A DNA stretch of 64,000 bases, from the NCBI GenBank assembly GCA_016215335.1, contig JACRKE010000026.1, positions 1,711-65,710 of the forward strand, read 5' to 3'. The DNA is from Candidatus Vogelbacteria bacterium. GTDB taxonomy: Bacteria; Patescibacteriota; Minisyncoccia; Phycocordibacterales; JACRKE01. The number at the start of each line of letters is the position of its first letter. Positions within the stretch are counted from its first letter, which is position 1. The notes under the pieces were generated by a model that was not told the origin of the DNA, ran no database searches, and saw nothing but the letters and a program-made list of their open reading frames with translations. Positions 1 to 64,000 of the stretch are shown here, in pieces. Made by a program: the position numbers and the translations under genes.

Positions 1-18
1 TGGGCGTATAGTTAAGGG

Positions 19-768
19 ATGGGAAAACCGGATTCTAACAGTCGGAAGAACGTACTCGTAGCTGTACTTAAAGACGAGAGAGATTTTAATTTACTTTTTT
101 GTGAGTATTGGTATCGCATTCCCCAAATCTATTTACCAAAACGTAAATTTACCCACATTGCTTTTTATCAACCCGCAATTTTCGGCAAGGATGGGAAATG
201 CGTACGATTTTATGGTCGCATTGCAGACAAGGAAATGCGAACGCGATTAGAACTATTGCCAAACGAACCCAACCACCCGCGAGCGAACGATAGCTATTGT
301 AAATTTACATTCGAAAAAATAGTTGAGTTAAGACACTCAGTCAGAAACATAATTCCGCGACGTGTATCGTTCGGATTCACAGATATTGCGAGCCTAAGAC
401 GTGCAAACGACATTCTCGAGCTGTACCATGTTCCAAAAACTGAGCAGATTGTTGCTGACACGCTTAAATCAAGAGGTATTCCTGTTAGAACTGAGCTGAC
501 AGTAATCGACCCAAAAAGCAAAAGAAGAGTTCGTGTCGATCTAGCCATAGAATGTACCAATGGAGACATTGCGATTGAGTGCGACAACGACAAGGCGCAC
601 AAAGGTAAGCTTCAGCAAAAACGGGATGGCGCAAAAGACATGCTCCTGGATCAACTTGGCTGGCATGTGATGCGATTGAAAGAACATGACATACTGAATG
701 GTCTCGAAAGTGTAATTACACAAATCCAGACAAAAGTGCACTCACTTGGCCACCAGGTGGCCAAGTGA
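19..768 (+). CDS. DUF559/Vsr-like PD-(D/E)xK endonuclease domain protein with N-terminal extension
   Basis: C-terminal RVDLAI...IAIECD..AH...RD..L..LGWHVMRL pattern typical of DUF559. Confidence 0.75.
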   Translation: MGKPDSNSRKNVLVAVLKDERDFNLLFCEYWYRIPQIYLPKRKFTHIAFYQPAIFGKDGKCVRFYGRIADKEMRTRLELLPNEPNHPRANDSYCKFTFEKIVELRHSVRNIIPRRVSFGFTDIASLRRANDILELYHVPKTEQIVADTLKSRGIPVRTELTVIDPKSKRRVRVDLAIECTNGDIAIECDNDKAHKGKLQQKRDGAKDMLLDQLGWHVMRLKEHDILNGLESVITQIQTKVHSLGHQVAK

Positions 769-774
769 GTGCAC
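736..774. repeat. 39-bp palindrome (19-bp arms, 1-nt centre) overlapping the DUF559 stop codon
   Basis: GTGCACTCACTTGGCCACC-A-GGTGGCCAAGTGAGTGCAC read directly. Confidence 0.95.
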
Positions 775-826
775 GACCGAGAGTGTTCTAGTGGAATTAG
801 AGTGCTGTAGGTAATATAATGATCAA

Positions 827-1633
827 ATGCCGGAGAATACTTTTGAGACAATAAAGAAGAAAGATGATAACGGGCGGGACTATTGGTCGTCTAGGGACTT
901 AGCCAAGGTGCTTGAGTACCCGGACTACAGGAAGTTTTTAAATGTCATTGAAAAGGCTAAGGTTAGCTGCGAAAACAGTGGGGAAGCGGTCGTTCACCAT
1001 TTTGTCCATACGGGCCAAATGGTGAACATTGGTTCAGGGGCGGAACGGCCCGTCGATACTATTTTCCTTTCACGCTACGCCTGCTACCTTATCGTACAGA
1101 ACTCCGACCCGACAAAGGTGGTGGTGGCTAAGGGGCAAACATATTTTGCTATTCAAACTAGAAGACAGGAACATACCGATAATCTAGTCGAAGATCACAA
1201 GCGAGTTTTTCTTCGTGAGGAGATGAAGAAGCACAATGCGAGTCTTATTAAGAGTGCTGCTCGGGCTGGAGTTCAAAACTATTCAATCTTCCAAAACGCG
1301 GGTTATAAAGGTTTGTACGGCGAGCTCACATCACAAGACATTCACGAAAGGAAGAGCCTGAAAAAGAGCGAATCAATTCTTGACCACATGGGTTCAGAAG
1401 AGCTCGCCGCCAATCTTTTCCGAGCCACTCAAACCGAAGCTAAACTAAGACGGGAAGGAATCAAGGGTGATGACAAAGCAAGCTTTGCGCATTACGAGGT
1501 GGGTAGGAAAGTAAGAAACACAATCAGAGAGCTTGGCGGTTCGATGCCTGAGGAGTTGCCGAGCCCAGATGCAATAGGCAAAGCCCGAGTTCGTATAAAG
1601 GAAGAGTCTAAAAAGAAACTTACGAGTGATTAA
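827..1633 (+). CDS. dinD: DNA damage-inducible protein D
   Basis: YWSSRDLAKVLEY, LSRYACYLIVQN.DP.K, GQTYFAIQTRRQE, ILDHMGSEELAANLFRATQTE motifs. Confidence 0.9.
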   Translation: MPENTFETIKKKDDNGRDYWSSRDLAKVLEYPDYRKFLNVIEKAKVSCENSGEAVVHHFVHTGQMVNIGSGAERPVDTIFLSRYACYLIVQNSDPTKVVVAKGQTYFAIQTRRQEHTDNLVEDHKRVFLREEMKKHNASLIKSAARAGVQNYSIFQNAGYKGLYGELTSQDIHERKSLKKSESILDHMGSEELAANLFRATQTEAKLRREGIKGDDKASFAHYEVGRKVRNTIRELGGSMPEELPSPDAIGKARVRIKEESKKKLTSD

Positions 1634-1686
1634 ACTCTTAACTATTATCCCCTTTACATTGATGTTTTTCGCATTATACTTGCGGT

Positions 1687-2994
1687 ATGAATGAACTCTT
1701 GGACCGTGCCAAGAAGGTTCACCTCGTAGGAATAGGGGGGTCTGGTATGTCTGCCATTGCACGGCTCCTTCTTCTTGAAGGCAAGCACGTGAGCGGGTCG
1801 GATCGAGATGACTCCAAAACTTTAGACGAATTGCGCGTCGCAGGGGCGCGCATTTTCGTTGGACATCGTTCTGGAAATCTGCCTACAGACACAGACCTAG
1901 TAGTTCACACAATCGCTGTTGATTATGAAAATCCAGAACTCGAGAGGGCCAAGTCGATGAATATAAAGACCATGACTTATCCTGAGGTGCTTGGCCTGAT
2001 TTCAAAGGATAAGTTTACAATCGCAGTTTCCGGCACACATGGCAAAACTACAACGACAGCTATGGTCGGTAAGTTGTTGCGCGATGCCGGACTCGATCCC
2101 ACAGTGATCGTTGGAAGCAGAATGTTAAATCCTGAAAGCAATTTGGTAGTGGGCAAGAGCAAATATCTTGTAGTTGAAGCATGTGAATATAGGAGATCGT
2201 TTCTAAATATCGAACCGAATATTGTTGTCATCACAAATATAGATAGAGATCACCTAGACTATTTTGGGGACTTACCCGAGATTCAGCGCGCTTTCGGTGA
2301 ATTCGCGGCAAAGCTTCCATCGGACGGGGCTTTAATATGCGCAGCAATCAGGTCTCGTGTTGCAACGGTGAAAGCAAAGACGAAAGCAAAAGTTATAGAT
2401 TACGAACTATGTGAACCTTTAACACGAGATTTTAAATTGCGACTCCCCGGGGCGCACAACCAATGGAATGCACAGGCGGCAGTGGCTGTTGCTGAATATC
2501 TAAATATTCCCCACGGAGTTATCAAAAAGTCACTCGAAACTTTCAAGGGAACGAAACGAAGGCTTGAATATAAAGGCAAAACATTTAATGACACTCTTGT
2601 CTACGATGACTATGGCCACGCACCGAGTGAGATAAGAGCAACACTTTCGGCCCTTAGAGATCTATATCCTGACAAGAAAATTACCATAGTGTTTCAACCG
2701 CACCTGTACAGTAGGACTCGTTTGCTACTAGGTGAATTTGGTGGAAGTTTTGAAGAGGCAGATAACGTAATAATAACCGACATATTTGCTTCACGAGAAC
2801 CTAACGATAATTCAATACATGCAAAGGATCTGGTATCTCGCATAAACAAGAATGGAGTACAAAAAGCTTCGTATATCGAAGATTTCATGTCTATTTATGA
2901 GCTCATGCGTGAAGGTGAACTTAAAACAGATATACTACTGGTTGAAGGTGCGGGCAGTGTGGGCGCTCTGGCAGACGCGCTCATAAAGGAGTAG
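1687..2994 (+). CDS. murC: UDP-N-acetylmuramate--L-alanine ligase
   Basis: VGIGGSGMSAIA, GTHGKTTTT, VEACEY, DHLDYF, DDYGHAP, FQPHLYSRT. Confidence 0.95.
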   Translation: MNELLDRAKKVHLVGIGGSGMSAIARLLLLEGKHVSGSDRDDSKTLDELRVAGARIFVGHRSGNLPTDTDLVVHTIAVDYENPELERAKSMNIKTMTYPEVLGLISKDKFTIAVSGTHGKTTTTAMVGKLLRDAGLDPTVIVGSRMLNPESNLVVGKSKYLVVEACEYRRSFLNIEPNIVVITNIDRDHLDYFGDLPEIQRAFGEFAAKLPSDGALICAAIRSRVATVKAKTKAKVIDYELCEPLTRDFKLRLPGAHNQWNAQAAVAVAEYLNIPHGVIKKSLETFKGTKRRLEYKGKTFNDTLVYDDYGHAPSEIRATLSALRDLYPDKKITIVFQPHLYSRTRLLLGEFGGSFEEADNVIITDIFASREPNDNSIHAKDLVSRINKNGVQKASYIEDFMSIYELMREGELKTDILLVEGAGSVGALADALIKE

Positions 2995-3008
2995 ACTTAA
3001 GTTTCTAG

Positions 3009-3052
3009 TTTTTTGGACACTCGGTGTCCATGGACACCGAGTGTCCAAAAAA
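3009..3052. repeat. 44-bp perfect palindrome whose arms are themselves hairpins (GGACAC-NNN-GTGTCC)
   Basis: TTTTTTGGACACTCGGTGTCCA|TGGACACCGAGTGTCCAAAAAA between murC and rsmI. Confidence 0.95.
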
Positions 3053-3053
3053 T

Positions 3054-3743
3054 ATGGCTGATCTATTTATTGTAGCAACTCCAATTGGGAATTTGGAAGA
3101 TATTACACTTCGTGCTCTTCGAGTGCTCGGAGAGGTTGACTTAATATTGTGTGAAGATACTCGAGTGACGCGTAAACTTTTAGATCATTATGAGATTAAG
3201 GTTCCAGTGGAGAGCTATCATGAGCATAGTGATCTCACAAAAACAGAAAAGATTTTGTCTAAACTCGAGAATAGAGAAAATATTGCGCTTGTAACTGATG
3301 CCGGCACTCCTGGAATTTCAGATCCCGGATCAAAATTGATTACAGAGGTTCGTAAAAGATTTGGCCTCGACGTTAAGATCCACGTAATACCAGGCCCGAG
3401 CGCCCTCACGGCAGCGCTCTCAATTTCCGGCTTGGATCAAACAGAATTTGAATTTCTGGGATTCTTACCGCACAAGAAAGGTCGAGAGACAATATTCAAA
3501 AGAATAAAAGAGACCGAAAACGCTTTCGTTTTTTACGAATCTCCCCATAGAGTTATAAAAACCCTTATTTCGCTTATGGAATTTTTAAATCCAGAACGTC
3601 AAATCTTTATCGCGAGAGAGCTTACAAAATCGTACGAAGAGTCGTTTGCTGGTACTGCAAAAGAGGCACTAGACTATTTCACATCGAACCCGGACAAAAT
3701 TCGAGGAGAATTTGTTATAATAGTAATGCCTATTAAAAACTAA
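3054..3743 (+). CDS. rsmI: 16S rRNA (cytidine1402-2'-O)-methyltransferase
   Basis: LFIVATPIGNLEDITLRAL, CEDTR, DAGTPGISDPG, YESPHR, ARELTK; start moved to ATG 3054 because the longer ORF only translates the palindrome. Confidence 0.95.
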   Translation: MADLFIVATPIGNLEDITLRALRVLGEVDLILCEDTRVTRKLLDHYEIKVPVESYHEHSDLTKTEKILSKLENRENIALVTDAGTPGISDPGSKLITEVRKRFGLDVKIHVIPGPSALTAALSISGLDQTEFEFLGFLPHKKGRETIFKRIKETENAFVFYESPHRVIKTLISLMEFLNPERQIFIARELTKSYEESFAGTAKEALDYFTSNPDKIRGEFVIIVMPIKN

Positions 3744-3752
3744 TTTAATATC

Positions 3753-4175
3753 ATGAAAAAACTATTTTGGAAAAACTGGATCGTGCTTCTTCTTGGCTTC
3801 ATTGTTCTACTAATGCCATTCATGGGGTTTCCTACGAAAGTCAGCAATTGGATCTACTTTATATCCGGTCTTATTATTGTAATTTTGTCTTATGTTGTAG
3901 GGAGAGGATTAAGTTACGCATATTCCGCGCCGGCAGGTGTGACAGATACTCTGATTGATCAGGTGCAAAAGAAGCCAGCCAGCCGCCAGTTGAAGAAAAA
4001 GAAAACAGAGTCTGTACTCGTAGAAGAAATAAACGACAGAGTGGTTACTCCTACTCCAGATTATGCAGATATGAAGACTGATGAACCTATGGTGAGCGAA
4101 GAGCCTTTCAAAAATTCAGAAGATTCAAAACCTGAAGATTCATTCAGTAATAGTGGTAACGATATAAACAAGTAA
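3753..4175 (+). CDS. hypothetical membrane protein (2 N-terminal TM helices, charged tail)
   Basis: two hydrophobic segments; operon-like spacing. Confidence 0.65.
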   Translation: MKKLFWKNWIVLLLGFIVLLMPFMGFPTKVSNWIYFISGLIIVILSYVVGRGLSYAYSAPAGVTDTLIDQVQKKPASRQLKKKKTESVLVEEINDRVVTPTPDYADMKTDEPMVSEEPFKNSEDSKPEDSFSNSGNDINK

Positions 4176-4182
4176 AACATTG

Positions 4183-5367
4183 ATGCGCTCGGGACTCTTA
4201 CTCTGCCTTCTGATTGTTGTCGCTGGCGTTTCGGCAGTGCTTTATACTCTAGGCAGCATTAGTGACGAGAATTTGGTATATGGAAGCAGAACTACTATGA
4301 AGGCTCTTAAAGTGCCGATGGTCGCAAGTGTCGCATCTTCAACCATAGAGTCTAAACCCGAAATTATAGTTACTCACAGAGAGACTCCAGATGCCGTAAA
4401 GGCGATTTATATGACAAGTTGGGTGGCTTCGACACCCTCTATTCGAGAAAGGTTGATTCGCATCGTGGACACTACAGAGATAAATTCAATCGTAATTGAC
4501 GTGAAGGACGATACGGGCAGAATCGCTTATGAGTCTGACAATGTGCTTATCAAATCGTACGGATCATATGACGGTAGAATAAAGGATTTAAAGAAATTTA
4601 TTGCTGTACTTCACGATAAAAATATTTATGTCATAGGACGCATAGCGGTTTTCCAAGACTCTTTTCTACCAACGGTTAAGCCGGAGCTTGCACTGCACAA
4701 TACTAAGACAGGCTTGATTTGGAAGGATCGCAAAAGCCAGCTTTGGTTAAACCAGCTTAATCCTATCGTATGGGAATACGTTGCCACTGTTGCGAAAGAT
4801 GCATATGCACAAGGCTTTGATGAGATAAATTTTGACTACATTCGCTTCCCGTCAGACGGCAATATAAGCGAGATTGATTATGGAATGGCTTCGACTACAG
4901 TATTAAACAAGCCCCAAGAGTTAAACAAATTTTTTGCATATTTGCGTAAGGAAGTTGGGGACGAAGGTATTCCAATTTCGGCCGACTTGTTTGGCCAGAT
5001 TACTTCTGAAAAAGATGACATGGGAATAGGCCAGACTATTGCGGGAGCCGCAAAATATTTCGACTACATCGCACCCATGATCTATCCATCGCATTACTAT
5101 TCTGGATACATGGGTTTGAGTAAGCCGGTCGATCATCCGTACGAAGTTGTGAAGTATGCACTTTTGCAAGGAAGTATGAAGCTCACGAACGCAAGTTCCT
5201 CGCCTTCAAAATTGCGGCCGTGGCTTCAGGATTTTAGTCTTGGTACTACTTACACTCCCGCAATGGTAAAGACTCAGATTAAAGCCACGTACGATAGTGG
5301 ACTCACTTCGTGGATGCTCTGGGACCCATCCAATAAATATTCTGAGAGCGCCTTGGAAAAGGAGTAA
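4183..5367 (+). CDS. putative secreted/anchored glycoside hydrolase (DUF4015-like TIM barrel)
   Basis: N-terminal TM; NSIVIDVKDDTG, GFDEINFDYIRFP, PMIYPSHY, LRPWLQDF motifs. Confidence 0.8.
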   Translation: MRSGLLLCLLIVVAGVSAVLYTLGSISDENLVYGSRTTMKALKVPMVASVASSTIESKPEIIVTHRETPDAVKAIYMTSWVASTPSIRERLIRIVDTTEINSIVIDVKDDTGRIAYESDNVLIKSYGSYDGRIKDLKKFIAVLHDKNIYVIGRIAVFQDSFLPTVKPELALHNTKTGLIWKDRKSQLWLNQLNPIVWEYVATVAKDAYAQGFDEINFDYIRFPSDGNISEIDYGMASTTVLNKPQELNKFFAYLRKEVGDEGIPISADLFGQITSEKDDMGIGQTIAGAAKYFDYIAPMIYPSHYYSGYMGLSKPVDHPYEVVKYALLQGSMKLTNASSSPSKLRPWLQDFSLGTTYTPAMVKTQIKATYDSGLTSWMLWDPSNKYSESALEKE

Positions 5368-5385
5368 TTAGTATCATAATTCCCC

Positions 5386-5420
5386 TATATACTATGTACT
5401 ATTTACTATATACTATTTAC
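5386..5420 (+). repeat. solo heptamer array, 5 units
   Basis: TATATAC TATGTAC TATTTAC TATATAC TATTTAC, 10 nt before ATG 5431. Confidence 0.95.
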
Positions 5421-5430
5421 TAATAATGCC

Positions 5431-7278
5431 ATGGATCGCGTAACATATTTTGCTGAAACAGACTCAAGAGGCCATCGCCAGAAATTCGGTATCAAAACCG
5501 AAGACCGGGCGCGCCATTTTTATGTAATTGGAAAGACGGGACTAGGCAAGTCTACACTTCTAGAGAATCTTGCCGTTCAGGATATTCAGAATGGTGAAGG
5601 GATGGCATTTATTGATCCACACGGCGGAACTGCCGAAAAGCTTCTCGAGTACATTCCGAAAGAAAGACTGAAAGATCTTATATACTTCGCCCCCCACGAC
5701 CTAGAATTTCCAGTGGCGTTTAACATCATGGAGAATGTGGGAAAGGACAAAAACTTCCTTGTAGCGAACGGTCTAATGGCAACATTCAAAAAGATCTGGC
5801 CGGATGTCTGGTCAGCTCGCATGGAGTACATTTTGAACAACGTCCTTCTGGCACTTTTAGAGTTTCCTGGCTCGACTCTTCTTGGAGTCAACCGTATGCT
5901 TTCTGATGCTGCGTATCGTCTGGAAGTTGTAAACAATGTTACAGACCCTTCCGTACGTTCTTTCTGGGTGGATGAATTCGCAAACTATACAGAGCGTATG
6001 GCGGCCGAGTCGGTGCCTGCAATTCAGAATAAAATCGGTCAATTTATCTCAAATCCGCTTATTCGCAATATCATCGGTCAGCCGAAGTCGACTTTTAACC
6101 TCCGTGAAGTGATGGACGACAGGAAGATTTTGATCATGAACTTGTCGAAGGGGAGAGTGGGCGAAATTAATGCGAATCTTCTCGGAGGCATGCTCATTAC
6201 AAAGATTTATCTTGCAGCGATGTCTCGCGCGGATAAGACGAACGCTGAGATCAAACAGTTGCCATACTTTTATTTTTTTGTAGACGAATTCCAGTCCTTC
6301 GTTAACGATACTTTCGCTGACATTCTTTCGGAGGCAAGAAAATACAGGTTGTGTTTGACGATGGCTCACCAGTACATTGAACAGATGCCGGAGAAAGTGC
6401 GTGACGCGGTTTTCGGGAACGTCGGTACTACTGTTGCATTCCGCGTGGGACCGCTTGATGCAGAAATTTTAGAGAAGCTTTTCATGCCGACTTTTACAGT
6501 GGAGGACATTGTGAACCTCTCATTTGCTCAGATTTATCTTACGCTTATGATCGACGGCGTAGGCTCATCTCCTTTTTCCGCAAGAACTCTTCCGCCGATT
6601 CCCGCACCATCTGAAAACATAAAATCACTCGCTATTGAAACTTCTAGGAAACTGTACGCAAGACCGAGAGCTGATGTTGAAGGTGAGATTCAGGCATGGC
6701 ATAAACCGAAAGAGGGAAGTGCGGAAATAAAGCCAGCTTTTAAAAAAGAATCTTGGGAAGAAGGTCGCTCACGTGATTCGAGGTCGCGTTCAAGTGCCCC
6801 TAAGTCATCGATGTCTAGTGGTCCGAGAAGCGGTGTGGCACCTAGAAGCAGAGAAAGGTCTGGAAGTGCGGATAGGCCAAGACGTCAAGACTTTAAGGAG
6901 AAATTAAAGCAGGCAATCGAAGTTGCTCCTGCGGCTCCGACAGAGCCAGCAGTGTCACTTAACAATTTAAGAAGAGGCGGCTCTGAAACTGGCAACAGGG
7001 GACAGAACATGAATACGCTCCGGAGCGCACTTCAAAATGTTTTAGAGGAGACAAAAAAATCAGCACGGGTAGCAGAAAAGGTACCAGCAGGTACCTTTTC
7101 TAATGCTAAGCCTGTGCAAAGAGACTCGAGACCTCAAGCCGTAGTAATGCCGCAAGAGAAACCCAAGACCAAAGAGAACGAAAAGAGCGAGGATATGAAG
7201 AGAGAGGAGTCAAGACCGGAGAAGCAAAAGAATGAAGTTCCGGAAGATGTTTTGAAAAATTTGCTTAAAATGGATTAG
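5431..7278 (+). CDS. TraD/VirD4-like (type IV secretion coupling/HerA-like) P-loop ATPase with low-complexity C-terminal tail
   Basis: Walker A GKTGLGKS, FIDPHG, Walker B FVDEFQ, SEARKY, AHQYI.Q. Confidence 0.85.
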   Translation: MDRVTYFAETDSRGHRQKFGIKTEDRARHFYVIGKTGLGKSTLLENLAVQDIQNGEGMAFIDPHGGTAEKLLEYIPKERLKDLIYFAPHDLEFPVAFNIMENVGKDKNFLVANGLMATFKKIWPDVWSARMEYILNNVLLALLEFPGSTLLGVNRMLSDAAYRLEVVNNVTDPSVRSFWVDEFANYTERMAAESVPAIQNKIGQFISNPLIRNIIGQPKSTFNLREVMDDRKILIMNLSKGRVGEINANLLGGMLITKIYLAAMSRADKTNAEIKQLPYFYFFVDEFQSFVNDTFADILSEARKYRLCLTMAHQYIEQMPEKVRDAVFGNVGTTVAFRVGPLDAEILEKLFMPTFTVEDIVNLSFAQIYLTLMIDGVGSSPFSARTLPPIPAPSENIKSLAIETSRKLYARPRADVEGEIQAWHKPKEGSAEIKPAFKKESWEEGRSRDSRSRSSAPKSSMSSGPRSGVAPRSRERSGSADRPRRQDFKEKLKQAIEVAPAAPTEPAVSLNNLRRGGSETGNRGQNMNTLRSALQNVLEETKKSARVAEKVPAGTFSNAKPVQRDSRPQAVVMPQEKPKTKENEKSEDMKREESRPEKQKNEVPEDVLKNLLKMD

Positions 7279-7363
7279 ATATGACAATCGAGGAAAAAAT
7301 AGAAAAGATAGATCATATGCATGCCATTGAGTACTTACGTGGAGTACTGTAGGATGGCCTAGT

Positions 7364-8572
7364 ATGAAAAAGCGTGTTTTAATATTTTCTCTAGCCTGGT
7401 TTCCATTTGAAAGTGGGGCTGAAAACGCCCCTAGAATTGTTGCCGATAGACTATCTGACGAGTATGAATTTGACGTAATAGCGTACCGTTTTAAGCGAAA
7501 TTGGCTCATTGTTGAGAAGGTCGGCAACGCGACGGTGTATAGGGTTGGTCGCCCCGTACCACACAAGACTGCCTTGTGTGGTACGGGGTCTTCGGTGGGA
7601 GTCTATTTCTGGCGCTGGAATGAAAGATTCGCCAAATACGGTTATATTTTTTGGGGTTTTATAAAGGCGGTTCAATTACACTCAAAAAATCCTTATGACC
7701 TGACATGGTCGATTATGGCGGGTTATACCGGTGGAATCGCTTATTGGTTTAAAGTATTTAATCCTAAAGTTCCTCTGCTTCTTACTCTTCAAGAGGGTGA
7801 CCCTTTTGAGCACATTATGAGACGAGCAGGTATTACGAAATATTGGTTTCGAGACTTGTTTAATAAAGTAGACGCAGTGCATGCAATCTCGAACTATCTG
7901 GCAGACTTTTCAAAACAGATGGGATTCCGCGGTACGCCTGTAGTAGTGCCAAATGGAGTTGATGTTGAGAAATTTTCCAATCCACTTGGAAGCTTAGCTT
8001 ACAAGTGGATGCTACGTGACAAAAAACAAATTATTCTAATTAACACATCCAGACTCGTACACAAAAATGCGCACGACATAATAATACGTGCTCTTAAGCT
8101 TCTCCCTGAAAACGTAGTTTACAAAAACGTAGCCCAGCATGGCGATTTGCAGGATGAGTTGCTAGAACTTGCGAGAAAAGAAGGCGTATCTCATCGAGTG
8201 TTTCTGTTGCCTGGACTACCTCATGACAAAATTGCAGAGTGGCTTCACACTGGCGACATTCTGGTCCGGCCATCTAGAACAGAGGGATTAGGCACATCAT
8301 TTATCGAAGCCATGGCTGCAGGTTTACCAATTGTTGCAACTCCTGTGGGGGGCATACCTGATTTTCTTATAAACGAAGTTACGGGCTTGTTTGCAGAAGT
8401 TGATAATCCCGAAAGTGTTGCCGAGTGTATTAAACGGCTGATTAATGATTCGAATTTAAGAGAGAAAATAATCAAAAACGCTGAAGAGCTGGCAAAAAAA
8501 GAGTACGATTGGAAAGTAGTCGCCTCCAAACTAAAAAAAGTAATAGATGATACTATTCCAAAAACTGTTTGA
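7364..8572 (+). CDS. glycosyltransferase family 4
   Basis: PNGVD, PSRTEGLGTSFIEAMAAGLPIVATPVGGI. Confidence 0.92.
   Translation: MKKRVLIFSLAWFPFESGAENAPRIVADRLSDEYEFDVIAYRFKRNWLIVEKVGNATVYRVGRPVPHKTALCGTGSSVGVYFWRWNERFAKYGYIFWGFIKAVQLHSKNPYDLTWSIMAGYTGGIAYWFKVFNPKVPLLLTLQEGDPFEHIMRRAGITKYWFRDLFNKVDAVHAISNYLADFSKQMGFRGTPVVVPNGVDVEKFSNPLGSLAYKWMLRDKKQIILINTSRLVHKNAHDIIIRALKLLPENVVYKNVAQHGDLQDELLELARKEGVSHRVFLLPGLPHDKIAEWLHTGDILVRPSRTEGLGTSFIEAMAAGLPIVATPVGGIPDFLINEVTGLFAEVDNPESVAECIKRLINDSNLREKIIKNAEELAKKEYDWKVVASKLKKVIDDTIPKTV
7552..7588. repeat. perfect 16-bp inverted repeat inside the GT4 CDS
   Basis: CCCCGTACCACACAAG-ACTGC-CTTGTGTGGTACGGGG. Confidence 0.92.
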
Positions 8573-10052
8573 ACTCGGGGTAGCGATAGGTAATCGCCTT
8601 TTCCCAAAACTTACAAAAAATGTTTTAGTTTACGAAAGAGTACTCAAATTTATTATTGCGGGAGGATCGTGCGGGGTGTTAGACGTTCTTGGCCTGTTTC
8701 TCTTGGTGCATTTTGTGGGTATAAATTACTTAATTGCGTCTGTTCTTGCGTTTTTGGTCGCATTTATTTTTAGCTTTTACCTTCAAAAAAACTGGACATT
8801 TCGCGATAAAACATCGCACGCCACCCATACTAAAATTGCCAAGTATTTATTGATGCAACTTTGCGCTCTTGTGCTGAACACAGCACTTATGTATTTCTTC
8901 GTGAGTATTTTTGGAGTTTGGTACATTCTGTCACAGATTATCATCTCACTTTGTATTGCTGTATTGAGTTATACGATCAATAAACTAATTATTTTTGATG
9001 CTGATTCTATGTCGAGCGAGAAAAATGTCTCAAAAAAGCCTACCGTGCTGATTGCGTCCCCTTTATTTCCGCCAGAAATCGGTGGGCCTTCGCAGTATGC
9101 GAAAAAACTATCTGATGCTTTTGTTGCGGGGGGACATTCAGTATTGATTGCTACGTACGGGAGGGAAAGACATTTACCGCTTGGAATTAGGCATATAGTT
9201 TATCTCTTGAAGTCAGTACACAAACTGATCAAGACAGACGTCTGTATTGCTTTGGACACTTTTAGTGTGGCTTTACCGATGGTTTTACTGTGTAAAATTC
9301 TTAAAAAGAAAATAGTTATTAGAATTGGTGGGGATTTTTTGTGGGAGCAGTATATTGAACGCACAGACAAAAAAATTATTTTGCGCGAGTTTTATAAGAC
9401 CGATATGAGCTTTTTGTCGCGTAAAGAAAAGATTATTTTTAATTTAACAAAATGGTTGCTGAAAGAAAGCTTTGCTTTGGTATTTAGTACTAAATGGCAA
9501 AAAGATATCTGGTTGAAGCCGTATCAATTGGAGGATAAAGATATCTATGTCATTGAAAATTATTTTGGCAAAAAGTTGCCTTCGATTGATTCGACAAGAA
9601 AGGTATTCGTGGCGGGAGCTCGGAACATAAAGCTTAAAAATCTTCAAGTTTTGCATAGGGCGTTTGAGGTTGCTCAGATGCATAACCCCGAAATTGTTCT
9701 GGATGTCCAGAATTTTCCATACGATGGGTTCTTGTCCCATATTCAGAAAAGTTATGTGGTTATATTGGTTTCTCTGAGTGATATAAGTCCTAACATGGTT
9801 ATGGATGCCGTTAGGTGTGGCAAGCCATTTATAGTGACAAGGGAGACAGGACTATATGATCGGCTCAAGGATGTTGGCATATTTGTGGACCCATTTAACG
9901 AGAAGGGGATTTCAGAACAGATTTTAAGACTAGCAGATGATAAAGAGTACGATAAAATTAAAAGGCAGGTTAATCTATTTCATTACGAACATGACTGGAT
10001 GAATATAGCAAATGAATTTTTAGAAATCATTAATCACCTAAATCTGAAATGA
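8547..10052 (+). CDS. GtrA-family flippase domain fused to a GT4-like glycosyltransferase
   Basis: 4-TM N-terminus with KFIIAG..., KNWTF; then LIASPLFPPEIGGPSQY GT-B domain. Confidence 0.8.
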   Translation: MILFQKLFELGVAIGNRLFPKLTKNVLVYERVLKFIIAGGSCGVLDVLGLFLLVHFVGINYLIASVLAFLVAFIFSFYLQKNWTFRDKTSHATHTKIAKYLLMQLCALVLNTALMYFFVSIFGVWYILSQIIISLCIAVLSYTINKLIIFDADSMSSEKNVSKKPTVLIASPLFPPEIGGPSQYAKKLSDAFVAGGHSVLIATYGRERHLPLGIRHIVYLLKSVHKLIKTDVCIALDTFSVALPMVLLCKILKKKIVIRIGGDFLWEQYIERTDKKIILREFYKTDMSFLSRKEKIIFNLTKWLLKESFALVFSTKWQKDIWLKPYQLEDKDIYVIENYFGKKLPSIDSTRKVFVAGARNIKLKNLQVLHRAFEVAQMHNPEIVLDVQNFPYDGFLSHIQKSYVVILVSLSDISPNMVMDAVRCGKPFIVTRETGLYDRLKDVGIFVDPFNEKGISEQILRLADDKEYDKIKRQVNLFHYEHDWMNIANEFLEIINHLNLK

Positions 10053-11140
10053 ATATTTTAACTATTGGCTCTGACAGAAATCTTTTTGAAAGTGACACCG
10101 CTGTCCGTACAAGAGTAGTTGAATATGGAAAGTTGTTCGATTCAATGTCGATAATAGTTTTCACCACGCGTTCACCCAAATATAAGGTTAGCCATATGGC
10201 GCCAAATGTTACTGTTTATCCCACGCGATCACTGAACAGATTATTTTATGTCTGGGACGCGATTCTGCTTGGCAGAAAAATTAAAACATTCGATGTTGTT
10301 TCTGCACAAGATCCTTTCGAATCGGGTATTGTTGCTTGGGTCATCGCAAAAATTTCTGAGTCGAAACTGCACATTCAAGTGCACACAGACTTATTCGATC
10401 CCAACTTTAAGAAAGAATCGTTTTTAAACAAAATTCGAGTTCTGCTCGCTAAATTTTTGTTACCCAAAGCTGGTGGAATACGAGTGGTATCTGAGAGGAT
10501 TAAACGAACTTTAGTTGGAAGAGGAATTAGAGAGAACAAAATCACTGTTTTGCCTATTTATGTTGACGTAGAAAAGATTGCGAACCAACCTGTAAAAACA
10601 GATTTGAAGGAAAAATATAGAGACAGATACATTATTCTCATGGCTTCGCGGTTGACAGTTGAAAAAAATATACAACTTGCAATAAGGGCTATACAGGGAC
10701 TATTTAAAAGTCCTGAAATTACAAAGAATTTATTATTGCTTATAGTGGGCGATGGCCCCGAAAAGATACATCTAGAGGAAATGGTTATGCAGTATGGCCT
10801 TACACAGCATGTCATGTTTGAATCGTGGACATCAGACCTAATTTCGTATCTAAAAACTTGCGATGTTTTTTTACTCACTTCGAATTACGAGGGGTATGGC
10901 ATGACTCTTGTCGAAGCAGCCGCATCAGGGGCGCTCATTGTTTCAAGTAATGTGGGCATATCGTCAGAGATTGTGCCACCAGGACACTTATTTACCGTGG
11001 GTGATAATTTGGATTTAGAAAATAAATTGACTGAAGCAATTATCGGGAGACTTGACGCAAAGGGTAAGAATTTGTCATTGTCTAAGCATTATAGTTGGGA
11101 GGAATATCTCCTTGAGTATAAAAAAAGTTGTAGCTTGTAA
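10049..11140 (+). CDS. glycosyltransferase family 4
   Basis: SRLTVEKN, IVGDGPE, TSNYEGYGMTLVEAAASG. Confidence 0.92.
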   Translation: MNILTIGSDRNLFESDTAVRTRVVEYGKLFDSMSIIVFTTRSPKYKVSHMAPNVTVYPTRSLNRLFYVWDAILLGRKIKTFDVVSAQDPFESGIVAWVIAKISESKLHIQVHTDLFDPNFKKESFLNKIRVLLAKFLLPKAGGIRVVSERIKRTLVGRGIRENKITVLPIYVDVEKIANQPVKTDLKEKYRDRYIILMASRLTVEKNIQLAIRAIQGLFKSPEITKNLLLLIVGDGPEKIHLEEMVMQYGLTQHVMFESWTSDLISYLKTCDVFLLTSNYEGYGMTLVEAAASGALIVSSNVGISSEIVPPGHLFTVGDNLDLENKLTEAIIGRLDAKGKNLSLSKHYSWEEYLLEYKKSCSL

Positions 11141-11162
11141 TTATAATTAAAAGTCAGCTCTT

Positions 11163-12020
11163 ATGAAAATCGGATTTATTGGACAGGGGTGGATTGGAAA
11201 GAATTATGCGGACAATTTCAAGAATCGCGGATATGAAGTTGTACGCTATTCGCTTGAGCCTAAGTATGCAAAGAATAAGGAGGAAATTAAAAAATGCGAT
11301 ATTGTTTTTATCGCAGTTCCCACACCAACCACTCCAAAAGGATTTGATGCAGGTGTACTCGTTAAGGTGATGGAGCTAGTGGGAAAAAAGAAAATTGCTG
11401 TCATCAAGTCGACCATATTGCCCGGAACGACTGAGTCTATTCAGAAGCAATATTCAGATATCTATGTTATGCATTCACCTGAATTCCTAAGTGAACGTAC
11501 TGCAAAAGAAGACGTGCGTTGGCCAGATAGTCACGTGATTGGAATTTCGACAAACAGTAGTATTTTTAGAAGTAAGGCGAGAATGGTTCTTTCTGTTTTG
11601 CCTGACGTTCCATCAATAATTTGCAGTTCTGTAGAAGCAGAATTCATTAAGTATGCTCATAATATTCACGGATTTATTGACGTTGTCTACTCGAATCTTC
11701 TGTATGATTTAGCTGGAAAATTAGGCGTGGAGTGGGACATCGTCAAAAAATTCGCCTCTCACGACAAGTACATGGTAGATAGATATATGAATCCTGTACA
11801 CGCAAGTGGTCACGTGAATAGACCAGGCAGAGGGGCTGGTGGACACTGTTATATTAAGGACTTTGCGGCCTTTCGTAAGCTTTATGTGGATAAGGTTGGA
11901 GATAAAAATGGTATGGCAGTTCTTGATTCCATAGAAAAAAAGAATATCGAGCTTTTGCTGACTACTAATAAAGACATAGATTTACTTCAAGATGTTTATG
12001 GAAAGGCAATAAATAAATGA
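11163..12020 (+). CDS. UDP-glucose/GDP-mannose dehydrogenase family protein (short form)
   Basis: GFIGQGWIG, FIAVPTP, KSTILPGTT, PEFLSE, AEFIKY, GAGGHCYIKD. Confidence 0.8.
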   Translation: MKIGFIGQGWIGKNYADNFKNRGYEVVRYSLEPKYAKNKEEIKKCDIVFIAVPTPTTPKGFDAGVLVKVMELVGKKKIAVIKSTILPGTTESIQKQYSDIYVMHSPEFLSERTAKEDVRWPDSHVIGISTNSSIFRSKARMVLSVLPDVPSIICSSVEAEFIKYAHNIHGFIDVVYSNLLYDLAGKLGVEWDIVKKFASHDKYMVDRYMNPVHASGHVNRPGRGAGGHCYIKDFAAFRKLYVDKVGDKNGMAVLDSIEKKNIELLLTTNKDIDLLQDVYGKAINK

Positions 12021-13021
12021 GATTGCTTGTTGTAACTCAAGTTGTTGATATTCGCGACCCGATTCTAGGTTTTTTTCACTATTGGCTCGGAGAGTTTTCA
12101 AAACATTTTGACAAGATTACTGTAATCTGTCTAAAGAAAGGAGAATGTTCGCTTCCGAGCAATGTAAATATCGTTTCGCTTGGGAAAGAAGACAAACAAT
12201 CACGTTTCCAGTATATCTTAAGATTTTACAAATATATTTTCCATTATCGAAAGGAATACGATAGCGTGTTCGTGCATATGAACCAAGAGTATATTTTGCT
12301 TGGCGGTTTGCTCTGGGCCCTTCTAGGAAAACCAGCTTTTCTTTGGCGTAATCATTCAAAGGGTTTTTGGATCACCAAACTGGCTGGGAAACTATCCAAA
12401 AAAGTGTTCTATACTTCTCCTCAATCTTTTACGGCGCCATTTAAGAATTCAATACAAATGCCTGTAGGAGTGGATACTGATTTCTTTAAACCAAGCGGAG
12501 TCAATAGGGAGGGAGTGTTGATTATGGGTAGAATCTCACCGGTGAAAAAAGTAAGTGAAATGATTGCCGTGGCGTCTGAAGTCGCTAACAAAATACCTTT
12601 TACTCTTAAGGTAATCGGTGGACTAGATAGTAGATTTCTTGATTATTACGAAGAAGTGAAGAGGGGGCTAGAAAAATTTCCAGGCAAAGTTGTGCAAGGT
12701 GACGGAGTTCCGTTGGATAAAGTAAGAGATCTTTTTTGTTCGACTGATATTTTCATGAATTTTACTCCAGAGGGAAGTTACGACAAAATGATTTTCGAAG
12801 CCGCCGCTTGTGGTACGTTAGTTTTATCTACAAATTCTGGCCTAGCAGGACAAATACCAAATGAATGTATCTCTACTTCCAAAAATGAAACTTCCACACT
12901 TGAAAATTTACTGAAATTACCACTAGATATAAAATCCGACTTACGAAATAGTTTACGAGAACAAATTGTGAGACATCACGGCCTTACTCACCTCGCAGTC
13001 AGACTCACTGAGGAGTTATGA
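12017..13021 (+). CDS. glycosyltransferase family 4
   Basis: GVDTDFFKP, GRISPVKK, DKMIFEAAACG. Confidence 0.85.
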   Translation: MRLLVVTQVVDIRDPILGFFHYWLGEFSKHFDKITVICLKKGECSLPSNVNIVSLGKEDKQSRFQYILRFYKYIFHYRKEYDSVFVHMNQEYILLGGLLWALLGKPAFLWRNHSKGFWITKLAGKLSKKVFYTSPQSFTAPFKNSIQMPVGVDTDFFKPSGVNREGVLIMGRISPVKKVSEMIAVASEVANKIPFTLKVIGGLDSRFLDYYEEVKRGLEKFPGKVVQGDGVPLDKVRDLFCSTDIFMNFTPEGSYDKMIFEAAACGTLVLSTNSGLAGQIPNECISTSKNETSTLENLLKLPLDIKSDLRNSLREQIVRHHGLTHLAVRLTEEL

Positions 13022-14064
13022 AAATCTGCTATATAAATTTTAATCTTAATAACCCACGTGACCAAATAACATTAAGGGGTTTAAAAGAAAATGGAGTTTC
13101 TTTATTAGAAATTTCAGATTGCACACCAGGTTGGAGAAAATATGTGACTATCGCTAAGAGTTATCGCGCTCACAGGAAGGAGTGCGATGTTGTAATGATC
13201 GGCTATGCTGGGAGTGTTCTGGTTATATTCATGAGTTTAATTACAAGAAAAAGTATAGTTTATAATTCTCTAGCCAATTTTTTGGACAGTATGATAATTT
13301 CAAGGAGAAATGGTTCCTATTTGTCCTTGTCGACTATCTGGTATTATGCTGTAGAATTTCTGGCTTTTCATATGGCAAGCTTGTCTTTTTTGGAATGTCA
13401 GTCTCAGAAAGATATGGTCGTAAGATTATTTAAGGTTAATCATAAAAAGATTTCTGTTCATTTCGTAGGCACGGATGATAAGCAGTTTTGTTTTGACAGT
13501 ACTGTTAAAAAACTAAAAGAATTTACTGTTATGTTCCGAGGTATGTTTTTACCAGAAGCAGGGGCTGACGTGGTAATCCGAGCAGCTAAAGAGCTTGAAC
13601 ACGAGGGTATTCGATTCCGAATCATAGGTCGTGGATTACTTCAGCGAAAAATTGAAGAACTAATACAAAAACTAAAACCGAATAACGTTGAGTTTATTAC
13701 GGAGAGACTCCCTATTGAAATTCTTCGGGATAAAATGCTAGAGTGCCACTTATCCCTCGGTCAATTGGCTAAACACCCTCGAGTACATACAACTATTCCA
13801 CATAAGGCATTTGAGAGTATGGCGATGAAACTACCCTATCTCACAGGGGAAAACAAGGGAGTTATGGAAGTTCTAAAAGATGGCCAAACCTGTTTCGTTG
13901 TGCCGCCCGGGGATCATTTTGGTTTGGCGCGTAAAATTCTCGAGATAAGTAAGCAACCTGAAGATTTAGAGAGAATTTCAGAAAACGCTTATAGGTTGTA
14001 TTTGCGAGAATTTACTCCTAAAATTTTAGCCAGAAAAATAGTTGAAGAAATTGAATTTAGATAA
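13018..14064 (+). CDS. glycosyltransferase family 4
   Basis: IPHKAFESMAMKLP, C-terminal GT-B signature. Confidence 0.82.
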   Translation: MKICYINFNLNNPRDQITLRGLKENGVSLLEISDCTPGWRKYVTIAKSYRAHRKECDVVMIGYAGSVLVIFMSLITRKSIVYNSLANFLDSMIISRRNGSYLSLSTIWYYAVEFLAFHMASLSFLECQSQKDMVVRLFKVNHKKISVHFVGTDDKQFCFDSTVKKLKEFTVMFRGMFLPEAGADVVIRAAKELEHEGIRFRIIGRGLLQRKIEELIQKLKPNNVEFITERLPIEILRDKMLECHLSLGQLAKHPRVHTTIPHKAFESMAMKLPYLTGENKGVMEVLKDGQTCFVVPPGDHFGLARKILEISKQPEDLERISENAYRLYLREFTPKILARKIVEEIEFR

Positions 14065-14099
14065 CGCTTATATAATACCCTGAATGTAACTATCTTAAT

Positions 14100-15140
14100 A
14101 TGAAAAAAAAGATTCTAGTATGTGGCGCAGGAGGCTTTATAGGCAGTCATTTGGTCAGTAAATTAAAGAAAGAGGGTTCTTGGGTTCGTGGTGTCGATTT
14201 GAAATACCCAGAATATTCTAAATCGACTGCAGATGAATTCGTAATAGGAGACTTACGTGACCAGATGGTCGTAAAGAAAGTGTTAGATCAACCTTTTGAC
14301 GAGGTGTATCAACTAGCTGCCGATATGGGTGGCGCAGGGTACATATTTACAGGCGAACATGATGCCGATGTTATGCATAATTCTGCAACAATTAATCTAA
14401 ATATAGTATCTTATGGCCAAAAAGTAGGTATTAAGAAAATTTTCTACTCCTCTTCTGCTTGTATTTATCCGGAATACAATCAGCTTGATTCAGATAATCC
14501 CAAATGCTCTGAAGAATCCGCATACCCAGCGGCACCAGATAGCGAATATGGGTGGGAGAAACTATTTAGTGAAAGAATGTATCTGGCATACTATCGGAAT
14601 TATGGTTTAGAGGTTAGAATTGCCCGCTTTCACAATATCTTTGGACCAGAGGGGACGTGGAATGGAGGAAAAGAAAAGGCACCTGCCGCGATTTGCAGGA
14701 AGGTTGCTGAGGCAGCATCTGGAGTTAATCTAGCAGAAATTTGGACACCAAGTGGTGTTAGACGGGTACCCTCTCTTGAAATTTGGGGAGATGGTAAGCA
14801 AACCCGTTCATTTCTCTATATTGATGAGTGCCTTGAAGGAATTAGTCGCTTGATGAATTCTAATTTCACTGGTCCCGTTAATATAGGATCCGAAGAAAAG
14901 ATTAGCATAAATGAGCTCGCACAGATGGCGGCCAAAATCGCTGGGTTGCAGGAGCTTATGATTAATCACATTTCAGGACCACTTGGAGTTCGTGGTCGAA
15001 ATTCAGACAATAGACTAATAAAAAAAGAGCTGGATTGGGCACCGAGTCAAAAATTAGAATTGGGAATGACGGAGACATTTAATTGGATAAAACAACAAAT
15101 GGCTGAATTGCAAAAGAAAGAAATGGCTAAGCAAAATTAA
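14100..15140 (+). CDS. NAD-dependent epimerase, GDP-mannose 3',5'-epimerase-like
   Basis: GAGGFIG, QLAADMGGAGYI, SSSACIYP, YGWEK, KEKAPAAICRK, GVRGRNSDN. Confidence 0.88.
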   Translation: MKKKILVCGAGGFIGSHLVSKLKKEGSWVRGVDLKYPEYSKSTADEFVIGDLRDQMVVKKVLDQPFDEVYQLAADMGGAGYIFTGEHDADVMHNSATINLNIVSYGQKVGIKKIFYSSSACIYPEYNQLDSDNPKCSEESAYPAAPDSEYGWEKLFSERMYLAYYRNYGLEVRIARFHNIFGPEGTWNGGKEKAPAAICRKVAEAASGVNLAEIWTPSGVRRVPSLEIWGDGKQTRSFLYIDECLEGISRLMNSNFTGPVNIGSEEKISINELAQMAAKIAGLQELMINHISGPLGVRGRNSDNRLIKKELDWAPSQKLELGMTETFNWIKQQMAELQKKEMAKQN

Positions 15141-15166
15141 TTTTTTTTATCGCTCGTTTGTGTAGA

Positions 15167-15790
15167 ATGAAAGCTATGCGGAAGATTAAAAGTCGTTTAA
15201 TTGAGTTCAAATTCTACTGCCTTAGATTGCTGTGGCGAGTAAAATTTACATTTTTTCGAGAAAAATTGCCAAAGAACACCGACGGCAAAGTGTATTTAAA
15301 TCTTGGATGTGGGGTCAACACTTCGCAAGAGTTTATAAACATAGACGCCTTTCCATTTGCCAAAACCCACTTGGTACGCAATATTCAAGATCTCACAATA
15401 TTTCCAAGTAATTCGGTGGATATGATTTATGCTAGTCACGTGATTGAACATATTCCTAGAAATAGTTTAACAAAGACATTGTCCGAGTGGTGTCGTGTTC
15501 TAAAGACGGGAGGGGTTTTAAGATTTGGTGTTCCAGACCTAGACAAGCTGATTGATTATTACAACACACACGAGAAAGATGTGGAAAGTATTATAAATCA
15601 GCTTCTTGGACAAGATGCTGACTATGATAGACATTGTACAATTTGGAATTCAAAATTCGCAGAGAAAATACTTAAGGAAGCTGGTTTTTCGGGTATACCA
15701 AGATTTTGGGATGTTAACACTACTGAGCATCACAATTTTAATGACAAATCGAACCGAAACATATCTTTAAATTTAGAAATATCAAAATGA
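15167..15790 (+). CDS. SAM-dependent methyltransferase domain protein
   Basis: LNLGCG, IYASHVIEH, RVLKTGGVLRFGVPD; exact start uncertain. Confidence 0.8.
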   Translation: MKAMRKIKSRLIEFKFYCLRLLWRVKFTFFREKLPKNTDGKVYLNLGCGVNTSQEFINIDAFPFAKTHLVRNIQDLTIFPSNSVDMIYASHVIEHIPRNSLTKTLSEWCRVLKTGGVLRFGVPDLDKLIDYYNTHEKDVESIINQLLGQDADYDRHCTIWNSKFAEKILKEAGFSGIPRFWDVNTTEHHNFNDKSNRNISLNLEISK

Positions 15791-16743
15791 ACCAAGGCCG
15801 TCATCCAATAAAAACAGTAGAGGACATCCCTTTTTTTTCAGAAGATCGATATTGGGGTAAAGCACCGAAAGAAGAGCTTGAGAAAGCGGTTTCGCTTATT
15901 GTTGATAAGGGTTGGGACGAGTTCCAAGTTGTTTTTAAAGATAAATTTGATGCTACCTTTGAAGAGAATCGGGCAGATTGGAGATTTGTTATACCAGTTT
16001 CTAAAGATTTTACTGTCCTAGATGCTGGTGCTGGAATGGGACGCATCAGCATTCCTCTTGCAAGGGTAGTGAAAAAAGTAGTTGCACTAGACCAGTCTTT
16101 CCTGAGAATGAAATTTCTAAAATTAAGGGCGGGAAAGGAGGGGCTCACAAATATAGAAGTTAACGTAGGAGATATATTTGATCGACCATTTCCAAATGAG
16201 AGTTTTGATTTAATTGTTATGAACGGGCTTCTTGAATGGGTCGGTGCTACAAATCGTTTTAAGAACCCTCGTGAAGCGCAAATTGTGAGCTTGCGTATTG
16301 CTAAAGATTTACTTAAAAAAGGCGGTTATCTATATATTGGAATTGAAAATCGTATTGCAGCAGCGAATTTGAAAGCGATAGACCATAGTGGCTTGCGTTT
16401 TACAAGTTACATGCCCAGATTTATTGCTGATATTTACATGAAAATTCTTAAGGGGAGACGATATGACACATATACATATTCTAGGAAAGGGTATATTAAG
16501 TTAATTAAAGAAAGTGGATTTGATCTTAGTAATATTGAATTTTATCTTCCATTTCCAGGCTACAATCTTCCAAGGTTAATGATACCACACAATAATTTGT
16601 ACGCACTTCGGTTCGCAATCGAATCAATTAAGCCACCTTACGGCCTAAAGGGCAGGGCAATCAGGATATTGGTTACGATTCCCTTGGTGTTAAGGTTATA
16701 TCGATATTTATTTTTTAGCTTTGGTATTGTAATTAAAAAATGA
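15787..16743 (+). CDS. class I SAM-dependent methyltransferase
   Basis: VLDAGAGMG, FDLIVMNGLLEWV, LKKGGYLYIGIEN. Confidence 0.85.
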   Translation: MNQGRHPIKTVEDIPFFSEDRYWGKAPKEELEKAVSLIVDKGWDEFQVVFKDKFDATFEENRADWRFVIPVSKDFTVLDAGAGMGRISIPLARVVKKVVALDQSFLRMKFLKLRAGKEGLTNIEVNVGDIFDRPFPNESFDLIVMNGLLEWVGATNRFKNPREAQIVSLRIAKDLLKKGGYLYIGIENRIAAANLKAIDHSGLRFTSYMPRFIADIYMKILKGRRYDTYTYSRKGYIKLIKESGFDLSNIEFYLPFPGYNLPRLMIPHNNLYALRFAIESIKPPYGLKGRAIRILVTIPLVLRLYRYLFFSFGIVIKK

Positions 16744-17648
16744 TAAATCTTGTAAGAAGAATAATATCCGGACACCCTGAGTGGACAAGCAATTTAAATG
16801 CGCCACTTTCTGTAATGAAGATGAGTACTCCTACTTCTGGACGTTCTTTGGATAAAGGTAAGGTACTTTTGTTTGTGTTTGAGCCAGGATTAAAGGTCCC
16901 TACGTGGTGTGTTAAGACTACGAGATCATATGATGAGGCAGAATTAATTAGACGAAATTATAGAAATTTAAGTCTATTAAGGGCTGGGGTTGACAATAGT
17001 GCGCTTTCTGATTTATTTGCTAAACCCTTATTTCTATATGATAACAAAGAAACAATATTTTGCATTGAATCAGTCTGCCGAGGCCAGATACCTTCGGTGA
17101 ATCAAGGTGTATTAGATCTTGTATTAAATGCATATGAAGATTGGCAAGTTCATTTATTGAGTAACTCAAATTCTAACAAACTTTGGCTAGTCGAAGATCT
17201 AAGATCGTTAATAAAAGATACAGTTTCTTCATTTAATCATGAAGATATGGAGACAAAAAAAATCATCGAATACTACGATACGTTATTAAAAGGAGATAAT
17301 GTTATGTTACCGGCTTTAACTCAACATGGCGATCTCACCCCAAATAATGTTCTCCTGTCTGGAGATCACGTTTCCATCATCGATTATGATTTTATTGGAA
17401 TCAGTACGTTGCCCGGATACGACATATTTAATTTTATATTGAAGTTTCATTGCTACGATGTATCCTTCAGGGCTATATGTGAGCGTTATTTAAGGCGATA
17501 TTTTGAAAAAATAGGCGTTAAAATTGTATCACTGGATGTATTGTTCTTCGCCTATTACATTCTGGAAATTAAGAGAAAGGATTGCAATATTTACAAAAAA
17601 AGTTTCGAAGAATTGATTGCAGGGTTTAACTCCCTTATGATTAAGTAA
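16740..17648 (+). CDS. aminoglycoside-phosphotransferase (APH)-like kinase
   Basis: Brenner motif HGDLTPNNVL and IIDYD. Confidence 0.75.
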   Translation: MINLVRRIISGHPEWTSNLNAPLSVMKMSTPTSGRSLDKGKVLLFVFEPGLKVPTWCVKTTRSYDEAELIRRNYRNLSLLRAGVDNSALSDLFAKPLFLYDNKETIFCIESVCRGQIPSVNQGVLDLVLNAYEDWQVHLLSNSNSNKLWLVEDLRSLIKDTVSSFNHEDMETKKIIEYYDTLLKGDNVMLPALTQHGDLTPNNVLLSGDHVSIIDYDFIGISTLPGYDIFNFILKFHCYDVSFRAICERYLRRYFEKIGVKIVSLDVLFFAYYILEIKRKDCNIYKKSFEELIAGFNSLMIK

Positions 17649-18829
17649 TGATAAGGATTGTATACATATCACGAATAAACCTTTTGTCGGGTCGCACTAA
17701 TGTGTACAATACAGTGAAAACGTGCGAAGCAATCAACTCTCAAGAAGACTTTTCTGCGGAAATTATCACGACAGATTTTGACCGTGAGTCTGCCTCATTT
17801 TGCGAGAGAATGGGCATACACAGACCTTTCGATATTACATGTTTGGGAGTGACAGACACAAGTTCGCCGCGTAGTGGTCGAAGTTGGCAGGAGCTTATTA
17901 TGCTTATAAAAGCAAACTTTTATCTATCAAAATATTTATTCTTGCGGAGAAGAGAGTTTGACATCGTTTATTTTCGCGACGAGTCTCTTTTTATTGCCGC
18001 AATAATGTCCAGGTTTTGCTTAAGGAAAAAGTTTTTTTTTGAAATTCATTCTGTATTGAGTCGATGGTATCGGCAAATGATGAATGTGCTCTCGGTCAGG
18101 TTTGCAGGTGGAGTTCTCGCTATCAGCACCGGATTGAAGCGATATTATGAGGCACACAACAGTAACATTTTGGTTTCATTGTGCAGTGCCGCAGAAGACT
18201 CATGGTTCGATTATTCCAAAAATAAAGATACTTTTAGGAAAGAGTTGGGTCTACCATTAGACGCGTTTCTGGTTGGTTATATTGGCGTGGTCGGCATTAA
18301 TCCAAATAATGACTATTATGAGCTTGATGATATTCTGAGAAGCCTGGCGTTTTTGCCTAAAGAAATCAAGTACGTTGTGGCTGGTGAATTGAATAATAAT
18401 GCTGATTGGTTAAGAAAAATAGCAAGTGACTTGGACGTATTAGATAGAATAATTATTTTGCCGTGGCTTGAAAGGAAGGATGTGCCTAAATACCTCCAAG
18501 CCTTCGACATTAACCTTATTCCAAAGCGCAAGAAAGATTTAGTAGGCGATTCTCCTGCCAAGATGTTTCCTGCTTTGGCCTCACTTCGACCGATTGTTGC
18601 TGGGCACGCAGAGTGCATTGAGGAAGTTTTGACTGATGGTTTAGATGCTATCATTGTGGAGGATAACAAACCAGAAGGTTGGGCAGGAGCTATTGTGAAG
18701 ATCTATGAAAACAAGGAACTAGCTCATAGGATATCAAGCAAGGCATTTGAGACTAAACATAAGTACACATGGGAGAAGCGCGGTATTGCTATATCCGAGT
18801 TTATCAGAAAGACAATCACTACAAGATGA
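17648..18829 (+). CDS. glycosyltransferase family 4
   Basis: GT-B; SPAKMF...RPIVA, YTWEKR. Confidence 0.82.
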   Translation: MIRIVYISRINLLSGRTNVYNTVKTCEAINSQEDFSAEIITTDFDRESASFCERMGIHRPFDITCLGVTDTSSPRSGRSWQELIMLIKANFYLSKYLFLRRREFDIVYFRDESLFIAAIMSRFCLRKKFFFEIHSVLSRWYRQMMNVLSVRFAGGVLAISTGLKRYYEAHNSNILVSLCSAAEDSWFDYSKNKDTFRKELGLPLDAFLVGYIGVVGINPNNDYYELDDILRSLAFLPKEIKYVVAGELNNNADWLRKIASDLDVLDRIIILPWLERKDVPKYLQAFDINLIPKRKKDLVGDSPAKMFPALASLRPIVAGHAECIEEVLTDGLDAIIVEDNKPEGWAGAIVKIYENKELAHRISSKAFETKHKYTWEKRGIAISEFIRKTITTR

Positions 18830-20019
18830 AAAGAATTAATATTGCACACAAGAGAAAAAATTCCAAGCTAAATAGAATATTGCTCATTATTCATTGTCTC
18901 TTAAGGGCGATCTTTTTCGGTCCAGCCAAGTATAAACCACAAGAAGTTAGAAGGATTATTGTGGTACCTTCGGGAAAGCTTGGAGATGTTGTGTGTACCA
19001 CTCCTGTATTGCATGCAATTAGGACGAGCTTGCCTAAGACAACCATAATTGTTGCTGGGCAAAGTGGATTACACCGATCGTTGCTTGCAGATAGTGGGCT
19101 TGTCGATGAGTATCTAGATTTGGACAATGAAGATGCTATAGAAAATATTAAGAAAAGTAAAGTTGATGCGGCAATAATAACTGGCCCATCCTTTATGCCA
19201 GCTGCACAGGTGTATATTGCAGGTGTGCCACTGATTATTGCTGCACGCGTAGAAGGCGGAATTTCTCCATCGGAGACAAAGCCCTACAAAATTTTACAAA
19301 GATTTATCAAAACATTTCCGTATCGAATGGGCGAGTACGCTCCACGTGAACGTCTCAAATCACTTGAACCACTTGGCATATTCTTTAATGATACAAAGAA
19401 ACATCTCGCGTTTTCAGAAACCGCCCATAATAAAGTTAAGCAGTTTTTCATTGATCACGAAGTCGACATCAACAAAGATTTTGTCGTGGGTATTTCACCA
19501 AGTGCTGGTAATAAGATAAAAGAGTGGCCAGAAGACAGGTTCGCTAAAATCGCTGATCATCTATTTGAAAAGTATGGCGCTAAAATATTTATAACGGGCG
19601 GAAAGGGAGACGTAGAAAAAGCGAATGAAGTTATTCGGTGCTTAGACAAGAAAACATTTATCATCGATACGTCAGGTAAATTTAGCTTGGACGAGCTTAA
19701 GGCATTTATGGCTAAGCTTAAACTCTTCATTAGTGTTGACTCCGGCCCGATCTACATTGCTGAAGCGTTTAACGTGCCCACCATCGACATTGTGGGCCCA
19801 ATGGATGAACACGAGCAACCACCCATAGGACCAAGGCATCGAGTAGTTGTTTCTATAGAAAGAGAAGCTCCAGAGATGCATATATTGAATGCAGGAGGCT
19901 GCGATCCAGATGAAGTAGTGAGACAAGTCAAAGCGATAAGTGTCGACATGGTAAAATTACAAATTGGGGATCTAATCTCAAAAGAATTACTTTTAAATTG
20001 TAGCAGTGAATATTTGTGA
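18826..20019 (+). CDS. glycosyltransferase family 9 (heptosyltransferase-like)
   Basis: KLGDVVCTTP, KEWPEDRF, FISVDSGPIYIAEAFNVPT; start at the ATGA overlap. Confidence 0.85.
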   Translation: MKRINIAHKRKNSKLNRILLIIHCLLRAIFFGPAKYKPQEVRRIIVVPSGKLGDVVCTTPVLHAIRTSLPKTTIIVAGQSGLHRSLLADSGLVDEYLDLDNEDAIENIKKSKVDAAIITGPSFMPAAQVYIAGVPLIIAARVEGGISPSETKPYKILQRFIKTFPYRMGEYAPRERLKSLEPLGIFFNDTKKHLAFSETAHNKVKQFFIDHEVDINKDFVVGISPSAGNKIKEWPEDRFAKIADHLFEKYGAKIFITGGKGDVEKANEVIRCLDKKTFIIDTSGKFSLDELKAFMAKLKLFISVDSGPIYIAEAFNVPTIDIVGPMDEHEQPPIGPRHRVVVSIEREAPEMHILNAGGCDPDEVVRQVKAISVDMVKLQIGDLISKELLLNCSSEYL

Positions 20020-20046
20020 TTTAATAGAACCTAAAAAAACAAGTTG

Positions 20047-20069
20047 CCCCACACCTTGTGAGTGTGGGG
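20047..20069. terminator. hairpin between convergent genes, probable terminator of the radical SAM gene
   Basis: CCCCACAC-7nt-GTGTGGGG with an A-run upstream on + (U-tail on -). Confidence 0.55.
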
Positions 20070-20096
20070 TAGAGACAGAGTCGTTTTCGAGCTCTT

Positions 20097-21332
20097 TTAT
20101 AGGAAGTAGTCGCCTTGGTCAGGAAGTCCTTGAATTTCAATAACTTCTTCTTCGGACACCATACGTTCAATCATGTGGTTCGCACCGTTGTACAGACAGG
20201 TTACTTCTCTGCATTCGTGCGATGCGTCAAAGCTCTGAAGAATCTCTGCCGTTGCCTGACGAAAGTTGTCTTGAGAATCTGCCTTGACGTATGCAGTGGC
20301 TTCACCCATTCTGGCTTTCAGCTCTCCTCTGTGTGCAGGGCAGTTGAATACTCCAAGCGGTGAGATTACTTGCCTGAATGCCATCATGTGGCACATCTTT
20401 GGTTGCTTGGTGAAGTCTCTCCGATTCCCGTTGATGAGCACCATGAGGTTAGAGCTTGCAATAACCTTGAAATTGGGTGTTTCCAATTTCTTTGTCTCTT
20501 CGAGGGTGTCACGAATGAGAGCAACTGTTGCATTGAAATTCTCAACCATTTCTGTGTCCATGACTTCTGCGCCTTCTGGATGCCTCGTCAAAATGGGCTT
20601 GAATGAGATGTAGGTGAAGCCGCTCTTTAATGCCAATTTAGCCGCGCTCATCATCTCGTGGATGTTCGGGATAATTTTGACCTTCTCACTATCTCGTTCT
20701 GCCCCGGGCCACACGACAATGAATGAGAAACCTATTCCGATACTCGGATTTGCATTTCTAAGCATTGGAACGCTTGCGCAGATCTCTTCAAGCGAGATTT
20801 TCTTTTTCGGTTGATGCATGCGAACGAATGTTTCATTGGTGCCAGAATCGAGCGAGAAGCGTACCCAGTCCTTTTGAGTTAGTAAGGGCGTGATCTCAAG
20901 GATCTTGTCGTTGTGGGATCCGTTGCTTACGATACCAATTTGTACCGCGTGTCCCTTGAGAAATCGTACTACCTCCGAAAACCCAGGGTAGAGTGTTGGT
21001 TCTCCTCCACCAATTAGGATGACCGAACGTAATCCATTCTCCACCATGTTTTCGAGAGACGTCATGAGTAATGCATGCTCGTAACGTGCCTTGCTGTTGA
21101 GCATGTTCCAGTCAATGCAGTGTGTGCACGCGTAGTTGCATGCTGTAGTTAGATCAAGGTTCACTGATATCGGTCCCCAGTTTGTCGGCATGGGCTGTGG
21201 TGCGTCACCCCTAGTCTTTGCCTGGCGAACTGATCGTTGCCACGCGACGTAAGCCTTCAGCTTTTCGAGTATCGCATCTTGCTTCAATTTTGACGCAAAA
21301 TCATGCTTGGGCTCAGTCTTTTGGGTATCCAT
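20097..21332 (-). CDS. radical SAM protein with C-terminal Cys-rich (SPASM/twitch-like) region
   Basis: CNYACTHC, GGGEP, C-terminal Cys residues; AGAGGAG SD 6 nt before ATG 21332. Confidence 0.88.
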   Translation of the reverse strand: MDTQKTEPKHDFASKLKQDAILEKLKAYVAWQRSVRQAKTRGDAPQPMPTNWGPISVNLDLTTACNYACTHCIDWNMLNSKARYEHALLMTSLENMVENGLRSVILIGGGEPTLYPGFSEVVRFLKGHAVQIGIVSNGSHNDKILEITPLLTQKDWVRFSLDSGTNETFVRMHQPKKKISLEEICASVPMLRNANPSIGIGFSFIVVWPGAERDSEKVKIIPNIHEMMSAAKLALKSGFTYISFKPILTRHPEGAEVMDTEMVENFNATVALIRDTLEETKKLETPNFKVIASSNLMVLINGNRRDFTKQPKMCHMMAFRQVISPLGVFNCPAHRGELKARMGEATAYVKADSQDNFRQATAEILQSFDASHECREVTCLYNGANHMIERMVSEEEVIEIQGLPDQGDYFL

Positions 21333-21418
21333 TGCTAGCTCCTCTCTCTCTATATTTGATTGTACAGAATCTACGTCCACCTTAGCAGGATATTAGAAAA
21401 AAACAATCATATTATCAT

Positions 21419-22117
21419 TCATGGGCGAGATTCCAGTATTTCGACTCTAACTGGATCTCTCAATATCCGACTTAATCGATATTCATACTCGGCTTCCCAG
21501 AGATAAAAAATATTTTTTGCGACCAGCTCTGGGGAAAGCATCCCTTCCGTTTTTTTTATGGTATTTGTCCAGAATTTAGTGGTCATGCCAGTTGGCCCAA
21601 CTACGAGCGTTTTTTTAACCATTACGTCAAGCGAAACTGATTTTGCGAGCATGGCTAATCCTGCTTTTGTTGCACAATATAAGGGTTCGTATTCCCTTGG
21701 AGTCCATTGAGAAGTTGAGGTAATGATTATGAGCCCCCTTAGTTGTTCTTGTTTTTTTAGTAATCTCTGCAACAGTAGGGCAGGGGCCGTTATACCTACA
21801 TTTATCATCTTCTGTATATGATTGTCTTCAAGCTGGTCTATGTGACCATCTTCAAAGAAACCGGCATTGTAAATCAACGTATCTATTGTCGGTAAATCAT
21901 TGACTAGCTTGTTTAGTCTTGTTTTAAGAGTTTCGACATTCTCATTAATCGATAATTCAACTTGATTAAAGTAAGGTACACTTGCATCTACCGTCCTACT
22001 AGTTGCGTAAATATTCGACTTAAGCGCGAATAATTTTCCTATTTCCAATCCAAGACCGGATAATCCTCCGATAATAAGTGTATTTGCAATTTTGTTGTTC
22101 TTAATTTCTGATGACAT
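21419..22117 (-). CDS. short-chain dehydrogenase/reductase
   Basis: GGLSGLG, NAG, YCATK. Confidence 0.85.
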   Translation of the reverse strand: MSSEIKNNKIANTLIIGGLSGLGLEIGKLFALKSNIYATSRTVDASVPYFNQVELSINENVETLKTRLNKLVNDLPTIDTLIYNAGFFEDGHIDQLEDNHIQKMINVGITAPALLLQRLLKKQEQLRGLIIITSTSQWTPREYEPLYCATKAGLAMLAKSVSLDVMVKKTLVVGPTGMTTKFWTNTIKKTEGMLSPELVAKNIFYLWEAEYEYRLSRILRDPVRVEILESRP

Positions 22118-22225
22118 ACATAACGGCCCTGTACTCAAGAATAAAACTGTACTATATTTAATGTTATGCCACAAGACGGTTATTCATTTTTAAAAAGAAA
22201 ACTGACCCATTTGCAAAGTTCACAT

Positions 22226-22420
22226 ATGGGGAAGCTTTTCCTAGACAAGAAATTTTTTCATTATACGTGGATTGGGATTTTCATTTCGGTGCTCAACGTA
22301 TTCTTGCTATGGCTACTTATAGATATACTTAGCATATCAACCGTCGTTTCCAGTATATTAGTTATCGGACTCACTTTCATTATTCGTTACGTGCTGTTTC
22401 GTCGTTTTGAAGCACTCTGA
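22226..22420 (+). CDS. small GtrA-like membrane protein (2 TM)
   Basis: KFFHYTWIG...LNVFLLWLL...RY pattern, upstream of a polyprenyl GT2. Confidence 0.65.
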   Translation: MGKLFLDKKFFHYTWIGIFISVLNVFLLWLLIDILSISTVVSSILVIGLTFIIRYVLFRRFEAL

Positions 22421-22465
22421 GGCCGACTGTTGTGGTGACTAATGAAATCTGATACGATGTAACCC

Positions 22466-23413
22466 ATGAACAACAGTGTCAAGCCTTTATTGTCCGTGAT
22501 TGTACCAGTTTATAACGAGGTTGAATCTGTGGTTAAGCTACATTCCGAATTGTTAACTGTACTACGCACATTAGGCTTGCCATTCGAGATTATATACATC
22601 GATGATGGCTCTACTGACAACACATACGAAAGGCTAATTTCTTTGGTTCAGATTAAAATTATTCGCTTTCGTCGAAATTTTGGTCAGACAGCGGCTATGG
22701 ACGCTGGAATAAAAGTTACTACTGGAGACTACTTGATCATGCTTGACGGTGATGGTCAGAATGATCCAGCAGACATTCCTCAGTTAATTGAGAAGCTAGA
22801 GAGGGAAAAGCTGGATGTTGTTTCTGGTTGGAGGAAGATTCGACGAGATAATTTTTCAAAACGCTTTTTTTCACTAGTGGCGGCTTTTTTAAGAAAACTA
22901 TTAATAAATGATGGTATTCATGATAGCGGGTGTACTCTCAAGGTTTATCGAAGAGAGTGTTTTGATGGTGTTGATCTAATGGGAGAAATGCATCGTTTTA
23001 TTCCGGCTCTTCTTAAAATTAGAGGTTTTAAGATTGGTGAAATGAAGGTTAACCATCGTCCGCGTCTGGTCGGTAAGACCAAGTACACTTGGAGACGAGG
23101 ATTGAAAGGTATCTTAGATATGATGTCTGTCTGGTTTTGGCAAAAGTATGCTAGCCGACCCCTTCATCTTTTCGGCGGGTTAGGATTTTTATTCGGTCTT
23201 GTTGGAGTTTTTTCTCTTGTAACCTTATTTGTTCTTCGTTTGTTCTATTTTGTAACTTTGGCCGACAAAATTTGGCCTTTGATCTCTATTTTTATGATTC
23301 TTATGGGAGTCAACTTTTTCATTTCAGGTATTTTGGCCGACATAATGGTTAAAGATTATTTTAAAAACAATCGGCGTGACTACTATTTAATAGCCGAAAC
23401 AAAAGAACAATGA
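22466..23413 (+). CDS. GT2 polyprenyl-phosphate glycosyltransferase (ArnC/GtrB-like)
   Basis: SVIVPVYNE, DDGSTD, FRRNFGQTAA, DGDGQNDP, GEMHRFIP, 2 C-terminal TMs. Confidence 0.92.
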   Translation: MNNSVKPLLSVIVPVYNEVESVVKLHSELLTVLRTLGLPFEIIYIDDGSTDNTYERLISLVQIKIIRFRRNFGQTAAMDAGIKVTTGDYLIMLDGDGQNDPADIPQLIEKLEREKLDVVSGWRKIRRDNFSKRFFSLVAAFLRKLLINDGIHDSGCTLKVYRRECFDGVDLMGEMHRFIPALLKIRGFKIGEMKVNHRPRLVGKTKYTWRRGLKGILDMMSVWFWQKYASRPLHLFGGLGFLFGLVGVFSLVTLFVLRLFYFVTLADKIWPLISIFMILMGVNFFISGILADIMVKDYFKNNRRDYYLIAETKEQ

Positions 23414-24132
23414 CCAGTTATTTAGTTGAGCATTATGAAAAAATTGGAGATGTTAAGACAGATTTTCGTAATTGGAATCTTTTTCATCTTGTTGCAACTT
23501 TAATCAAAGGGGAATCTGTCGTTGATGTGGGATGTGGGGCAGCCTTTTTTTTGAGTATTCTAAAAGCAGGTGGAAAAAATGTTGTTGGAGTTGAGCCCAA
23601 TAGCGGAATGCGGGCATTGGCTTCCCAAATGAATCCCGGGGTAGTCGTTATCCCCGGGAGAGCTGAAGAGATTGACGTTTTATTGCAAAGACCAGTTGAC
23701 TCAGTGGTAATGATCGATGTGCTTGAACACATTGAGGATGACGCTGAGCAAGTCAAAAAGGTTCAAGCCATTCTAAAGAAAAATGGCGAGTTTGTCTTCG
23801 TGGTTCCTGCTTATCAATTTTTGTATGGTAAAAGAGATAAACATATGGGTCATTATCGGAGATATTCTAAAAAATCGTTGCAAAAAATACTCACTGCTAA
23901 TGGTTTTCTTATTCAACATATGCGCCATTGGAATGCCCTCGGTTTTTTGCCATACCTTATTTCTGAAAAAATATTTCATAAGCCGTTACAGTTAGAATTA
24001 AGAAGGAGTACCAAAACAAACGTGTTGACTAGAATTACTCGAAAGGGATTACATTTTTGGTTGAGGTTAGTTGAGAATAATTTTGATTTTGGTTTTGGTC
24101 TTAGCATTATAGGCGTTGCAAGGAAGATATGA
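23410..24132 (+). CDS. class I SAM-dependent methyltransferase
   Basis: VDVGCG, DVLEHIEDD, VPAY...D...GHYRRY. Confidence 0.88.
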   Translation: MTSYLVEHYEKIGDVKTDFRNWNLFHLVATLIKGESVVDVGCGAAFFLSILKAGGKNVVGVEPNSGMRALASQMNPGVVVIPGRAEEIDVLLQRPVDSVVMIDVLEHIEDDAEQVKKVQAILKKNGEFVFVVPAYQFLYGKRDKHMGHYRRYSKKSLQKILTANGFLIQHMRHWNALGFLPYLISEKIFHKPLQLELRRSTKTNVLTRITRKGLHFWLRLVENNFDFGFGLSIIGVARKI

Positions 24133-25880
24133 AGTTAAAAAGAGTCAAAGAGATATTATTTAATCATAGATTAGCAATTTTATTTGCGGTCATCCTCGCT
24201 TTCATCGTGGCCTTTCCGCAGGTTTATTTTCGTATTGATCATCAGAGTGATGGTGTTTATCAGGGTATAGAACTTCTCCCTGACTCTCCGTGGTCAGCGC
24301 GTGTGCGAGAGGTGCAGGATGGCCACCCCAACTTTGGAGCCATTTATTATAAGGACGGCAAAGACAATCCATATCTTTTTCAACCACTCGGTTCTATGGT
24401 AGTGGGATACGTGGGAGAACTGTTCTCTCTTGATATCAACAATACTATTTTGTTGTCTCGGATTATTCTTTCCTTCATCGTATTTATCTTGATCTATGTT
24501 TTTGTTTTTCTCTTGTCAAAAAGTAGATTGACGGCATTATGCAGTTCTACTGTGCTCTTGTTTGCCGAGTCGATCTTGAGTTTCTCTGGTTTATCGAGAC
24601 TTTTTCATGGCCTCAATCCAGATAGTTTTCTTCGAATCGCTCGGCCAGTTAATCCGGCGATGATTTACGTTTTACTTTTTAGTTTCTTGATATGTTTTTG
24701 GTTCTTTTATAAAAAAAATGACTGGCGCTGGGGCGTGGCGAGCGCTATTTTATTAGGCTTAAATTTTTATAACTATTTTTACTCGTGGACCTTCCTCTAT
24801 TCATTTGGCGCAATCCTAATTTTATTTTTTCTCTGTCAAAAAAGGTGGCGAGAAGCACTGCGTTTGGCGGGTGTATTTCTCGGAGCATTGCTGGTGGCTT
24901 TTCCATATTGCGTCAATCTTTATCGCGCCACCATGCATCCGGCCTACGTAGAGGTTGGTGCACGAAACGGAATAGTCCTGACCCATGCTCCTTTATTTGT
25001 GGGTTTAACTGCGATAATTGCCTTGATTGTTTTTTTCCTTGGATTTCCAAAGGAAGATCGGGAAAAATATTTTTTTAGCTTAGCTTTATTGCTTACGCCA
25101 TTTATCACTTTGAATCAACAGCTTTTAACTGGCAGGGTTCTTCAGGAGGCGCACTACCATTGGTTTTTTCATAAACCGATCGCTGTTATTGTCGTCCTCA
25201 TAGTCATTCTGCACCTCCTCGCTTCTAGAGGTTTTGTTTTGACCAGAAAAGTCATTGCTGGCATCATTTTGACAGTTAGTATTTTCACTGGAGTATTTGT
25301 TCAAGCAGAGACATATTTTAACGATTCTCGCGATGGGGGAATGATAGCAGTCGAAAGACAAAAATATGGACCAGTGATGAAATGGCTGAATGAAAATGCG
25401 TTAAAAGAGTCTGTTGTTTTAGCTAACGATGAAATTTCGCATCTTACTGTTATTTACACTCCTTTAAACGTTTTTTATCATCGAGCTGCTATGTATTCAC
25501 TTGCATCCACAAAAGCACGATTACTAGACGTACTTTTTACTTTTTATCGTCTACGAGGAATTAAGGCAGGGGATGCTCGGGAGGTATTTTTTGCCGAGCG
25601 AGGTAATATTTCTGCTAATATCTATGGCATACATTATCGAGAACTTCTGGGTTCATATGATGCAATACCAGATGATAAAATTGAAGAAGCGGTTAATCTA
25701 TATATAAAATCACAATCTGAGGACAGTCAGAATTGGTTCAAAAGGGTATTTAAGAAATATGAAGTAGGGTATGTAGTTTGGGATAAGAAAAGTGACCCAT
25801 CATGGCAGCTAGATGCATATCAAAATCTTGTTAAAGCAGCTGAATTACCGAATGACATGTTGATCTATCGTGTTCAATAA
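24129..25880 (+). CDS. polytopic membrane protein, probable GT-C glycosyltransferase
   Basis: many TM helices plus a soluble C-terminal domain; located beside GtrA/GT2 genes. Confidence 0.6.
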   Translation: MKLKRVKEILFNHRLAILFAVILAFIVAFPQVYFRIDHQSDGVYQGIELLPDSPWSARVREVQDGHPNFGAIYYKDGKDNPYLFQPLGSMVVGYVGELFSLDINNTILLSRIILSFIVFILIYVFVFLLSKSRLTALCSSTVLLFAESILSFSGLSRLFHGLNPDSFLRIARPVNPAMIYVLLFSFLICFWFFYKKNDWRWGVASAILLGLNFYNYFYSWTFLYSFGAILILFFLCQKRWREALRLAGVFLGALLVAFPYCVNLYRATMHPAYVEVGARNGIVLTHAPLFVGLTAIIALIVFFLGFPKEDREKYFFSLALLLTPFITLNQQLLTGRVLQEAHYHWFFHKPIAVIVVLIVILHLLASRGFVLTRKVIAGIILTVSIFTGVFVQAETYFNDSRDGGMIAVERQKYGPVMKWLNENALKESVVLANDEISHLTVIYTPLNVFYHRAAMYSLASTKARLLDVLFTFYRLRGIKAGDAREVFFAERGNISANIYGIHYRELLGSYDAIPDDKIEEAVNLYIKSQSEDSQNWFKRVFKKYEVGYVVWDKKSDPSWQLDAYQNLVKAAELPNDMLIYRVQ

Positions 25881-25905
25881 TGTCTGATAAAGTAAGCAAT
25901 AAAAA

Positions 25906-27144
25906 ATGAAGATTTTATTTTTGTCTGATGATTTTCCGCCTACGAGCTTTGGAGGAGCTGGTATCTCTACCTGTGACATCGCTCTTGGGATGAAAAAAGC
26001 AGGCCATGAAGTGTTTGTTGTTACCACGTGCAGGAAAGAGATTGATTCGGGTGAGTCTGATTATGAAGGTATTAAGGTTTATAGAATTGCGAGTGATTAT
26101 CCAGGCAGATGGCGATCATGGATAAGTCTTTATAATAGGCCTGTGGTTAGCAGGGTTGAAGAATTGATAAGGCAGTTAAAACCAGACGTTGTGCATGCTA
26201 ATAATATACATTTTTATCTATCGTATGCATGTCTCAAAGTTGCAAAGAAAAATTGTAAAGCAGTTGTTTTCACCGCTCGCGACGTAATGACATTCAATTT
26301 CTCCAAGCTTACCACTAAGAGATATCTAGAAAATTTTGATTATCATACAACGTGGCGAGACCACATTAAACAAGCGGGGAAAAGATGGAATCCGCTCAGA
26401 AACATCATCATAAAGAGATATTTAGGATATGCAGACAAAATTTTGGCTGTGAGCGATGCATTACGAAAAGCACTTGAGCAAAATAGAATAAGAAATGTCG
26501 AGGTTATGCATTCAGGGATAGATGTGGATTCGTGGCGTGTAAGTAATGAGGATGGGATTAATTTCCGTCAAAAATATGGTACAGATAATAAGAAAGTTAT
26601 TTTATTCGGCGGTCGTCTAAGCGACGCAAAAGGTTGCAAGCAAGTTCTCGGCGCAATGGTGGAGATTTTGAAGAATATTCCGAATGCTGTTTTGCTTATC
26701 GTCGCTAGTCTAGATGGACACACTAATCAGTTGACGGCGGAAGCGAACAAGCTGGAAATCGGTGATAGATTATTATTTACTGGTTGGGTTGGAAGAGATA
26801 AAATAAAATTCACCTACGCATGTGCCGATATTGTATTAGTGACTTCAATTTGCTTCGATTCATTCCCTAGGATCGTGCTAGAGGCAATGGCTTCTGGAAA
26901 GCCCGTTGTGGGTACTTGTTATGGAGGTGCTTCGGAAGCGATAATCGATGGAGTAACGGGGTATGTCGTGAATCCTTTTGATGTTGATATAATGTCAAAG
27001 CAAATCGTAGACCTACTTTCAAACCATCATAAGGCTGCGGAATTTGGACATGCTGGACGCCAAAGAATACAAGCTGATTTTAATCTAGATATTAAGGTAA
27101 GTGAACTAATATCAGACTACAAAAAGATACTATCTTCTAAATAA
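25906..27144 (+). CDS. glycosyltransferase family 4
   Basis: FPPTSFGGAG, GRLSDAKG, DSFPRIVLEAMASGKPVV. Confidence 0.92.
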   Translation: MKILFLSDDFPPTSFGGAGISTCDIALGMKKAGHEVFVVTTCRKEIDSGESDYEGIKVYRIASDYPGRWRSWISLYNRPVVSRVEELIRQLKPDVVHANNIHFYLSYACLKVAKKNCKAVVFTARDVMTFNFSKLTTKRYLENFDYHTTWRDHIKQAGKRWNPLRNIIIKRYLGYADKILAVSDALRKALEQNRIRNVEVMHSGIDVDSWRVSNEDGINFRQKYGTDNKKVILFGGRLSDAKGCKQVLGAMVEILKNIPNAVLLIVASLDGHTNQLTAEANKLEIGDRLLFTGWVGRDKIKFTYACADIVLVTSICFDSFPRIVLEAMASGKPVVGTCYGGASEAIIDGVTGYVVNPFDVDIMSKQIVDLLSNHHKAAEFGHAGRQRIQADFNLDIKVSELISDYKKILSSK

Positions 27145-27317
27145 ACTGGTAAGATTTCTTAAGTTTATATGTTTGAAGTGAGGTTTTGATTACTACTACA
27201 CCTAGTAAGACTAACTCAAAGATTTGTTGTTGGTGTATACTGGGAGCATCAGAATCGTGTTGTGTATGGGGTATTTAAAATACTCGAATTGGACATCAGA
27301 ACTGATATACTTTTGAT

Positions 27318-27866
27318 ATGAAAGCTGCACTTTTAGTTATCGATTTGCAGAAGGACTTTTTTAGGTCTGAGCGTTTACAATCTTTGCAATCAGCGTTAAC
27401 AGACAATACAAATGTGCTTATTGATACGGCACAAAGTAAAAACATTCCGATAATATGGGTTCGACAAGAAATGAAGGCTGATATGAGCAACGCCCCTCTT
27501 GGAGATAGAAAAGAAGGAAAATCTTTCGTTGTAGCAGGAACAGAAGGTGCCCAGTTGTTGGATGGGTTGCAAAAACAACTAAGTGACTACGAGATCGTAA
27601 AGACACGATACAGCCCCTTTTTTAAAACGGAGCTTGATGATTTATTGAAGAAACTTGTCGTAGACACCTTAATTCTCTCCGGAATAAATACTCATGCATG
27701 CGTCCGAATGGCAGCGATTGATGCCTACGAAAGAGATTACGAGATTATTCTGGCTACCGATTGTATCAACTCCTGGGACGAAGAACATCACAGAGTGTCC
27801 CTCAAATACCTATCGGGTAAAATCACACACCCGATGACCAACGAGGAGATTAAGCTCTTGAGCTGA
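27318..27866 (+). CDS. isochorismatase-family cysteine hydrolase
   Basis: ALLVIDLQKDF, KTRYSPF, GINTHACV catalytic motifs. Confidence 0.92.
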   Translation: MKAALLVIDLQKDFFRSERLQSLQSALTDNTNVLIDTAQSKNIPIIWVRQEMKADMSNAPLGDRKEGKSFVVAGTEGAQLLDGLQKQLSDYEIVKTRYSPFFKTELDDLLKKLVVDTLILSGINTHACVRMAAIDAYERDYEIILATDCINSWDEEHHRVSLKYLSGKITHPMTNEEIKLLS

Positions 27867-28260
27867 AAGTTTCCAGAAGTAGTTCTTTTGATCGTTGTGA
27901 ACGAAACTTTTTCTCATAAAGGGGTTTCTGTTGTATCAACTGGCTGGATTGATAGAAACGATATGAAATTGGTTTACGCAAGCTATGATGCTGTACTCAT
28001 GCCATCAATTTGTTTCGATTCGTTTCCAAGAATAGTTTTGGAACCAATTGCTATGGGGAAACCGGTTATTGCTACGCATTATGGTGAAGCAAAAGAGATT
28101 GTTCTCAATGGTGTTTCAGGATATGTTATTAATCCATTTGATGTAAAAGAAATTGCCGACAAAATCACCAATCTTCTCGTTGACGATAAAAAAGGAGAAA
28201 AGTTTGGAATAGTTGGAAGAGATGCGTGAGAGCTGATTTTAATATTGATAAAAAAATTTA
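27867..28260 (+). pseudogene. C-terminal remnant of a GT4 paralogous to 25906-27144
   Basis: KFPEVVLLIVV...TGW...SICFDSFPRIVLE..MGKPV matches the upstream GT4; tail VRADFNIDK lies in a shifted frame. Confidence 0.8.
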
Positions 28261-28479
28261 ATTGCATATTAGCCACCAGGAAAGACTCTTAAAAGGAAAA
28301 AGAGAAAAACTTTTTAACTCAGGAGGTGTATTTTAGAAAACGGAGTACTTTATTTTGATGGAATGTGCTATGCTGAGTGTTCAGTTTCTGGAGTGTTGTG
28401 ATTCCTGAATTACTTATCAGTATTAGATAGTAGTTCGGTGTTTTTCTGTTATTTTTATTTTTTAAAATTCGAACTCGTT

Positions 28480-29247
28480 ATGACTCAAATGCCAACGAAA
28501 AGAGTATTTGGAATAATACTAACCTACAATTGTGCATTATTTTTGCCAGAAGTAATTTCAAAAATACCGAAAGAATATTTCGATATAATCATAGTCTCTG
28601 ACGATGATTCGTCTGATAACACGATGGATGTAGCAAAACAACTTGGTGTGCAAGCTTTTACTCATCCGCACACAGGCTATGGAGGTAATCTAAAATTCGG
28701 TCTCAATAAGGCGGTTGAGATGGGAGCGGATCACATGATAGAGATACATGGCGATGGGCAGTACGACCTTTTTTCTGTACCACTTGCTATTCCAAAGCTT
28801 AATGCTGGAGTTGATTTTATTCTAGGAAACCGATTCTATAAATTTTTTCAACCATGGAAAGATAACATGAGCCTGATTCGTATACTCGGGAATCTCACTC
28901 TTTCAACGATCGGTCGTTTTGGTCTATGGATAAAACCGTTAGATCTTTTCCCTGGTTTCCGCGCATACAGTAAGCGTTTTGTTGAAACAATCGATTTTGC
29001 CAACGGATCAGATGATTACTTTTTTAGCTTTGAAGTTATTGTTCTGGCAAAATATGCTGGGCTTGTAATAGACTCGGTTCCTGCACGTTGTTTTTACAAC
29101 AAAGGAGGACACAGTTCCATGAATCTTTGGAAAGGTATGCTTGAAATTTACCAGACACCTCATGCGGTCTTGCAGTACTGGCTTGCACTACTTGGTTGGA
29201 AACGAACCATCCTTAAGAATCAAGGAAAGCTCTCTCTTATGAAGTAA
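28480..29247 (+). CDS. glycosyltransferase family 2
   Basis: SDDDSSD, GYGGN, HGDGQY, GFRAYS. Confidence 0.88.
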   Translation: MTQMPTKRVFGIILTYNCALFLPEVISKIPKEYFDIIIVSDDDSSDNTMDVAKQLGVQAFTHPHTGYGGNLKFGLNKAVEMGADHMIEIHGDGQYDLFSVPLAIPKLNAGVDFILGNRFYKFFQPWKDNMSLIRILGNLTLSTIGRFGLWIKPLDLFPGFRAYSKRFVETIDFANGSDDYFFSFEVIVLAKYAGLVIDSVPARCFYNKGGHSSMNLWKGMLEIYQTPHAVLQYWLALLGWKRTILKNQGKLSLMK

Positions 29248-30466
29248 CTGTTCCGTCGCAGAAGATAAATTTACCTCCACCTTTTCTGAAATTTTCTTCC
29301 TTAGCCATGATGATATCTGCGTAGTTTGGCGCTGTAATAAAGAAATAGTCTGGTAAGCGCTTTTCTGCATCTTTTCGCGAGATAACTGGAATATGAGTCA
29401 CTGGTGTGTACTTTCCTTGTTTTGCTGGAGAATCATCGACGAAGTAGTCAATGTGCTTCTGTGTTATACCTGCTAACTGTAAGACAGAAAAACCTTTAGC
29501 TGCAGCTCCGTAACCTGCGATTGATTTTCCTTGTTTTTTGAGCTCAGTTATTACTTTATACAACTTATTCGCTTCAATTTTACAACCTTCACCATATGCT
29601 TTTGCTGCCTTAAGTGTGTTGAGTTTTGTTTTTTCCTCTTCTTGTACAAGTTTTTTGAAGCGTTCACTTTTAGCTCGATTCTTATCTCGAGAAGCAAAAA
29701 TTCGGAGAGATAGTCCATCACCTTGAGCTTCTGTGACAAAGGCATCAAAAACATAAAGTCCATTCATTTGTGCAAGGTCAATCCAGTTTTTGAGTGAGAA
29801 ATATGAATAGTGATCAAGGTAAACTAGAGCGTAGTGGCGATGCTTAACCATACCACCCCAATAATTAACTTCTGCCCAGAAAATACCGTCTTCAGAAAGC
29901 AATTCTGCTACTCCCTCCATTACTCCATGGATATTATCGATGTGAGCAAGACAGTTTGCACCTCCCACTACTTTTGAAGGACCAAACTCTTTTTTTATTA
30001 TTCTCGCAATGCGTCCTTCCATGGGTCCTGAAAGGGTTGGTACGCCTCGAGCAAGAGCTCGTATAACAACGTTTGTTGCCGGATCAACACCTAGAATGCG
30101 ACGACCATCTTTCATTTTTTCAAGCACAGTTCCGTCATTTGATCCGATTTCGACAATAAGGTCATCTTTTTTCGTGTGTTTATCGTGAACTTCGGTTACG
30201 AGACTGTCGAAAGCGCGCATGTATTGACTCTGTTGTGGCATGTCGCCTGTAAAGTATAGATAATCTTGATCGTGATATATTTTGTGTGAGTCGACAATCG
30301 TTTTAAGTTGCGCAAGAGAACATTTTGAACAGCGCACAACAACGAGCGGGTATTTTTTTTCACCCTTAGAAAGGTCTTTCTTGTCGAGTAAAGAGTTTAC
30401 GAGGGGAGCCTTTCCCATATCTAAAACGTCGTCAAACTTGGTGTTACCACAAATTCTACATTTCAT
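29237..30466 (-). CDS. NDP-sugar C-methyltransferase (Zn-ribbon N-terminus)
   Basis: CRICG...CSKC, EIGSNDG, GYGAAAKG, KQGKYTP..HIP. Confidence 0.88.
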   Translation of the reverse strand: MKCRICGNTKFDDVLDMGKAPLVNSLLDKKDLSKGEKKYPLVVVRCSKCSLAQLKTIVDSHKIYHDQDYLYFTGDMPQQSQYMRAFDSLVTEVHDKHTKKDDLIVEIGSNDGTVLEKMKDGRRILGVDPATNVVIRALARGVPTLSGPMEGRIARIIKKEFGPSKVVGGANCLAHIDNIHGVMEGVAELLSEDGIFWAEVNYWGGMVKHRHYALVYLDHYSYFSLKNWIDLAQMNGLYVFDAFVTEAQGDGLSLRIFASRDKNRAKSERFKKLVQEEEKTKLNTLKAAKAYGEGCKIEANKLYKVITELKKQGKSIAGYGAAAKGFSVLQLAGITQKHIDYFVDDSPAKQGKYTPVTHIPVISRKDAEKRLPDYFFITAPNYADIIMAKEENFRKGGGKFIFCDGTVTS

Positions 30467-30477
30467 ATCACTATTAT

Positions 30478-31368
30478 TTATGATTGTCTTTTAATCCAGT
30501 CTACTACATCTACTTCGGGTGACCATCCGAGTGTAGCTAGCTTAGTTATGTCGGCTTCATGTCGCTCAACTTCCCACGGTCTGCGAGGTATCCATTTCAC
30601 CTCACCACCCACCGCATTAGCGATTTCTTCCATTGTATTAACTTTTCCTCTCCCAACATTGTAAATCTCACCTTTACCCGCACGATCATCTGTAACAAGA
30701 ATGTATACCGCATTCGCAATATCACCTGCATATATAAAATCTCTCTGTCCAGAACGAAATGATGACTGGGCAGTTGTCTCCGTGAGCGTAATTGGTTGCC
30801 CAGTTTTTTTAAGTCTCAAAAAAGCTGCAAGTGCGGTATCCTCGCGCTGATATTCGCCGAATACCTGGAAGAATCTAGCTGTAACAGTATTCAATCCAAA
30901 ATTTTCCGCATACATTTTAAGGAGAAATTCACATGAAAGTTTTTGCCACGAATAGTGCTCAATAGGCATTCCCAACATGTCTTCTTTCCAAGGGGTAGGA
31001 TTTTTACCATACAGAGATGCGGTTGAAGGGAAGAATATTTTTTTTACTCCCGCCTCACGCGCAACCTCGAGGAGGTGCACAGTCATGTCTATATTATCGT
31101 AGGTAGACTCTTTCGGATGCCGTGAACAATCTGGGATATTTGTTCGCCAAGCTAAGTGCACAATATAATCAACTCCAAGTACGTCGCGATAATTTAAATC
31201 ACGTACATCTGTGTGTAAAAATACGTTCGACTTTGCAGTTTCGGGGCGTTTATCGACTCCTGTTACTTTATGACCCTCTTTTTGAAACTTCGGTATGATG
31301 TGTTGTGCTAAAAATCCTGATGAGCCGGTTACTAGTATTTTTAAAGGCTGTTTCTGTTCAGTGGACAT
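30478..31368 (-). CDS. NAD-dependent epimerase/dehydratase
   Basis: VTGSSGFLA, YSWQK (YxxxK), RDFIY. Confidence 0.85.
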   Translation of the reverse strand: MSTEQKQPLKILVTGSSGFLAQHIIPKFQKEGHKVTGVDKRPETAKSNVFLHTDVRDLNYRDVLGVDYIVHLAWRTNIPDCSRHPKESTYDNIDMTVHLLEVAREAGVKKIFFPSTASLYGKNPTPWKEDMLGMPIEHYSWQKLSCEFLLKMYAENFGLNTVTARFFQVFGEYQREDTALAAFLRLKKTGQPITLTETTAQSSFRSGQRDFIYAGDIANAVYILVTDDRAGKGEIYNVGRGKVNTMEEIANAVGGEVKWIPRRPWEVERHEADITKLATLGWSPEVDVVDWIKRQS

Positions 31369-31412
31369 GAGATAGCTGTTAATATTTTAATATAATGATT
31401 ACGTTTTATAAT

Positions 31413-32744
31413 TTACATGTCCTTAAATGTTGACCAAATCTTTTCTTGGTATTCATGGTATGTAGTTTTGTCGAATCCTTCATCTGGCGCATTTAACCAT
31501 TTGTTTACCGAACAGAAAAGTCCGTGTTTTTCCTGAAATTTGTATTCCGGCATGCGTCTCTTTAAAAGTTCACAAAGGATTACCTTCGTTTCTAACCCAC
31601 GTATTTTATAACTCATCGGTAGTGTAAATGCAAATTCAATGATGCGTCGGTCTAGGAATGGACATCTGTTTTCTACTCCCCAGGCAGAAGCCATTCGATC
31701 TCCCATACGCAAAAGCTCCCGCATATTTCCATTAAATTCTTCCCAAAGCATATCGCGATGGGGAAAAACTTTTGTATAAGAAGGAAACTTATTGCGGCCC
31801 AGACGATTGAACTCATTTGGAACGTATCTAACGTATCCCCCGAAAAGTTCGTCCGCTCCTTCTCCGGAAAGTACTACTTTCACATTTTTTGAGCGAGCTT
31901 CTTCCGCCAATTTCCACAGACCAAAAGGTGAGAAAGTTGATACCGGATAATCCAAGTGCCAAAGGATTTTTGGGAAAATTTCACGAAATTCTTTTTGGTA
32001 ATCTCCATCTTGATATGTGAATTGATTCGAAAAATTGTGGTAGGTGGAAATGAGGGTCGAATCAATTCCGCCTGAAAAGTATAGTCCGTACGAAACATCA
32101 CTGCGCGTTCGTAACCGCACCGAGTCTGCAAGGATTGTATCCAGTTCTTTTAATGCACTTTCAAAATCTATGTCACGTTCTTTCGGTGTAAATTGCCACC
32201 ATTTCCTAATATCAAGAGTTTTTTTATCAAAATGAAATCTTGCTGAATGAGCGGGCGGTAGCTCCTGACATGCAAACCCTAACGCCTTGGCTTCAGACGC
32301 AAATTTAAATTCGCCAGAAGCGTTTAAAGAGTAGTACAGTGGTTTCTCACCGGCAATGTCTCGTGCAAGAAAAATTGATTGACCATCGTTGACTGCAAAC
32401 GCAAACATGCCGTTAAGCTTATCGAGGCAACCTTCGTTCCATTCAATATAAGCCACCAGAAGAACCTCGGTGTCGCTACTTGTTTTAAATGTATGTCCGA
32501 TTTTTTTCAACTCCTCTCGCAAATCAATATAGTTGTAAATTTCACCGTTGAATGTGAGAGTTAAACCTTTGTGTGTAATAGGGCATAAATCATTCGAAAT
32601 CAGATCTATTATTTTCAACCGCCCCATACCCATGGTGAACCGCTCATCCTGAAAAGTCCCCGCATCATCCGGTGCACGATGACGCATCAGTTCAAGCATT
32701 CGTACAACGTCTTCTTTAGATGGCGCTCCTGCTATTGCACACAT
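31413..32744 (-). CDS. asparagine synthase (glutamine-hydrolysing)-like amidotransferase
   Basis: N-terminal Cys2 (MCAIAG), FNGEIYN, SDTEV, SGGIDS, SGEGADELFGGY. Confidence 0.88.
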   Translation of the reverse strand: MCAIAGAPSKEDVVRMLELMRHRAPDDAGTFQDERFTMGMGRLKIIDLISNDLCPITHKGLTLTFNGEIYNYIDLREELKKIGHTFKTSSDTEVLLVAYIEWNEGCLDKLNGMFAFAVNDGQSIFLARDIAGEKPLYYSLNASGEFKFASEAKALGFACQELPPAHSARFHFDKKTLDIRKWWQFTPKERDIDFESALKELDTILADSVRLRTRSDVSYGLYFSGGIDSTLISTYHNFSNQFTYQDGDYQKEFREIFPKILWHLDYPVSTFSPFGLWKLAEEARSKNVKVVLSGEGADELFGGYVRYVPNEFNRLGRNKFPSYTKVFPHRDMLWEEFNGNMRELLRMGDRMASAWGVENRCPFLDRRIIEFAFTLPMSYKIRGLETKVILCELLKRRMPEYKFQEKHGLFCSVNKWLNAPDEGFDKTTYHEYQEKIWSTFKDM

Positions 32745-32865
32745 ATACTGATATCATAGCATCCTTTTTATCAATTTGCATCATTTGTATGAGGCCACCC
32801 ATTCCATATTAAATCGAAAAATTGTTGCAAGTGCAGAGCATGTGATTGTATGCTTTAATACACGT

Positions 32866-34899
32866 ATGACTTTTTTCCTAGCTATTTTGTTTGGGCTGAC
32901 ACTGTGTTTTTTTGGTTGGCAATTTTCTCGCTATACTTTGAGAGAGAGTCGAATCGAGCATCTTTTGGCATTGTCAGGACTACTTGGTATTAGTCTATAC
33001 ACATTTGTTATTAACGTGCTTGGGCACTTTCTGCCGATACAGCTTGTTTTCTTTGCCGTTATTTTGTTATTTATCGTTTACAGTTTTTTCCCGTTAATTT
33101 TTCGTCGCACGAATTTCTTCAGACAACATAAGCCTCTACAATGGGTAATACAAAAGAAGGGATGGCAGTGGGCACTTTTGATTGGATGCATATTCATTAC
33201 CATCTCGGTAACATTGATCTCGTATCGTCATCAAATGGATGGGGCTGTATACCGTGGACCAAATGCGGTGGCCATGGCAGAAGGGAATTTCCCACCAAAG
33301 GAAATTTGGAACCCCGAAAAACCTCTTCGTTACCACCATGCTCCAGATCTTTTCGCGTCAGCGGTTTTAAAAGTTACCAATACACCACTCAATTTCGCAT
33401 ACGCTCTTGGGAGAGGAATACTAGCAGGATGTCTCTTTCTTTTGTTGGTCGTTTTTGCTATGGAATTCCTTTCTGCTTCGGTATTTGTTGCTTTCATATC
33501 GGCGATTTGTGCTACCTATGGAGGTTCGATTGCCATTTTTAGTTTGGCAAAAGCCTTACCTTCTTTCGTCGATATTATTTCAGGAACATATACCGGGTCA
33601 TACAAGTTTGTATCAGACGCAATCGTCGGCGAATTCACCACACCCGCAATAAATACGGTAATGGGTCAGCATTGGGGAGCGATGGCTCTCGTCCTCATAA
33701 CGACTGTGGTTTATTTATATTTGAGCGCGTTACAGGAAAAAGCTCAAAAATATTATTGGTACCTGCTGGTCATCGGGTGTTTAGTGGCTCTTCAGGCGCT
33801 TGTGTCAGAACCTTATTTTGCATCACTCATAGCAGCACTAGTCGGTTTTCCAATAATGGTCCGAGTCTTGTATGGCAGTTCAGATTTCGCAAAACGAGCT
33901 CTGATCTCCTCGCTTATTGTTATAAGTATTGCGTTACCAATCGCTTTTGTTCAGGGTGGTTTGTTTGGAACGGCGGTTACACAGCAGTTCAACCTAACCC
34001 AGGAAAACGGCACCGAAAATACGATCTTATTTACTGGTAATGACAGTGACAAAAACCTATTTAAATTGAGTACACCCTCTGCGTTAAGCGAAAGTTATGA
34101 CAATCGGATTTTTAAAGAAATGGCATTGCTCTTTGTTCTCTTTGTTCCGGCACTATTCTTTTTGTTCAGGTCTCATGCGCGTGTGGCTCTCTTTTTATCG
34201 CTCTTATTTCTTGCGTTTTTTCTACCTCCTATTGTATTCGTTTCCGATTATTTTCTTATTACTCAACTACTCTGGCGTTTCTTCTTCCCAATAAATCTTA
34301 TAGGAGGTCTTGTTATTGGTTATGTATTTGCACAAGCATATCTCAATACACCCATCCTTTGGAAAAAGATATCGCTGTTTTCAATCCTTTTAATATTTTT
34401 AGGACAAGGGTTTTGGACACATGTGGTGTGGCTTGGAGTTGGGTATCCGCCCGGGAGTGTCTGGGATCAAAATGCTGTTTTTTTTGCAAAACCCGGCAGT
34501 GCCGAAGCAGCTTCATATGCTTGGGTTCGGGCCAACACAACAATACAAGATCGGTTTTTAATCCTTAAGGATACGTATCGTCAATGTGGTATCGATGCCG
34601 CTCCAAATTGTCTATTTGTGTATAACACTGGAAGATTTGCACCGATATTTAAACACCAAGCTGTAGTTGAGGGCAACGAAGGTGATGAGATCCCTACAAA
34701 AGAATTAGCCCTGTTTGATAATGTGAGCACCACGTGTGATGCAGATATTCTTGCGCGTCTTAATTTTGATTATATCTATGTCGACAAGTTGTGGCCGAAA
34801 GGAATGGAGAAACAGTGTCTGAAGAACAACACTCTTTCACTTGAATTTACTTCGACTGACGATAACAATAACATTAGAATATATAAAATTGTCGATTAG
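32866..34899 (+). CDS. polytopic membrane protein, probable GT-C fold
   Basis: many TMs with a P..PLRYHH loop; context within the glycan locus. Confidence 0.55.
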   Translation: MTFFLAILFGLTLCFFGWQFSRYTLRESRIEHLLALSGLLGISLYTFVINVLGHFLPIQLVFFAVILLFIVYSFFPLIFRRTNFFRQHKPLQWVIQKKGWQWALLIGCIFITISVTLISYRHQMDGAVYRGPNAVAMAEGNFPPKEIWNPEKPLRYHHAPDLFASAVLKVTNTPLNFAYALGRGILAGCLFLLLVVFAMEFLSASVFVAFISAICATYGGSIAIFSLAKALPSFVDIISGTYTGSYKFVSDAIVGEFTTPAINTVMGQHWGAMALVLITTVVYLYLSALQEKAQKYYWYLLVIGCLVALQALVSEPYFASLIAALVGFPIMVRVLYGSSDFAKRALISSLIVISIALPIAFVQGGLFGTAVTQQFNLTQENGTENTILFTGNDSDKNLFKLSTPSALSESYDNRIFKEMALLFVLFVPALFFLFRSHARVALFLSLLFLAFFLPPIVFVSDYFLITQLLWRFFFPINLIGGLVIGYVFAQAYLNTPILWKKISLFSILLIFLGQGFWTHVVWLGVGYPPGSVWDQNAVFFAKPGSAEAASYAWVRANTTIQDRFLILKDTYRQCGIDAAPNCLFVYNTGRFAPIFKHQAVVEGNEGDEIPTKELALFDNVSTTCDADILARLNFDYIYVDKLWPKGMEKQCLKNNTLSLEFTSTDDNNNIRIYKIVD

Positions 34900-35030
34900 T
34901 TATTTTCTTTAGACCATCGGTTGTCTAAAGATAAGAAATTTATTATCTACCCGGGTAGTTTGGGCGACGTTTATTTTTAGCTACAACGTTAGTTGTTAAG
35001 GGCCCGTTTTCTGTGGTATATTTCAATAAT

Positions 35031-35828
35031 ATGAAAAAGAAAAATATTATTGGAATGATTCCGTCAAGAATGGGCTCTACACGTTTCCCAGGCAAGGCCT
35101 TAGCCACTATTTATGGCATTCCTATGATCGGCCATGTATACTTTAGGAGCAAAATGAGCAAACTACTTGATGACGTTTATATCTTGACTCCAAGTAAAGA
35201 GATTATGGATTATGCTGATTCTATTGGTGCGAAATGGATAAAAGACGGGAAAAAAGAATATAGAGGATGTTCGAATGCAACAGCGGACGCGACTATAGAG
35301 ATTGAAAAAAGGACTGGTAAGAAAATCGATGTTGCCGTAATGATTCAAGGAGACGAACCAATGATTGTTCCTAAAATGATTGATATGGCAACTAAGCCAA
35401 TGCTTAAAGATTCATCCATAAACGTGGTAAATCTAATGGCACCTATTCGAAGTGAAGAAGAGCACAATGATCCAAATTGCCCAAAAGTTGTAGTCGACGT
35501 AAACAATTTTGCACTATATTTCTCTAGAGAGCCTATTCCTTCCAAAAAGAAGTGGGCAGGAGGATCGTACCCGAAATATAAACAGGTTTGCATCATGCCA
35601 TTTGCTCGTGACTTTCTAATAAAATTCAGCAAAATGAGACCAACACCCATGGAGCTTGTTGAGTCTATCGACATGAATAGAGCTTTAGAACATGGTTATG
35701 GTGTTAAGATGGTTTTAGAAAATGAGGAGACTTACTGCGTTGATACTCCGGATGATTTAAAGAGAGTTGAAAGACATATGAATGATGATCGACTAATCGA
35801 AAAGTATGCACCTAAAAAAAGTTCTTAA
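35031..35828 (+). CDS. kdsB: 3-deoxy-manno-octulosonate cytidylyltransferase-like (CMP-Kdo synthetase)
   Basis: IPSRMGSTRFPGKAL, IQGDEP, ALYFSREPIP, VDTPDDL. Confidence 0.8.
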   Translation: MKKKNIIGMIPSRMGSTRFPGKALATIYGIPMIGHVYFRSKMSKLLDDVYILTPSKEIMDYADSIGAKWIKDGKKEYRGCSNATADATIEIEKRTGKKIDVAVMIQGDEPMIVPKMIDMATKPMLKDSSINVVNLMAPIRSEEEHNDPNCPKVVVDVNNFALYFSREPIPSKKKWAGGSYPKYKQVCIMPFARDFLIKFSKMRPTPMELVESIDMNRALEHGYGVKMVLENEETYCVDTPDDLKRVERHMNDDRLIEKYAPKKSS

Positions 35829-35876
35829 TAGGCTATTGCATATGGTGAACTTGGAAACAGCAGGAATATAACAACC

Positions 35877-37727
35877 ATGGTTCAAACGAGCATTATTATC
35901 AGGACTCTTAACGAAGAACGACATATAGGCAATATTTTAGTTGCTATATCTGAACAAGAGTATAAGGATTATGAAATTATAGTAGTCGATTCAGGTTCAA
36001 GCGACAAGACATTAGAAGTAGCTCAAAAATTTCCGGTTAAGGTTATTAAGATTGATGGTAGGGATTTTACATTTGGGTATTCGCTTAACATTGGTTGTAG
36101 AGCAAGCTCGGGGAAATATTTAGTATTTGTCTCGGCCCACGTACTTCCGACTGATAAGCATTGGTTGGGAAATCTAATAAAGCCCTTCACTGATAAAAAG
36201 GTTGCGATGGCATATGGGAGACAAAGAGGGACTAATGTATCTAAATTTTCAGAACAGAGAGATTTTGAATATTTGTTTCGAGACGATGTATTAAATTGGA
36301 ACGTAGTTTCCGATTATGCAAACAACGCCAATTCTGCTGTAAGAAAAAGTTTATGGAATGAGAGACCATTTGACGAATTTCTCTTCGGGCTTGAGGATGT
36401 GGAGTGGGCTAAGGCTATGGTGCAAAAAGGATTTAGTATATTTTATGAGCCTACAGCAAGTGTCTATCATATTCACGAAGAGAAGTGGCATCAAGTTTTC
36501 AACAGATACAGAAGGGAAGCAATAGCGGCATATCGAATAGGCCTTAAACATCCGCCTCAAGCCAGGACTCACTTTTTTTGGTTAATACAGAGACTCTCAG
36601 GTGATTTGCTTTTAACATTTCCTGACTATTCATCTTCAAGACTAGATGAGATATTGAGATTCCGCTATTACCAGTGGAAGGGCAGTAGACAGGGTTGGTT
36701 TAAGGATCGAAATATCGATTTGGATAGAGATAAGTATGAACTTTCATTTCCAAGAGAGAATCACGCTGTTGTAATTTACGGTAAGCGTAAAGCGGGGATA
36801 AAAGAACTACCCTTGCCCAAAACAAAGCCTGGCGACATCCTTATACAAATTAGTCATGTTGGCATTTGTAAAACGGATTTAGAAGTCTATGAAGGGTCCC
36901 TAGGCTATTATAAAAACGGACCCGCAAAATACCCTATAATTCCTGGCCACGAATTTTCAGGTACAATTGTGAAAATTGGCGCAAGTCCAAGGTTTAGGGA
37001 GAGATTCAAGGTTGGAGAAGCTGTAGTTGGTGAGTGCATCATGACGAGGGAGGTCGGTAAGGAGCGTAAAGAGGTTGGGGTTGTGAATTATAATGGTGCA
37101 TATTCTAAACTGATTGTTATGCCGGGAGATATGATTCACAAGGTCCCGGAGGGCTTGAGTCTAGATGTGGCTTGTCTTGCAGAACCCCTTGCAGTAGTCC
37201 TTAGGGCGCTTAGACGTTCAGGCAATAGACTTCACTCAAAGTCGGAAATTGCAGTAGTTGGTGCCGGACCTATTGGTAACTTATTTGCACAGGTTCTTTC
37301 AAGTTATGGACACTATGTTTCGTTATTCGACAAGAGAGAAGATCGTCTTTTATTGCTTAAAAATGGTGTTAAAAAAACGTACACATCGTTCGAAAAGATT
37401 AAGGATTTCGGAATTATAGTTGAGGCTACTGGCTCAAAAGAAGTTTTGGATGAACTGTTAAGGGTGAGCGGAAATGATACGACATTCATAGTCATTGGAT
37501 TTCCATACGGCAAGACAGAATATAACTTTGAGGATTTGGTAGGGAAAGAGAAAGTGCTTATTGGGTCTGTGGGTGCCGAGTGGGAAGACTTCGAGAATGC
37601 TCTTGAAATGTTGCCCAAATTGGAGACCAAAGTCTTTACGGAAAACATTTATGCGCTCGAAGATTATGAAAAGGCGTGGGACAGCCTGCGTGAAGGTAAA
37701 AAATTTAAGATTCTTATTAAGCCATAA
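35877..37727 (+). CDS. fusion of GT2 glycosyltransferase and Zn-dependent alcohol dehydrogenase
   Basis: N: SIIIRTLNEE, VDSGSSD; C: GICKTD, GHEFSG, EPLAV, GAGPIG. Confidence 0.85.
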   Translation: MVQTSIIIRTLNEERHIGNILVAISEQEYKDYEIIVVDSGSSDKTLEVAQKFPVKVIKIDGRDFTFGYSLNIGCRASSGKYLVFVSAHVLPTDKHWLGNLIKPFTDKKVAMAYGRQRGTNVSKFSEQRDFEYLFRDDVLNWNVVSDYANNANSAVRKSLWNERPFDEFLFGLEDVEWAKAMVQKGFSIFYEPTASVYHIHEEKWHQVFNRYRREAIAAYRIGLKHPPQARTHFFWLIQRLSGDLLLTFPDYSSSRLDEILRFRYYQWKGSRQGWFKDRNIDLDRDKYELSFPRENHAVVIYGKRKAGIKELPLPKTKPGDILIQISHVGICKTDLEVYEGSLGYYKNGPAKYPIIPGHEFSGTIVKIGASPRFRERFKVGEAVVGECIMTREVGKERKEVGVVNYNGAYSKLIVMPGDMIHKVPEGLSLDVACLAEPLAVVLRALRRSGNRLHSKSEIAVVGAGPIGNLFAQVLSSYGHYVSLFDKREDRLLLLKNGVKKTYTSFEKIKDFGIIVEATGSKEVLDELLRVSGNDTTFIVIGFPYGKTEYNFEDLVGKEKVLIGSVGAEWEDFENALEMLPKLETKVFTENIYALEDYEKAWDSLREGKKFKILIKP

Positions 37728-37729
37728 AG

Positions 37730-38380
37730 ATGTATAGTATCGACAATTCAAACAATATCATAGATATTTCGGTTCCAATAGATGGACAGATTCCATTGTG
37801 GCCTGACTCTTTGGCGCCTGAAGTAATTAGTGTTCATTCCATTGAACATGAAGATGGTGTAAATGAGACTAGGATTTCTATGGGAATGCACGCAGGATCC
37901 CATCTTGATGCCCCTAGTCATTTCATTAAAGACGCCAAATCAATGAATGATTTGGATCTTAATCTTTTTTTTGGTAACGCATTTGTGGTAGATTTACCAA
38001 ATGTGCCAGAGGTCAAGGCAGAAGACCTTGCACGGGCCAATATTCCCGAGGGCACAGAAAGATTGTTAATAAAGACTTCTAACTCTAAATTGTGGGAGAG
38101 AAACGTAGGGTTCCAAAAAAATTACGTTGGATTAACAATAGACGCCGCAGAATGGCTGGTAAAGAAGAAGATTAAGCTCGTGGGCTTGGATTACTTGTCT
38201 ATAGCAAAATTTGAGCAGATAGAAGAGGTTCATGTAATTCTACTTGGCGCCGGTATTCCGCTATTGGAGGGCATAAATCTTTCAGAAGTCCAAGAAGGAA
38301 TTTATACTTTAATATCACTTCCCCTTAATATACAAGGAGTGGAAGGGGCACCTGTAAGAGCTGTCTTAATTAAACAATAG
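37730..38380 (+). CDS. cyclase family (kynurenine formamidase-like) metal hydrolase
   Basis: HAGSHLDAPSHF, VGLDYLS, GAPVRAV. Confidence 0.9.
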   Translation: MYSIDNSNNIIDISVPIDGQIPLWPDSLAPEVISVHSIEHEDGVNETRISMGMHAGSHLDAPSHFIKDAKSMNDLDLNLFFGNAFVVDLPNVPEVKAEDLARANIPEGTERLLIKTSNSKLWERNVGFQKNYVGLTIDAAEWLVKKKIKLVGLDYLSIAKFEQIEEVHVILLGAGIPLLEGINLSEVQEGIYTLISLPLNIQGVEGAPVRAVLIKQ

Positions 38381-38382
38381 CT

Positions 38383-39321
38383 ATGCATAACAAAGTGTTA
38401 ATCTCAGCCCCCTATATGCATAAGGAAAAAGAGAAGATATTGAAAATGCTGCCTGATTTCTCATATGAAGTGGATTGGGTCTCAGTAATTGAGAGGCTTG
38501 AAGAGAAGGACCTTCTACCTATAATTTCTAAGTACCATGGAATCCTTTGTGGCGATGATAGAATCACTCAAAAAGTTATAGATGCCGCAACTAATTTAAG
38601 AGTGATAGTAAAATGGGGGACAGGGATCGATTCTATAGACAAAGAGTACGTAGAGTCTAAAGGAATTAAAGTTTTCAGAACGCCTGGTGCTTTTACCGAG
38701 CCCGTGTCTGATACTACCATTGCATTGATGTTGAATGAGACAAGGGGAATCGCAAGAAATGATAAAGTGGTTAAGACTGCTGGGTGGGACAAACCTCAAG
38801 GCTACACTCTCCACGAAAAGACAATCGGTATTATCGGATTTGGAGAAATAGGCCAAGCTGTGGCTAGGAAGCTTTTAGCTTTTGGACCGAAAGTGCTTGT
38901 AAATGATGTTAAAGATATCGACAGCCTAATTTTAAGCAATCTAAATGCAAGAAGCGTTTCTAAAGAAACCATATATGATAAATGTGACATAATAACTTTG
39001 CATTGTGACCTTAATTCTACGAGCAAGCATTTGCTCTCAAAGGATACCTTTACTAAGATGAAAAGAAAGCCTTATATTATTAACACTGCGAGAGGTCCAA
39101 TAATCAAAGAACAAGACCTAATAGAAGCTCTAAATAATGACGTTATATCAGGAGCTGGGTTGGACGTTTTTGAAGACGAACCGTTAGCAACAGACAGTCC
39201 TCTGCGCGGAATGAATAATGTGACAATGTCATGCCACAACTCCAATAGTAGTCCAGAATGCTGGGATAAAGTTCACCTGAATTCTTTAAAGATGATGGAG
39301 GAGGGCTTAAAAGTAAAATAG
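38383..39321 (+). CDS. D-isomer-specific 2-hydroxyacid (phosphoglycerate-like) dehydrogenase
   Basis: GTGIDSID, GIIGFGEIG, INTARG, LDVFEDEP. Confidence 0.88.
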   Translation: MHNKVLISAPYMHKEKEKILKMLPDFSYEVDWVSVIERLEEKDLLPIISKYHGILCGDDRITQKVIDAATNLRVIVKWGTGIDSIDKEYVESKGIKVFRTPGAFTEPVSDTTIALMLNETRGIARNDKVVKTAGWDKPQGYTLHEKTIGIIGFGEIGQAVARKLLAFGPKVLVNDVKDIDSLILSNLNARSVSKETIYDKCDIITLHCDLNSTSKHLLSKDTFTKMKRKPYIINTARGPIIKEQDLIEALNNDVISGAGLDVFEDEPLATDSPLRGMNNVTMSCHNSNSSPECWDKVHLNSLKMMEEGLKVK

Positions 39322-39324
39322 TCA

Positions 39325-41103
39325 ATGCGAAAGAAGGCCCTAGTAATATTTAATGACAATTGCCATGAGGACAACGCCAAATGGTGGCAACAATTTAATG
39401 TTGTTTTTGCCCATGAGCGATATAGGCCTACCGCCGAAAAATATGGTTTAGAATTTGAAAATATAGAAGAACTTCTATTAGAAGGAAGCATATACGAGGC
39501 AAGCGCACTTGCAGAAGAATTGTCTCGACTCAAGTTAAAAGACGGATCTAGGCTAACAAAATTATTAGTCTATAAGGGCTATGAGTTATGGTGGATAAAC
39601 TATAATAGACTATATCTTTTTTATTGTTTGCCTTTCACACAATACAAAAAATTATTTGAGCGAATAAATAATTTCAATTCAGTCCATCTTTTCGATCCTC
39701 CATTTAGGGGTTTGTTTCATTTATATCTTGAAGCATACAATTGTGAAGTCGATGTAATACGTGGACATGGGTTTAAAAGCCCTTTTTTTCTTCCATGGGG
39801 TATTCTTGTGCAAATTTTTTTAACGATTATTTTTATACCATTCCTCATAATCAAAAAACATAGCCTAATGGTTTTCATAGGAGACAAATTTGAAAAAAAT
39901 CATGACTATGATTTTAGGATGAAATTTATTTACGAAGAGCTAAGAGAGAGACAAATTCCTTTTGTTGAGTTTGTACGAAGCCTTGAGCCTTGGAAAAATA
40001 TTCTTGAGCACGCCTTAATCAGGAAACGACCTGTCGTTTATTCAGAAGCCGTTGTGTATCTTGGAAAGTTTTTGAGTCTTATTACGGGCGGACGACAAAT
40101 ATCTAAAGCAAAGTATGGTACTACTAATTTCTCACACGTCGTAGACAAAGAAATGCGTTTTAAATTTATGCTTGCAACTCAATACATTTCCTGCGCGCAT
40201 AATGACATATGGGCAATTCGTATAATGAAATTAATTCTAAAGATTATAGGTGTTAAGGCATGTTTCGTAACGGCAGCACTTGAGCGCAATTTTCATGCCG
40301 TTATGGGATGCAAATTAAATGATATTCCCACTGTAGGTATTATGCATGGACTTTCATCCAAGTATTATACTGTTTTTGATCTTTTCCCGAGTTTCGAGGG
40401 AGGTAAGCCCATGGCAGTAGACAAATACGGGGTTTGGAGTGAATGGTGGAAGGAATATTATATAAAAAATGGCACTACGTATCTACCGAACCAGCTTCAT
40501 GTTTCAGGTTTAATGAGGCCACTCGAAAATGAAGATTTGAAAATAGTAGATGAAGTTGAATCTGTCAGAACTAGTTCACTGATTAAAGTACTTTTTGTCC
40601 CGGGACAGATATCGGAACCTAAAGAAGTTGCTCCTTATCTACTGGCTCTATTGAAGGATCCTGCCATGTCTGTCTATCTAACTTTTCGTCCATACAGAGA
40701 TGGCTTTGAAAGGAAGCTAATGAAATATGATTCGAGAATTGTTAGTCTGGTTGGGGAAGACAGAATTTTTAGGGGGAATATAAAGGATGCAATCGCTGAA
40801 TGTGATATCGTGGTAGGGTCCAACAGCACTGCTGTACTGGAGGCCTTATTGCAGTTAAAGCCGCTTACTTTATTCAAGACGACAAAATGGGGTGATTACT
40901 TTTATGCCAAGTCTTTCAGTTCAGAAGGAAAATTTTATGCAGAAACCCCGGAAGATCTTATTCAGTGTATTAAGACAAACGTAGAAACACCAAAGATTTT
41001 GTTAAATAAACTACAAGAAAGATTCTTTGGTAATCCTTATTCTAACGGAAGCAAATGGGTCGTCAATCAACTTGAAGAAGCTATCACTTTAAAGAAAAAT
41101 TGA
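39325..41103 (+). CDS. hypothetical GT-B-like capsule/glycan biosynthesis protein
   Basis: GIMHG, STAVLEALL..KP motifs; operonic with the kdsB-like gene. Confidence 0.5.
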   Translation: MRKKALVIFNDNCHEDNAKWWQQFNVVFAHERYRPTAEKYGLEFENIEELLLEGSIYEASALAEELSRLKLKDGSRLTKLLVYKGYELWWINYNRLYLFYCLPFTQYKKLFERINNFNSVHLFDPPFRGLFHLYLEAYNCEVDVIRGHGFKSPFFLPWGILVQIFLTIIFIPFLIIKKHSLMVFIGDKFEKNHDYDFRMKFIYEELRERQIPFVEFVRSLEPWKNILEHALIRKRPVVYSEAVVYLGKFLSLITGGRQISKAKYGTTNFSHVVDKEMRFKFMLATQYISCAHNDIWAIRIMKLILKIIGVKACFVTAALERNFHAVMGCKLNDIPTVGIMHGLSSKYYTVFDLFPSFEGGKPMAVDKYGVWSEWWKEYYIKNGTTYLPNQLHVSGLMRPLENEDLKIVDEVESVRTSSLIKVLFVPGQISEPKEVAPYLLALLKDPAMSVYLTFRPYRDGFERKLMKYDSRIVSLVGEDRIFRGNIKDAIAECDIVVGSNSTAVLEALLQLKPLTLFKTTKWGDYFYAKSFSSEGKFYAETPEDLIQCIKTNVETPKILLNKLQERFFGNPYSNGSKWVVNQLEEAITLKKN

Positions 41104-41145
41104 TGGATTATTCGATATTTGCAATAGGTATTAGAGAATGCTTTA

Positions 41146-42069
41146 ATGGCAATTAATATGGCCCGCGACATTATAAAAAAAATATCAGAGCTCTTAATAC
41201 ATATTGAGGATAATAATGACTTAAAGAATGTTGTGCACAGTCTTGAAGGATTTAGTGGGAAAAAAATAATTGCCACACTGCAAGGAATTACAAAGATACT
41301 TTGTGAAGATTCAGTATATCTTGAGATAGGTGTTTTCCGTGGGCTTACGCTTTTGTCGAATGCTTTCGAAAACAAAAAAGTTCCGTGTTGCGGTATAGAT
41401 AATTTTTCATTATTCGATGCTGAAAGAAATAACCGTCGTATTATAGAAACGAATATAAATCAATTAGGTTTATCTAACGTAAACATTATCGATCGCGACT
41501 ATGAGGACGCTCTTGGATCATTAACTGATTATATTGGAGCGAAAAAGGTTGGGGTTTTCTTTGTGGATGGTCCACATGATTATCGATCTCAGTTAGTTTC
41601 ACTTTTGTGGATAGTTCCGCATCTGGCCGATAATTGCGCGATAATAATAGACGATGCTAATTACTCTCATGTGCGTCAAGCAACAAACGATTTTTTGCGT
41701 ACGTTTCCCGACTTTGCGCTTATAGCAGAAGCTTATACCCCTAAACACCCCGCAAATATGAATGATGAGGAAAAAAGAAATGCGCTTAATGGTTGGTGGA
41801 ACGGTATAAATATTATAGTGCGCGATCCCGAAAGATTGATATCGAGAAAATTGGCAAAAGAAGATAATAAAAAACTACATTTTGCATCCCACGACATTTT
41901 CCGGCACGAATTTGCCGATGTAGCCTTTGATATCATGAGGCTCGCTCAATTGGCTAAATTTGATGAATTGAAGAAACTTATTGCAAAACATAAAAGCGAT
42001 TATCCTGAATTCTTCGAACACCAGAATACTTTTAGTGACTCTCTTACGCGTTTTGTGGTGTACAGTTGA
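41146..42069 (+). CDS. class I SAM-dependent methyltransferase (Methyltransf_24-like)
   Basis: YLEIGVFRG, FFVDGPHDY, IIIDD. Confidence 0.82.
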   Translation: MAINMARDIIKKISELLIHIEDNNDLKNVVHSLEGFSGKKIIATLQGITKILCEDSVYLEIGVFRGLTLLSNAFENKKVPCCGIDNFSLFDAERNNRRIIETNINQLGLSNVNIIDRDYEDALGSLTDYIGAKKVGVFFVDGPHDYRSQLVSLLWIVPHLADNCAIIIDDANYSHVRQATNDFLRTFPDFALIAEAYTPKHPANMNDEEKRNALNGWWNGINIIVRDPERLISRKLAKEDNKKLHFASHDIFRHEFADVAFDIMRLAQLAKFDELKKLIAKHKSDYPEFFEHQNTFSDSLTRFVVYS

Positions 42070-42116
42070 TTAACAAGTAATATATCTGCCAGTTTGCTAT
42101 CGAGGTCATATTCAAA

Positions 42117-42773
42117 TCAGTATTTTTTAATGATAACAGGAACTCCTTTTCGTGCTACAACATACACATTAGCGTAAGCGGCTCCATTTTTGGACAATGC
42201 ATCCAGTCGGTAGGCTGTTGCTTTAATGAGGCGCATGAGAATGTTTCTTAACTTTCGTTTTAGCTTTGACAATGAAGACATCTCGTAGTGACTAAATCTT
42301 GAAAAGTGAATCATTTCTGCCAATACGGAAGGTGTCTTCCCGTAGCAACCGCTTTCCTCTATTATAAATGATTCATTTTCGAACAGGCTTTCCAGTCCCT
42401 CTTTTGTATAGCGGAAAAAATCGTATGGATCTGCATGAAAAGGAATCATAAATGGCGCCGTAATTATACATACTCCACCCGGTTTTAGAATACGTCTAAT
42501 CTCTCCGACAACAACCCATGGTTTTTCCACGTGTTCCAACATCTGGGTTGAGATGACAGTATTAAATGAATCATTTGAAAAAGGAGTATCGGTAGCATCT
42601 CCTGTAACATCGATATTATTTCCGGGCACCATATCAAAAGTTATGTACTCACTTGTGTGCGAAGCAATAAGTCCTTTATATTTTGCGCTCCCAGCACCAA
42701 AGTCGAGTGTCTTTCCTGAAATATATTTACTAAGATATGCCACAACGGCACGAGTGTTTTTCAAATTGTCCAT
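42117..42773 (-). CDS. SAM-dependent methyltransferase
   Basis: LDFGAG, QMLEHV, RILKPGG, PYDFFRYT. Confidence 0.88.
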   Translation of the reverse strand: MDNLKNTRAVVAYLSKYISGKTLDFGAGSAKYKGLIASHTSEYITFDMVPGNNIDVTGDATDTPFSNDSFNTVISTQMLEHVEKPWVVVGEIRRILKPGGVCIITAPFMIPFHADPYDFFRYTKEGLESLFENESFIIEESGCYGKTPSVLAEMIHFSRFSHYEMSSLSKLKRKLRNILMRLIKATAYRLDALSKNGAAYANVYVVARKGVPVIIKKY

Positions 42774-42785
42774 GATTAAATATTA

Positions 42786-43514
42786 TTACAACAATTCACC
42801 GTTTGTTAAATACACGCAACTCTTTCTTTCACAAGCGTACTGCAAAAATTTTTCAAGATCATTCCACATACCATATTTTTCGATTTCCCACGAATGTCCC
42901 CATAAATGAAATACTTCACCCGTTTTAATCGCACTATCAAAAGTGGCTTTTGTTGCGCTTAACCATGAGTACATTGATCGTGTGGGTACTCCGAGATGTT
43001 TGAGATTAAAAGCCCTTTGCGCATATGGCTCAAAAAGTTTTCTTAGGTAATATCGTTTTGCTCCCAACTTGCGAAAAGGAAATGGATACACCTGAATTGT
43101 CGTATTCATGCGAAAAGGATAAATAGGAGAATTTATAAACCCCAAACCTGTGGTTCGCGCTCCAATAAAACCAGCTTCTTTTACTGCAGTTACCACAGAG
43201 TCGTCATAAAATCCTTTTGGATAGCAAAACATTTTTACCTCAAAGTCTAAAAGATTTTCAAGCCACTTTTTACTGCCGGCGATTTCTTCTCTTTGCTTTT
43301 CAGGCGATAATTCACGTAGGTCTGGATGTGTTAGGGTGTGTGCCCCTATTTCCTGCGTAGTGGCAAGGCGTTTGATGTCATCATCTGTTAGGCGATTCAG
43401 GCGCAACTCTTTTGTTATATAAAATGTCCCCTTGATACCATATCGAATTAACATGTCCGAAAGTCGGTTGTCTAGGATGTCCCCGTCGTCCCAACTAGTT
43501 GTTACTTTAAGCAT
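42786..43514 (-). CDS. polysaccharide deacetylase (CE4/NodB)
   Basis: TSWDDG, EIGAHTLTHPDL, FCYPKG, LWGHSWE. Confidence 0.9.
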   Translation of the reverse strand: MLKVTTSWDDGDILDNRLSDMLIRYGIKGTFYITKELRLNRLTDDDIKRLATTQEIGAHTLTHPDLRELSPEKQREEIAGSKKWLENLLDFEVKMFCYPKGFYDDSVVTAVKEAGFIGARTTGLGFINSPIYPFRMNTTIQVYPFPFRKLGAKRYYLRKLFEPYAQRAFNLKHLGVPTRSMYSWLSATKATFDSAIKTGEVFHLWGHSWEIEKYGMWNDLEKFLQYACERKSCVYLTNGELL

Positions 43515-44180
43515 TTATCGTGAGTTAATTGAACTGCTTTTTTGGGCTATTAAAATATAACCGTGGGTAAATAATTTGTTAGCTCGACTATCGTCTCGAC
43601 TATCTAGAAAAATAGCCCAAGTGCCCAAAATTTTTAGCCGTAGGCTAAATATTTTGGCGAACCATTTATTGTTTGGACGAATACGTTCAATCCAATAACG
43701 TGCTTTGAGTTGAGCCATAATACTCCAATAACCACCTCTTCGTTCGAGCACCTTGATTTCGAATCCGACATCTTCGGCCAAACGTCGCAAGCCATGTATG
43801 GTGAATCGCCAAAAATCAAATGGTTCATCGTGTAGCGGGTCAAAAAGATTCTCGGTTATAAGCACTACGTCACCAGGCCGTAAAACTCTGTACAGTTCAT
43901 TAAAGGCCTTAGAAAGTTCATATACATCTCCTAAAACTTGAGTACAGACAATTGAGTTAAACGCTTGATCCTTGAATGGTATCATTTCGATTCTGCCTAC
44001 TACATCAACATTTTTGCCGGGTTCGATATCCATTTTAACATATTCATCAAACTGAAATAGATTCTGATAGCGCGAAAAACTACCAGACCCAATGTCTAAA
44101 ACTCGTCCATTTATTAAGCTGGAATACTTCTTGATTTGTTGGTAAAGCTCTATTCGTCCCGTTTTGTATATGTATGTCAT
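43515..44180 (-). CDS. SAM-dependent methyltransferase (similar to 42117-42773)
   Basis: LDIGSG, RVLRPG, PFDFWRFT. Confidence 0.85.
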   Translation of the reverse strand: MTYIYKTGRIELYQQIKKYSSLINGRVLDIGSGSFSRYQNLFQFDEYVKMDIEPGKNVDVVGRIEMIPFKDQAFNSIVCTQVLGDVYELSKAFNELYRVLRPGDVVLITENLFDPLHDEPFDFWRFTIHGLRRLAEDVGFEIKVLERRGGYWSIMAQLKARYWIERIRPNNKWFAKIFSLRLKILGTWAIFLDSRDDSRANKLFTHGYILIAQKSSSINSR

Positions 44181-44202
44181 AATTGTATTGTTAGTATGGG
44201 AG

Positions 44203-45483
44203 TTATTCGCTTGTTGATATTTTCCAGACCATTATATTGATCAAGAATGAGACAAAAGAAAAAGACACTTTTGCTATAATCAGACCCAAGATTCCACCCC
44301 ATATTCCCAGAACTATATAGAGCAAAATCTGAGTAGTGTTTTGCACAAGGCTACTTACAAAAATTGATTTCGTTAATTTTTGAGCTGTGAGAATAAGGCC
44401 CACATAACGGTTGGGTAAGGCGAAAATAATACTAATTGCCAACAATTGAGAATAAAACAATCCGTCAATATATTTTGGAATCAAATATTTAAACAAAAAG
44501 GGCGACAAGACAACATAAGCCAATGTGCAAATCGCACCTATTACTAAGCCTTGGATAATCCGTCTTCTGAAAATAGAGTTTATCTCAGTGGCTGTTTTTG
44601 AAGCAAACTTTGGGAAGCCTAAGCTGGTATAATCTTTGAGCATTCCCGTGGCGCGATTAGGCATGGCATTTGCTAATGAGTATACAGCTAAGGAAGAAGC
44701 CCCCCAAAAGTGAACAAGGACTATACTGTCTATTTGAGCCACAATCTTTCCGAGGTAGCCGATAAATGTTAGGTTGCGCCCATAGTTTATAACTTCCTTT
44801 ATTTCTGATTTTGGGCCAGAAACAGCACTTGGAGGCCGATAGATTCTTGTTACTGCTACATAGAAGATTAAATTTGAGATAAATGTTGTAAGAGAGTAGG
44901 CGACAATTAGCCAGACAACCAAATCGCCACTTAAGTAAATGGCTGTAATCATACCAACTACATATATCAAGGTAGAGACAAAACCACACAAGTTTACGAC
45001 TTTGAACTTCTTTTTTCCTGCTAGGTATGAATTGTATGTATTAAGTGTTGCAGTTAATGGTGAGAATATACCCATTACCCATATAGAAATAGCGAGAGTT
45101 GGATTGCCGTTTAGTAAGTAATAAGAGCCCAAGACCAGTGCCGCTCCGAACATTAATAAATTCCATTTTAATTGGTATATGATAGAAGCTTTGAATGCGT
45201 ATTCTTTTCCGGCCGCAACGGCTTGTGTGACAGCTTCATTCATGCCGGTTAGGGTGAAAATATTTAATATTCCAGCTATTGATAAAATATATCGGTAAAG
45301 ACCATATGTTTCCTTATTAACTAGGTTAGCAAAAATTATTACTAAAACTAGAGATAGAACACTACTGCTGATTTGTCCAAAAAACACCCAAAAACCGTTT
45401 TTTGCAACATACACCATGTCTGTTTTAAACAGATGTTCATGCTTGCGTAGCACGTTGTATAACGTAGACTTAAGAAACTGCAT
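44203..45483 (-). CDS. Wzx-type oligosaccharide flippase
   Basis: polytopic MOP-family pattern, YGLYRYILS, D.IVL..FWG...LAVYSLA. Confidence 0.85.
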   Translation of the reverse strand: MQFLKSTLYNVLRKHEHLFKTDMVYVAKNGFWVFFGQISSSVLSLVLVIIFANLVNKETYGLYRYILSIAGILNIFTLTGMNEAVTQAVAAGKEYAFKASIIYQLKWNLLMFGAALVLGSYYLLNGNPTLAISIWVMGIFSPLTATLNTYNSYLAGKKKFKVVNLCGFVSTLIYVVGMITAIYLSGDLVVWLIVAYSLTTFISNLIFYVAVTRIYRPPSAVSGPKSEIKEVINYGRNLTFIGYLGKIVAQIDSIVLVHFWGASSLAVYSLANAMPNRATGMLKDYTSLGFPKFASKTATEINSIFRRRIIQGLVIGAICTLAYVVLSPFLFKYLIPKYIDGLFYSQLLAISIIFALPNRYVGLILTAQKLTKSIFVSSLVQNTTQILLYIVLGIWGGILGLIIAKVSFSFVSFLINIMVWKISTSE

Positions 45484-45537
45484 ATTTCATAAATTATATC
45501 ACACAATCAATGTATTGTATAATATGCTTTACCCGAG

Positions 45538-45715
45538 GGCTTTATCGGTTTCCGTGTTGCAAAAAAACTTTTAGAAAGTGGCCACACTGTAGTCGGAATT
45601 GATTGTATCAGGGTTTGCGTCAAGGATTAAGATTGAAGAAGGAGTGAACAGATTTGTTGATTGGTTTTTGGAAAATAAAAACTGGTTACTTAAGCTTAAA
45701 GAGCCCAAGCAATAG
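45538..45715 (+). pseudogene. internally deleted NAD-dependent epimerase (UDP-glucuronate 4-epimerase-like) remnant
   Basis: GFIGFRVAKKLLESGHTVVGID (N-terminus) abuts GFASRIKIEEGVNRFVDWF...* (C-terminus) in another frame. Confidence 0.75.
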
Positions 45716-45758
45716 CTTAAAAGCTTGGCTTTTCTCTCACGAGTGTTATATTAGACCA

Positions 45759-47954
45759 ATGCAAACAAATAAGTGGCTTAGATGGGGGATACTTGCGGGA
45801 CTTTTTGTCACACCTTTTATAGCCTTTATAGTGCCTTACAGCACTTTTTTCCCATTCATTACGGGTAAAAACTTTGTTTTTAGGATTCTCGTGGAAATTA
45901 TATTCGCTCTTTGGCTCGTACTTTGCCTACACGATAAGTCTTATTGGCCTCGCAAGAGCTGGATAATGTGGTCAGCGACAACTTTTGTCATCGTTCTTGC
46001 GATTGCAGATATTTTTGGTGCTAATCAGGAGAGAAGTTTCTGGTCAAATTACGAACGTATGGAAGGGCTTGTTATGCACTTGCATTTGTTTATGTATTTC
46101 TTGATGGCTTCCTCCGTAATGGTTGCTTACAGTTCTGTTGAACAAAGCAGAAAAGTTTGGCATTGGCTATTCAACACATCAATTGGTGCTTCGGTCATAA
46201 TGATGCTCTATGCCTTTATGCAGGCTGCTGGCAAATTTGATGTGCATCAAGGCGTAACGAGATTGGACGCCACTCTCGGCAATTCCGCGTATATGGCCAT
46301 CTATATGGTATTTCATATATTCTTCCTGTTCTACTTTATTTGTGAAGTCACTACCTCTAAGGCCATGAAGTGGTTTTATGGCGTGGTTGCATTTCTAGAG
46401 GTAATCATTTTATACAAAACAGCGACTAGGGGTGCAATTATCGGGCTCGTTGTTGGGGTACTTGCCTCGCTCGTAATTTATGCTGTTAGATCAAAAGAAT
46501 CTGAACATGCAAAAAAAGTTGTTTATGGAGCTATCGCTGCAATCGTACTGGTGATTCTTGTTTTCTTCGCTGTGCAGAACACTTCTCTTGTGCAAAATAA
46601 TCCAACACTACAACGTTTTACAGTGAAGACTCTCGTAGATACCGTCTATACTCGTTCCACAATCTGGAGTATGGCGTTCGAGGGCTTCAAGGAGAATCCG
46701 GTTTTGGGTTGGGGACAGGACAATTTCAATTTCGTATTTAACAAATACTACAGCTCATCACTTTACGCGCAGGAGCCGTGGTTTGATCGAGCGCACAATG
46801 TGTTCTTCGATTGGCTCATTGCTGGAGGCTTGCTCGGTCTGCTAGCTTATCTAGCGCTTTATATTTCAGGGCTTTGGACACTTTGGAAACTTCATGATGA
46901 TAAGATGTCGATTGCCGCAAAAGCAATTTTCACCGGGCTTTTCGTGGCTTACTTCGTACACAATTTTACAGTATTCGATAATCTTATAAGCTACGTACTT
47001 TTCTTCACTGTCCTTGCTTTTATCCATTCTATTTCGCTACCACACCATGAAAAACATGTCTCGGAGGTGTTCCAAATGCCTGAAGCTTACCGATACGCGA
47101 TGATTGCGCTTGTGGTAGTTCTTGCTGTTGTTACCATTTACAAAGTAAATGTGCCGGCTATTCAAGCAAACCGAGTTCTTCTAAAAGCGATTAATCCCAC
47201 ATACCCAATTTCCGAACAGATAAATAACTTCAAAACGGCGATCGAGCTTGATTCATTCGGTACTCCCGAGGCGCGCGAACAACTCATGCAGTCCGCCATA
47301 AGGCAGATACAAGGAAACGGTACACAAGCCGAAAAAGAGCAGTACCTGATGTATGCCGAACAGCAGATGCTTAAGCAGATTACAGAATCGCCAAATGACG
47401 CACGCTACAGAGTTTTCATTGGAACTTTCTACGAGCAACTCGGCAAACATGAGCTGGCTATAACTGAACTTGGCAAAGCACATGAGTTATCACCGGGCAA
47501 GCAAACGATTCTATTCGGCTTGACGAGTGCGTATTTGAATTTGAAAAATTATCCAAAAGCTTTAGAGCTAGCGAAACAAGCGTATGAGCTTGAGCCTCGA
47601 TTTGATGAAGCTGCTTACAACTATTTAGCTACATTAATTTATTCAGGTAAGTCAGACGAAGTCGACCAGCTTATTCAAAATAGGTTTGAAGGCCAACCCG
47701 TAACTTACGGAACGGTTATTGCCGCCTACGCCGCAACTAAACAGTATTCAAAATTGATCAAAATCTGGCAGGATAGAATAAAGTCGGAACCGACGAATGG
47801 CCAGAATTACGTCTCTCTGGCCGCGACATATCTTGCTATGGGTGAGCGACAGCTTGCTATAGAACAACTCAAGTCTGCTATTCAGGTGAATCCTGGTTTT
47901 AAGGACCAAGGCGAATTTTATATTAAAGAGATTCAGGCGGGGAGGAATCCTTGA
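45759..47954 (+). CDS. O-antigen ligase/PglL-like oligosaccharyltransferase with C-terminal TPR repeats
   Basis: TLGN, TATRGA, R..IW..A, LGWGQDNF, DRAHN Wzy_C motifs; TPR-like helical tail. Confidence 0.88.
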   Translation: MQTNKWLRWGILAGLFVTPFIAFIVPYSTFFPFITGKNFVFRILVEIIFALWLVLCLHDKSYWPRKSWIMWSATTFVIVLAIADIFGANQERSFWSNYERMEGLVMHLHLFMYFLMASSVMVAYSSVEQSRKVWHWLFNTSIGASVIMMLYAFMQAAGKFDVHQGVTRLDATLGNSAYMAIYMVFHIFFLFYFICEVTTSKAMKWFYGVVAFLEVIILYKTATRGAIIGLVVGVLASLVIYAVRSKESEHAKKVVYGAIAAIVLVILVFFAVQNTSLVQNNPTLQRFTVKTLVDTVYTRSTIWSMAFEGFKENPVLGWGQDNFNFVFNKYYSSSLYAQEPWFDRAHNVFFDWLIAGGLLGLLAYLALYISGLWTLWKLHDDKMSIAAKAIFTGLFVAYFVHNFTVFDNLISYVLFFTVLAFIHSISLPHHEKHVSEVFQMPEAYRYAMIALVVVLAVVTIYKVNVPAIQANRVLLKAINPTYPISEQINNFKTAIELDSFGTPEAREQLMQSAIRQIQGNGTQAEKEQYLMYAEQQMLKQITESPNDARYRVFIGTFYEQLGKHELAITELGKAHELSPGKQTILFGLTSAYLNLKNYPKALELAKQAYELEPRFDEAAYNYLATLIYSGKSDEVDQLIQNRFEGQPVTYGTVIAAYAATKQYSKLIKIWQDRIKSEPTNGQNYVSLAATYLAMGERQLAIEQLKSAIQVNPGFKDQGEFYIKEIQAGRNP

Positions 47955-47966
47955 GTTTCTGGATAA

Positions 47967-48050
47967 GTAAATAGTATATTGTACATAGTATATAGGAAAG
48001 AAATCCCCATGCATTATTTTGCTATGTACTATATACTATTTACCATATAC
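47967..48050. repeat. inverted pair of heptamer arrays, empty (28-nt spacer)
   Basis: GTAAATA GTATATT GTACATA GTATATA (47967-47994) ... TATGTAC TATATAC TATTTAC CATATAC (48023-48050). Confidence 0.92.
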
Positions 48051-48057
48051 TAACCCA

Positions 48058-48213
48058 ATGCGTTACACTTGGACATCAGTAGCAATCATAGTTATTTGGA
48101 TTTCCGCGAGTATTCTCATTGTAAGCGGCAGTTTGCCGGATCCTGAAGTTTTCTTCCTCTATCTCATGGCTATCACAGTGGTGCTCTCATACATCGGTTT
48201 TAGGTCAGCATAG
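48058..48213 (+). CDS. 51-aa two-TM small membrane protein
   Basis: MRYTWTSVAIIVIWIS...YIGFRSA; paralog at 50391-50558. Confidence 0.75.
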   Translation: MRYTWTSVAIIVIWISASILIVSGSLPDPEVFFLYLMAITVVLSYIGFRSA

Positions 48214-48222
48214 GACTCAAAA

Positions 48223-48304
48223 GAATATAGTAAATAGTACATTGTATATAGCGGACTGAATCAAATCAGTATTCCCTATATACTATATACGATGTACAAT
48301 ATAC
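48223..48304. repeat. inverted pair of heptamer arrays, empty, with inner ACTGA/TCAGT stem
   Basis: GAATATA GTAAATA GTACATT GTATATA (48223-48250) ... TATATAC TATATAC GATGTAC AATATAC (48277-48304). Confidence 0.92.
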
Positions 48305-48308
48305 TAGT

Positions 48309-49925
48309 ATGACCCTCGACACCTTTCTCGACTTTCTCAATCGCTTCTTTGATCTAGTTGCGATTGCTTTTCGTTTAAGCTGGAAGAAGATGATAATTCA
48401 TCGTGGCAAAACGGTGTATCTGGATGGACCTAAAAGGCTCCGTCTTTTTTTTGAAATCTCCGGAGGTGCGTATTTAAAGATGGGTCAGATTTTGGCACTT
48501 CGTACCGACATGCTTCCTATTCGTTATACGGATGAGCTTCTTAAACTTTTGTCTCAAGTTCCTGCAACAGATTACAGTGAAATGCAAAGAGTTTTCCATG
48601 AGGAGCTTGGAATGCCACCAGAAGAGTATTTCAAAGAGTTTAATCCAAGTCCTATTGCGTCAGCTTCTATTGGTCAAGTATATAGAGCCACACTTAAGTC
48701 TGGTGCATTAGTCGCAGTGAAGATACAGAGGCCCGGTATTCAAGAGCAGTTTGAGAATGATTTCCACGTGGCTAAATTTGGAGCTGATCTACTACATCTT
48801 TTTGGCATACTTAGCGTTGTCGACTGGCATGAAGTCGTAGGAGAATTTATAAACTGGACCAGGAGAGAGCTTGATTTCACCATTGAGGCTAAAAGCGCGG
48901 AGATTATCTCAAATCACTCAAGCAAGAGGCCGCAGACCCACATACCTAAATATTATACGCAGATTTCAACAAGACGAGTGCTTGTGAGCGAGTTTATAGA
49001 AAATTTAAATTCAGTGGAACGAGTTATTTTAGGACGGCTTAAGAATCCTAAGTATTCAGAGAATCTAAAGAAGGATCACAACATCGATTTAGAAGTGATG
49101 GCAGAATATTTCATTGTTGACATGATCCGACAGTTTTTCATTGATGGATTTTTCCATGCGGATCCGCATCCAGCTAATATCTACCTATTAGATGGCAATC
49201 GACTAGGCTACTTGGATTTCGGCATTATTGGAGAAGTAGGGAATAAGCGTATGAACATGCTTCGCCTTTTGTATGCAATGAAGGAGCGAGATACGTACGA
49301 GATGGCCAAGAGTTTCTTCTCCTTCGCGCGCTTCGCATTTACGGAAGACATTGAAATCATGGAAAAATTGGAAAACGCAGCCTCTAAAGAAAAATATAAA
49401 AAAGCACTTGAAAAGATAGAGGAGATTATGGTGGATAATTTGGTTGAAGATCTCCATGCAATATTAGACCCATGGTATTCGGCACTAGATAAGGTACAAA
49501 GTAGTGAAGCAGATGCGAAAGTTCTTCTCGAATACAACGCTGCTCGCGTTTTTTCTAAAATAATAATGACAGCGAAAGATTATTCAATTTATCTACCTAG
49601 AGAAGTTGCGTTGTTCTTTAGAACTATTTCAATTGTTGACATGGTCGCATTAAAGATTTCGCCCAAGACTAATATGTTGAAGGCGATTGATCAGTTCTTT
49701 GTTGAATTTCCATTAGAAACTGCTGAAGAACTTATAACAGAGGGGACTTACGAAAAAGAAATAGAAGAACGAATCGACCCTCTTCACAACTTAACCTACG
49801 AAGAGGTGATAGAATTAAAGGTACGCGATCAGGACAGACTGAATCTTGCACGCGAAAGACTTGCCGATCTTCTTGCGCATTATGCTGAACGCTATGATGA
49901 AGTAAGAATTATACTTAAGGGATAG
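48309..49925 (+). CDS. AarF/UbiB/ABC1 family atypical kinase
   Basis: KMGQ, ASASIGQVYRA, VAVKIQRP, ELDF..EA, FFHADPHPAN, DFG. Confidence 0.92.
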   Translation: MTLDTFLDFLNRFFDLVAIAFRLSWKKMIIHRGKTVYLDGPKRLRLFFEISGGAYLKMGQILALRTDMLPIRYTDELLKLLSQVPATDYSEMQRVFHEELGMPPEEYFKEFNPSPIASASIGQVYRATLKSGALVAVKIQRPGIQEQFENDFHVAKFGADLLHLFGILSVVDWHEVVGEFINWTRRELDFTIEAKSAEIISNHSSKRPQTHIPKYYTQISTRRVLVSEFIENLNSVERVILGRLKNPKYSENLKKDHNIDLEVMAEYFIVDMIRQFFIDGFFHADPHPANIYLLDGNRLGYLDFGIIGEVGNKRMNMLRLLYAMKERDTYEMAKSFFSFARFAFTEDIEIMEKLENAASKEKYKKALEKIEEIMVDNLVEDLHAILDPWYSALDKVQSSEADAKVLLEYNAARVFSKIIMTAKDYSIYLPREVALFFRTISIVDMVALKISPKTNMLKAIDQFFVEFPLETAEELITEGTYEKEIEERIDPLHNLTYEEVIELKVRDQDRLNLARERLADLLAHYAERYDEVRIILKG

Positions 49926-49934
49926 GGAGGGGAA

Positions 49935-49962
49935 GTATATAGTAAATCGAATATAGTATATA
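49935..49962 (-). repeat. heptamer array, left arm of the four-helix-bundle element
   Basis: GTATATA GTAAATC GAATATA GTATATA. Confidence 0.9.
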
Positions 49963-49969
49963 GGAACAG

Positions 49970-50323
49970 ATGATTAATCATTTTAAGGATTTGGTTGTAT
50001 ATCAGAAATCTCATACATTGGCTGTTGAGGTATACAAAGTCACTCGAAAATTTCCTAATTCTGAAATTTTTGCACTCGCAAATCAGATGCAGAGAGCAGC
50101 TGTATCAGTTACCTCAAATATAGCAGAAGGCTTTTCCAGGAAGACTGTTAATGAAAAACTTCAGTTCTATTCATTTTCAAAAGGTTCTCTGTATGAGCTT
50201 CAGAGTCAGCTTTTAATATCTAAGGATCTCGGATATGTTAATCCAGACGCAGTATTTATTCTTGAAAACCTGATTGATGAAGTTGGACGATTATTGACTG
50301 GTGTACAACAAGCTTTGAAATGA
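49970..50323 (+). CDS. four-helix-bundle protein (23S rRNA IVP / Avd-like family)
   Basis: FKDLVVYQKS, FP..E.FAL.NQMQRAAVSVTSNIAEG, GSLYELQSQL...DLGY. Confidence 0.93.
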   Translation: MINHFKDLVVYQKSHTLAVEVYKVTRKFPNSEIFALANQMQRAAVSVTSNIAEGFSRKTVNEKLQFYSFSKGSLYELQSQLLISKDLGYVNPDAVFILENLIDEVGRLLTGVQQALK

Positions 50324-50355
50324 AGGGTACTTCTTATATAATATTCTGAGTTCGC

Positions 50356-50383
50356 TATATACTATTTACTAAATACAATATAC
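50356..50383 (+). repeat. heptamer array, right arm of the four-helix-bundle element
   Basis: TATATAC TATTTAC TAAATAC AATATAC, 7 nt before ATG 50391. Confidence 0.92.
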
Positions 50384-50390
50384 TAATCAC

Positions 50391-50558
50391 ATGAAATATC
50401 CTTGGACAGCAATATCACTCACCGTTATTTGGCTCTCGACTACATATATGATCATTAAGCAGCCTAGTCTGCATGTGAATCAAATTCTTCTAATTACTCT
50501 CATTGGCACAATTATAATCGCGCTCATTGGTTTCCGTTCTCCGACACTTAGAAAATAA
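50391..50558 (+). CDS. 55-aa two-TM small membrane protein (not in ORF track), paralog of 48058-48213
   Basis: manual translation MKYPWTAISLTVIWLSTTYMIIKQPSLHVNQILLITLIGTIIIALIGFRSPTLRK*. Confidence 0.75.
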   Translation: MKYPWTAISLTVIWLSTTYMIIKQPSLHVNQILLITLIGTIIIALIGFRSPTLRK

Positions 50559-50582
50559 CTTCTTGTATTTAGGTTCGAGTTA

Positions 50583-50676
50583 GTGTGTTTTGTTTTACGA
50601 AACTTGGGAGGGCGACGGTCCGAGCACGAGGAATTTTTCACCAGAAAAATATCCGTGTTCGCAAAATAAAATACAC
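50583..50676 (+). other. candidate structured RNA or miniature repeat element
   Basis: 18-bp outer stem with two G-U pairs and one mismatch, plus inner GAGCACG/CGTGTTC and ATTTTTC/GAAAAAT stems; the outer and GAGCACG stems share 50658-50660. Confidence 0.45.
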
Positions 50677-50835
50677 GAGAGAAAGTTGTCCACATATTTT
50701 TGCAATATTTCATTGTGAATAATATTTTTTTATTCGATAATAGTATATAGAGGTAATGTAGTTTTTGTTTTCATATAAATATTTTTGAAAGCAAAAGGTC
50801 GACATTATCATTCTTATCAATCAAGCACAAACAAA

Positions 50836-50898
50836 ATGGCAGCAAAGAAAAAAGCAGCAAAGAAGAAGACAGCAAAGAAGTCGGCAAAGCGTCGATAA
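50836..50898 (+). CDS. 20-aa Lys/Ala-rich basic peptide (histone-H1/protamine-like)
   Basis: MAAKKKAAKKKTAKKSAKRR*, A-rich initiation context, followed by its own terminator. Confidence 0.65.
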   Translation: MAAKKKAAKKKTAKKSAKRR

Positions 50899-50939
50899 CT
50901 TTGATTGCGAAGCCCTCGGCATTCGCACTTCATTCACTT

Positions 50940-50986
50940 AAGAGAAAACCTCGCACCACCAACTGGCGGACGCGAGGTTTTCTCTT
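50940..50986 (+). terminator. intrinsic terminator-like hairpin after the basic peptide gene
   Basis: AAGAGAAAACCTCGC-17nt-GCGAGGTTTTCTCTT. Confidence 0.75.
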
Positions 50987-51141
50987 GTTCTAAATCTTTC
51001 TTTCTAACGTTCTGGTTATATGTTACAATGAAGCGTTAATCTATTACGACAAGCGAGGAGAAATGTGTAAACGTATCTCGTTTACACAGAGTCCGAGTCG
51101 AAGTCGCAAAAAAGGGTATAATACCCTTTACAATCATATAT

Positions 51142-53670
51142 ATGGCCATGTTAGATGGTTTGACTAAACTTTTTGGTGATGGAACAGGTGCCTATTTAAA
51201 GGCGACGCGTAGAACTGTTGAAAAAATCAATTCTCTAGAACATGAATTTGAGAAAAAAACTGACGATGAACTCAAGAACATTTCACATATTTTTAAAGAA
51301 AAGTTGGTGAATGGTTTAACTCTGGACGATATTTTACCTGAAGCTTTTGCCGCTGTGCGCGAAGCCGCCAAGAGAACCATAAAGCAACGCCATTATGATG
51401 TTCAACTGATTGGAGGCATAACAATGCACGAGGGTAAGATTGCTGAGATGCGTACGGGAGAGGGTAAAACTCTTGTGGCAACATTGCCGGCGTATTTAAA
51501 TGCGCTTTCAGGCAAGGGCGTGCATGTGGTTACTGTTAATGACTATTTGTCGAGACGCGACACTGTATGGATGGGACAAATCTATAATGCGCTTGGACTA
51601 ACAAACGCTGTAATCAATCACGAATCTTCTTTTATTTATGATCCTAAGCATGTATCGCAATCTGAAGAAAAAGAGTTGGACGAAAAACGCGATGAACTCG
51701 GAAGTTTCAAGGTTGTATATGAATTCTTAAGACCTTGTACTAGGCGTGAAGCGTACGAGGCTGATATTACTTATGGTACCAACAACGAATTTGGCTTTGA
51801 CTACCTACGCGACCATCTTGTGTATCATGAGAAAAATCTATCACAACGCGACTACAATTTTGCAATTGTGGACGAAGTTGACTCAATCCTGATTGATGAA
51901 TCGCGTACTCCACTTATTATTTCATCTCCGTTTGCTGACGCGGAAACGCTGTATCAAAAATTTTCACAAATCGCAGAACAGCTTAATCAGGACGAGCATT
52001 ATGAAGTAGATGAGAAGTTGCGGGCCGTAACTCTAAAAGAGACGGGGATCGATAGGGCAGAGAGTTTACTTGGTGTAGACAATATTTATACAGAAAAAGG
52101 CATTAAATATGTACATCATCTGGAGACTGCTATTCGAGCTAAGGCACTTTTTGAAAGAGACAGAGAGTACGTAGTCAAAGACGGTGAGATAATAATCGTG
52201 GATGAATCAACTGGGCGACTCCAACCTGGACGCAGATGGTCTGAAGGACTTCACCAGGCCATAGAATCAAAGGAAGGTGTAAAAGTTCAACAAGAGTCTC
52301 GCACGCTTGCATCAATTAGTTTTCAGAACTATTTCAGACCGTATGCGAAGCTTGCAGGCATGACGGGAACTGCTTACACATCTAAAGAAGAGTTTTTCAA
52401 GGTGTACGAACTCGATGTAATACCAGTTCCACCAAACAAAACTAGTGGCCGTAAAGATGAGAATGATTTTATTTTCCAGACAGAGATGGGTAAGTTCAAG
52501 GCAGTTGCAAGACAGATTAAAGAACTCAATGCTAAGGGTCAACCGGTTCTTGTGGGTACTGTTTCAATTGAGAAGAACGAACTTCTTTCTGCTTTTCTCA
52601 ATAAAGAGGGCATTAAACACGAGATCCTGAATGCTAAAAATCACGAGAGAGAAGGTGAGATAATTGCGCAAGCCGGTCGCAAAGGAAGCGTAGTAATAGC
52701 TACTAACATGGCGGGAAGAGGAGTGGACATTCTGCTTGGTGGCGCGCCTTATGACAAAGAGGCGGCTGATGAAGTTAGGTCGCTCGGTGGCCTTGCTGTG
52801 ATAGGTACCGAACGTCACGAGGCGCGCCGTATCGACAACCAGCTTCGAGGTCGTTCAGGACGACAAGGCGACCCAGGGTCTACGCAATTTTTCGTTTCTC
52901 TCGAGGATTCTCTTATGAGAGTTTTTGCTTCAGACATGGTCAAAAACATGATGGGCAAGTTAGGCATCCCAGAAGATGAACCCATACAGAACAGAATGGT
53001 GAGTAAGGCCTTAGAGTCAGCGCAAGAGAAGATCGAGGGATTCAACTTCGATTCTAGAAAACACTTGCTTGAATATGATGACGTACTTAATCACCATAGA
53101 CGTTCGATATACACTAAGCGCCAGGATTTACTCAAAGCTGATCTTGACGGACTAATAGACTTTGTAGATCAGGTGAGCGGCGGTGATGAGAAAATGAAAA
53201 TCATGATTGAGGAGAAGAGGAAACTCCTTGGAGATGAAACTTTTCGCGACATTTTACGCCAGCTCATACTACAGCTCATTGATCTCTACTGGATGGAACA
53301 CCTGGAGGCTATGGAATACATGCGGGGTAGCGTGCGTTTGCGAGCATACGGCCAACGTGATCCACTCGTTGAATATAAACGCGAGGGCTTAAGACTTTTC
53401 AAAAATCTTGAAGAGGATATTAACAACGAGATACTTAGACTAATTCCAACGATCGGCGCAGTGCAATTCGCACAAGCAGAACAGAAAGGCGAAGCAATAC
53501 ATTTAGAGCCCAATTCACTTTCGAAAGAATCTAATGGTTCGGGTGCTGATAAGAGGAATATAAGACCGGCAGCGATTAAACATCTAAATAAAGACGGTAG
53601 TGAAATCGGACGCAACGACCTATGCTACTGCGGGAGCGGGAAGAAGTATAAGAAGTGTCATGGGAGATAG
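51142..53670 (+). CDS. secA: preprotein translocase subunit SecA
   Basis: EMRTGEGKT, VTVNDYL, DEVDSILIDE, RRIDNQLRGRSGRQGDPG, C-terminal CYCGSGKKYKKCHG. Confidence 0.98.
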   Translation: MAMLDGLTKLFGDGTGAYLKATRRTVEKINSLEHEFEKKTDDELKNISHIFKEKLVNGLTLDDILPEAFAAVREAAKRTIKQRHYDVQLIGGITMHEGKIAEMRTGEGKTLVATLPAYLNALSGKGVHVVTVNDYLSRRDTVWMGQIYNALGLTNAVINHESSFIYDPKHVSQSEEKELDEKRDELGSFKVVYEFLRPCTRREAYEADITYGTNNEFGFDYLRDHLVYHEKNLSQRDYNFAIVDEVDSILIDESRTPLIISSPFADAETLYQKFSQIAEQLNQDEHYEVDEKLRAVTLKETGIDRAESLLGVDNIYTEKGIKYVHHLETAIRAKALFERDREYVVKDGEIIIVDESTGRLQPGRRWSEGLHQAIESKEGVKVQQESRTLASISFQNYFRPYAKLAGMTGTAYTSKEEFFKVYELDVIPVPPNKTSGRKDENDFIFQTEMGKFKAVARQIKELNAKGQPVLVGTVSIEKNELLSAFLNKEGIKHEILNAKNHEREGEIIAQAGRKGSVVIATNMAGRGVDILLGGAPYDKEAADEVRSLGGLAVIGTERHEARRIDNQLRGRSGRQGDPGSTQFFVSLEDSLMRVFASDMVKNMMGKLGIPEDEPIQNRMVSKALESAQEKIEGFNFDSRKHLLEYDDVLNHHRRSIYTKRQDLLKADLDGLIDFVDQVSGGDEKMKIMIEEKRKLLGDETFRDILRQLILQLIDLYWMEHLEAMEYMRGSVRLRAYGQRDPLVEYKREGLRLFKNLEEDINNEILRLIPTIGAVQFAQAEQKGEAIHLEPNSLSKESNGSGADKRNIRPAAIKHLNKDGSEIGRNDLCYCGSGKKYKKCHGR

Positions 53671-53688
53671 TACGATTGAGAAATATTT

Positions 53689-54102
53689 ATGTACGAACGA
53701 CCGTATAATACTGAAGAGATAAAAAAGAATTATCCAGATAAGGCTGACTTCTTGATGAATGACCCCGTACATCGTTGGCGTGCAGAGACTGGGATTGAGT
53801 TGATTCACAAAGAGCCTACGCTTGAGGAGCAGAAAAGAATATGGCGTAACTGGCTAGAGATGACTGATGATATGAAGGAAGAGAGTGACCGTAAAAGTTT
53901 ACAACTTTTCGATAAAGATAATGAATCCAATAATCAAGAAATCATGAAAAGTTGGAGTGAGGTCGATTTTAAAAAGCGAACCCCCGAGCGGACTTGTCCG
54001 CTCGGGGGTAAGTTGAGCACGAATGCTGGCAGGTTCTCTTGGGTTGTCAGGCGAGGATCAGGGCTCCTGCGTAGATGTCGGGGACGAGTTGAGACTCGAT
54101 AG
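53689..54102 (+). CDS. hypothetical protein; last ~40 aa probably read-through into the antisense cassette
   Basis: protein-like first ~95 aa (DPVHRWRAETGIELIHKEP); tail crosses a GC hairpin and an antisense ORF. Confidence 0.55.
   Translation: MYERPYNTEEIKKNYPDKADFLMNDPVHRWRAETGIELIHKEPTLEEQKRIWRNWLEMTDDMKEESDRKSLQLFDKDNESNNQEIMKSWSEVDFKKRTPERTCPLGGKLSTNAGRFSWVVRRGSGLLRRCRGRVETR
53980..54009 (-). terminator. intrinsic terminator of the antisense small gene
   Basis: ACCCCCGAGCGGAC-TT-GTCCGCTCGGGGGT; U-rich tail on the - strand. Confidence 0.75.
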
Positions 54103-54214
54103 TATCCTCGGGTTCGACATCAGGAAAGTCGTCGCCCTCGGCCTGGACGCCTTCGTTGTCAGTATTGTAGTTGCGTCGGCCAAGGCCAAGAGCTCGAACG
54201 ATTCGAGAAATCAT
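54047..54214 (-). CDS. 55-aa small protein (not in ORF track)
   Basis: MISRIVRALGLGRRNYNTDNEGVQAEGDDFPDVEPEDTIESQLVPDIYAGALILA*; GAGGAGG SD upstream and terminator downstream. Confidence 0.6.
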   Translation of the reverse strand: MISRIVRALGLGRRNYNTDNEGVQAEGDDFPDVEPEDTIESQLVPDIYAGALILA

Positions 54215-54447
54215 GGGGTTTCCTCCTCAAATAGTCACGGGTCAGCGGGTAAAATAGGGGCTCATAAAGACGCTATTTTACCCGCCCACATATGCATTCG
54301 TACAAAAAAGAACAATCTTCGCGCCGAGCGAAGCCTTACAACTTATCATTACAGCAATTTAGAATCAAGTGCATAAGTTACCGTAAGGTTAAACCTTGCA
54401 GGTTTCTGGTAGTGGATATTTATTCTCCAAAATGAGAATATGAGTGT

Positions 54448-55182
54448 ATGAATGTAGATGATAAATTATACAAATGGAAATATGTTCTCAACGAGCCTGA
54501 CTGGTACGTCCGCCTTTTACCTGAGCTCAAAGAGGTTCTTGCTTTTGTTTCAACTCAGACACCAGATGCAAAACTCAAACTCAAAAATCAGGTTTACAAC
54601 TTCTTTGAGCAAGAGATCAAAGCGGGAAATGTAAAATTCGCATCAACTGGCTACAATTTTGATGCAGAGCGTAAACCTATTGATACTGTTGTAATTCATC
54701 ATACCGAAAATCTACCGAGTATTACTTGGCAGCGAGTCAATGTTACCCACATGCTTAAGCTTTATGTTCCTTACTACGCTAACCCAACACTGCCACAAGA
54801 GATGCACATTAAAGGCACTCCACTCTACTCTGGACACACGAGAGCCGGAAAGCAGGTATTTTATTCATACCACTGGCTCGTTCGCAACGATGGAAGTTTT
54901 GAACGATTGCTTCACGACAATGAGACAGGGTGGCACGCAGGCAATTGGGATGTTAATTGTAGAAGTGTTGGTATTGCTCTCGATAATGATTATACAAACT
55001 CAAAACCCTCGAGTGGCGAACTCAAAGCTATCGTAAAGTTGATTAAAGAAAATTATAGCGGTGTGCTAAAACAAAACATTATTGGTCACGGCGAAGTAAA
55101 CAACAAAACTTGTCCTTCAAATTTGTTTCTATCGAAAAATGGAGTCAGAGGATGGAAAGAAGATCTGCTTGCGCTGTTATAA
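54448..55182 (+). CDS. N-acetylmuramoyl-L-alanine amidase (Amidase_2/PGRP-like)
   Basis: VVIHHT, YHWLV..DG, GWHAG...N..SVGIAL, IIGH.EV...TCP Zn ligands. Confidence 0.88.
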   Translation: MNVDDKLYKWKYVLNEPDWYVRLLPELKEVLAFVSTQTPDAKLKLKNQVYNFFEQEIKAGNVKFASTGYNFDAERKPIDTVVIHHTENLPSITWQRVNVTHMLKLYVPYYANPTLPQEMHIKGTPLYSGHTRAGKQVFYSYHWLVRNDGSFERLLHDNETGWHAGNWDVNCRSVGIALDNDYTNSKPSSGELKAIVKLIKENYSGVLKQNIIGHGEVNNKTCPSNLFLSKNGVRGWKEDLLALL

Positions 55183-55190
55183 ATTACTTT

Positions 55191-55235
55191 TAGACGTCCG
55201 ACGTCTGGATTCTGCTTTAAGACGTCGGACGTCTA
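55191..55235. repeat. inverted pair of short palindromes (REP-like doublet)
   Basis: TAGACGTCCGACGTCT-13nt-AGACGTCGGACGTCTA. Confidence 0.92.
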
Positions 55236-55244
55236 GGTGAAATC

Positions 55245-55721
55245 ATGAAAAAATTCCAAATATTTATTGAACGCCGTGCGTATAAAATGCTCTTGCCCGT
55301 AGCGCAACTTTACTGGTTTATTTTTAGGCCAGTAACCGATGGAGCCAAATGCTTGATAGTCACAGAGGGAAAGTTGTTGCTTATCCAAAATACATATCAC
55401 AGATATGGACTTTGGAATCTGCCTGGTGGTAGAGTTGATCTAGGAGAAAAGCCAGAAGAAACAGTAATTAGAGAAGTGATGGAGGAGGTAGGTGTGAAGT
55501 TAGACACTGTTACAAAACTTGGTGAATGGTTTACAAGAGCTGAATATAAACATGATACCGTACACTTTTATTTGGCAGAATTTGCGGGTATTCCCGAGAT
55601 AAATATTGACCCGGTGGAGATTAGTAAGGCCGAATGGTTTCCGCTTGATGCCTTGCCAGATAACTGCTTTTTCTCTGTTAAAAAAGCCTTGGAAATGTAC
55701 TATACTAGAAGTAAAATATGA
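55245..55721 (+). CDS. NUDIX hydrolase
   Basis: LPGGRVDLGEKPEETVIREVMEEVG. Confidence 0.92.
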   Translation: MKKFQIFIERRAYKMLLPVAQLYWFIFRPVTDGAKCLIVTEGKLLLIQNTYHRYGLWNLPGGRVDLGEKPEETVIREVMEEVGVKLDTVTKLGEWFTRAEYKHDTVHFYLAEFAGIPEINIDPVEISKAEWFPLDALPDNCFFSVKKALEMYYTRSKI

Positions 55722-56053
55722 CAATAATAATTCGTTGGATTATAAATGCGTTAGTTCTCCTTGGAATAGCTTATATTGTGCCCGGAATCGTGGTTGGAAG
55801 TTTCTATAATGCTCTCATTGTGGCAGTGGTGCTCGCGATAGTGAACATTATCTTAAAACCGATACTTGTATTACTGACATTGCCTATAAATGTTATGACA
55901 CTTGGGCTTTTTACCCTTGTGATAAATGCTCTGCTTTTCTGGTTTGCTTCGACTGTGGCAAAGGGATTTTATGTTGAAGGATTTATAGCCGCTTTCCTGG
56001 GTTCGCTCATTTTTACTGTATTTACTTCTGTAACTCATAAGTATATTAAATAA
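55718..56053 (+). CDS. 4-TM phage-holin-family (YvlD/DUF360-like) membrane protein
   Basis: N..LKPIL.LLTLPIN..TLGLF.LVINA signature. Confidence 0.88.
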   Translation: MTIIIRWIINALVLLGIAYIVPGIVVGSFYNALIVAVVLAIVNIILKPILVLLTLPINVMTLGLFTLVINALLFWFASTVAKGFYVEGFIAAFLGSLIFTVFTSVTHKYIK

Positions 56054-56072
56054 AAAGAAGATAAAAAATTAA

Positions 56073-56576
56073 ATGGCAGAAGAAAATAATTATCTCCACG
56101 AGATTGCAACAACGGCTATTATTGTAAACAAAGAAGGTAAATATTTGATAACTCGTCGCGCACCAGAGCGTAAGCGGTATCCCGGGTACTGGACGGTTCC
56201 TGGTGGACGTATACAAACGAGCGATTATTTAGCATTACCGAAAGAAACAGAATTTTATTGGTACAACGTACTCGAGCGTACACTCAAGCGAGAAGTAATG
56301 GAAGAATCAGGAGTAGAAATTACAAACGTGGAGTATCTTACGAGCTTGGCTACGGTGCATAAAGACGGCACACCATCGCTTGTAATATCGTGCGTCGCTG
56401 ATTATGTGAATGGCCAAGTAAAAATACAACCTGGAGAAAGTGATGACTTCGCATGGGTATCGATAGAGGAAGCAAAAGCGTACCAACTTATGGACGGCAT
56501 TTATGAAGAGCTTGTTATGGTTAATAAGAAACGCGCGGGTGAGAAAAACGTGCTATGGGAAAAAGATTTAAAATAA
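56073..56576 (+). CDS. NUDIX hydrolase
   Basis: WTVPGG...(insert)...LKREVMEESG. Confidence 0.88.
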   Translation: MAEENNYLHEIATTAIIVNKEGKYLITRRAPERKRYPGYWTVPGGRIQTSDYLALPKETEFYWYNVLERTLKREVMEESGVEITNVEYLTSLATVHKDGTPSLVISCVADYVNGQVKIQPGESDDFAWVSIEEAKAYQLMDGIYEELVMVNKKRAGEKNVLWEKDLK

Positions 56577-56588
56577 ATTAAATCTATT

Positions 56589-56708
56589 ATGAGATACTTT
56601 GGGTGGGCGATTGTTGTGATACTATTACTTTTTGCCTTTTACGCTCTATCGGTGCAGAAAAATACAAAATCACCAGCACAAGAAGAGGCCCTACGTGTTC
56701 AACTATAG
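56589..56708 (+). CDS. possible 39-aa single-TM peptide
   Basis: MRYFGWAIVVILLLFAFYALSVQKNTKSPAQEEALRVQL*, operon-like spacing. Confidence 0.4.
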   Translation: MRYFGWAIVVILLLFAFYALSVQKNTKSPAQEEALRVQL

Positions 56709-56819
56709 TAGTTTAGCGTGCTACTTCCTATTCTTAGTCTTTTGTGGTAAAATCATTTGTCCTACGGTAGCCATTCGGTTCCGAGTTAAATAGGCTCCCC
56801 ATGGGATTTTTTCGTATAT

Positions 56820-58610
56820 ATGCAAGAACTTAGAAACATAGCAATTATCGCGCACGTTGATCACGGCAAGACTACTCTAGTGGATGCTCTTCTTAAGCAG
56901 GCCATGGCGGTGAAAGTGGTTGAAAATGAAAGTGATGATCTCATAATGGATTCAAACGAACTCGAGCGTGAGCGAGGTATCACAATTTTTGCAAAAAATG
57001 CATCGGTTGAATGGGGTGACATTAAGGTAAACATTTTGGATACTCCAGGCCATGCTGATTTCGGCGGAGAGGTTGAGCGTGTCCTTACTATGGCTGATGG
57101 AGCTCTTCTTCTTGTGGATGCAAAAGAAGGTCCAATGCCTCAAACAAGATTTGTACTCAAAAAAGCACTCGAGCTTGGACTCAAGGTAATCCTCGTAATC
57201 AACAAAATGGATAAGCCTGAGGCTCGGCATAACTATGTGCTTGATGAGACTTTTGATCTTTTTATTGAGCTTGGCGCCACTAATGAGCAGGCTGATTTCC
57301 CAGTAGTGTACGCAATCGGCAAGAAAGGTGTAGCTAGTATGTCTCCCGAGCTCGACTCGATGAAAAACATAGCGCCTATTTTTGATACGATTATTAAAAA
57401 TATTGCACCGGCAAAGAGGGACGTAGAAGGAAGTTTCCAGTTCCTGGCAGTTTCGACAGACATGGACGACTACAAGGGACGCATCGCTACGGGACGTGTT
57501 CGCAGAGGGCATGTAAAATCTGGTGAGACTGTAATGCACATCAAGCGCGACGGAACAAGAGTGCCTGTAAAAATCACTTCGCTAATGACGTCCGTCGGTA
57601 TTAAACGCGCTACGATTGAGGAAGTCGAGGCGGGAGATATTGTGCATATTTCCGGTTCGCCAGATATTCAGATTGGAGAGACGCTTACGAGTATGACTGA
57701 CCCAGAAGCTTTACCTGTAATTCACATAGATCCACCAACAATTAAAGTAATGTTTCTTGTTAATACTTCACCATTTGCTGGCAAAGAGGGAACTTACGTA
57801 ACTTCACGCCAACTTCGCGAGAGACTTTTCAAAGAACTCGAGAGGGATGTGGCACTTCATGTAGAGGAGACTGATTCGGCCGATAGATTCTTGGTGTCCG
57901 GGCGCGGCGAATTACATTTGGGAATTCTTATAGAGCGTATGCGTCGCGAAGGGTATGAGTTTCAGGTCGGGAAACCCGAAGTGATTTACCTCGAAGAGAA
58001 CGGTGTGAAGCTTGAGCCATACGAACAGGTGTTTATTGAAGTTCCAGAAACACATGCTGGAGTGGTAATTGAGAAGCTAGGCGCGCGCGGAGCGCAAATG
58101 CGTAACCTGCACGTGCGCGAAGGCATTACACATTTGGATTTCGTAATAGCAACCAGTAGACTTTTTGGATACAGAAGTAAGTTCCTAACAGACACAAAGG
58201 GACTTGGCATCATGAATACTCTCTTCCACGGATTTGAGCCATCGGTCGAAAGGTTGCCACTGCCGCACGGTTCAATTGTTGCATATGAGGCTGGCAAGAC
58301 CACCGCGTTTGCACTTGAGAACGCGCAGCTTCGCGGACAAATGTTTGTGGGCCCAGGAGAAGAGGTCTATCGCGGCCAAGTTGTGGGACAGGCGTCACGA
58401 GACGAAGATATGGAAATAAATATTTGTAAGGCGAAACAACTCACGAACATGCGAAGTTCCTCGAGTGACGGACTTGTCATGCTCGATCCCCACAGGCCTC
58501 TAAACGTAGACACGGCACTCGAATATCTTGGTGATGATGAACTTATGGAGGCTACCCCAAAATCCGTACGTGTGAGAAAAATAACTGAGGGTAAACGTAA
58601 GGGTTCCTAG
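56820..58610 (+). CDS. typA: translational GTPase TypA/BipA
   Basis: RNIAIIAHVDHGKTTLVD, ERERGITI, DTPGHADFGGEVER, GRGELHL, KQLTNMR. Confidence 0.97.
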   Translation: MQELRNIAIIAHVDHGKTTLVDALLKQAMAVKVVENESDDLIMDSNELERERGITIFAKNASVEWGDIKVNILDTPGHADFGGEVERVLTMADGALLLVDAKEGPMPQTRFVLKKALELGLKVILVINKMDKPEARHNYVLDETFDLFIELGATNEQADFPVVYAIGKKGVASMSPELDSMKNIAPIFDTIIKNIAPAKRDVEGSFQFLAVSTDMDDYKGRIATGRVRRGHVKSGETVMHIKRDGTRVPVKITSLMTSVGIKRATIEEVEAGDIVHISGSPDIQIGETLTSMTDPEALPVIHIDPPTIKVMFLVNTSPFAGKEGTYVTSRQLRERLFKELERDVALHVEETDSADRFLVSGRGELHLGILIERMRREGYEFQVGKPEVIYLEENGVKLEPYEQVFIEVPETHAGVVIEKLGARGAQMRNLHVREGITHLDFVIATSRLFGYRSKFLTDTKGLGIMNTLFHGFEPSVERLPLPHGSIVAYEAGKTTAFALENAQLRGQMFVGPGEEVYRGQVVGQASRDEDMEINICKAKQLTNMRSSSSDGLVMLDPHRPLNVDTALEYLGDDELMEATPKSVRVRKITEGKRKGS

Positions 58611-58693
58611 GACCAAAAACAGCACTGCGATAGCGGCTCTGTTGGAATACATAGGACTAACCTATGTATTTTTCATAATTTTTACAAACGAAA

Positions 58694-58735
58694 AAGCTGC
58701 CGGGAAGGTGCGACGGGAGATACTCCCGGCAGCTT
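58694..58735 (-). terminator. intrinsic terminator of the antisense NUDIX gene
   Basis: AAGCTGCCGGGA-18nt-TCCCGGCAGCTT with an A-run upstream on +. Confidence 0.7.
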
Positions 58736-58755
58736 CTCGGCAGCATGTGCTGCTC

Positions 58756-59208
58756 CTACTTGAACTCGATCGACCTCTGAGCGATCAGGGTCTTCAGGAA
58801 TTCCGCCTGCGACGGCAGGAACTCCTCTGAGTAGATGATGGATGGGTCTTCGAGCGACCATACCTCGCCCTCGTCCCCGATGGTGCCGAGGTCACCAGTG
58901 AAGTCCCTCGTCGTGATCTCGGCCCAGAAGAAGATCCTCCAGTGGTTCGTGTCGGCTCGCGTATGGTGAGTGCGCCCGACCTCCTTGAGCGCGCTTTTTG
59001 GAATCTTGACTGACTCGCCTGTCTCGCCGAAAACCTCCCGAATAGCAGCCTCCATAGACGATTCGCTCTCCTCAACGCCCCCACCAGGAATCTTCGCGTA
59101 GAGTCGCGCTCCGCTCAGCGCCTTCGCCGGCTCTCGGACAACGATGATCTTCTTCAGATCAGCGACATAGGTGATTACAACTGCTGCGAACGTAACGATA
59201 TTTTCCAC
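58756..59208 (-). CDS. NUDIX hydrolase (divergent)
   Basis: KIPGGGVEESESSMEAAIREVFGETG; AAGGAGG SD before the GTG start. Confidence 0.85.
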   Translation of the reverse strand: MENIVTFAAVVITYVADLKKIIVVREPAKALSGARLYAKIPGGGVEESESSMEAAIREVFGETGESVKIPKSALKEVGRTHHTRADTNHWRIFFWAEITTRDFTGDLGTIGDEGEVWSLEDPSIIYSEEFLPSQAEFLKTLIAQRSIEFK

Positions 59209-59263
59209 CTTGTTCCTCCTTGCGGAACTTGTATCTGGTACTGGGTTGTTGTTCGCAACCTAT

Positions 59264-59292
59264 AATATACACTACTTACCTACATATGTCAA
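59264..59292 (-). promoter_or_regulatory. sigma70-type promoter of the antisense NUDIX gene
   Basis: TTGACA-17 bp-TATATT on the - strand. Confidence 0.7.
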
Positions 59293-59331
59293 GTAGTAGC
59301 AATCCCTGTATCTTAGGCCTATAATTAAGTC

Positions 59332-60291
59332 ATGAATGTTCATGAAAATGTTGATTTGAAAGCATATACTACGTTCGGCGTAGCCGGAGTGGCTCGCTGG
59401 TTTGCGATTGCCAGAAGCGAGTTTGATATTGATGATGCGTTCAAATGGGCAAAAAGTAGAGGAGAATCGATTCTCATATTAGGCGGTGGGAGCAATGTGG
59501 CCATTGCAGATGGGATAATAGAAAAATTAGTTTTGAAAATTTCAAATAATACAATCAGAGTTGAAGGCAACAAAATATTGTGTGGCGCGGGTACTGAGCT
59601 TTCCAAACTAATTCGTACGGCAAATATAAAAGGTCTGGATGGCCTAGAAGCAATGGCCGGTATTCCTGGAACCGTAGGAGGTGCGATAGTTGGTAATGCC
59701 GCAGCATATGGTCAGGCCATCGGTGACCACCTAGTCAGAGTACAAGTGATGGATTATGCAGATACAAGGTTCAACCCTGTTACAAGGTTGAACCTTGTGA
59801 ATAATGAAACAAAGACTTGGATTAGTAAAGCCGAGTGCGAATTCGCTTATCACGATTCTGTATTTGAACGAAAGCCCGCAATAATCATTCAGGCCGAGTT
59901 TGAATTTGATAAGGCTGAAGCTGATTTACTTCAAAAGAAATCAGCTGAAATACTTAAAATTCGTAAGAAAAAATTTCCGAAAAATGCGAAGTATCCAGGG
60001 TGCTTTTTCAAAAATGTTTGGGCCAACAAAGTTCCAAAACAAGTCCTCGCTGGAATTCCAAACGTCAAAGACTATTTTGGCAAAGTTCCCGCATGGTACT
60101 TTCTTAACGAGGTGGGTGCCCGTGGCATGATTCAGGGTGGTCTTAAAGTTTCTGAAACACATGGCAACTTGGTATTAAACGAAAACAACGCATCCTTTAA
60201 TGACGTCGAGGCGCTCGCGCTTGAGCTCAAAAAAAGGGTTAAAGAAAAGTTTGGGGTTGAGCTTGAAGAAGAGGTGCGCTTTGTGTCATAG
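59332..60291 (+). CDS. murB: UDP-N-acetylenolpyruvoylglucosamine reductase
   Basis: YTTFGV.G.A, LGGGSN, GIPGTVGGA..NA.AYG, GCFFKN, H.NLVLN, LEEEV. Confidence 0.92.
   Translation: MNVHENVDLKAYTTFGVAGVARWFAIARSEFDIDDAFKWAKSRGESILILGGGSNVAIADGIIEKLVLKISNNTIRVEGNKILCGAGTELSKLIRTANIKGLDGLEAMAGIPGTVGGAIVGNAAAYGQAIGDHLVRVQVMDYADTRFNPVTRLNLVNNETKTWISKAECEFAYHDSVFERKPAIIIQAEFEFDKAEADLLQKKSAEILKIRKKKFPKNAKYPGCFFKNVWANKVPKQVLAGIPNVKDYFGKVPAWYFLNEVGARGMIQGGLKVSETHGNLVLNENNASFNDVEALALELKKRVKEKFGVELEEEVRFVS
59764..59798. repeat. palindromic doublet inside the murB CDS
   Basis: ACAAGGTTCAACCCTGT-T-ACAAGGTTGAACCTTGT (1 mismatch); related AAGGTTAAACCTT at 54385-54397. Confidence 0.85.
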
Positions 60292-60301
60292 TATTTAGAT
60301 A

Positions 60302-61750
60302 ATGCCGGAATATACACCTACAATTGGTCTCGAGATACATGCTGAGTTGAAGACTCTCACCAAGATGTTTTGCAACTCAAAGAACGACCCGGATGAGAAG
60401 CGTCCGAATGTAAATATCTGTCCGGTTTGTATGGCGCATCCTGGCACCCTGCCAGTCATAAACAAAGCGGCAGTGAGACATATGATTCGTATTGGTCTCG
60501 CAGTAGGCGGAACTATTGCGGACTTTACCGAATTTGATCGAAAGAACTACTTTTATCCCGACATTCCTAAAGGTTACCAAATCAGTCAGTATAAATATCC
60601 AATCGTTACAGGAGGTACAATAAATGGCGTGGCGCTAACTCGAATACATCTTGAAGAAGACACTGCTCGTTCTCAACACGGCACAGGCGGGACAAGTCTT
60701 ATTGATTACAACCGCGCAGGGGTGCCTCTCATGGAGCTTGTCACTGAACCTGTAATCAAAAGTGCTAAACAAGCAGGCGATTTCGCTCGCGAGCTTCAGC
60801 TTGTTTTGCGATACCTCGGAGCATCTGAGGCAAATATGGAAAAAGGCGAGATGCGAGTTGAGGCTAATGTATCAGTTAGTAAAGACCAAGATAAATTTGG
60901 GACTAAAGTTGAAATAAAAAACTTGAACTCATTCAACGTGGTTGAACGCGCTATCAAATACGAAATTGAACGTCAGATTGATGAGATTGAAAATGGCGTG
61001 AAGGTCGTCCAAGAAACACGAGGTTGGGATGACGGCAAGCAGAAGACATATTCTCAGCGTGTTAAAGAAAGCTCCCATGATTATCGCTATTTTCCCGATC
61101 CAGATCTTCCAAAACTTAAATTAAGCGAAATAGAAGAGTTTAAGCAACTTAAGGAGACATTGCCTGAATTGCCTTGGCAGAAACGAGATAGGCTTAATAA
61201 AGAGTTTGGCTTGAGAGAAGAGGCGGTGGAAATTTTTGTCACTGATCATCCGATTGGGAAGTTCTTTGAAGATACGGTGAAAGGCCACGAATCAGACAAA
61301 GAGTTTGTTAGCTTGGCTTCAAACTATATTACAAGCGATATGCTTGCGTTACTGAAACTGGAGGATCCGACTGCTGATATTGGCGAAGACGAAGTCGCCC
61401 TAAGAATGTTTAAAATTTCTGCCACTGATTTCGCTGAGCTCATTACAATGCTTAAAGAAGGCAAAGTTTCATCACGCGCAGGCAAAGATATTTTGGGTGC
61501 GCTACTTCGCGTGGGTGGCTCGCCTAAGGAGTATGCGGAGAAACACACACTTCTGCAAAAAAATGATGAAGGTGAACTTGAGAAAATAATAGATGATATA
61601 ATTTCAACAAACGAAAAGGTTGCTTCCGAAGTAAAAGCGGGAAAAACCGCCGCGTTACAATTTTTACTCGGCCAAGCTATGAAAGTGACTAAAGGCAGTG
61701 CGAATCCAGCGATTCTCAAGTCTCTGTTTGAGAAGAAACTTTTAAGTTGA
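60302..61750 (+). CDS. gatB: Asp-tRNA(Asn)/Glu-tRNA(Gln) amidotransferase subunit B
   Basis: IGLEIHAEL, FDRKNYFYPD.PKGYQISQ, DYNRAGVPLMELVTEP, YRYFPDPDLP. Confidence 0.97.
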   Translation: MPEYTPTIGLEIHAELKTLTKMFCNSKNDPDEKRPNVNICPVCMAHPGTLPVINKAAVRHMIRIGLAVGGTIADFTEFDRKNYFYPDIPKGYQISQYKYPIVTGGTINGVALTRIHLEEDTARSQHGTGGTSLIDYNRAGVPLMELVTEPVIKSAKQAGDFARELQLVLRYLGASEANMEKGEMRVEANVSVSKDQDKFGTKVEIKNLNSFNVVERAIKYEIERQIDEIENGVKVVQETRGWDDGKQKTYSQRVKESSHDYRYFPDPDLPKLKLSEIEEFKQLKETLPELPWQKRDRLNKEFGLREEAVEIFVTDHPIGKFFEDTVKGHESDKEFVSLASNYITSDMLALLKLEDPTADIGEDEVALRMFKISATDFAELITMLKEGKVSSRAGKDILGALLRVGGSPKEYAEKHTLLQKNDEGELEKIIDDIISTNEKVASEVKAGKTAALQFLLGQAMKVTKGSANPAILKSLFEKKLLS

Positions 61751-61761
61751 GTTGTATTTCC

Positions 61762-61789
61762 TATATACTATTTACTATATACAATATAC
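61762..61789 (+). repeat. solo heptamer array, 4 units
   Basis: TATATAC TATTTAC TATATAC AATATAC; 61761-61795 differs at one base from 50355-50389. Confidence 0.95.
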
Positions 61790-61797
61790 TAATCAAT

Positions 61798-62253
61798 ATG
61801 CACATCTACCTAGGAACCGACCACGCTGGATTTGAACTTAAGGAAGAAGTAAAAACTTACCTTGAAGGGCTTGGACATATGGTCGACGATCTCGGTGCTT
61901 ATGTGTTTGACCCGAAAGATGACTATCCTGATTTCGTCGCACCTGTCGCACGAAAGATTTCTGAAGAGTACGCTAATCCAGAGGTGCGTGGAGTTGTTTT
62001 TGGGCGTACGGGCCAAGCAGAAGCTATGGTCTGCAACAGATTTCCGCATGTGCGCGCATCGCTTTACTACGGAGGACCTGTTGAGATTATCGCACTTTCA
62101 CGTCAGCACAATAATTCAAATATCCTTTCGCTTAGTGCTCACTTGATATCGTTTGAAGAGGCAAGACGTGCTCTCGACATGTGGCTCGCGACTGAGTACG
62201 AAGGCGGACGTCATGATGCGCGTTTAAAGAAAATTGAGGAATTAAACCAATAA
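61798..62253 (+). CDS. rpiB: ribose-5-phosphate isomerase B
   Basis: GTDHAGFELK, DDYPDF, SRQHNNSNIL, EGGRHDAR; the track's N-terminal extension is the translated heptamer array. Confidence 0.92.
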   Translation: MHIYLGTDHAGFELKEEVKTYLEGLGHMVDDLGAYVFDPKDDYPDFVAPVARKISEEYANPEVRGVVFGRTGQAEAMVCNRFPHVRASLYYGGPVEIIALSRQHNNSNILSLSAHLISFEEARRALDMWLATEYEGGRHDARLKKIEELNQ

Positions 62254-62255
62254 AG

Positions 62256-62972
62256 ATGTCAGTTCAAATAGTACCATCAATTATTGGCGGAAAATTCGAA
62301 GAAATAAAGCAGAAGTATGACCTTATACGGGGTCACACGGATTGGGTGCAGGTAGATGTTGTAGACGGACTTTTTGCAACACCTATAAGCTGGCCTTACA
62401 GGGGCGATGAAAATCTTCTCAAATTATGCGAATTAAATAGAGATGGTAAAGGACCAAATATCGAAGTGCATTTGATGATTGCAAATCCCGAATCAGAACT
62501 GGAAAGATGGCTCGATTCAGGGGCGAATAGAGTTTTATTTCATTTTGAAGCCACTGAAAAACCTAATGAGCTTATTGAGTTGGCAGAATCAGTAAGGCTT
62601 GCGGTTAACAAAAAACAAAAAACAAAATTCGTACATCACTACGCTGACGTTGGGATAGTGCTTATGATAAAAACTCCGCCGACAGTGCTCGACGACCTTT
62701 TGCATCCGCTTGATACTATTCAATATATGAGTATTGATAAAATTGGAAGTTACGGCGCTAAGTTCAATGATGCAGTTTATACCAGACTTGAATATACAAG
62801 AAAGAAATTTCCACGTGCTAATATAAGTGTTGATGGTGGAGTTTCTCTAGTAAATGCTCCAGCATTGATAGCCGCCGGTGCCACTCAGCTAGTAGTTGGA
62901 AGTGCTATCTGGAAAGCGAAAAATCCTGTGCAGGCACTAGAACATTTTAAGCATATAAAAGTAGCCAATTGA
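62256..62972 (+). CDS. rpe: ribulose-phosphate 3-epimerase
   Basis: IVPSI, QVDVVDG.F, EVHLMI, FHFEA, ISVDGGV, LVVGSAI. Confidence 0.88.
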   Translation: MSVQIVPSIIGGKFEEIKQKYDLIRGHTDWVQVDVVDGLFATPISWPYRGDENLLKLCELNRDGKGPNIEVHLMIANPESELERWLDSGANRVLFHFEATEKPNELIELAESVRLAVNKKQKTKFVHHYADVGIVLMIKTPPTVLDDLLHPLDTIQYMSIDKIGSYGAKFNDAVYTRLEYTRKKFPRANISVDGGVSLVNAPALIAAGATQLVVGSAIWKAKNPVQALEHFKHIKVAN

Positions 62973-62973
62973 G

Positions 62974-63201
62974 ATGGATGTAAAACCTGGAATTTACAGG
63001 CATTATAAAGGAGGATTGTATAAGGTTCATTTTGTAGCCAGACATTCAGAGACCCAAGATTTTTTTGTGGTCTACGAACACATGGAAGAAGACCGGACAC
63101 CTACAGGCGACTACTGGGTACGCCCAGCATCTATGTGGGATGACGTGATTCATAAACCGGAATACAGTGGCCCGAGATTTGTTTTTCTAGGCGTCAATTG
63201 A
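62974..63201 (+). CDS. DUF1653 domain protein
   Basis: GIYRHYKGGLY.V...ARHSET...VVY...WVRP..MW...PRF. Confidence 0.88.
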   Translation: MDVKPGIYRHYKGGLYKVHFVARHSETQDFFVVYEHMEEDRTPTGDYWVRPASMWDDVIHKPEYSGPRFVFLGVN

Positions 63202-63621
63202 TCAAGCTAAACCCTGCTCGGCAAGGTGTCTATCCTGAAGAAGTCTTTCCGCTCGGGGAATGTAATCTTCAGATGAGTATGTCTTGCCATCACTGAATGC
63301 TCCATCTCTTTGGTACAACTCTTTATCTTCAAACCACGGATCTTCAAACAACGAGAAGTATCTTTCGATCAGATTCAGTTTTTTGTTTATCAGACTAATT
63401 TCTTTCTCGCTTAACTTTATTCCTTCATCTATCGCATAATTAAAGTATCCTTCCGCCACTCCGAAGAGATTTTGTGATATGTGGAAAAAGTGCGAATCAA
63501 CGACTTTATCTTTTTTAATTTTTCCAATTATTTCATCCCGTTTCGCCTGCAATAAAGACAGTTTTTCTTCGGTAGTCTTCTCTGTGCCCATTGTCTCTTC
63601 ATTATTTAGTTCTTGGCTCAT
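63202..63621 (-). CDS. hypothetical protein
   Basis: 139-aa ORF filling the gap, with TGnTATACT 7 nt upstream of its ATG. Confidence 0.6.
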   Translation of the reverse strand: MSQELNNEETMGTEKTTEEKLSLLQAKRDEIIGKIKKDKVVDSHFFHISQNLFGVAEGYFNYAIDEGIKLSEKEISLINKKLNLIERYFSLFEDPWFEDKELYQRDGAFSDGKTYSSEDYIPRAERLLQDRHLAEQGLA

Positions 63622-63628
63622 TTTGTGT

Positions 63629-63657
63629 AGTATAACATTGTTTTATTGTGATAGAAT
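63629..63657. promoter_or_regulatory. back-to-back extended -10 promoters
   Basis: TG-t-TATACT on - (7 nt to ATG 63621) and TG-a-TAGAAT on + (6 nt to ATG 63664). Confidence 0.55.
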
Positions 63658-63663
63658 AGTTCA

Positions 63664-64000
63664 ATGATCACATTGAGGCAAGCTGTCAGTCAAGCCGGCG
63701 AAGATAGAAAGGCGATAGGCCATTTCAACGTCTCTACCATAGATGCGATCTGGGCGATATTTAATGCCGTTCGAGATATTAAGGCTCCTGCAGTCATAAT
63801 TGGTGTTTCTGAAGGCGAAAGAGACTTTATAGGATTAAAGCAGATAGTGGCTTTGGTTAAGAGTATTCGAGATGAGTATGATTATCCAATTTTTCTTAAT
63901 GCAGATCATTCGTATTCATTTGAAAGAGTTAAAGACGCGATAGATGCCGGATTTGATTCAGTGATTTTTGACGGAGCAAAATTAGGCATAGAAGATAATA
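63664..64000 (+). CDS. fba: class II fructose-bisphosphate aldolase (runs off the window)
   Basis: manual translation: AIGHFNVS, IIGVSEGER, IFLNADH, AIDAGFDSVIFDG. Confidence 0.9.
   Translation, partial: MITLRQAVSQAGEDRKAIGHFNVSTIDAIWAIFNAVRDIKAPAVIIGVSEGERDFIGLKQIVALVKSIRDEYDYPIFLNADHSYSFERVKDAIDAGFDSVIFDGAKLGIEDN

Follow-up and report, generated by a model that had tools for sequence, protein, structure and literature searches.

We found that a 117-aa four-helix-bundle gene is enclosed by two inverted arrays of heptamers, and that gene and arrays together form a real and general gene-plus-repeat cassette, located outside rRNA and apparently undescribed. Empty sites in related genomes show that this cassette was inserted at an intergenic junction, the direction of the event being what we infer from the sequence comparison. 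In our preferred reading, to which we assign a probability of roughly 0.45, the cassette is a self-recognising insertion element. Its product, likely a pentamer, would bind the transcribed arms and probably help both the cassette and the gene-less copies to spread and to be tolerated. The window referred to below is the whole stretch of DNA that was analysed (64,000 nt), part of contig C19 of a 0.84-Mb assembly that is 91% complete.

The cassette and its insertion site

The initial annotation had described four reverse heptamers upstream of the gene and four forward heptamers downstream, and its coordinates proved right against the sequence, the list of open reading frames and TRF (Table 1). 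The upstream (R) arm starts 10 nt past the kinase stop codon and holds four GTATATA-type units (49935-49962, read from the sequence). The downstream (F) arm holds four TATATAC-type units (50356-50383) and ends just 5' of the ATG at 50391. TRF calls both arms with a period of 7, at 49934-49963 and 50355-50385. The imperfect stem of about 28 bp that had been suggested to form around the gene is indeed possible: in register, 22 of 28 arm positions pair, and folding of the complete 468-nt element brings the arms together as its closing stem (z = -3.35, a value matched by 0 of 100 shuffles). By hand reading, the six mismatches are A-A, U-U and C-U, and none is G-U.

Table 1. Positions in the window of the cassette, its neighbours and other CTATATA-type arrays.
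Feature	Position	Strand	Remarks
Upstream (R) arm	49935..49963	-	Four heptamer units, CTATATA-type reading outward; period 7 by TRF
Four-helix-bundle gene, 117 aa, PF05635 / TIGR02436	49970..50323	+	Profile scores, structure model
Promoter-like site	50315..50342	+	11/12 matches; between gene end and F arm
Downstream (F) arm	50355..50385	+	Four CTATATA-type units and a partial fifth; period 7
ABC1/UbiB-type atypical kinase (host gene 5' of insertion)	48309..49925	+	PF03109, 201.8 bits
55-aa hydrophobic conserved protein (host gene 3' of insertion)	50391..50558	+	No family match
51-aa paralogue of the 55-aa protein, first of conserved three-gene operon	48058..48213	+	
Gene-less doublet 1 (R arm, 26-nt spacer, F arm)	47966..48052	.	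5' of 51-aa gene; z -4.5
Gene-less doublet 2	48224..48306	.	Between 51-aa gene and kinase; z -4.2
Solo F array	5385..5422	+	Directly 5' of start codon; no fold, z 0.4
Solo F array	61755..61791	+	Directly 5' of start codon; no fold, z -1.4

No rRNA match was found at 47000-52000, where the neighbours of the cassette are protein-coding genes, and a scan against Rfam returned only chance hairpin matches far below threshold. Likewise, no transposase, nuclease or reverse transcriptase was found beside the cassette. Sigma-70-like sites number 9 in the region against 9.9 expected, and the best of them, the promoter-like site of Table 1, may be a chance match. A promoter at this position would give a transcript with the unpaired F arm as its leader.

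The kinase and the two small hydrophobic paralogues that flank it, neither of which has a Pfam or NCBIfam match, form a conserved operon whose three genes occur together in at least 24 genomes of the class. We compared 29 other kinase loci, drawn from the 31 other genomes with a match among 400. The 55-aa gene follows the kinase in 24 of them, one locus is cut at a contig end and four have other neighbours. At all 24 orthologous kinase/55-aa junctions the four-helix-bundle gene is absent, and the gap measures -4 to 107 nt (one junction, of 18 nt, counted from the last kinase match) against 465 nt here. The empty site that the initial annotation had proposed to look for at this junction is thus present in 24 of 24 relatives, and we therefore regard the cassette as an insertion. 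At the closest empty site the kinase is only 45-47% identical, and a close empty site is missing because the kinase was not found in the two genomes of the same family. Six of the 24 junctions carry period-7 arrays of other heptamers, and the closest orthologous junction holds a complete gene-less doublet of another heptamer; in the present genome, all three junctions of the kinase operon carry CTATATA arms. One DNA sequencing run, possibly the source of the assembly, covers this region in a single contig and shows no joint skipping the gene, which we do not count as evidence.

The 117-aa protein scores 124 bits against PF05635 (cut-off 33.8) and 110.7 bits against TIGR02436 (cut-off 24), and falls under the cut-offs of the Avd models (NF033474, 36.3 of 80; PF22296, 37.6 of 40). 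An AlphaFold model built from 82 homologues (pLDDT 98) places helices at residues 9-25, 36-56, 60-86 and 92-116 and superposes on XCC0516 (PDB 2GSC, five chains) with a TM score of 0.95 and an rmsd of 0.6. It also matches BT_0352 (2RLD), and Avd (4DWL) at a TM score of 0.79. From the five-chain entries 2GSC and 2RLD, the protein is likely a pentamer. Family-wide, the gene is kept by purifying selection, as shown by a median dN/dS of 0.083, with 50 of 51 pairs below 0.5; these 51 finite values came from 75 disjoint close pairs, of which 21 were saturated and three lacked synonymous change. Only four longer homologues occur among 324 candidates, fused solely to LamG-like or pilin-type domains (one to a pilin N-methylation domain). 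The lack of fusions to nucleases or reverse transcriptases among the same 324 carries little weight.

Heptamer arrays in the family and in the genome

We collected 79 homologue loci, 75 of them with full flanks. Period-7 arrays on both sides with an inverted match were found at 44 of these 75 loci and at 4 of 194 other ORFs from the same loci. Flanks cross-paired between loci gave 64 of 368, and other periods gave 0-5. Under a second criterion, two arms were present for 175 of the 267 distinct proteins encoded at 309 loci and, in the held-out set, for 57 of 96 proteins from 108 loci; the remaining 92 of 267 and 39 of 96, without two clear arms, count against our preferred reading. The suggestion that inverted arrays flank PF05635 genes throughout the family is therefore borne out by a clear enrichment, and the lack of enrichment that had been named beforehand as speaking against it was not seen.

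Units across the family share the register N-C-T-R-N-N-N, and heptamer similarity increases with protein identity, starting at 3.3 and reaching 5.7 of 7. Heptamer sequence thus follows protein clade, a relation that the initial annotation had proposed to test, and it is co-inherited with the protein, a pattern that simple linkage would also give. Both neighbours could be called at 72 armed loci; the gene runs in the sense direction relative to the two of them at 52 and antisense to both at 7. PF05635 is frequent, occurring in 209 of 401 genomes of this class and in 59 of 101 in a second phylum. Genomes with TACNA-type arrays have the gene more often (54/78 vs 154/322, p 0.001, kin not being independent). 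A PF05635 match (E<=1e-15) is absent in 24 of the 78 array-bearing genomes, and a TIGR02436 match in 3 of 10 array-rich ones.

The present genome is rich in such arrays. Genome-wide we counted 88 arrays of period 7 against 2-9 for periods 5, 6 and 8-11, and a scan for heptamer families gave 272 raw matches against 1 in the block-shuffled genome. Given this excess and the nearly empty control, the arrays are not due to chance. With 15 unit types chosen from the array list, the family scan yielded 139 arrays, of which 28 are of the CTATATA type: the two arms of the cassette, seven gene-less doublets and 12 solos. Two of the doublets and two of the solos lie in the window (Table 1), in agreement with the proposal that the cassette is the complete version of an element also present, in empty and solo form, elsewhere in the window. 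The second solo array differs from the F arm of the cassette by a single base over four units.

CTATATA arms point outward. F arms end just 5' of start codons in 14 of 28 cases (2 the wrong way), and reverse arms stand behind stop codons in 7 of 28 (3 the wrong way). F arms of CTAC-type arrays end a few bases 5' of a start codon in 20 of 57 cases, with 4 the wrong way. In the S10 ribosomal-protein operon (C20:7813-10146), a CTAC-type doublet occupies each of four successive junctions, and at three successive junctions arm and spacer are near-identical. Since these doublets share both arm and spacer, the sequences indicate that doublets are copied as whole units.

The genome holds two other PF05635 genes over the cut-offs, on contigs C9 and C5, with CTACAAC and TTCGTGC arms, respectively. 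All three over-cut-off genes are thus armed, each with its own heptamer. In the array list, outward arms separated by 130-1300 nt enclose just two genes, both of the PF05635 family. For the 21 TTTTCAA-type arrays, no cognate gene was found in the 91% complete assembly. The third PF05635 gene (C5:17640-18135) belongs to the other subfamily and lies, judging its neighbours by eye, between the end of a LexA/UmuD-like gene and the start of a DinB-like gene.

A weak Avd-like gene on contig C29 is without heptamer arms. It lies beside a reverse transcriptase match broken into two pieces with a TGA (C29:346-1554), the only PF00078 matches of the genome, and by sequence the locus is probably a decayed diversity-generating retroelement (DGR). 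Y1-transposase (RAYT-like) genes number eight in the 0.84-Mb genome, on contigs C2, C7, C8, C10, C14, C25, C33 and C34, and no GxxExxY gene was found in it.

Pairing or recognition

The consensus over 112 units of the CTATATA family is C-N-A-T-D-T-A: its C, A, T, T and A each recur in 105-111 units and count as fixed, and the two other positions are free. This pattern of five fixed and two free positions is equal in the 12 solo and the 16 paired arrays. Four units are present in 19 of the 28 arrays and five in 6. The modal array has four units followed by part of a fifth, and no two of the 25 full four-unit arrays are identical. DGR-like adenine mutagenesis was considered as a source of this unit variation and rejected: the A's at the two free positions lie on opposite strands, and elsewhere in the unit A's are fixed.

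An arm pairs no better with its own partner than with family arms from other copies (31 doublets; mean +0.23 of 28, p 0.79), and arm mismatches show no excess of G-U over A-C (102 vs 91 loci, p 0.47). The idea that the stem is kept for pairing is weakened by these two results. As compensation and G-U excess are both lacking and the solos are equally fixed, selection acts on particular bases and not on pairing. The sequences therefore favour recognition by a protein over a purely structural stem.

TRAP-like rings read repeats with fixed bases and free spacers, the number of units being near that of the subunits. Both traits are found here, in the fixed and free spacer bases of each unit and in a unit number near the predicted subunit number. 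Taken with the way in which Avd contacts RNA (see below), base conservation and array length would favour a ring that reads one heptamer unit per subunit. The suggestion that an oligomer reads four to five units thus gains indirect support from the position-specific conservation in solos and from the modal four units plus a partial fifth.

We also looked for a code linking residues of the protein to bases of the unit. In a training set of 175 loci, columns 55, 56, 75, 79, 104 and 106 stood out, and residue 56 tracked base 4, with K/R accompanying C/T in 20 of 25 cases and D/E accompanying G in 12 of 15. The signal was kept after de-replication, the classes having been chosen on the same data. 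In pairs over all branches, K/R at residue 56 gave 7.1 same against 0.2 opposite of 9 and beat 47 other columns; columns 106 and 79 failed this test, and supported branches provided only 1-6 independent pairs. Eight predictions were then registered before we read the 57 held-out loci, mostly from the second phylum, and none of the eight reached p<0.05. The trend agreed with the prediction at positions 56 and 106 and did not at 55, 75 and 79, in a set where only 10 loci are not A/G/S at position 56 and registers are noisy. Register-free tests yielded no consistent column. We therefore do not claim a residue-to-base code, as the one seen in training scored 0/8 on held-out loci.

Known systems and competing explanations

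RAYT/REP/REPIN systems combine a gene-bearing copy between inverted repeats with dispersed doublets and singles, and their repeat type follows protein clade. The cassette with its seven gene-less doublets and 12 solos resembles this arrangement. Unlike in RAYT/REPIN, the arms are tandem heptamers and not palindromes, and the enclosed protein lacks a match to a transposase family; we know of no HUH or other catalytic motif in it.

The other close parallel is the intervening sequence (IVS) of 23S rRNA. In Coxiella burnetii, heptamer repeats stand 5' of an S23p ORF, the element has a 28-bp stem, and RNase III cuts at the first repeat; the authors judged the IVS protein expendable (PMC4990558). 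According to the same source, ORF-bearing 23S IVSs (Coxiella burnetii, Leptospira) share with our cassette a PF05635 ORF within terminal inverted repeats of about 28 bp and tandem heptamers directly 5' of a start codon, and they are sporadic and horizontally acquired. The initial view that no such arrangement had been characterised therefore fails for 23S rRNA; outside rRNA, our literature search found none. The terminal inverted repeats around an S23p ORF are present at our locus, but the location inside a 16S or 23S rRNA gene is not. In contrast to the 23S IVS, the cassette lies in a protein-coding operon, its stem is imperfect (22/28) and uncompensated, its family is under purifying selection and the genome holds many gene-less copies. 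Altogether, the cassette works like a cross between an ORF-bearing IVS and a repeat family of the RAYT/REPIN style, and it is a member of neither, since it lies outside rRNA and carries no transposase gene.

Heptamer repeats have been described as over-represented in bacteria and unexplained (introduction of Rehm et al. 2015, PMC4692102). The Xanthomonas GGGAATC and Nostoc GGGGA(C/T)T repeats of that study mostly have four units with five conserved positions, and in Xanthomonas inverted pairs stand at junctions inside core operons; unit number, the five conserved positions, the inverted pairs at such junctions and the polarity to stop and start codons are shared with our arrays. They were read as G-quadruplex formers, which the AT-rich arrays here cannot be, and the text available proposes no protein partner (PMC4692102). 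Array no. 15 of its supplement, which passes without comment there, has four units, lies 6 nt past bccP and reaches into the start of xcc0516, the gene for the pentamer of PDB 2GSC; no partner arm is listed behind xcc0516 in this supplement. In marine Beggiatoaceae, TAACTGA direct repeats form short solo arrays just 5' of start codons, as here, including those of ribosomal-protein operons; it was suggested that they act in translation and that a mobile protein binds them, with S1, Csp and CsrA as candidates (MacGregor 2015, PMC4679880). Neither four-helix bundles nor intervening sequences are mentioned in the available text of that article. Our search, whose coverage left out most subscription journals, found no literature linking PF05635 to heptamer arrays outside rRNA. 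Avd (PDB 4DWL, 8UB7) shares the fold of our protein and is an RNA-base-binding pentamer: in the DGR complex as described in the preprint, all five protomers contact an RNA stem-loop, and flipped-out bases enter inter-protomer crevices, where each protomer uses the same residues to read them (bioRxiv 10.1101/2023.10.23.563531). Unlike Avd, the cassette protein scores under the Avd cut-offs, and no reverse transcriptase or template/variable repeats lie beside its gene.

In our preferred reading, the armed gene has inserted between two genes that are adjacent in relatives and, as its orientation suggests, would be expressed from the host operon; the protein, retained by selection in the family, would assemble into a pentamer. 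On RNA, this pentamer would probably bind the heptamer of its own arms, each subunit taking roughly one 7-base unit, with bases in the inter-subunit crevices as in Avd. It could then act on the arm RNA as an adaptor or protect it as a shield, in opposition to RNase III or jointly with it, and a host enzyme acting in trans would make new copies, this and the adaptor or shield role being the least certain steps. An extension of this reading, which we consider doubtful, is that PF05635 genes and their arms are the master copies of an undescribed and very widespread class of selfish elements. Each pentamer variant would read its own RNA unit through a few hypervariable residues (55/56, 75 and 106 here) and seed gene-less arms at gene junctions.

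The most credible alternative, though an unlikely one, is a domesticated regulator: a TRAP-like pentamer whose operators, the arrays, replace the ribosome-binding site of selected genes and no longer move. It would account for the F arms a few bases 5' of start codons in both the CTATATA and the CTAC-type arrays and for the occupation of successive junctions in one operon, and it accords with the translational role proposed by MacGregor (PMC4679880). Against it, the kinase/55-aa junction is empty or carries a different heptamer in relatives, so that no conserved regulon is apparent, and array polarity results when outward-pointing arms fill short gaps; moreover, at least 10 heptamer families coexist in this 0.84-Mb genome and arrays persist without a gene. 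Next in credibility, and unlikely too, comes an mRNA version of the rRNA IVS, in which the arms would form an RNA stem cut by RNase III that separates or destabilises cistrons, the protein riding along and not reading the repeats. The Coxiella IVS has the same design, in Haemophilus RNase III is reported to cut a heptamer-containing 5'-UTR hairpin (PMC12721329), an RNase III gene is present here, and the element and both window doublets fold better than shuffles. Yet neither the pairing with the own partner arm nor the G-U count bears such a stem out, solo arrays keep the fixed bases with no partner, and the protein is under strong purifying selection.

We regard as rather improbable a DNA-level miniature element of the REPIN or MITE kind, with no part for RNA, whose arms would be terminal inverted repeats, recognised in double-stranded or cruciform form and mobilised by a transposase of the host. 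The full, empty and solo forms parallel RAYT/REPIN as generally known, doublets are copied as units in a genome with eight Y1-transposase genes, and many arms end, by eye, in CTA, which is compatible with a TA target. However, the Y1 transposases could be dismissed as partners where they were examined, six of the eight having palindromic flanks of their own and none a heptamer array. The strong sense bias of the gene and the divergence of all 25 full arrays also oppose this explanation, as does Avd, the nearest characterised relative, which binds RNA in its complex (bioRxiv 10.1101/2023.10.23.563531). Finally, the arrays might be local simple-sequence repeats or -10 promoter elements linked to PF05635 only incidentally, since by eye the CTATATA unit yields a -10-like TATACT about 3-8 nt 5' of ATG. 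This is very improbable: CTAC-type arrays at an equal distance from start codons have, by eye, no TAnnnT hexamer, the family-wide enrichment contradicts it, and three paralogues carry three arm types in one genome.

PF05635 is a common family with solved structures and no assigned function, and the evidence ties it to the unexplained heptamer repeats of bacteria. Should the ring prove to read its own unit, the function of PF05635 and the heptamer excess, both long-standing questions, would be answered at once, and it would become possible to test where Avd and the ORF-bearing rRNA IVS come from. Should the selfish-element reading be true, it would explain the general heptamer excess in prokaryotes with the ORF-bearing 23S IVS as a special case, and it would provide a reprogrammable ring-shaped RNA reader related to DGR Avd. 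This locus adds a series of empty sites, some of them colonised independently by other heptamers, a pairing test with a negative outcome, a residue-to-base code that failed on held-out loci, a link to the gene of the solved pentamer 2GSC and three differently armed paralogues, which offer built-in controls for a comparison of cross-binding.

Two minor observations concern the surroundings of the cassettes. By hand reading, the downstream arm of the second cassette (C9:17222-17263) lies inside a prepilin-type leader frame that overlaps the gene end, and heptamer arrays therefore encode low-complexity pilin leaders. In the window, a short Lys/Ala-rich ORF with a 15-nt repeat (50828-50897, start near 50837) bears a resemblance to histone-like basic tails.
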